NCBI GenBank assembly: GCA_965231145.1
Contig: OZ246420.1
Location: 360,001-392,000, forward strand
Source of the DNA: Candidatus Saccharimonadota bacterium
Lineage (GTDB): Bacteria; Patescibacteriota; Gracilibacteria; Absconditabacterales; Absconditicoccaceae
Direction: 5' to 3'
Length of the DNA stretch: 32,000 nucleotides
In this document: in pieces, positions 1 through 32,000 of the stretch
Numbering within the stretch: position 1 is the first letter of the stretch
Layout of the letters: each line of letters starts with the position of its first letter
The notes under the pieces: generated by a model
Seen by the model: only the letters and a program-made list of their open reading frames with translations
Database searches by the model: none
What the model was told of the DNA's origin: nothing
Made by a program: the position numbers and the translations under genes

Positions 1-444
1 GAGCAGTTTCAACATGCAGTAGAGGCTGGTGAGTTCCTTGAATATCAGCAAAATTATGGATTAGGTTGGTATGCGACAAGAAAATCTGATGTAATAGATG
101 CTATCTCCCAGGGACAATATGTTATTAAAGATCTTGATATAAAAGGATTGCTCAGCATTTCCACTCATCATCCTGATGTCTGGGAGGTTACGAGAAGCGT
201 ATTTATAGACATAGACGATGAGACTATGAGGGCGCGTATTCTTTCGAGATCAACATTGCCGGAGGAAGAGATAAGTAAAAGAATTGCTACTGCGGCTATG
301 GAAAGAGAGTTAGCAAAACAAATATGTACTGACGTGATTGATGGTAGCTGAACAATAGAAGAGGAGTTTGCAAGTATATACGCCGTTGTTTCCCGCTACT
401 GTGAACCTTCAGCTACAGCGTTTATTTCTCCATCAGCTATCTAA
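1..444 (+). CDS. gmk: Guanylate kinase, C-terminal part (5-prime end lies outside the window)
   Basis: Frame 1 is open from nt 1. The translation EQFQHAVEAGEFLEYQQNYGLGWYATRKSDVIDAISQGQYVIKDLDIKGL...FIDIDDETMRARILSRSTLPEEEISKRIATAAMERE fits the guanylate kinase core and lid pattern. Track ORF 148..351 stops at TGA 349-351. Read as Gly, the frame continues to TAA 442-444. Confidence 0.8.
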
Positions 445-686
445 TGCGTATCCATATCCACGTAGTTCCATGATCAAAGAAACAATCAGTGGAAAAACAG
501 GGGGAAGATATATATGGTCATCCTGTCTATAAGATTAAGATTGCTGAGAAGCCTATTGATGGCCAAGCAAACAAGGGTTTGCTGGATGCTATTGCTGAAT
601 ACTTTCATGTGCCTATAAGACAGATTACTATCGTCTGAGGACATACATCCAGAGAGAAACTTATTGAAATAACAGATAACAAATAA
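444..686 (+). CDS. DUF167 (YggU-like) family protein
   Basis: ATG 444-446 overlaps the gmk stop (TAATG). Translation MRIHIHVVPGSKKQSV...YKIKIAEKPIDGQANKGLLDAIAEYFHVPIRQITIVGGHTSREKLIEI matches the DUF167 pattern (PP..GkAN ... G.tSR.K). It has two in-frame TGAs (471-473, 636-638); the second falls on the conserved Gly of IV-G-G.TSR. Missing from the ORF track because TGA breaks it into fragments under 60 aa. Confidence 0.75.
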
Positions 687-720
687 TAGATAGGAAAATT
701 TATTTGCTCTATGTATATAC

Positions 721-1068
721 ATGAAGAAGTTTATAGGATTTATTGTACTCATGGTTCTTATTGGGCTTGGAGCTCTCTGGATTTATCTCAAAAATTTCGC
801 AACGAAGGCAGATGTATGGTCATGGGAGTATAATTATAAAATGACTTTGCCGCTATGGATGAAAGCGTTGCCTCAAACAACTTGAGATCTGACAGATTTT
901 ATCGACAAGAAAAGAGATGAAGCACTTCAGGAGCTTGGTGTCGTAAAAGAAGATAAAAAAGCTCAGTTTAATGCCTGGCTTACAGGTCTCCAAAAAGACA
1001 TCGAAGATAAGGCAAAGGAAAAAGCTCATGAGTGGGTTGATGAACAGTTTAATTCAGGATCAAATTAA
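721..1068 (+). CDS. Hypothetical N-terminally membrane-anchored protein with a Lys/Glu-rich helical tail
   Basis: ATG 721. Translation starts MKKFIGFIVLMVLIGLGALWIYL (one TM helix) and ends in a charged tail ...KKRDEALQELGVVKEDKKAQFNAWLTGLQKDIEDKAKEKAHEWVDEQF. One in-frame TGA at 883-885; stop TAA 1066-1068. No family recognised. Confidence 0.5.
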
Positions 1069-1069
1069 T

Positions 1070-2152
1070 ATGAACTCATTACTGATGGTAGCACTAGGAG
1101 TGCTCATAGTGGCAATTATAGCGCTTCTGCTCGTGGTGTTTTTTTCGAGGAAGGGTATTTCTCCTGTAGAATGAACAAAGACTCGATCGGGTAATCAATC
1201 CATCTTTTTCGATGGTCTTTCTACTATCCATGTCGCTCATCCGGACATGAAGCATATTCTTTCCCAGCTCCAGCAACATATCATTGGCATGGATTACTTT
1301 TTACATGGATTGCTCATAGCGTTTCTTGCTGGCTGACATGTGCTTGTAGAAGGAGCTCCTGGGCTGGCTAAGACAAAGACTATTCGTCTGCTTTCGTCCC
1401 TCCTTGCGCTCGATACAAAGCGCATTCAGTTTACGCCAGACATGCTACCAGCTGATCTTATTGGAGTAGATATGTTCAATCCTTCGACGCGCGCATTTGA
1501 AACGTTCTTTGGACCATTATTTACCAATATATTACTTGCAGACGAAATCAATCGTGCGACACCGAAAGTGCAGTCTGCACTACTCGAAGCGATGCAAGAG
1601 AAACAGGTGAGTATAGGCGGTGTTTCTTATCCACTTACTGCTCCATTCTTTGTGCTTGCAACTCAAAATCCTATAGAACAAGATGGGACATATCCATTGC
1701 CTGAAGCACAGCTCGATAGATTTATCATGAAACTTACTGTGAGCTATCCATCGCTTGAAGCCGAAAAACAAATACTCCAAGCAGGACAACGTGATGAGAA
1801 ACGATCTATCGAATCAATTCTTTCTGCAGAGAAGGTGCTTGCATTACAGTCTGACGTAGAAGCAATACATATCAGTGAAGATATCCGTTCATATATTGCT
1901 CAGGTTTCTGTTGCTACGAGAAAGTCACATCCAGCGCTTGCATATGGGGTCTCGCCAAGAGGATCGCTGGCGATCCTTTCACTCGCAAAAGCTATCGCTT
2001 ATATCGAGTGAAGAAAAGAGGTCGTCAGATCGGATGTACAGAAGGTCATACTTCCGGCTCTCAGGCATCGTATTATCCTTTCGACTCAAGCGCACATGGA
2101 AGGACTGAGTGGTGAGGAGGTGTTGTTTGATCTTATGAAAGATATTCTCTAA
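1070..2152 (+). CDS. MoxR-family AAA+ ATPase, apparently with an N-terminal TM helix (alternative start ATG 1247)
   Basis: Track ORFs 971..1174 and 1340..2011 are in one frame, joined by TGAs 1172-1174 and 1334-1336. TGA 2009-2011 then extends the frame to TAA 2150-2152. Motifs: LLAG-G-HVLVEGAPGLAKT (Walker A), ILLADEINRA (Walker B), VLATQNPIEQDGTYPLPEAQLDRF, GVSPRG. From ATG 1070 the N-terminus reads MNSLLMVALGVLIVAIIALLLVVFFSRKG. The canonical MoxR N-terminus (MKHILSQLQQHIIGMDYFLHGLLIAFLAGG) starts at ATG 1247. Confidence 0.9.
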
Positions 2153-2172
2153 TAATTAAATATATTTCTTAT

Positions 2173-2207
2173 AAAAAAATGAAGAATGATTAGTTCTTCA
2201 TTTTTTT
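2173..2207. terminator. Bidirectional rho-independent terminator between convergent genes
   Basis: A7-ATGAAGAA-tgattag-TTCTTCAT-T7. It is an 8-bp perfect stem flanked by an A-run and a T-run. The 3-prime arm overlaps the last codons of the minus-strand gene ending at 2190. Confidence 0.55.
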
Positions 2208-3086
2208 GTAGATGTTATACCAGACTGTAGTGAAGAATGCTTCCACGATCCCATTGATATAAGCCGTAAGAAGACCGAGAATAATAAGTGTCCCGTAAAT
2301 AATGTACTTAATGAAACCTTGACTACTTATGTCTAGTCTTGTCGCTCCATAGATTATTAGCGCTGGGATGCCGAGAAAGATAAGAATATTGATGAGAGCT
2401 CTGAGATGAAGCACATAGCTAATGAGCGCGAACTTCACGCTGAGTCTGAGGTTTTCCAAGCCAAGCTGCATACTTTTTTTGATGGCTTGCAGAGGACTCA
2501 TGTTCTCCAGAACGATAAGAAATCTTGCATACGGTAGGAATACTGCTGTAAAGAAAATAATCAGTCCCCATAAGGTAAGTATGATGATGACAAATGGGTT
2601 TCAGAGGAGTCAGAGTACCCAAAATCTCGAGCCGAAGATGAAAAAGGTAAGCGGATCGAAAAACGACATGAGTCCATGATACTCGAACATAGGAAAGAAT
2701 TTTGTAAATCATTTTCCTATAGATAACGTTCCTTTTCTCTCGTAGTTGTCGAGATAGTAGATCATGGCTGCTTCGGCGATAGGCGGTAGGAGTACATAGC
2801 CAATAACCAGCACTATTCCAATTCCTATGAACCAAAAAAACACATTTGGTCAGGTGAAAAGCTCTTTTGCGAAGGAGAAGATATCCCCAACTGGCATACT
2901 TCATCCTTGTCTCTCTGTTACAACAAAAAAAACTGAATAGATAATATACAACAAGAATCCCATAGAATGTATGAATGTTGTTATTGTCGTCAGTCTTATG
3001 AACTTTGTATCATCGGTAATATGATCGTATGCACGCGCCACGACATGTTCCTGTTCTGTTTCGGTAATATGATCGTCCATACTCAT
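2190..3086 (-). CDS. Hypothetical polytopic membrane protein (298 aa)
   Basis: Track ORFs 2901..3086 and 2190..2501 share a frame. I hand-translated the gap and found five in-frame TGAs and no TAA/TAG. The product has about 6-7 hydrophobic helices (e.g. FFWFIGIGIVLVIGYVLLPPIAEAAMIYY, NPFVIIILTLWGLIIFFTAVFLPY, ILIFLGIPALIIYG, IIYGTLIILGLLTAYINGIV). No family recognised. Confidence 0.6.
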
Positions 3087-3095
3087 CTTATGTAT

Positions 3096-4148
3096 CTATT
3101 TTTTCTTCGGTAAAATCACCGGATTGATCGTCGTTATGTCAGGAAATAGTTTTTTCAGATCGCTCGGTATGTCGGTCTGTATATAGAGATTTTTTTCCGA
3201 AAAACAATCATAAAACCCATAGCCGTAACTATGCAGGAGTTGACGTGATACTTTTTCTTTTCTGTATGCTATATCATTTAACTTTTCGTCACCGTACATG
3301 ATATCTCCAATGATCGGTAGATTTTCTGATGCGAGGTGAACGCGTATCTGGTGCATTCTTCCTGTGTGAAGTGTCACAAGCAAGAGTGATATGTCACCAA
3401 GCGTTTCGTTTGAAATAGTTGAAATACATTCAAACTCAGTCTTAGACTCGAGGCCTTTTTCCTTGCTTACATACATTTGAGCTCTTTCATCATTTGCATT
3501 AAACCCTTTAAACAAAGGCTTGTCTATGATCATATGTGCTGGTGCTTTCCCCTTTACTACAGCGAGATATTTCTTTGTTACCTTTCTATCTCTGATGATC
3601 TCATTGAGATATTGAAGTGCCTCATAATCCTTTGCTCATACGATAAGTCCTGATGTATCTTTATCGAGTCTAAATCCAAATGAAGGTTTAAATGTTGCGC
3701 CCATCTTTGTCGGATCTTTCCCTTCTTTTTTCCATACCCAGTGCACATATGTCTCCAAATAATCATTGAGCGTGATGTCATTGAGATGGAGGTTTCCTGG
3801 ATGGATGACAATGCCATAAGGTTTGTTCCAGAAAATCCAGTGGGCGTCTTCGTAGACGATTTGCTTCTTAATATCCTCAATCGAGATGTTATGCTTCTTA
3901 AGAGTCTTTTCTGCGTGTGCAATAAATGGCTGCTTTAAGGTCAACTTCTCTTCGCTAAACTCTACTACGTCGCCGAGGACAAGTTTATAATTTTCTTCTT
4001 TTTTCTTTCCGTTTACCTTGATCGCTCCTTTTCTGATCCATGAATAGATATCAGCAAGTGTCACTTCGGTTTCTAGTTTGAAATATTTTCTTAAAAATCT
4101 ATCAAAGCGTTGATTAGCTTCGTTTACATGAATTTCTTTACGTGACAT
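3096..4148 (-). CDS. RluA-family (RluC/RluD-like) rRNA pseudouridine synthase with an N-terminal S4 domain
   Basis: Track ORFs 3636..4148 and 3096..3533 are in one frame (1053 nt), joined through TGA at 3636-3638 (plus-strand tca). Motifs: FRLDKDTSGLIV-G-AKD (catalytic Asp motif), TGRMHQIRVHLA, and an S4-like N-terminus RFDRFLRKYF...IRKGAIKVNGK. Confidence 0.9.
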
Positions 4149-4336
4149 TGGATGTCTGGAGAATAAAAAATAGACTATAACTATCTAAGGAGTAAGTATA
4201 CTGAAAAGAGTGTATTGAACAAGGACAATTAGATTGTAATTTGTAAACAGGTATTTTCTATTTACGGTTGCAAATGAGCCCATAAAACCTACAACGTACG
4301 AAAGAAATTATCGGTTATTATTTTTCCTTCCTCCTG

Positions 4337-5812
4337 ATGAAAAAACATAAGCATATACAGAAAAAAATACCATACCTTTACGTTGGAATAGCTGCAGGAG
4401 TGGTCGCATTGGTGGGTATTTTCTTGTATCTCAAAATCGTCTATTTTCCAGATAGAGCGCAGTTTGGTCTCGGGGGTTCTTTCAATTTTGCAAAGGAAGA
4501 TATTGATCGCGCTCGTGCTCTCGATATTGGTGCGCTGCACTCATTCACAGGTGATTACATCGTTTCGGCAAACACGCTTACTTCTATGGAAGCTGTCTAT
4601 AAGGAGACGCATGATCACAAGGTCGCATTTTCTTTGCTGCAAATGTATATTATCCACTATCAATTTGATAAGGCGTTTCTTCTGATCAAAGACATGTACC
4701 GTAAGGAGATTGATTTTACCGTGATCCCGCCTTCAACATTTCTCTATATCTTTTTTAATTCCTCTCAGCTCTCGCCTTCAAACTATGAGCTTATACAGGG
4801 TATCATAGAAGATTATAAAAATAACGAGCGTATAGATCAAGAAACAGCAATAGTATATCGCTCTCTGTTGGATCTCTATAGATGAGACCAGATTTCTTTT
4901 TATAGTGGTGTGCAAACGCTTTCTGTGACAGGAGAATATAAGAGTCTGGTAGAAGGAATTCAGAATGCGCAAAAAGCAGCAAGAGATATTGGTACATCAT
5001 TGGCGTATTATCAGGATGGGCTTTGAGCATTGGTATTGCTTCAGGAGTGATACTTTAGAGTAGCCCAGAAATGGGCTGTTACTATTAGAACAAAAGATAC
5101 GAAGTATGTACTTCCGTATCAAATTTTAGCTCAGGCAGCATTGCTTCAGAGCCACCGGGATGAAGCTGCGCAGTATTTTGATACATTGTTAAAGATGGAT
5201 AATACACATCCAAGTCAGTATCAGTTTGGCTTATGCAGGAGTTACTTCCGGCTTGGGGATTATGCAAAAGCAGTACAGCACTGTCAGCAAGTAAAAGACA
5301 AAAGTTTGTACGATGCTTTAAGATATGAGCTCCTTGCATATTATCAGAAAAAAGATTGGCAGGGAATGATGAACACCTTTCAAGGACTTCTGACAAAGAA
5401 ACAGATCAGTGAAAATGATTATTATACGTTTTTTGATATCGTCTTTTACCAGCCATTTGTGACTGATAAGGACTTCGCTCATGTGCAAAAGTATTATGTT
5501 TCAGTAGTTCTTCCTTATCTGAATCAATGTGTGTCAGACTTCAGTGCGTCTGCAACAGTATGTAAATATGGGCAGGCATGATTTTACTTGTACAAAAACG
5601 ACTTCTCAAAAGCATATAGAGACCTGCTCTTTCTTGCATCTCGTCATCCGAGTAGTTATGTGTTTAGAGCTCTTGGTCAGTACTATGAATGACGTGGAGA
5701 TGAGGATAAAGCAAAGGCATACTACCTCAGAGCGTCAACTCCAACGACGTGAGCAGTTCTCGATATCTCTTCGTTAATAAGTTGAGCTTGAAATAGCTCG
5801 AAGAATGAATAA
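4337..5812 (+). CDS. Membrane-anchored TPR-like repeat protein (491 aa)
   Basis: Track ORFs 4337..4885 and 5141..5581 are in one frame. I checked codon by codon: in-frame TGAs at 4883, 5024, 5048, 5579, 5690, 5750, 5783 and 5789, and the first true stop is TAA 5810-5812. There is an N-terminal TM helix (IPYLYVGIAAGVVALVGIFLYL). TPR-like helices include RLGDYAKAVQHCQQV and ALGQYYE-G-RGDEDKAKAYYLRA. Confidence 0.6.
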
Positions 5813-5820
5813 TAATCGCT

Positions 5821-6120
5821 ATGTTTAGCTTTTTTCTGATTGTCTGAATGTATGATACTATTTTACGTATAGCACACGATATCGTGCTTATCGGATGAGC
5901 ATTGCTGATGATTTTAGGAGTTATTTTACTCCTTATCCTTATTGGTATCTCCGTAAGAATTAATAAGATAGTATCAAAAGGTATGCATGCCGTGTCTCTG
6001 GTGTCAGAGTATATTATGCTGCCATTCTCTTACATTACAGCATTGTTCGCTGCACGTAAGAGTGAGCCGGAAGAGGAGACTCCACCTGCGAAAAGGAAGA
6101 CAACAACAAGAAGAAAGTAG
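5821..6120 (+). CDS. Small membrane protein with a basic C-terminal tail (99 aa)
   Basis: ATG 5821 lies in the frame of track ORF 5902..6120. Two in-frame TGAs lie upstream of 5902. Translation: MFSFFLIVGMYDTILRIAHDIVLIGGALLMILGVILLLILIGISV...EPEEETPPAKRKTTTRRK. Located immediately upstream of secD. No family recognised. Confidence 0.45.
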
Positions 6121-6153
6121 TATGTCATTTTAGTAGTTATCATTAGTGTAAAC

Positions 6154-8337
6154 ATGAGTGCGAAAAAAAAGGGTAATCGTTTATTGATGTATGTAGGGTT
6201 ATTTGCTGTGTCACTTTTCCTTATATTCTTTGTAGGAACGAGCATTGATAAAGAGACATGAAAGTCTCAGACTGTTATAACTGCAAATGGATTGCAACAT
6301 TTTAAGAAAGGACTTGATATCGCAGGTTGAGTAAGATTGACCTATAAGATAGACTTTTCTAAATATGAAGAAGCATATAAAAATGAAGCCGAGCTTCTTC
6401 AGGTAAAGAAAACAGCGCAAAATATTATTTTGAAAAATATTGATAATAGAATTTCAAAACTTTGAGTAAGCGATTACTCAGCGTATATCCAGAAACTCAC
6501 GGATGGAGAATATCTTATCGTGGAGATTGGAGGTTTAAGTGATATTGATGAAGCAAAAGGTATCATTGGTAAGACTGTAGAACTTGAGTTCAAACTTGCT
6601 AATAGCGATAATGAAGGATCTGCTGAACTCTATGCGCAGAGACAGAGGATAGCAGAAAATATGCTCGTTAATGTGTCGGCTACTCCTGCTCAGTTTGAAC
6701 AACTCGGTAGTGGGAAAATTTCAGAAGATATTTTCTATTCTCATTATACTGATGCTCAGCTTGAGCAGCTTCCAGACTTGTATCGTCAAAATCCTGAGCT
6801 TCTTTCGTCGCTCACTGCAGGGTCTATCTATCCAACCTTGTTGACTGATACGTATCATACGCTTACAGGACAGGATGCGAGTGGAAATATCCAAAGTCAG
6901 CAGCTTAAAGGGTTTACTATCCTTAAGTTTAATGGTGTTAAGACTGTAGCTCTCAATGCTGTAGATTCGGCAAGAGTGATAGCAGTCGCTGAAACTCGTA
7001 AACTTGCTCATGATATTGTTTGGGCAAAAGATGAAGCTCCTTCGCTTACGGGAACATTAACGTTTGATGGAAGATCTACAGTGAAGTTTGTAGGTCAAGA
7101 AGTTCTTCAAGGTATTTCTGGTTATAATATGACACTCTATCAGGTTGCAGATACTACGGTAGGGGAAAAGGTCGCGTCTCAGATCAAGGCAGGGAAAAAG
7201 CCAGCTACAACAGATGCTACTATTATTGCAGAAGGATGGGCTGAAGGTGCGGTACTTGGAGCTCAGCTTATTGGTTTTGATCCTGCGGCTCAGGTAAAGA
7301 TATACGATCAGCAAGAAGGAACATTCGTGTTGTCTATTACTGATAGTAAAGAGGCAAATGAAATACTGGTTCCTACTATTTTCTTTAGAGGACAGAACAA
7401 GCAAAATGCTGAGAACCTTATCTTTGCTATAACAAATGCAAACTTGTATGATATCGAAGATATCCGTGTTCAGGATACACAGAGCTGGGTAGTGGCAAAA
7501 GATCCAAAGAGTAATGATATCCTCAATGGAGCGTTCTTTAAGTTTGCCAATGTTGGTCAATCTCAGACTGGTAAGCCAGTAGTAAGTATTAACTTTGACG
7601 ACAAGGGGAAAGAAATTTTCTGTAATATTACTGAAGAAAATATCGGTAAACAGATGGCTATCTTCGTCGGTGGTAGTCTTATGACTTCGCCAGTCATCCA
7701 AGATAAAATCTGTGGTGGTTCCGCTCAGATTGATGGTACGTTTGATTCAAAGGGAGCGAAAGAGCTCACAGAAAACCTCAATAGTGGTGCTCTTCCAGCG
7801 CCCCTTCTTCTCTCGCATGAAGAGAAAGTCTCTCCAACGCTTGGAGCATCAGCATTGACAGGATCATTCATCGCAGCTGGTGTAGGGTTTATAGTGATCT
7901 ACATCCTTATGTTCTTCATGTATGGATGGAAGAAGGCAAATGTTGTGATCATTACGCTTATCGTTTTCGTCGCATTCCTTATGGCGATCTTTAAACTGAT
8001 AGGTATCGTTTCGTCTCTTTCTGCTATCGCTGCTGCTATCCTTACCGTAGGTATGGCGGTTGATGCAAATGTACTTATCTTTGAAAGACTGAAAGAGGAG
8101 CTTGCTGAAGGAAAGTCTATGCATATGGCTATCGAAGATGCATATGAAAGAAGCTGGTATCCGATCAGAGATGGTAATGTGAGTACAGGTCTTATTGGTT
8201 TCCTTCTCTTCACTATGGGAGTAAATGTGTTTAAGGGATTCGGTACGACGATCCTTATCAATATGTTCCTTATCCTTCTCGTAAACGTGCCTTTGACAAA
8301 AGAACTGTTGCTACTTTTCTACAGTGATAAACGTTAA
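6154..8337 (+). CDS. secD: Protein translocase subunit SecD (727 aa, long periplasmic domain)
   Basis: ATG 6154 is in frame with track ORF 6520..8337, with TGAs at 6259, 6328 and 6463. Hallmarks: KGLDIAG-G-VRLTYKID, RISKL-G-VSD, IGKTVELEFK, and the C-terminal TM bundle ...GMAVDANVLIFERLKEE...SWYPIRDGNVSTGLIG. No SecF-like half is present in this ORF. Confidence 0.9.
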
Positions 8338-8354
8338 TAGTATATACTGCATAT

Positions 8355-8380
8355 GAGCTGCTACTTGCTAGCAGCTCTTT
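8355..8380 (+). terminator. Rho-independent terminator after secD
   Basis: GAGCTGCTA-cttgc-TAGCAGCTC, a perfect 9-bp stem, followed by TTT. It sits 18 nt after the secD stop. Confidence 0.5.
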
Positions 8381-8397
8381 GACAAGGAGAAATAGTT

Positions 8398-11300
8398 ATG
8401 ATACGCTTTTATCAGTTTAGTCTATCCGCTTCTATGAAAAAGACGATCTTTCTTATTGTAGGTATCCTTATTGTTCTTGTCCTTTGATATCAGGTATTTG
8501 ATGCATATCTTGCAAATCATACATATTACCGGGGAACGGCTACTGACGTTGGTATGATTGGAAGCGGAGCAAATTGGAAGATACTGATCTGGTCTATCGT
8601 ATTTGCTGCACTTCCTATTACGTATCTTCTCGCATTTAAAAAGAAGACGCTGAAGGGCTTTGCTATTTCCTTGTTTTCATGACTTTTCTTATATTCAGTA
8701 GCAGCGTCTGCAGTGAAAGATGCGCTTATTTGACCAGGATTCCTTATTATGTTATTTAAGTATGTGATCCTTTTTGCTGTTATCTCTTACTTTATAGCAG
8801 GTCTTGTTTCTACAGGAACGTGGATAAGACATAAGATTTTTGGTCAACATCATCGAAGTATCGAACAAATATTTCTCAATATCGGCCTTGGACTTATGGC
8901 TTTCTGTCTTATTAATTACGTCCTTATTGTTCTTCATCTTTTCTATGGAATTGTTGTCGCTATCTTCTTTGTTGCATATGGTGTTTGCAGCTGGATGATG
9001 AAAAAGGAACTTACTCATGTAAAGACAACGATTGAACATATCCTCAATATTATCTCGTGGGAAAAGGTGAAACACTCTCCGATGTTTTTTGTGTACATCT
9101 TATTGATACTTTTTTCACTCATGTATATTTACCATGGATTTGTCCTTGCGGACATCCCATACCCAACAGCATGGGACGCAAATCATGCATATATGTACTT
9201 CCCTAAAATATGGGCTTTGAATAGTGGTTATTACTGGGAAGCAGGACTGGCGAATAACCCTCAAATCTGGTATACATATATAGCGTTTTGGTTTAAACTT
9301 ATGTATATTTTTGGGACAAATACATGGATCAGTGCTGATAATCTCGCTGTTATTATGAACTTTATCAGTGGAGTATTTGTGCTCTCGTTTGGACTTATCC
9401 TGGTGAGAGAGGTTATTCACTTCATCCAGGGTAACGATGAGCATCAGGAAAATATTTTCTTTATCATCGGATGGTTCCTTCTTATCCTTTGGTTAACCAG
9501 TGGTATGGGAGCATTTCTTGTATTCGTTGATAATAAGACGGATCTTGGTATTATGGCTCTTACGATCTTAGCTCTTTACTCAGGCTTCTTGTTTATCAAC
9601 CAGCTTGCTACTTCAGGTCAGCATAAAGACTCTATGCAATATGCTATTCTTTCAGGAGTATTGTTCGCGGGAGCTATTCTTGCAAAACCGACAGCTACGT
9701 TTGATGTGATTAATTTCACTGTTACGTTGATCGCATTGTGGTTTGGAGGTATCTTGGCATTGGGTGTTATCTTAGGAATCATAGGGGTGCTTGGTAAGTC
9801 TTCTATCCTCACTGCGCAGAAGTTTATTAGTCCGGCTCTTGCCAATCAAATGCTCATCTCATGAGGTGTACTTTCAATTATAGGAGTTGTTTACGCATGG
9901 ATAAAGAAGAAATGGCAGCATATTCGTTATATTATTGTATGGGCGGCTGTCATCATAGGTACACTTCTTATCGTAAAAGGACCATACCTTCTTGCAAAAC
10001 AACTAAAGATAGATCATGAATTTAAGCCTTCTCAGCTAGTAAAAGATATATTCCTTACGCAGCAGACAGAGCAAAAAAAGAAACCAATCTTGCTCGCAAG
10101 TACTGTAGATTATAATCAGCTTTTAGCAGCAGATATTGATATAAGCGATGCAGCAGCAGTAGCTACTACAGGTGCAACTTCTCCTATGGATGCAGCACTT
10201 GCTGCATGTAAGGCGCAAAATGTTTCTACAGAAGATCTTTATAAAGATCTTAAGACGCCTCCGGGAAGTGCTCTCAATGAAGACGTTGGAAGATACGTCG
10301 GATATGGATGGAGAAGCTTTACCAATCCATGGTGGTGATTTGTTATAGGAAATGGATGTCATGGGAAAAAAGACGCAAAGATTCTCTGTGAAAATCAGGG
10401 TATTCTAGAAGCTCCTACGCATTCAGGATTGCAAATGATCCATGATATGTTGCCAGATGAAAGCGAAGCAAAATCTATGATAGGAGAAGCTTTATTGCTA
10501 GATCCGACAGCTCTCGCTACGAGTGAGATTATGCTCAATATTAAATCATACTATCAAGATGGAAGCTGGGCAAAGCAGAATGGTGTTGTCTCTTTACCAT
10601 ATATTGCTCTTGTTCCTTTCAATATTACATTTAACTGGTCGCTTCAAAATCTTACGAGTTATTATACTGATATTGGAGTAATCTGGCTTATCTGTTTGTT
10701 TATTGTTATACTCGGTTTTGTATATAGTCTTGTACAATGGAATAAAAAACTTTTCGCTGTCACTCTTTCTGCTCTTTGTGGATGGACGATTTGGTGGATT
10801 GCGGGAGGAGCTATTCTTTGGTATTCTCTTGGTGTGGTCATCTGGACTATCATCGCAACTATCCTTGTGCTGTATACATTTGGACAACGTAATAATGCAC
10901 TCCAGAAAAATCTTTTCTCAGCAATTATCCTTATACTTGCTCTCATTGGTATCTACCAACTGTTTCTTAACTTTATCAGAATATCGTCGCAGTGAGGCGG
11001 AGGACCATTCGTATGGTACAAAGCAAATGTGGGAAATAAGATGAAATTTGATAATAATTTGCAGCAGCAAACTGTGCAGAAAATAGGATATAACGATAAG
11101 GATGTGTTTGAACTGCAGTTCGGTTCATATACGCCCATTATTAATATACTTGATCAAAGAGGTGAAGATGAAGGAGTTATCGTTGCCGGAACATATCTTT
11201 CGTATTTCCTACGTAATCAGCACAGACTTGAATCTGATGGTTTTCTTGTTAGTTTCCGGAAAAATCTCTCTGACAATAATCCATGTAATACATATCTGAG

Positions 11301-11949
11301 GTTGCGCGATCAAAAAATTGGTTATATAGTTATTGATCCAAATATTGCCAGCGTCGTTATGGGTGATGCAAATAGTACTCTCAGAGACAGAATATTTGGT
11401 AAGTTTGATGCAACAAACTCTAAGGTTGTTGATTATGGTTCTATGACTATGATCGCAAAAATGATCAATGATGGATATATGTCTCTTGCTTCTACCAATA
11501 TCATTAGCGCGAAATATGCGTTTACACTTTCGTATGAGGAGTTAAAAGCAGCATATCCAAACGTGCAGGAAGAGGAGTTCGTGTTAAGAACAAAACTTGC
11601 AACTCTGAGATTTTGGGGCAATGCGCAGGAACTTTTCAATGGTATCCCTGCCATCTTTAATCAAAGAATGATCAATGGAGAGGCTGTAAGTGATGTAGCA
11701 ACTGTGTTGGGTAAGGATGTCGACATCACAAAGATAAGAGGAATAGCTTCTTCAGTTCTCTCTCAAAAGAAACTCAATGTCGATGTGATTGCTCCTCTCA
11801 ATGAAGATGAAAGAACAGTACTTGTGCAATATCTTAGTTTATACAATATGATGAAAACAAATCCTCAGCAATATCAGCAGGTGATGATTTCTCTTCTTCA
11901 ACAAAGTGTGCTTGGAAATAGTCAGATTATGCTCTTTAAGCTCAACTAG
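8398..11949 (+). CDS. Very large polytopic membrane protein (1183 aa), function unknown
   Basis: An AAGGAG Shine-Dalgarno lies 8 nt upstream of ATG 8398. Track ORFs 8749..9864, 10090..10338, 10429..10995 and 11029..11949 are all in frame 1. Reading the gaps shows only TGA (8485, 8680, 8731, 9862, 10336, 10993). Layout: about 14 N-terminal TM helices, a roughly 210-aa soluble insert, 4-5 more TM helices, then a roughly 300-aa C-terminal soluble domain. Confidence 0.7.
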
Positions 11950-11982
11950 TCTTTAACATTCTATGTATCTGTCATAAGTACG

Positions 11983-12774
11983 ATGAAAACGATTTACCTT
12001 CTCGACTGGCTTATAAGCAAACATGTTGTTGTCCGTGATGTGCCTGATCATGTACATTTTGAGGTGGGCGAGAGGGTGATATACGTCAATAAAGAAGACA
12101 ATAAAAAATATCTTGGTTCATATGTAGGTTATCCAGTGGAGTCAGAAAAAGAAGGAGCTTTCCATGCAATTCTCTCATGAAAGGACCTTGAGCAGTTTCA
12201 GGGTTATCAGAAAAGAGCAATGGAAATGTACGCCTTATTTAAGAAGCAATTTGCGTCGCAGTTCGCTGGTGCCACTCCAATAACGGCCAGATCTGATCTC
12301 TATGGTAGTATTATTTATTTTTATTTTTATTCTGAGGAAAGGTATAACTTTGCCGACTTCGTGAGATCATTTAGAGCTCAACTTCCCTGTCAGTTCTTTA
12401 TCTATCAGGTAGGAGCAAGGGATATGATAAGGCTTTCTCCTCATGCAAAAGACTATCTTGCTGCCTGTGGGTGTGGCCCATTGGGCTGCTGTAGTCTTGG
12501 AAAGCTTCCGAGTGTGGAAATGGATAATATTGCACTTCAGTCGTTGGAAGGAAGGGACGTTGAAAAACTAAAATGAAGATGCGGGAAGCTCAAATGTAGT
12601 ATTGTGTATGAAAGAGCACTTTACCTTGAAGAAACCCAGAAATTTCCTAAAAAAGGGGAAATGGTTACGTTATCTACGACTGGTGTAACGGGACTATGCA
12701 TCGGGCACAATATCATGACCTGAGAGATCACTATAAAAACAGAAACCTGAGAAATCCTAAGAACAAGTGTTTAG
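11983..12774 (+). CDS. PSP1 C-terminal domain protein (YaaT/RicT-like)
   Basis: Track ORFs 11983..12180 and 12220..12576 are in frame 1. TGAs lie at 12178, 12574, 12721 and 12748; stop TAG 12772-12774. Cys-rich PSP1 signature: LAACGCGPLGCCSLGKLP ... KLK-G-RCGKLKCSIVYE. Confidence 0.8.
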
Positions 12775-12802
12775 TGTTTTATCTTACGTTCTGTGAGCTA
12801 CG

Positions 12803-13786
12803 ATGTTTCAGTATATTATACAATGATGGTATATATTGACGATAGTACTGGTTGCGTGTATCATTGGCTATATTGCATATTATGCTCTTGAACGATTTTC
12901 AGCAAGAAGAGCAAAAAAGATGGTGGTAGAATCACATAAAACTAACAATGAGGAAATCGAAGATATTCTTCTTATAGAACAAGAAACAGTCATACTTACT
13001 TCTGATGAATCTACAGGAAAGGTAGATTTACTTGTTGAAGAAAAGAATATTCTTATAGAAACTGCAGAGGATGAGAGTGAAGAAAAAATATGGCTCAATG
13101 ATGATGTAATAGAAATCAATCCTGAAGGAGAAGGGCAAGAAGACAAGGATAATCCTGGATTTTCTTTGAAAAAGCATAAGGTGAAAAATATTGCTGAAGG
13201 AGTAAGTAGGGACGATATTCTTCAGGATAAGCATGAGAAAAACCTCCAGAAAGTCAAATATGAAGCATTGCTTTGTAAGCAAAGAAATGACCTTGCTGGC
13301 TATGAAAAGAAGCTTATTGAAGGTCTCATATTAGATCCAGATGATATTGATATATTTAGGCAGCTTGCTGATTTCTACTTTGGAGAGGGGAAATATACAA
13401 AAGCCCTTAGTATGTTCAGAAAGATACTTACTTTTGATCCGGAAGATCATCATGCGCTTTGGCAGATTGGTGAGATATACATTGAACAAGGGCAGTATGA
13501 AGATGCGCAGGTATTTGTAGAAAAAGCTCTTTCTCTTTCGCCAGACAATCCTAAATATTATATTAGTCTGATAGACATTACTATCGCTAAAAATGAGCTT
13601 CAACAGGCGCTTGGATACCTTGAGAAGATCGTTGCTTTGAGGCCAAGAAATATCTCTTATCTTATGGCCCTTGGGGAGATGTATGAGAAGCTTGATCGCC
13701 CTGAAGACGCAAAACAAACATACTTTAGGGTATTAGAGATAGATCCTCTGCATATTGATGTGAAACATATTTTGAAAAGATTTTAA
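12803..13786 (+). CDS. Membrane-anchored TPR repeat protein
   Basis: ATG 12803 extends track ORF 12836..13786 through TGA 12824-12826, completing the TM helix (WYILTIVLVACIIGYIAYYAL). An acidic linker follows, then at least four clear TPRs (GKYTKALSMFRKILTFDPEDHHALWQIGEIYIEQGQYEDAQVFVEKALSLSPDNP...). Confidence 0.75.
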
Positions 13787-13805
13787 TTATTTTTATCGTG
13801 AGGTT

Positions 13806-13931
13806 ATGCATACTAAGAAGAAAACTTTTGTGAAGATACTTACATGGATCATAGTTATCTTGATGATTCTTACAATATTTTCGCCTTTTATCGGTTATAT
13901 TTTCACGTCAGATAGTACCATTACACAATAA
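13806..13931 (+). CDS. Possible 41-aa single-TM micro-protein
   Basis: GTGAGG lies upstream of ATG 13806. Translation: MHTKKKTFVKILTWIIVILMILTIFSPFIGYIFTSDSTITQ; stop TAA 13929-13931. Supported only by the basic-then-hydrophobic profile and its position in the operon gap. Confidence 0.3.
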   Translation: MHTKKKTFVKILTWIIVILMILTIFSPFIGYIFTSDSTITQ

Positions 13932-13959
13932 GTCATTTTATTTTCTGAAGTATTTCTAG

Positions 13960-14394
13960 ATGAAGTGTCCAACGTGTGGTAATGCTGATACGAAAGTCGT
14001 AGATTCAAGAGTGGTCGAAGCGGGGTATGCGATAAGACGCAGACGTGAATGTGAATACTGTGAAGAAAGATTTACTACCTTTGAAAGAAGGGGAAATACA
14101 GATCTTATTGTGATTAAGAAGGACGGAACAAAGGAACTCTATGATAGGATGAAGATAAAGAAGGCATTTCTGCTCGCATTTGCAAAGAGAGAAATCTCTA
14201 ATGAAGCGATGGAGGAGATGATTAATCAGCTAGAGATGCAATGGACAAAACATGGAGCAGAAATAGAATCATCTATGATAGGAAAGGATATCGTAGCTCT
14301 GCTTAAGGAGAAAGATCCGGTTGCCTATGTAAGATTCGCATCAGTCTATCTTTCATTTAATACGCTCGCTGACTTTAAGGATATTGTAAAATAG
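13960..14394 (+). CDS. nrdR: Transcriptional repressor NrdR (zinc ribbon + ATP-cone)
   Basis: MKCPTCGNADTKVVDSRVVEAGYAIRRRRECEYCEERFTTFER is the canonical NrdR N-terminus. An ATP-cone region follows. Intact 144-aa ORF with no TGA. Confidence 0.95.
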   Translation: MKCPTCGNADTKVVDSRVVEAGYAIRRRRECEYCEERFTTFERRGNTDLIVIKKDGTKELYDRMKIKKAFLLAFAKREISNEAMEEMINQLEMQWTKHGAEIESSMIGKDIVALLKEKDPVAYVRFASVYLSFNTLADFKDIVK

Positions 14395-14395
14395 T

Positions 14396-14421
14396 AAAAA
14401 GCTCCCCGATGGGAGCTTTTC
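14396..14421. terminator. Bidirectional terminator between nrdR and the convergent pseudouridine synthase gene
   Basis: AAAAAGCTCCC-cgat-GGGAGCTTTT. A 7-bp GC-rich stem is flanked by an A-run and a T-run. It lies between stops at 14394 (+) and 14425 (-). Confidence 0.6.
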
Positions 14422-14424
14422 TTA

Positions 14425-15186
14425 TTATGCTTTATACTTCTGTAACATGTATTTGCCGAGCTTAATAGATCAGAGCTGATAAATACCTACTTTGGTTCTT
14501 TTAAGGTCTTTTACTATGTAGCCAAGGGCCTTAAACATGCGTCTAATATGGCGTTTTTTTCATTCATTAAGCGTGACGATGGCATAGTATTTGTCTTTTA
14601 CATGTTCATATCTTATATTGAGAGCTTTGAGCATCTCTCCGCTTACTCCTGATGCTTTTCACTTCTCTGTTCTTATCATATTTCATTCTTCATCTACAGG
14701 TATTCATCTTTTAGCTTGTTGAATATGATTGCTTTTGATGGGCTTGTCGATCTGTACCTCATAGATTTTATGGATGTCATTTTCTGGTTTTTCATAATAA
14801 TCAACCAATGCGGGATCATTAGTAAGTAGTAAAAGACCATGAGAGTCTTTGTCGAGCCTTCCGATATAATAGAAGTCCTTCTTTCGGCTTGCAGGGAGCA
14901 GTTCATAAATAGTCTTATTATGTTTATCTTCCTTTGAAACGGCGTATCCTTTCGGCTTATTGAATAGTACGATCATGGTCGGTTTTTTCTTTAACTCTTG
15001 TATTTTCTCTGTGAGTAATATTTTTTTTCATGAACGTATTTCAAGTGTCGTTCCAGGAGTGCTCATAGCCTGCATGGAAGTAACGGGAGTTTCATCGATA
15101 TATATGGCTCCTTCCTTAAGCATTTGCATATATTCTCTTCTGCTTATGCCGTGTTTTTCTTGGAGATAGGAAAATAGTTTTTTCAT
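14425..15186 (-). CDS. RsuA/RluB/RluF-family rRNA pseudouridine synthase (253 aa)
   Basis: Track ORF 14704..14976 was extended on both sides through TGAs to a 762-nt ORF. Motifs: GRLDKDSHGLLLLTNDPAL, KIYEVQI, LNE-G-KKRHIRRMF (TGA at 14560-14562), and an S4-like N-terminus MKKLFSYLQEKHGISRREYMQMLKEGAIYID. Confidence 0.9.
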
Positions 15187-15228
15187 GATTAGGGTAGGAC
15201 GATAATAAAATGTCTACTTCTGTCTATA

Positions 15229-16095
15229 TTAAATGAATGGTGTATCTTGTTTTTTTATAATCACTCTCGGGAAGGTTGTAAGATCTATTTCATAATAGAA
15301 GTTGTTGTCTATGGATCATAAGATAGTAGCAAGATATTGTAGCTGTTCCTGTATGCTTCTTTTATGATCAAAAGTCATTTTTTTATTTTCTGATATGATA
15401 ATACTCTTTTGTGCTCATGGAAGATAGAGAATATCACTTATTGCCATAGTATTTGTAATAAGCGTAAAGTCGTCTTTTAGTTTCTCGGGTCACATGAGTG
15501 CGAGATATCATGTACTATTGGTGATGATATCTTCTCCGCTGAAGTAGTCCGGGAGTCTTATGACAAGAGCCCCAGAATTTAATGTATCGCTTTCCAATGT
15601 CGGGAAAAGAGTTTGATTGGTGTAAGCTATCGATAGAGAGCTGTTTTTAAAAAGAAGCTGTGCTGGGTAAAACTCTAAAGATACGGTAATCTTGCCTGGT
15701 CATGTTTTGCTAAAGGATACATCTTTGATCATGTGATATGTATCTTCAAGATCATTTTTAATCCTCCTATTACCCTTTGCCTTGAGGATGATAATGTTTT
15801 TTCCCATGAATTTTTCTCTTGCTTCGAGATACATGTCTCTGTGGTTGTATGTGGCAATATTTTCATCGGTAAAAATTACTTCGCTGATAATATTTGTTGG
15901 TCTTCCAATAGTATAGATGTATGCAAACTGTAGTATTATAGCAAATAATCCAAGGATAATAAGAACGAGTAGCGAATTTTTATAAGTAATTATAAATCTT
16001 TTGAGTGATGAGAAAAAAAGCGACTTACGTCTTTTCTTTGGTAAGCGCCTTTGTGCAGGAGAAGAAATATATGAGTTTCTTTTGCCGTTGTACAT
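15229..16095 (-). CDS. FtsQ/DivIB-like cell-division protein (basic tail, one TM, POTRA-like region)
   Basis: Track ORF 15700..16095 continues through TGA 15700-15702 and four more TGAs to TAA at 15229-15231 (867 nt). It has a basic N-terminus (RRLPKKRRKS), the TM helix LLVLIILGLFAIILQFAYIY, then I.EVIFTDENIATYNHRDMYLEAREKFMGKNIIIL...VSFSKTGPGKITVSLEFYPAQLLF. That segment resembles the POTRA / beta-strand part of FtsQ. Assignment is by pattern only. Confidence 0.55.
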
Positions 16096-16096
16096 T

Positions 16097-16570
16097 TTAT
16101 GAGATGAGTATAGAGTTGATAAGTGGCGTGATGTAATAGATGATCCATGTAAGGGCGCTACCTACAAATATTCCACCTACTACTTCTACAAGCGTGTGTC
16201 CCAATCTTTCTTTTAAGTCATTGAGCTTATAGTCTATGAAAGAAAATGACTTTAGTTCTTCTTTGATTTCATTGATGTACTGAGCATGTTTTCCGGCTTC
16301 GTATCTTACGTTCATGGCGTCATACCAGAAGAGGAAAGAAAAGCATAATGCTATAGCAAATTGAGGACTTTGGATGCCATAAGTCAAACCCATGAGAGTA
16401 GTAAGGCTGCTTGATATTCCACTATGTACAGATGGAAATCCACCTGCTCTCCAGAGATAATCTATTTTCAATTTCTTTCTTCATTCCGCGAAAAAATCCA
16501 CGATGATTTTTATCGATTGGATAATGATAGCAACCACAAGAGGTATGACAAATAGCGGTAGATTTATCAT
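16097..16570 (-). CDS. Divergent PAP2 family (DUF212, YuiD-like) membrane protein
   Basis: ATG 16568-16570 extends track ORF 16097..16471 through one TGA. Motifs: GGFPSVHSG and GHTLVEVVGGIFVG. The stop lies 1 nt before the FtsQ-like start, so the two are likely co-transcribed. Confidence 0.75.
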
Positions 16571-16710
16571 GGATGAAAGAGGGAAATAATTGATCTCTAT
16601 TATAGATATAGAATAGATGGGCAAAATCAAATCAAAATGCTTAGGGTGTTTGGATTGTATTTAGCCTTGTTTTCTGTATCGTGAAGTCGTTTTTATCTTG
16701 TCTATTGGCT

Positions 16711-17640
16711 ATGCTAAGAGTAGGTGCACACACGTCTATTGCTTGATGAATACATCTTGCTTTTGAAAGATCACATCAGATTTGAGGAAATACATTGCAA
16801 ATATTTGCAAAGTCGCCAAGAGGGCGATCTGTTCCCGCTTATACAGAAGCAGATTATCAGCTGGCAAGAGAGTATAGAGAGAAATATGCCCAGGTGTGAG
16901 GTTTGATTCACGCGAATTATCTGGCAAATCTTTCTAAGCCATTTGAAGAATGCCAAGTAGATATAAAAAGCATTTTGCATGATTTTGAAGTATGACATTA
17001 TACGTGATTTGAAGCAGTAAATGTGCATGTTGGTAAGGGTAAGTGATTTGCAGATAAGCATGAAGCATATAAGAATATGGCAAAAAATGTAGAGTATATT
17101 ATCGCTGAAAACGCTAAAAAGGGTTATACTCCAAAGTTTCTTTTTGAGATCACGGCAGGTCAGGGGAGCGAGCTTTGATATCTTATCGAAGATCTGGCAG
17201 AGTTTTATAATGGCTACCTTAAGCACTTACCTATTGCATTCTGCTTTGATACTGCACATGCGCGGTGATGAGGAAATGACTTGAAACAATGGGATACACT
17301 TATGGCTTTATGGGATGAGAAAATAGGAATAGATAAGCTATATAGCTTCCACCTCAATGATAGTAAAGCAATGCTTGGCTCTCATCTTGATAGGCATGCC
17401 CCACTTGGAAGGGGCGCAATAGGAATGCCTACACTAGCTCATATTATTCAATGGTGAGTAAAGCATAATAAACCAATATTTCTTGAAACATCGGAGCCCG
17501 AGTTGTGGCCAGAAGAGATAGAGTTCATAAAGAAAATTTCAGAGTGAGATGTAGCATGGATTGAAACTTTCCATGCAGAACATGCAGGTAAACATCTATT
17601 GAAAAAGTTTCAAGCAGATCAAGGGTCGTTATTTGGATAA
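16711..17640 (+). CDS. nfo: Endonuclease IV (AP endonuclease, 309 aa)
   Basis: Frame 1 from ATG 16711 to TAA 17638-17640, with 12 in-frame TGAs (hand count). This is why the track shows only a 60-aa piece. Motifs: VGAHTSIA-GG-IH, LQIFAKSPRG, LIHANYLANL, EITAGQGSEL-G, FCFDTAHA, HLNDSKAMLGSHLDRHAPLGRGAIG, IFLETS. Confidence 0.9.
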
Positions 17641-17649
17641 TCCTATTAT

Positions 17650-18144
17650 ATGAAAAAGCAATCATCGTGAAAGATAGTTCTTGCCATAGATCCATGAGTA
17701 CGTAAGCTTGGATATGCTTTAGTGCAGGATGATATGAAGATCATTGATGCTGGTATATTGTTGCAAAATATTTCTTCTCCAACAAGAATGGATCAGTTTG
17801 CGAGAATGCAAAAGATCTATCATTTCTTTTCTGAGATGTTGACAGAGATAGACATAAGCGCGTGCGTCATGGAAAAGCTTTTTTTTACTAATGCAAATCA
17901 GTCAAATGCTGAGTTTGTCTTTGGTGTAAGATGAATACTTATTGCGCTTATGCTTGAGAAGTGAATCATCGTAAAAGAATATACACCGATAGAACTTAAG
18001 AAATATATTACTGGAAATGGAAAAGCGGATAAGCTTTTTGTGCAAAAGATGATCATGAAGATATATAAACTTGAAGCTATGCCTCAGTATAATGATGCAG
18101 CAGATGCCTTATGATTGGCATATATATGAATAAAGACTTCTTAA
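17650..18144 (+). CDS. ruvC: Crossover junction endodeoxyribonuclease RuvC
   Basis: ATG 17650, frame 1, six in-frame TGAs, stop TAA 18142-18144. Motifs: IVLAIDP-G-VRKLGYALV, CVMEKLFF, EYTPIELKKYITGNGKADK, NDAADAL-G-LAY. Confidence 0.9.
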
Positions 18145-18276
18145 ATATAATTCGCAATGTTGAATTCTAAATGAAATAATAATGTATTTATCAGAATAAG
18201 ACATAATTAATTTATTGTATTGCATCATAATATAAGTATATATTTAATATTGTTTATTTTTTTGTAAAAGGAAGAA

Positions 18277-19386
18277 GTGCCAATATTGATCATAGGAGCG
18301 TTGCTCATCATTATATGAATACTAGCCATCTATAGCGTGAGCATTCACGAATCTTTTACGCTTACTTTGACGAAGGTTGCTGCCGGAGTTATGGCAGAAC
18401 CATCAAACTATTTCTACTTCAATAAGCATTTGCTCAATATCGTTATTGCTCTGGGTATCTCACTTATTACTTATAAAATCCCTTTAAAACTTTTCAAAAA
18501 ATATAATCATATCATTTTTGCATTGGCATTTGTCTTTCAGATGCTCGTATTTACCAATCTTTGATTGTCCCTACAGGGAGCGAAATGATGGCTTTATCTT
18601 GGTTTTACAACTATTCAGCCCTCAGAGTTCTTTAAGCTAGCGTTTGTTATTTTCTTTGCTGGCTGGCTTGTGAGAAAGAAACATATCATCTGAAAAGTCC
18701 CATGATATGTCTCATTTCTTGCTATACTAGGGATAAGCGCTCTTATCTTTCTTGCGATCCCCGACCTTGGAACACTACTCGTTCTTCTTCCTTTAGCATT
18801 TGTTATGATGTGGTATGGCGGTGGAAAAATCAAACACTTGCTTGGCATTCTTGCTGTATGTTGAAGTATAGGTATCCTTGTTGGTATGCAATTTACTTAT
18901 ATTAAAAGTAGATTGGAATCGTTTGTGAATCCTGATGCTGATAAGACTGGTAAGGGTATTTCATACCAAATCAATCAGTCGCTTATCGCAGTCTGAGCCG
19001 GTGGACTTTTTGGAAAAGGATACGGAAAAGGTCTCCAGAAATTTGGATATATTCCTGAGGCACAGTCTGACTTTATCTTTGCTGCATTCTCTGAAGAAAT
19101 AGGATTCTTTGGTAATATGGTCTTATTGTCTTTGTATTTCTTTCTTGCTTATAAGTTTCTTAAGCGTTTGCCTGACATCAAAGATGAGTATGCGAAAAAT
19201 CTTGGTGCTGGAATTATCTCATTGATTATCATCCAGATGTTTGTAAATATGGGAGTAAATATCAAGCTTTTACCGCTTACTGGTCTTACTTTGCCATTTA
19301 TTAGCGCATGATGATCGGCTCTCATGGTAAATGTCATAGAACTTGTGCTTTTATATAAGATCGCATATAAACAGGAAAAGATCTAA
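18277..19386 (+). CDS. ftsW: SEDS-family peptidoglycan polymerase (FtsW/RodA)
   Basis: Frame 1 is open after TAA 18265. GTG 18277 is the first start codon, so the start is uncertain. Nine in-frame TGAs; stop TAA 19384-19386. Motifs: IQPSEFFKLAFVIFFAGWL, AV-G-AGGLFGKGYGKGLQKFGYIPEAQSDFIFAAFSEEIGFFG, PLTGLTLPFISA-GG-SAL. FtsW versus RodA cannot be resolved from sequence alone. Confidence 0.85.
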
Positions 19387-20015
19387 TGCTTATAGTAACG
19401 CCTCATAATCTTATTGGTCTTGGATTGCCTGTCGAGGGAAAGGAATTTACTCGTTATTTTTCATGATTCCCGCTGACTGCTTTTGATCAGGAGGTTATCT
19501 GCTATCATAAAAAAAACATCGTTACCAAGCGCTGGAAAGATATTGGTTCTGGCGTTGAAATATTTCTTTGTAGACAGAAAAAAGAAGATACTATTTCTCC
19601 TGAAATGCTTGATCTCTGTATAAGATATGGTGAAGTGCTTGTTCGTGATGATGTTGTTACCGGGATACAAGTACATATTCCACTTACAGGAGCATTTCTT
19701 GGTAAAGAAGGCTATTTTTCTGATATGGTAGCTGATCTTTGGAAAGAAGGCTTTGTGGTAGTCCAGAGCGTGATTCAAACAAAGAATTTTCCTCTTATCC
19801 AATGGTCTATTACAGATCCAACGCTATTGGAAACTCTCGTTTCCTCTTTGAAACAGGTTGAAAAGCCTGCTGATTTGTCTATAGTGCAAAGCATTGCTAC
19901 CGTAGAACGTAGAAAACAGATCTTTGTTGCTTTTGAGGAATGGGCAACAAGCCAAGGATTTGATGCAAACTTACTTGATGAGTACGACGTTGTCGTATTA
20001 TCTTGTGATACATAG
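19386..20015 (+). CDS. Hypothetical cytoplasmic protein (209 aa), translationally coupled to the SEDS gene
   Basis: ATG 19386-19388 overlaps the SEDS stop (TAATG). This extends track ORF 19605..20015 through TGA 19464-19466. Stop TAG 20013-20015. No family recognised. Confidence 0.5.
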
Positions 20016-20084
20016 GGGGTTAGTGTAGCGGTAACACAACGGTCTTCGGAACCGTCATCGTCAGTTCGAACCTGGCACTCCCTG
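20014..20084 (+). tRNA. tRNA-Arg (anticodon TCG)
   Basis: Cloverleaf folded by hand. Acceptor AGGGGGT/ACTCCCT (one G-U); D arm GTGT-AGCGGTA-ACAC; anticodon stem ACGGT/ACCGT with loop CT-TCG-GA; T arm GTCAG-TTCGAAC-CTGGC; discriminator G. No encoded CCA. It starts inside the stop codon of the upstream CDS. Confidence 0.8.
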
Positions 20085-20178
20085 AACTCAATGAAATTTT
20101 AATTGTGAATATTAGATTTTCATATACATGTTCTCGGCATGGCTAAAAGTGTAGTATGTCGGTGGACTTTTTTCTTTA

Positions 20179-20209
20179 TAAAAAAAACGCCAGCCAAATG
20201 AGCTAGCGT
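20179..20209 (-). terminator. Rho-independent terminator of the lipoprotein gene
   Basis: On the minus strand: ACGCTAGC-tcatttg-GCTGGCGT (7 of 8 pairs) followed directly by T8. Confidence 0.5.
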
Positions 20210-20243
20210 TCAGATCTTTTTTAGTTAGCTGTTAGGAGCACTT

Positions 20244-20648
20244 TTATTCGACTATTGTTGCGACATCATTTTCCACTTTTATGGTTATGGAGTCGCCTTC
20301 CTTTTGGTCCCTTTTTCCCATTACGAGTACATAGAGCGATTTGGTGCCATCTTCCTCATTCTTAGAAAAGACTACATTTTTATTGTCTTCATGTAAATAT
20401 AGAGCAAGTTGTCCTGCTTTATCTATCTCTAATTCCAGAGGACTTGGTAGAGATCTTGTCCATGTTATATTTTCTTCTGTGCCTTCGAGCTCGGCTATAT
20501 AACATGCATTGTTGTTATCACCGTCGGATTGAAGCAGCATTAGGGGAAATTGTGTTTTAATTATGCCCCTTGTTGTTCCTGATTCGTCGCAGCCTATAAG
20601 TGATAGTAGTAAGAATGTAATAAAAAGAATCGTTAGAGAATGTTTCAT
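20244..20648 (-). CDS. Small lipoprotein (about 134 aa), function unknown
   Basis: Track ORF 20244..20684. The internal start MKHSLTILFITFLLLSLIGC at 20648 gives a textbook lipoprotein signal with lipobox LIG-C. No in-frame TGA. Located directly downstream of giant surface protein A on the same strand. Confidence 0.6.
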   Translation of the reverse strand: MKHSLTILFITFLLLSLIGCDESGTTRGIIKTQFPLMLLQSDGDNNNACYIAELEGTEENITWTRSLPSPLELEIDKAGQLALYLHEDNKNVVFSKNEEDGTKSLYVLVMGKRDQKEGDSITIKVENDVATIVE

Positions 20649-20736
20649 GTTTTCATTTTTTTTGTTAATCCGTATTTTAGCCATTAAAATTTATAAGTCA
20701 ATTTCTTTTTTTGTCCTTAGGAGGTTCTAATGTATA

Positions 20737-20768
20737 TAAAAAGCTCCCCTTCAATAGGGAGCTTTTTT
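20737..20768 (-). terminator. Rho-independent terminator of giant surface-protein gene A
   Basis: AAAAAGCTCCC-cttcaata-GGGAGCTTTTTT, immediately after the TAA at 20770-20772. A/T runs on both sides. Confidence 0.6.
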
Positions 20769-20769
20769 C

Positions 20770-23700
20770 TTATTGCTTGATAGTATTGATAATATTTTGC
20801 ATGAAGAGGGCGAATTTTCCTCTGCTGATAGCGTTGTTGTAGTTCATGCTTGGATCGTAATCCAGGAGTGGTTTATTGTAGTATTTCAGTATGTTATTTC
20901 CGATAGTATAGATATCCGCATATCTGATATACGATCTTGGGTCATGAGGTTGAGATGTGGTGCTTGCCCAGAGATTTACCTTTTGTCCTGCGAATCTGTA
21001 TCTGTCAGACCAGTGAGCCGGATTGGCAGTACGAGAGAAGCTGAGCCCCGCAAGTCTTGAGAACACCTTATATGCTTCACCCCATCTGAGGTAATTATAG
21101 ACGCCGAACATCTTTCCGCCATTGTATTCGCCCTGTACGAGACAGTAGTCGAGCATAAGGTCTACCGCTGGTTTGAAGATAGAATTTTGAATGTCCTTGA
21201 AGGTGGTTTTATATCTTTCGAAATCTCCGTCCTTATAGATACATACTTCGTCATCAAGCAGAGTAGGAGCAGAACCGAGAGAGACTATGTTTGGGATAGG
21301 ATTGCTTCCGAATCATCCTCCTGCATACCCTCGTGGATCAGGATTGGTTGGATTGTTTCATGTTGTAGATCCCGTAGATAAGCTTCATCCTGTGGCTGAA
21401 TTTCCTGTGAGTGCTTCAATATAGAGGAAAGATGCGTTGTTTATCATAGATACATCTTGGTAGATGCTTCCCGTAATAGTTGCAACATTCATCGCAAATC
21501 ATCCGCCTGAATAGATCTCATCATTTACTATAGCCTGTACAAGAATCGTACGAGAAGTGTTTGCAGGAATGCCTGCAGGTAAGTGCCAACTAAGAAGAGT
21601 CCCGCTATATGACCAGCTTCCTATTGGGAAGGTTCACATACTTTCCAATACAGTATTTGCTGCAATAGTCAGTCCTGATGTATAATTACTACTCACATAT
21701 GTCAGTCATGCTTGCATCTGATCTTGTACATATACTCCTGTTATGGTGTTTGCTCAGCTGTTCATATAGGTAAGTGTAAACGTAATAGGCTGTCCAGGTA
21801 TAACACCAGTAAGAACCGATGCAGATTTGAATATAGCAAGATCTCCGGTTATAAGAGGAGCAAATACTCTTACAGGAGAGGATGTAGATGTATTGTTTGT
21901 TCGATTGATATCTTGGAGATCACCACTAATAGATGCTGTATTTGTAAGTATTGTTCCTGAGACAACGCTAGCATCAACCTGAACATATACTTTAAATGAT
22001 CACGTTGCGTTTGGAGTAAGAGCCCATAGTTGCCATGTAATAGATGAACCGGTCACCGTTATGCCTGTCGTATAGTCGATGTTGAGAGGATTGTCGCTAA
22101 AGTCAGTGGTGACATACGTAAGACCCGCAGGTAATATATCTGAGATAATGATGGGTTCAGGAATACTATTATTTTCTGTTCTATAGTAGATGTCATATGA
22201 AAGTATGCTTCATGCAGTGATGGTTGTCCCGGTTGTAGACTTTGTTATTGAGATGTCTCCGGTTGCAAGCATGACATTAATGTTTGTAGTGGAACTATTA
22301 TTTGCTGGATTTACGTCGGAAAGATATCCATCAATAGTAGCTGTATTGGGAACTATTGTTCCAGATGCAAATGGACCACCGACATAAATATACATTACGA
22401 TACTACCGCTTTGCATAGGAGTAAGTGTACCGATATCCCATGATATATCTCTAAATCCTGTTATCATTATTGGTGCGGGAACAGCGCCATCATAGTCAGG
22501 GAGTGAAAGCCCCGTCATAAGAAGGTCATGAATAACGACGCCAGTAATGGTTGATGCTCAGCTGTTTACATAATTGATAATATAGGTTATGAAATTACCT
22601 ATATGAGCTGTAGCAGATCCAGAGACCGTTTTCGTGATCACAAGATCTGATGGTATATCCACGTCAAATAGTGTGACTGGTAGAGTAGTAGATAAGTTGT
22701 TGTTATTGTCGATATCACTGAGATTCCCATCAATGTTGACGGTATTTGAGATTACATCACCCGATACGAAGCTTTCACTTATATATCCAGTGAGGAAGAT
22801 TCTACCGCTTTGCATAGCAGTAAGAGTGCCAATATCCCATACAAGATCGCTGCCGCTTACACTTGTTGGAGCAGGAGATGCACTTATAAAACTGAATCCA
22901 GACTGAAGACTATCATAGACGGAAATTCCTGAAACGGAAGTGCTTCCGCTATTTATATAATTTATGACATATGTGAAAGTTGAACCTATAAGGCCTGTAG
23001 TATTCCCATTTATCTTTACAACTCTCAAGTCAGAATAAATACTTGGGTCTATAACGGTTACAGGATTGCTTATTGATGAATCGTTGAGCTCATCTCCGCT
23101 TAGCTGATGGACGCGTCAGTATATCGTTGCCATGTTGGTGATGGTGTCTCATGACATAAAAGGCACACCATCCCAGTTTGTATCTACCTGTCCCGTAAGG
23201 ATGATATAGCCTGTTTGCATCGAAAGAAGTTCACCAATATCCCAAGAAAGAGAACCGCCAATGACTGTTGTTGGGGCTGGTGATGCGCTGATAAAGTTCA
23301 GTCCAAGAGGCATGTCGTCGTAAATCATCACTCCTGATACAGCCATGGCTCAGCTATTTACATAGCTTATAATATAGGTCACAAGTCCACCACCGATGGT
23401 GGCGTTTACGTTTGTACTTGATTTGTTAATTGCAAGATCTGATATAACACATCGATATTGAGTTAATTTCCAATCTGCTTCTGCTTGTGCATCTACAAAT
23501 GCTGCAGGAGGTTCTGGTAAGAGTGTGTTGAGACAATTGTAATTAATCATTAATCATCCTGAAACAATACTTGTCATATTTGTCCGACTTGCAGGAACAT
23601 TTCCTGTCAGATAGTTTTGTCTCAGATCCATTTGAGTAATACCAGTCCGTGCAGACCAACTTGCAGGAAGAGTCCCCACTAGACCATTTCCTGCGAGAGA

Positions 23701-24711
23701 AAGATAGCCAATTTTTTTCCAAGTTGACCAAGTCGAAGGAAGGGTGCCAGTGAGTTGATTTGAACTAATATTTACATTCTCTACACCAGTCCAAGTCGAC
23801 CAACTTGTTGGTAATGACCCAGTTACTTCATTGTGATGAATAGTGAATTCACGTATTTTTGTCCAACCAGACCAGCTTGCTGGAAGGGAGCCTTGGAGTT
23901 TATTTCTATACATATAAAAAACATCCATCTTCGTCCAAGTCGACCAGCTTGTAGGCAATGGTCCTGTTATTTCATTATCCATCATGTAAAAGGCAGACAT
24001 ATTCGTCCAACCAGACCAACTTGCAGGAAGGGTCCCTTTGAGAAAATTAGAATTTAAATCAATATACATTATTGATGACCATCCTCCCCATTCGCTTGGA
24101 AGAGTTCATGTCAGGAGATTAAATGGCATTACAAATGACTGAATTTCTTTCCATCCCGTCCAACTGGTAGGAAGACTTGTGAACTTATTATAGCCAGCGT
24201 GAAATGACTTAATCCCCGTCCAAGTTGACCAAGTCGAAGGTAATGCTCATGAGAGGTTATTGAAACTTATATTAAATTGTTGAATTCCTGTCCAAGTTGA
24301 CCACGTAAGCGGGAGTGTGCCTTGGAGAGAATTGTTCGCAAGATTGAGTCCTGTAATATATCTCAATCCCGACATGCTATTCGGAAGAGGACCTCCTATA
24401 ATATTGTTTGAGGGGAGTGTTACTCTTGTAACATGATCCTGTCCGGCAATGTTTGTACAACCAATACCATACCATGTACACACATTGGTATTTGTATTCC
24501 AGTTTGTGCTATTTGTCCATGAGGCTCAAGCAGTATTGTTAAACAGTTCCACAAGTCCCTGACATTCTATTACGGGGACATTGATACTTCATGCTGTGCT
24601 ACAGTTAAGCATAACGGCAGAAGAATCTTTTGCGGTAAATGCAAAATAGTAGAGCATGCTTGCCGCTATAAAGGTCCCCGCGAGACCTCGATGATGTTTG
24701 CGTATTTTCAT
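20770..24711 (-). CDS. Giant secreted surface protein A (1313 aa): signal peptide, LRR N-cap, 12 LRRs, about 5 DUF11-type repeats, SLH-like C-terminal module
   Basis: Eight track fragments share one minus frame: 20770..21156, 22210..22518, 22558..23028, 23149..23346, 23350..23550, 23554..24069, 24247..24483 and 24589..24807. Every junction is TGA. I hand-translated the uncovered 21157..22209 stretch and found 9 TGAs and no TAA/TAG. About 19 in-frame TGAs in total. The start at ATG 24709-24711 was chosen by homology to the paralog (MKIRKHHRGLAG vs MKIHRHHRGLAG). DUF11 signature: TYIISYVNS-G-AMAVSGVMIYDDMPLGLNFISASPAPT...WDIGELLSMQTGYIILTG. Confidence 0.85.
21420..23440 (-). repeat. Array of about 5 DUF11-type (conserved repeat domain) modules inside protein A
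   Basis: Recurring pattern: x-T-Y-x-I-x-Y-x-N-S-G, 3-4 residues, (V/I)-(S/T)-G-V, then D-x-L/M-P-x-G-L-x-F/Y-(I/V)-S, then W-D-I-G-x-L-x-x-M-Q-S/T-G. Modules begin near 23420, 22990, 22600, 22200 and 21790. Boundaries are approximate. Confidence 0.6.
23554..24432 (-). repeat. 12 tandem 72-nt (24-aa) leucine-rich repeats inside protein A
   Basis: Units such as IQQFNISFNNLSGALPSTWSTWTG, MSAFYMMDNEITGPLPTSWSTWTK and VENVNISSNQLTGTLPSTWSTWKK. The DNA-level echo is visible as recurring gtccaagt(c/t)gaccagcttg motifs on the plus strand. Confidence 0.8.
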
Positions 24712-24753
24712 TGAGAAGAGATGAATATAAATAATGAATAATATTTTTTTAGT

Positions 24754-24759
24754 ATTATA
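24754..24759 (-). promoter_or_regulatory. Candidate -10 box (TATAAT) for gene A
   Basis: Perfect TATAAT on the minus strand (plus-strand attata), 43 nt upstream of ATG 24711 and just downstream of gene B's terminator. No convincing -35. Confidence 0.25.
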
Positions 24760-24787
24760 GAAAAGAGCGCCTTTGTACAGCGCTCTT
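24757..24787 (-). terminator. Rho-independent terminator of giant surface-protein gene B
   Basis: AAGAGCGC-9 nt-GCGCTCTT, a perfect 8-bp stem (24763-24770 / 24780-24787), followed on the minus strand by a U-rich tract. It lies 35 nt after the TAG at 24822-24824. Confidence 0.6.
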
Positions 24788-24821
24788 CGTATTAATCTGG
24801 TTGACATTTATTTGCTCGTAT

Positions 24822-27800
24822 CTATTGTTTAATGGTCGTGATAAGTTGCGCAATAAAGAGAGCAAATTTACCTCTGCTGATTGCGTTATTATAGTTTAAT
24901 GTTGGATCGTATTCGAGTGGAGGTTTGTTGTAATATCTGAGTATGTTATTCCCAATAGTGAATATATCGGCATATCTGATATATGATCTTGGGTCATGAG
25001 GTTGAGATGTAGTACTTGCCCAGAGGTTTAATTTCATTCCCGCAAATCTATATGTGTCTGACCAATGAGTCGGACGAGCTTTTTTAGTAAAATCTACTCA
25101 CGCGAGTCTTCAAAAGATTTTATATGCCTCACCCCATCTAAGGTAATTATAGACTCCAAACATCTTTCACTGATTGCGCTCTCATTGAACAAGACAATAA
25201 TCGAGCATAGTATCTACAGCAGCCTTAAAGATAGAGTTTTGTATGTCTTTAAACGTCGTTTTAAATTTTTCAAAATCACCGTCGTTGTATATACATGTTT
25301 CATTGTCGAGGAGCGTGGGAGCTCCTAGTTCAACTATACTAGTATTTTCTGTTTCTCCTGTGATACTGTGATACGTAATGCGTGGGGGATCCCATCCTCC
25401 AGGTCCTGCATACGATCGTGTCTCGTTATCGTTCGAAGGAGTGCTGAAGCTATCTCCGCTTATATCGCTTGCAACGAGGAACGTGAAGCTCACATTTGAT
25501 ATATTGTTATCGCTATCGATGTCAGTAGGAATAGGACTTTCTATCTGAATAGTATTTCGTAGGCTGCCTCAAGATGTTCCTGTCATAACCTGAGCTTGCA
25601 TTGTTATAATACCAGAGCTATGAGCTGCTAGTCCTGTAGGCAAGTACCAGTAAAATGAAGTATATGATATATCTCCTGTTACGATATCTGGCGCAAGACT
25701 GGAAGTCAGATACATGAGATCTGGGCTCATGATATCCAGTAACGATATCCCTGTCACGGCATTTTCACCACTGTTCGTATAGACAATCGTAAATGTAACG
25801 ACGTCTCCAGAATATGCTCCTGTATGAGAACTTGATTTGATAATAGCTAAGTCTCATGTGAAAATCGCTCCAAAGACAAGTATATCGTTAGCGGTAGATA
25901 TATTGTTTGTCCAATTGCTATCTTCTATGGTGCCTGTTATGAACGCTGTATTGCTTATCAATGTTCATGAGCTAGTGCCTCCATCTATTTGTGCATATAC
26001 GGTAATGATACCAGTGCTTTGAGAGTCTACTTCCCAGAAATTCCACGTGATGTTGGAACCGCTGACAACAATACCAGTACTGAAGTCGTATCATGAACCA
26101 AAATCTGTAGATACATATGTTAATTCTACAGGGAGAGAGTCAGATATGCTAAATGCTGATGGAGCATTTCCTGATGTGTATTGTTCATTGCTATATTCTA
26201 GTGTATATGCAATAGTGTCTCCTGCAGTGGCAGATGTGTTTAATGAAGTTTTTTCTAGAGAAAGATCTCCAGTAATTGGGCTACCTATAATGGTTATTGG
26301 AGATGTTGTTGATGTGTTGTTTAGTGTGTCTATGTCTGTCAATATTCATTCAATAGTTGCTGTGTTGCTTGCTGCGTCGCCCGAGAAGAATCCATTTCAA
26401 ATAGATACAACCAATGTTATTGTTCCTCATTCCATGGGAGTAAGTGTACCGATATCCCATGATATTTCTTGTCATGTGATCATAGTCGCACTAGGAGTTG
26501 CATTGTCATAGGTAAATCCTGTGAGCAATGTATCGCGTATAATTACTCCTGATACAGCCATGGCTCAGCTATTGATGTAATCTATAGTGTATGTATATGT
26601 TCAGTTAATAATTCCTGTTGTTAGTGTGCTATTGTTTTTTGTGATGACGAGATCAGATTCGATTGCACACAGATCCTGTAGGCTTTCCCAGCCTGTTCCT
26701 GCTTTTGATTCTACAAATGAAGCTGGAGGTTCAGGGAGATCTGGTTCAAGACAGTTATTTTCAAGATGTAGTCCTATAGTAGATGCTAATGGTGTAGTAA
26801 GCGCCGTCATAGATGTCCAGCTTGCAGGCACTTCGCCTTCTAGAAAGTTTGAATTTAGTAAAAGATTGTTTACTCATACCCACGCCGACCACGATCCTGG
26901 TAAGGTTCCAGTAAGAATATTGTTATTCACCGCGAAGCCTACTAGATTTGTCCATGTTGACCAGCTTGTAGGCAGATTTCATCATAGCAAATTATTTCCT
27001 ACGTCAAAATATCTCATTTGTGTCCAAGTCGACCAGCTTGCTGGCAATGTTCCAATAAGATCATTGTTTTTGGCTCCAAAGGCGGAAATGTCAGTCCGCG
27101 TAGACCAGCCTGCAGATAGAGTTCCAGTGAGATTATTTTCATCAACATAAAAGGCTGTTATGTTGCTCCATGTTGACCATTCTGTTGGTATGATTCATAT
27201 TAATTGATTATTTCTTGCGCAGAAGTAATCCAGCTGTGTCCATGCCGACCACGATGCTGGTAGGGTTCCAGTGAGGTTGTTGTAGCATACTCTAAAGTGT
27301 GTAAGATTTGTCCATGTAGACCACTCGCTTGGTAATGTTCCTGTAAAATGATTACTGTCTATTCTAAAACTTTCTAGGTTTGTCCATCATGAAAGTGATG
27401 CTAGAGGCTGTCATTGTAGCTCATTTGCGGACACTAGAAACTGTCTCATTCCAGTTAGCAACCTCCATTCATTGGGTATAAATCCGACTATCTTATTTAC
27501 ACTTAAATCTATTATTTCGAGAGCACTCAAGGTTCGCCAGTCCGAGGGAAGTGTTCCAGTAAAGTTATTATATGATGCATAAAATTCTCTCAAAGGATAT
27601 CCAGCGGGCACTCATCCATTGCCCCAGATTGCAGGAAGTTCTCAGGTAAACTGATTTTCGGCGATATTAATAATCTCTACGCTTGGTAATCGGTCAATCC
27701 ATCAGCTCCAAGGGCCTGTTCATCCTATAGAGTTTGTCGATACATTGAACTCTTTTATGTTTGTCCATGTAGCCCATTCTGTTGGTAGTGTTCCAGTTAA

Positions 27801-28490
27801 ACTATTGCGTGAGGTGTTGAAATATTGTATGTTTCCCCATGTTGACCAACTTGCTGGAAGTTCTCATGTAAGTTGATTTCCTCCGACGCTAAAGTGTTGT
27901 ATATTTGTCCATGAGCTCCATGCTGTTGGTAATATGCTTGAAATTCTATTACTTCAAACATTGAAATATTGTATGTTTTCCCACGTTGACCATTCGCTTG
28001 GAAGAGTTCCTGTTGTTCCTATGAGAAATCATACGTTTACTCATTGCATATTAAAATACTCTATGCCCGTCCACGTTGACCATTCGGCGGGAAGCATCCC
28101 TCCCAGTGTATTGTCTGATAGATTTAAACCTGTTAAGTAGCTTAATCCTGACATACTCTTTGGTATCAGAGTTCATGACATATTATTACTCGGTAGCGCA
28201 AGCACAGTGACATGATCCTGTCCTGCGATATTTGTACAAGTGATACCTGCCCAACTACAAATATTTGTATCTGTATTCCAGTTGGTATTGTATCATCGTG
28301 ATGGACCATCCATGTTGTTATAGAGTTCAACCAGTCCCCAACATTCAATAGCTGGTACGTTGATGCTTGATGCTGTATTACAGTCGAGCATGACAGCAGA
28401 GGATTGCTGAGACGTCAATCAAAAATAGTAGAGCAATGTCGCTGCTACAAACATACCTGCTAACCCTCGATGGTGGCGATGTATTTTCAT
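24822..28490 (-). CDS. Giant secreted surface protein B (1222 aa): signal peptide, LRR N-cap, about 19 LRRs, 3 DUF11-type repeats, SLH-like C-terminal module
   Basis: Track fragments 24822..25037, 25182..25493, 25569..25757, 26091..26342, 26601..26831 and 27411..27611 share one frame. I hand-translated all remaining stretches from ATG 28488-28490 down to TAG 24822-24824. That gave about 31 in-frame TGAs and no in-frame TAA/TAG. The N-terminus reads MKIHRHHRGLAGMFVAATLLYYF-G-LTSQQSSAVMLDCNTASSINVPAIECWGLVELYNNMDGPS...NICSWAGITCTNIAGQDH. The C-terminus is close to protein A (...ISRGKFALFIAQLITTIKQ). Confidence 0.85.
25570..26650 (-). repeat. Three DUF11-type modules inside protein B
   Basis: Module signatures: TYTYTIDYINS-G-AMAVSGVIIRDTLLTGFTYDNATP...WDIGTLTPME; TIAYTLEYSNEQ...ISDSLPVELTYVSTDF; VTFTIVYTNSGENAVTGISLLDIMSPDLMYLTSS. 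Boundaries are approximate. Confidence 0.55.
26751..28211 (-). repeat. About 19 tandem 24-aa leucine-rich repeats inside protein B
   Basis: Units such as LESFRIDSNHFTGTLPSEWSTWTN, LTHFRVCYNNLTGTLPASWSAWTQ and MRYFDVGNNLLGGNLPTSWSTWTN. A few are irregular or longer (IEYFNMQGVNVGFLIGTTGTLPSEWSTWEN). The array ends in a Cys-containing cap: HLENNCLEPDLPEPPASFVESKAGTGWESLQDLC. Confidence 0.8.
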
Positions 28491-28590
28491 GAGTGAACAA
28501 TAGAATATAAGCTATACTCATCAATAATACTCTATTTTTGGATAAAATAAAAAATCCTTCTATAAGTAAGCCATTTTGCTCTAAAACGAT

Positions 28591-28620
28591 TTGACATATT
28601 TGGACAAACCATTTTAATAT
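28591..28620 (+). promoter_or_regulatory. Candidate sigma70-type promoter upstream of tRNA-Arg(GCG)
   Basis: TTGACA (28591-28596), an 18-nt spacer, then TAATAT (28615-28620), about 100 nt upstream of the tRNA. A second, weaker candidate is TTGCTA-N16-TATATT at 28663-28690. Sequence pattern only. Confidence 0.3.
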
Positions 28621-28718
28621 ATTTCCCAGGGTTCTTTGTCTTCTTATTTTCTGACGTTTCGCTTGCTATTTTACGCCCGTTTACTATATTCGTGCAATGC
28701 GCTACGCGCTCACTATCT

Positions 28719-28793
28719 GGTCTCATCGTTCAATGGATAGGACACAACCCTGCGAAGGTTGTAATACAGGTTCGACTCCTGTTGGGACCACCA
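28719..28793 (+). tRNA. tRNA-Arg (anticodon GCG), CCA encoded
   Basis: Cloverleaf folded by hand. Acceptor GGTCTCA/TGGGACC (one U-G); D arm GTTC-AATGGATA-GGAC; anticodon stem CAACC/GGTTG with loop CT-GCG-AA; T arm ACAGG-TTCGACT-CCTGT; discriminator A + CCA. Confidence 0.8.
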
Positions 28794-28884
28794 TAATTAA
28801 GTGTAAAGTTCATAAAGTCTATAAAGTTAAAAATTCATTGAACTTTATACTTTATAAATCTTTTACTTTAAGAACTCTGTGTGT

Positions 28885-29637
28885 ATGTACTCTGATGTGT
28901 GTGAAAAGCTTATGGAGCAAAATGCGGATAACTTCATTTCGCTCTTCAATGAGATAGATAAGTATCTTGATAAGCTTTTGCAGACAGAGAAATTTATGCC
29001 ATTTAATGAAAAGCTTAAGCAAGTATCTGAAGCTGATTATCATATAAGTTCATTTGTCAAAGAACATCTTATAAAACTCAAATATTTCGGGGAACTGAGG
29101 AATCATATCATACATGGACAGCAGATGGAAGGACAGTACTATAGTGTTCCTACTTATCATGCAGTCGATGAAATAAGAAAATATAGAGAGCAGATGTTGC
29201 AACCGGTTTCATGTTATGATCTTTTCAAGAAAGAAGTGTATACATGCAAGACCACTGATCTTCTGCAAAATGTGATCATAGAAATGAGAAATCGTAATGA
29301 TAGTCATGTGCCTGCATATGACTCTACAGGTCTATTTGTTGGCGTACTTACTGAATCTACTCTTTCACATTGGCTTGCTGACGAAAGTGAAAAAGGTTCT
29401 GTTGCATTAAAGACAACTCGTATTGGTGATCTTGATCTGAATGAAAGCAATGAAACATATCTTTTCGTTGCGAAGAATAAAAATATCTATGAGATCCCAG
29501 TCTTGTTTGATCAGACCATGATGAGTAAAAAGAAGGTAGGAGTTATTTATATTACGGAAACAGGAAGCGACAGGGAAAAAATCGAATGAGTTATAACGCC
29601 TTTGGATATACCTAAGATAGCCACATATCACGCATAA
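28885..29637 (+). CDS. HEPN-like (Rx4H) N-terminal domain fused to a CBS pair (alternative start ATG 28912)
   Basis: Track ORF 28879..29589 continues through TGA 29587-29589 to TAA 29635-29637. The N-terminal ~95 aa are helical and end in KYFGEL-RNHIIH-G, an R-x4-H motif typical of HEPN RNase domains. The remainder looks like two CBS repeats (VSCYDLFKKEVYTCKTTDLLQNVIIEMRNRNDSHVPAYDSTGLFVGVLTES... and ...NKNIYEIPVLFDQ...VGVIYITETGSDREKIE-G-VITPLDI). Confidence 0.65.
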
Positions 29638-29662
29638 TATTTATTTCATTTGTTATGTATCG

Positions 29663-30688
29663 ATGGATACAAAAAAGATTCTTACAGAGCTTGCCGCTGT
29701 AGCATCATCGAAAGAACTAGACTCTTGGTATGAGGCTTATCTTGGTAAGAAGGGAGAGATAACATTGGCATCTAAAGGGCTATCTGCTCTTTCTCCTGAA
29801 GAGAAAAAAGAGATGGGTCAAAAGCTGAGTGAGGCAAAAAAGAGCGTGACAGAAGCATATGAGCTCAGAGCCGTAGAATTTCAGCGCGAAGCTATCAATG
29901 CTCAGCTTGCTGATGATATCGTAGATATCTCTCTTGAGAAGCCACTGAGCGCGGCATGACATGCTCATCTTTTGCATGCAGAAAGAAGACGTATCGAAGA
30001 GATCTGTCAGGGAATGGGTTTCATTATTGAGTACGGAAAGGATGTGGTAACGAAATATGAAAATTTCTATTCGGTTAATATCCCCGCAACACATCCTGCA
30101 ACTGAAATGCACGATACATATTTTCTTTCTCAATTAGACCCTGACGGAGATAATTTCGTGCTTCGTACACAAACATCTGCGATGCAAAATGATCTCATGA
30201 AGCGCTACGGCGCACCACTGAAAGCGGTTGTTCCGGGAAAAGTATATAGAAATGAGAGTACTGATGCGTCGCATGATACTGTATTCCGACAGCTCGAAGG
30301 AATGGTAATAGATAAAAACATGAGTATTGGACACTGTAAAGAAATGCTCACATCGTTACTTTCTGCTATCTTTGGAAAGAGTATGACGATTAGGATGAGA
30401 CCCGCATATTTCCCTTTCGTAGAACCAGGTTTTGAGATAGATGCGAGTTGTCCTATCTGTGAACAGAAAGGATGTTCGCTTTGTAAGCAGACTGGTTGGA
30501 TTGAGATTGTTGGTGCTGGTATGATTCATCCACGTGTCTTGGAAGAAGGAGGAATAGACAGTAAAGAGTATACTGGATTTGCCTTTGGTATGGGTATCAA
30601 TAGAGTTGTTTCTATCAAATATGCTATAAAGGATATCAGATATTTCACCAATGGTGATCTGAGGTTCCTGAAGAGCTTCTCTGCGTAA
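29663..30688 (+). CDS. pheS: Phenylalanine--tRNA ligase alpha subunit
   Basis: Track ORFs 29663..29959 and 29972..30688 are in one frame, joined by TGA 29957-29959 (...LSAA-G-HAHLL...). Class II motifs: NIPATHPATEMHDTYF, FVLRTQTSAMQ, GKVYRNESTDASHDTVFRQLEG, MRPAYFPFVEPGFEID, GAGMIHPRVL, GFAFGMGINR. Confidence 0.95.
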
Positions 30689-30710
30689 TAGCACTATTCA
30701 CTATAAGAAG

Positions 30711-30734
30711 AGACTGCATCATCAGTCTTTTTTC
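30711..30734 (+). terminator. Rho-independent terminator after pheS
   Basis: AGACTG-catcat-CAGTCT followed by TTTTTT, 23 nt after the pheS stop. Confidence 0.5.
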
Positions 30735-30823
30735 TTATAAAAACTCTCCATTGGCTCAATAATTCTTTACTTTTACCTTTTCTTGTATACGATTGAACTG
30801 GTTTTATATTTGTTTTGATACTT

Positions 30824-31849
30824 ATGAAATACTTTGCACTGGTAACGCGTTGACTTGAAGATATCGCCTTAGAGGACTTACAGGCGAATTTTTCAGATGT
30901 GAAACTTATTTCTCATGCGTATAAGAGAATCATTTTTGAGTATGCAGGAAACCCTGAGGATCTTTTATCTTTGAGATCGGTTGATGATCTCTTTTTTTAT
31001 GTCGATACATTAACCGTAGGTAAGTATAGAGAGACGCTCATAACGCTTAAAGAGTACTTGATGCTTATGAAGTTAGGACATATTACCCAGGCAATTCAGA
31101 AGCTGAGAGGTGCGAAAGAACCATCGTTTTCCGTGTCGGTGAGTAATGTTGGCGACAAGAATTATACGCCAAAAGAAATCAAAGAGATTGCTGTAGCAGG
31201 TATTGGATCCGCTTTTGATTGGCATGAAAGAGAAGATGGAGAGCAATCATGTAATATAAGAATTTTCATCGAAAAAGAGGAGTGTCTGATCGGCGTAAGA
31301 GTCGCGGCTGCGCCGCTCCATAGAAGAGAGTATAAGACAGCGACGCTGCCTGGGTCGCTGAAAGCACCGATTGCTTATGCAATGCTGAAAGTTGCTGGAG
31401 TAAAACAAGGTTCTGTCGTCCTTGATCCGATGTGCGGAGTAGGAACCATAGTGCTGGAAGCAGCAACGCTGACGAGTAATATTATTGCTGGAGACATGAA
31501 CCAAGAAGCGTTACAGATCGTCCAAGATAGCAATACGACTGATGCAGATATTGCTTTTTGCCAATGGGATGCACGTCACATGTCACTTGATGCTTCATCT
31601 ATAGATCATATTGTGACTAACCTTCCATTTGGAAAACAGATCCCCATAGAGGAGCCGGAAGCATTTTTCTCTGCATTGCTTACAGAGTTTATAAGAGTGC
31701 TTAAACTTAGTGGAAATATCGTGCTTTTAACGATGCATAAGGAGATTGTTTTAAAGGTGTCGACTGAGCTTTGATTGCATATTATTTCTGAAACAGAAAT
31801 TAGTTTATTTTGACTGAACCCGTCAATTCTTCTTATCGAGAAAAAATAG
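30824..31849 (+). CDS. THUMP-domain SAM-dependent RNA methyltransferase (Trm14/RlmL-N-like, UPF0020)
   Basis: ATG 30824 extends track ORF 30899..31774 through TGA 30851-30853 (ALVTR-G-LEDIALEDL). TGAs 31772 and 31811 extend the 3-prime end to TAG 31847-31849. Motif I is VLDPMCGVGTIVLEAA and motif IV is IVTNLPFG. Confidence 0.8.
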
Positions 31850-32000
31850 TTATCTCTTCTGTCTATTGAGTGGTCTTTCTGGCAAAAAAGCCTTGTATTC
31901 TTTAAAATTTTGGTTACATTGTAGATATAGTATCATTAATTTAGATTTTGTCAACTAATTGCTATGAGAGATACATTGAAGTTTATTATTCAGGTAGCCG

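Follow-up and report, generated by a model that had tools for sequence, protein, structure and literature searches.

Genes A and B, adjacent neighbours on the minus strand of the 32,000-nucleotide stretch of DNA analysed here (the window), probably encode SLH wall-anchored fibrillar adhesins. To judge by their sequences they are old tandem paralogs within a lineage-restricted family, and their architecture and evolutionary pattern suggest a role in attachment to a host or prey cell. The genes and their surroundings are:

20013..20085, plus strand: tRNA, anticodon UCG (A1:U72, G73, without A20), left border of the variable slot
20244..20648, minus strand: small lipoprotein gene (MKHSLTILFITFLLLSLIGC, with lipobox), in the slot downstream of A
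20738-20767, either strand: palindromic hairpin, terminator-like in both directions, immediately after the A stop codon
20770-24711, minus strand: gene A, 1313 aa; 18 UGA codons (Gly) and 6 CGA/CGG codons (probably Trp)
24754-24759, minus strand: TATAAT box, 43 nt upstream of the A start
24787-24759, minus strand: terminator-like hairpin AAGAGCGC-N9-GCGCTCTT plus T run, 3' of B
24822-28490, minus strand: gene B, 1222 aa; 31 UGA codons (Gly) and 7 CGA/CGG codons (probably Trp)
28719..28793, plus strand: tRNA-Arg(GCG) (A20, A73, encoded CCA), right border of the variable slot

Genetic code and integrity of the genes

Translated with table 11 the A/B region splits into short fragments; with TGA as a sense codon both frames are uninterrupted (A from ATG to TAA, B from ATG to TAG), in agreement with a sequence-only reading which had described two genes intact only under an altered code. 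The TGA codons of A and B align with Gly of the paralog or of the repeat consensus (LTxTLP with LTGTLP, NSxA with NSGA, VQxE with VQGE), which indicates that UGA encodes glycine, as in code 25. Table 4 (TGA as Trp) was rejected because TGA occupies Gly positions. The 22 window genes counted, A and B included, contain a total of 127 TGA codons (Nfo, for instance, has 12 and FtsW has 9). In the source organism CGA and CGG very probably stand for Trp, and the tRNA(UCG) possesses A1:U72 and G73 and lacks A20, all of which are Trp-type identity marks. With this assignment six residues of A and seven of B would read W rather than R, so that table 25, used for the earlier translation, would mistranslate 13 codons over the two genes; its glycine codon stands, but it is very probably not the organism's full code. 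The recoded Absconditabacteria/Gracilibacteria origin proposed earlier fits, the closest named relatives of PheS being SR1 genomes.

An alternative upstream ATG at 24807 would lengthen A by 32 aa. It was rejected in favour of 24711, since the extra stretch holds the B terminator, and paralogs and orthologs alike retain the N-terminus MKI..HH.G. Each gene is followed by its own terminator-like hairpin, as had been claimed; that of B was read by eye from the sequence, its loop of 9 exceeding the limits of the hairpin scan. The small lipoprotein gene gave no family match and was found in the source organism only.

The numerous in-frame TGA codons could also be taken as a sign of decaying pseudogenes or of an assembly artefact, the intact look of which comes from the choice of code only. 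The probability of this is negligible and the idea is effectively refuted already, because the housekeeping genes of the window use TGA likewise, the TGA positions coincide with Gly, full-length orthologs and paralogs with the domain order kept are present in at least five independent assemblies, and three sequencing runs gave an identical sequence.

Domain organization

The modular plan of the sequence-only reading, with an export signal, a capped LRR solenoid, DUF11 repeats and a conserved C-terminal anchor, was recovered in both proteins, as were its counts of 12 (A) and about 19 (B) LRRs and of about five (A) and three (B) DUF11 domains. The Pfam/HMMER check gave matches of the DUF11 and LRR models to A and B, and LRRNT_2 passed in B only. 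"Giant" was a generous word for a length of 1.2-1.3 kaa, though long surface proteins they appear to be. In the list below, which follows each protein from its N-terminus, the signal peptides, C-terminal LRR caps and linkers were read from the sequence; the solenoids derive from LRR model matches and a unit count, the CLIPPER domains (the current name of DUF11, PF01345) from Pfam and profile matches, and the SLH domains from the family profile together with A/B identity (B) or with AF2 and Foldseek (A).

24613..24711, minus strand: A residues 1-33, presumed signal peptide
24433..24612, minus strand: A residues 34-93, cap as in B (LRRNT_2 14.7 bits, under the Pfam threshold of 20.7)
23569..24432, minus strand: A residues 94-381, LRR solenoid, 12 units of 24 aa
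23440..23568, minus strand: A residues 382-424, C-terminal LRR cap (NYNCLNTLLPEPPAAFV...C)
21412..23439, minus strand: A residues 425-1100, five CLIPPER domains, triad in each
21277..21411, minus strand: A residues 1101-1145, low-complexity Gly/Ser/Thr/Asn/Pro linker
20773..21276, minus strand: A residues 1146-1313, predicted divergent three-motif SLH domain (modelled)
28392..28490, minus strand: B residues 1-33, presumed Sec signal peptide
28212..28391, minus strand: B residues 34-93, four-Cys LRRNT_2-type N-cap (25.3 bits; cut-off 20.7)
26796..28211, minus strand: B residues 94-565, LRR solenoid, ~19 units
26655..26795, minus strand: B residues 566-612, C-terminal LRR cap NNCL..LPEPPASFV...C, kept by all family members
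25461..26654, minus strand: B residues 613-1010, three CLIPPER domains, triad in each
25326..25460, minus strand: B residues 1011-1055, low-complexity Ser/Thr/Gly/Pro linker
24825..25325, minus strand: B residues 1056-1222, predicted divergent three-motif SLH domain

The N-terminus of B comprises a basic n-region, a hydrophobic core and an S-S-A|V site directly before the conserved mature N-terminus (M)LDC.TA, a layout which recurs in A, in C and in the relatives L005, L008 and L049. Export would be by Sec, with cleavage of the signal peptide at the conserved S-x-A site; the segment could instead be an uncleaved membrane anchor.

The Cys-framed cap which follows is of the plant LRRNT_2 type, and has the pattern ..EC.GLVELYNN...NW.TDTNIC.W.GI.C in B. 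The LRR_1, LRR_8 and LRR_4 models match both proteins, the units of B being 17 strict and two irregular. The unit consensus is plant-type and 24 residues long (IxxFxVxxNxLTGTLPxSWSTWTx). Entropy is 3.3-3.9 bits for the six x positions on the concave side, and about 1 bit or less for the strongly conserved scaffold (positions 4, 9, 13, 15, 16, 19, 20 and 22).

PF01345 matches A in five stretches (229.7 bits) and B in three (139.3 bits). TIGR01451 and TIGR04226 also match, the latter, an isopeptide-forming domain, at A residues 821-928. The isopeptide triad Lys/Asp/Asn is present in all of the CLIPPER domains of A and B; in an alignment of 20 repeats (A, B, C and orthologs) neither Lys nor Asn varies, and Asp is found in 19 and Glu in one. 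In the PDB the repeat profile matched 9IFR alone (E 2e-7), with whose isopeptide-forming K715 and N806 the family Lys and Asn align (PMC12617251). Stalks of fibrillar adhesins are typically built of CLIPPER domains (PMC12617251). The L005 counterpart of the B linker is poly-Gly.

The C-terminal module

The C-terminal 168 aa of A and B are 80% identical. The Pfam SLH model did not match this module in either protein, even at E<=10. A family profile of 19 modules, by comparison with the PDB, matched 11 sequences, every one an SLH domain (best matches: SbsB 4AQ1, 1e-7; SpaA 6CWC, 1.3e-3; Sap 6BT4, 1.5e-3), the alignment being collinear across the three motifs. The AlphaFold check, run on the A module (AF2; pLDDT 82, pTM 0.81), led to the same fold: the top 15 Foldseek matches are SLH domains (TM 0.53-0.65) and the following match has E>1. 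Since both the family profile and the model match SLH domains only, we identify the module as a predicted divergent three-motif SLH wall anchor; the earlier description as SLH-like is upheld by the profile and fold search, but not by the Pfam model. Four proteins with other N-terminal parts (P0007, P0010, P0011, P0020) end with the same type of module, which is the pattern expected of an anchor.

The module has a conserved Cys pair. Of the three motifs only the third ([ST]RGK, with Arg encoded by AGA) retains the ligand-binding Arg of the SLH "TRAE" motif; the first carries Trp at this site ([KR]WGE) and the second is variable. With Arg retained in one motif only, binding to a pyruvylated wall polymer is not assured. 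This atypical module would suit released effectors which attach to the prey or host wall polymer instead of the producer's own, and deliver the LRR part to the target. We regard this as very unlikely, given that a wide range of proteins from this lineage share the module and invariably have it at the C-terminus, the pattern of a self-anchor, and that a long cross-linked stalk is ill-suited to a soluble effector.

SLH anchors are characteristic of S-layer proteins and their associates, and the PDB matches of the module are all S-layer proteins. A and B might then be structural proteins of the envelope (subunits of an S-layer or fibrous coat, or self-adhesins between sister cells) rather than receptors for foreign cells, the paralogs being condition-dependent; each does have its own terminator. 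The adjacent S-layer genes sap and eag of Bacillus anthracis are the model for alternative paralogs used under different conditions. In Vampirococcus, moreover, the fibrous surface is attributed to large proteins, and the cells stack (PMC8080830). We consider this explanation rather unlikely: the SLH domain lies at the C-terminus and an LRR solenoid forms the tip, no domain that might form a lattice can be recognised, and CLIPPER runs typify stalks, not lattices (PMC12617251). The locus and its relatives, described below, supply two further arguments against it.

Locus and evolution

A and B occupy a variable slot between two tRNA genes. The number of family genes between tRNA(UCG) and tRNA-Arg(GCG) is zero in L009, one in L008 and two in the window. 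The corresponding locus next to CBS-PheS carries at least two copies in L049 and at least three in L005. The slot of L008 also contains, beside the family gene, a reverse-transcriptase gene which is possibly a defence element. Judged by sequence this is a rare family, restricted to SR1/Absconditabacteria-like genomes. The DNA identity of A and B is 71% at the 5' ends and 76-79% at the 3' ends, and we interpret the pair as an old tandem duplication without recent gene conversion.

Compared with the L049 ortholog, identity is 90% in the SLH module, 76% in CLIPPER and 47% in the LRR region (PheS 94%), which puts figures on the "conserved ends, diversified middle" of the sequence-only reading. The corresponding dN values are 0.066, 0.17 and 0.58 (PheS 0.040); dS is saturated in this comparison, making omega values unreliable. 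Within the LRRs 13-25% of concave positions are identical as against 57-59% elsewhere (Fisher p = 3e-25), a turnover possibly exaggerated where the alignment pairs non-orthologous repeats. The concave face thus appears to have been almost completely replaced between close relatives, while the anchor has been conserved. Such extreme turnover is unexpected in a self-assembling lattice, and the slot is empty in the close relative L009 (this refers to the slot only, a paralog elsewhere in that genome being possible); both observations argue against envelope proteins.

A fast-changing exposed LRR face and a copy number which varies in the slot would also be seen if the proteins were variable surface shields or decoys, altered to evade phages or host enzymes and antibodies and not for choice of ligand, and the reverse-transcriptase gene of L008 could be counted in favour. 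This is quite improbable, because the hypervariable residues coincide exactly with the canonical ligand-binding face of LRRs, the window shows neither phage nor defence genes beside A and B, and a search of L008 for a DGR-type template and variable repeats found none.

Comparison with known proteins

In working plan, which is known here from sequence, A and B resemble the internalins of Listeria without being members of that group. In InlA and InlB a capped N-terminal LRR horseshoe binds the receptor, followed by an Ig-like spacer and C-terminal wall attachment. Internalin repeats are 22 residues long, with a cap peculiar to the group, and anchoring is through LPXTG or GW modules, whereas the LRRs of A and B have 24 residues, are of the plant-specific type and carry an LRRNT_2 cap. 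Among the SLH-anchored surface proteins of Firmicutes, IlsA of Bacillus cereus (NEAT, LRR and SLH) is an LRR-plus-SLH protein.

When the first 682 residues of A (cap, LRR and the two leading CLIPPER domains) were compared with the database, LRR and PF01345 never occurred together outside the family among the 120 best-scoring matches. The best non-family LRR matches among them are plant LRR receptor kinases (Xa21, BAM1, FLS2), kinetoplastid GP46-like surface antigens and the bacterial XopAC/XopAE, the last also matched weakly in NCBIfam. These plant-specific LRR ectodomains share the 24-residue LxxLxLxxNxLxGxLP unit and the CxWxGVxC cap. Unlike them, A and B bear a family-specific SWSTWT motif on the convex side, have no kinase or transmembrane part, and set the LRRs in the context of a bacterial stalk and anchor.

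With the SLH proteins of Firmicutes, such as Sap (3PYW, 6BT4), SpaA (6CWC) and SbsB (4AQ1), A and B have in common the three-motif fold (TM 0.53-0.65), a profile collinear over all three motifs and, in the third, TRG.FA. They differ from these in their low identity (11-14%), in being missed by the Pfam SLH model, in the Trp replacing the ligand-binding Arg of the first motif, in the conserved Cys pair and in the C-terminal position of the module. Acinetobacter silvestris B9T28_05395 (9IFR; PMC12617251) likewise combines a signal peptide with a distal binding domain, a stalk of tandem CLIPPER domains bearing the isopeptide triad Lys/Asp/Asn, and a C-terminal sorting/anchoring domain; A and B are set apart from such CLIPPER fibrillar adhesins by the plant-type LRR tip, the divergent SLH anchor and the recoded CPR host.

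Large DUF11-bearing surface proteins of Vampirococcus have previously been proposed as host-attachment factors (PMC8080830), and LRR expansions of Saccharibacteria as adhesins (PMC7739484). Vampirococcus lugosii and the oral Saccharibacteria are CPR epibionts or predators whose large or expanded surface proteins have been linked in these proposals to host recognition and attachment; neither paper reports the A/B architecture, the SLH anchor, a tRNA-flanked variable slot or the turnover of the LRR face.

Proposed role

As wall-anchored fibrillar adhesins, A and B would be tethered non-covalently through the C-terminal SLH domain to a cell-wall glycopolymer, and the isopeptide-stabilised CLIPPER stalk would hold the N-terminal LRR horseshoe out from the cell. 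The concave LRR face would then bind a ligand carried by a second cell, which in the case of an SR1-type epibiont or predator would most likely be its host or prey, though the ligand could be something else. It is plausible that A and B are putative cell-attachment proteins of a tiny parasitic bacterium, in which a rapidly replaced binding face on a conserved scaffold of anchor and stalk, together with a changing copy number, would give rise to different specificities.

Reading frames and genetic code

Under the bacterial code the minus strand of the window (38.5% GC) holds only short ORFs between 20770 and 28490. With TAA and TAG as the sole stops, two long frames appear, the adjoining paralogs A and B:

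20770-24711 (-), gene A, 1313 aa, 18 in-frame TGA, stop TAA
24822-28490 (-), gene B, 1222 aa, 31 in-frame TGA, stop TAG
20738-20767, terminator-like hairpin after A
24787-24759, terminator-like hairpin after B

Opposite TGA the other paralog or the repeat consensus carries glycine (LTxTLP/LTGTLP, NSxA/NSGA, VQxE/VQGE, RLAxV/RLAGL), which argues that UGA is read as glycine, as in code 25, and not as tryptophan; table 4 (TGA = Trp) was rejected on these matches. The codon is used alike in the rest of the window (127 TGA codons over the 22 genes counted, A and B included), the genes with sense TGA including those for MoxR, RluD, SecDF, NrdR, Nfo, RuvC, FtsW/RodA, PheS and a methyltransferase. The big protein database contains the locus only as table-11 fragments or table-4 mistranslations, and a first pass of word-indexed homolog searching returned table-11 fragments only.

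An upstream ATG at 24807 would give a longer A. Since the terminator hairpin of B lies inside this extension, and the N-terminus MKI..HH.G is kept in paralogs and orthologs, the longer form was rejected and the start of A kept at 24711. The proposal that each gene has its own terminator agrees with the hairpins found 3' of both. Since the shared ends are just 71-79% identical at the DNA level, recent gene conversion within the pair was rejected as well; as judged from the sequences, the pair is an old duplication without recent gene conversion.

A small lipoprotein gene lies directly downstream of A (20244-20684, minus strand), probably starting at Met13 (20648), with the lipobox LIGC and a terminator of its own (20185-20211). 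It had no Pfam match, and was found solely in assemblies of the same organism. Nearly every family gene has the motif (A)TGTCAA(T/C) some 92-110 nt upstream of its start codon, ahead of a hairpin and an AT-rich promoter-like region. In the window it stands at 24801-24807 and 28591-28597, and it recurs in L005, L008 and L049 (loci from related genomes) and in L006, a locus of the same genome as the window. Its reverse complement is TTGACA; the frequency of ATGTCAA within the window is not above chance.

CGA and CGG codons

The sequence-only reading had translated both genes with table 25. Glycine at UGA and the two intact genes stand, but table 25 is incomplete, for CGA and CGG behave as tryptophan codons. 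The features concerned are:

Codons 8, 355, 376, 420, 937 and 1127 of A, CGA/CGG
Codons 8, 65, 267, 319, 465, 978 and 1025 of B, CGA/CGG
30287-30289, codon 209 of PheS
20013-20085, tRNA(UCG), one flank of the A/B block, conserved in L008 and L009 (both from related genomes)
28719-28793, tRNA-Arg(GCG), the other flank, conserved in the same two loci

Every CGG in A (355, 376) and B (465) falls on the invariant Trp position of the leucine-rich repeat (LRR) unit. CGA65 of B is aligned with W65 (TGG) of A, and CGA937 of A with a TGG-encoded Trp of B. The Trp of the C-terminal motif [KR]WGE is TGG in A, in B, in the third paralog C (located on L006) and in the first L005 gene, and CGA in L008 and the second L005 gene. 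Outside the family, PheS codon 209 reads CGA both in the window and in L005, but CGG in L008 and TGG in L009; 18 other bacteria have Tyr, Phe or His there. The tRNA(UCG) that borders the locus bears Trp-type identity marks, namely A1:U72, G73 and the lack of A20; the neighbouring tRNA(GCG) has A20 and A73. Shulgina and Eddy, using Codetta, predicted CGA/CGG to Trp reassignment for Absconditabacteria on the same criteria (PMC8629427). Here, then, CGA and CGG seem to be read as Trp and not as Arg, so that NCBI table 25 does not cover the full code of the organism and mistranslates six residues of A and seven of B. This gene-internal evidence matters for translating, modelling and expressing the proteins of the lineage.

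Two tRNA genes with anticodon CCG are located next to paralog C on L006 (6350-6423 and 6736-6807). In one the acceptor set is Gly-like (G1:C72, C2:G71, G3:C70 and U73); the second carries A1:U72 and A73 and lacks A20. Both bear on the decoding of CGG.

The LRR region

Pfam and NCBIfam searches matched A and B with LRR_1 (43.5 and 74.1 bits, respectively), LRR_8 (50.7 and 70.4 bits) and LRR_4. The repeat spacing is 24 residues, with 12 units in A and 17 strict plus two irregular units in B, in keeping with the 12 and about 19 proposed beforehand. The consensus of 60 family units is I-x-x-F-x-V-x-x-N-x-L-T-G-T-L-P-x-S-W-S-T-W-T-x, which places the repeats in the plant-specific LRR class. Entropy is 3.3-3.9 bits at the six x positions that make up the concave face in the beta-strand, as against about 1 bit or less at the well-conserved scaffold positions 4, 9, 13, 15, 16, 19, 20 and 22. 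An LRRNT_2 cap (PF08263; gathering score 20.7) scores 25.3 bits in B and 14.7 bits in A, which has the motif ..NVCTWYGIGC. Among the matches listed, the best outside the family for the LRR part are plant LRR receptor kinases, kinetoplastid GP46-like antigens, algal LRR proteins and a few bacterial LRR proteins.

The CLIPPER repeats

DUF11, renamed CLIPPER in 2025, is a CnaA-like domain for which a crystal structure (9IFR) shows a Lys-Asn isopeptide bond with a catalytic Asp nearby (PMC12617251). PF01345 matches A in five stretches (229.7 bits) and B in three (139.3 bits), both above the gathering score of 24.6, which bears out the DUF11 repeats recognized at the outset. TIGR01451 matches as well, and TIGR04226, an isopeptide-forming domain, matches A at residues 821-928.

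Twenty repeats from A, B, C and orthologs were aligned. Lys and Asn are present in 20 of 20 and Asp in 19, the remaining repeat having Glu. A profile of the repeats had 9IFR as its only match in the PDB [2e-7]; single-sequence PDB searches with the repeats missed this structure. The family Lys and Asn align with K715 and N806 of 9IFR; the catalytic Asp of the paper is Asp-748, and the aligned family Asp comes one residue later by chain count. The repeats of A and B thus keep the triad residues for a predicted isopeptide bond.

The C-terminal module, a probable anchor

The C-terminal module had been called SLH-like. In Pfam no family, SLH (PF00395) included, matched the last 211-212 residues even at E<=10, and a single-sequence PDB search gave only noise, the top matches being nanobodies (E ~0.3). 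But a profile built from 19 modules drew 11 PDB matches, all of them SLH domains, with SbsB best [1e-7], followed by SpaA and Sap; the alignment is collinear across motifs 1-3. An AF2 model of the module of A (pLDDT 82, pTM 0.81) gave the same answer in Foldseek against the PDB, where the top 15 matches were all SLH domains (TM 0.53-0.65; best 3PYW, E 3.8e-5, TM 0.65) and the next match had E>1. As the profile and the AlphaFold/Foldseek matches are all SLH, the guess was right although the Pfam SLH model fails. The module is best described, from profile and model, as a divergent SLH subfamily. In every member motif 3 is [ST]RGK, its Arg encoded by the genuine Arg codon AGA; motif 1, [KR]WGE, has Trp where the TRAE-type motif has Arg; and motif 2 is variable. 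The TRAE-type Arg is thus kept in motif 3 only, giving one canonical site. Two Cys are conserved in the module.

Searched exhaustively with HMMER, 1.84 billion representative proteins yielded only 21 that carry the module. It is C-terminal in nearly all full-length matches, with a short tail following it in P0015 and P0019. Three of the proteins (P0005, P0009, P0014) have the same LRRNT-LRR-CLIPPER plan ahead of it, and in four others (P0007, which has a NIDO domain, P0010, P0011 and P0020) quite different N-terminal parts precede it. The source translations of nearly all the full-length module proteins use TGA = Trp.

P0012, a giant protein (4410 aa) from the same search, is built of F5/8 type C (discoidin) repeats, and at ten internal places it partly matches the first half of the SLH-like profile, which suggests that single SLH-like motifs are scattered through a further huge surface protein, this one from a related organism.

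Relatives and the tRNA-flanked slot

PheS was used as the handle for locating related genomes. The nearest are those of two Patescibacteria MAGs (L008, 81%; L009, 77%), followed by named SR1 (Absconditabacteria) genomes at 52-54%. A metagenome scan gave two distant loci only, of which L047 has two tandem family genes. Paralog C is encoded elsewhere in the genome of the window, next to tRNA genes; it has approximately 1430 aa, about 12 LRRs and, by motif, six CLIPPER starts. The content of the slot between the two flanking tRNA genes differs among the genomes. L049 and L005 were compared at the same locus beside CBS-PheS, where one tRNA or none was captured:

Family genes at the corresponding locus
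L009, 8313-9196 region: 736 bp, no gene
L008, 2207-9201 region: one family gene and a reverse-transcriptase gene
Window, 20013-28793 region: lipoprotein gene, A and B
L049: at least two family genes
L005: at least three family genes

From this gene content the slot looks like a hotspot of gain and loss. A foreign-island origin was rejected on base composition, the G+C content being 0.39-0.42 across A and B and 0.34-0.43 elsewhere in the window.

In L008, the closest species representative, the reverse-transcriptase gene (3259-4686, minus strand; RVT_1, YVDD motif) lies in the slot together with the lone family gene. A diversity-generating retroelement was rejected, with no reverse-transcriptase gene in the window and no template/variable repeat pair in L008, where the RVT_1 gene adjoins the family ortholog and the only repeats present are the LRR and CLIPPER units. 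The enzyme may be retron-like or a defence reverse transcriptase. On L049, positions 1-495 belong to another LRR protein of 2583 aa, which runs off the locus about 9 kb from the family genes in a genome whose PheS is 94% identical; the clade may have a wider expansion of LRR surface proteins.

Divergence of the domains

B was compared with its L049 ortholog, taking PheS as the reference; dS was saturated in this comparison.

Divergence between the window and L049, by region of B
SLH: 90% aa identity, dN 0.066
Linker: 82% aa identity
CLIPPER: 76% aa identity, dN 0.17
C-cap: 76% aa identity
Signal and cap: 70% aa identity
LRR: 47% aa identity, dN 0.58
PheS (reference): 94% aa identity, dN 0.040

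The two orthologs also differ by whole-repeat indels. Identity within aligned LRR units is 13-25% at the six concave positions as against 57-59% at the others (p = 3e-25), with the proviso that the pairing of true-ortholog repeats is not assured. A conserved anchor, a replaced binding face and a changing copy number are what is expected of proteins that meet a changing partner.

Proposed function

The architecture of a fibrillar adhesin is complete in A and B: a signal peptide (judged by eye), a tip, a repetitive stalk and a surface anchor. By its domains the family belongs with the CLIPPER and LRR families and is a divergent member of the SLH fold, and its domain plan places it in the fibrillar adhesin class, adhesion itself being predicted. 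Export would proceed via the N-terminal signal, a conserved S-x-A site standing right before the conserved mature end (M/L)LDC.TA. The C-terminal SLH domain would provide non-covalent attachment to the wall, the CLIPPER stalk would resist protease and force, and the distal LRR horseshoe would bind its ligand on the concave face. We consider that A and B are probably SLH-anchored surface binding proteins. Four rival explanations were named: that they are structural coat or self-adhesion proteins, shields for immune or phage evasion, released effectors, or pseudogenes.

Internalins combine 22-residue LRRs with an internalin N-cap, an inter-repeat Ig domain and an LPXTG or GW anchor. Membership of A and B in this family was rejected, since their LRR unit has 24 residues, their cap is of the LRRNT_2 type and their anchor is SLH; no LPXTG motif occurs in either sequence. 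The likeness is one of working only, a functional resemblance. The general idea that DUF11 or LRR domains occur in large, adhesin-like proteins on the surface of CPR epibionts has been published (PMC8080830, PMC7739484), and no description of the LRR, CLIPPER and SLH combination, or of the divergent SLH subfamily, was found in the literature searched.

The cultured members of the SR1-type bacteria are epibiotic predators (PMC8080830; PMC11452946), and the partner of the binding face would therefore most plausibly be the envelope of a host or prey. That A and B serve host or prey attachment specifically is a further, tentative step, to which we give rather less than even weight. The 1198-aa polytopic membrane protein encoded beside SecDF (8353-11949, plus strand; 31 Trp codons, 7 TGA codons) might be a glycosyltransferase-like protein of the envelope and bear on the synthesis of wall polymer.

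We also offer a wider reading, as speculative and on balance unlikely. The genes of the slot would be host-range determinants of SR1/Absconditabacteria-type epibiotic predators, the concave LRR faces of the paralogs recognizing different prey envelope structures and the gain or loss of copies shifting the prey range. The SLH module, divergent as it is in having a single site with Arg and a conserved Cys pair, would be a CPR-specific wall anchor for a whole set of surface proteins, perhaps on a polymer unlike the pyruvylated ones of Firmicutes.

How recoded CPR epibionts and predators recognize and hold their prey is a mechanism unknown in the field, and standard annotation misses most of their surface proteins. 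The genes described here furnish a specific candidate family in which roles are clearly divided among a hypervariable LRR face, a stalk predicted to be cross-linked and a conserved anchor. The variable locus can be compared across strains with different hosts, and the profile of the cryptic SLH-type anchor could serve to catalogue every wall-anchored surface protein that these bacteria possess.
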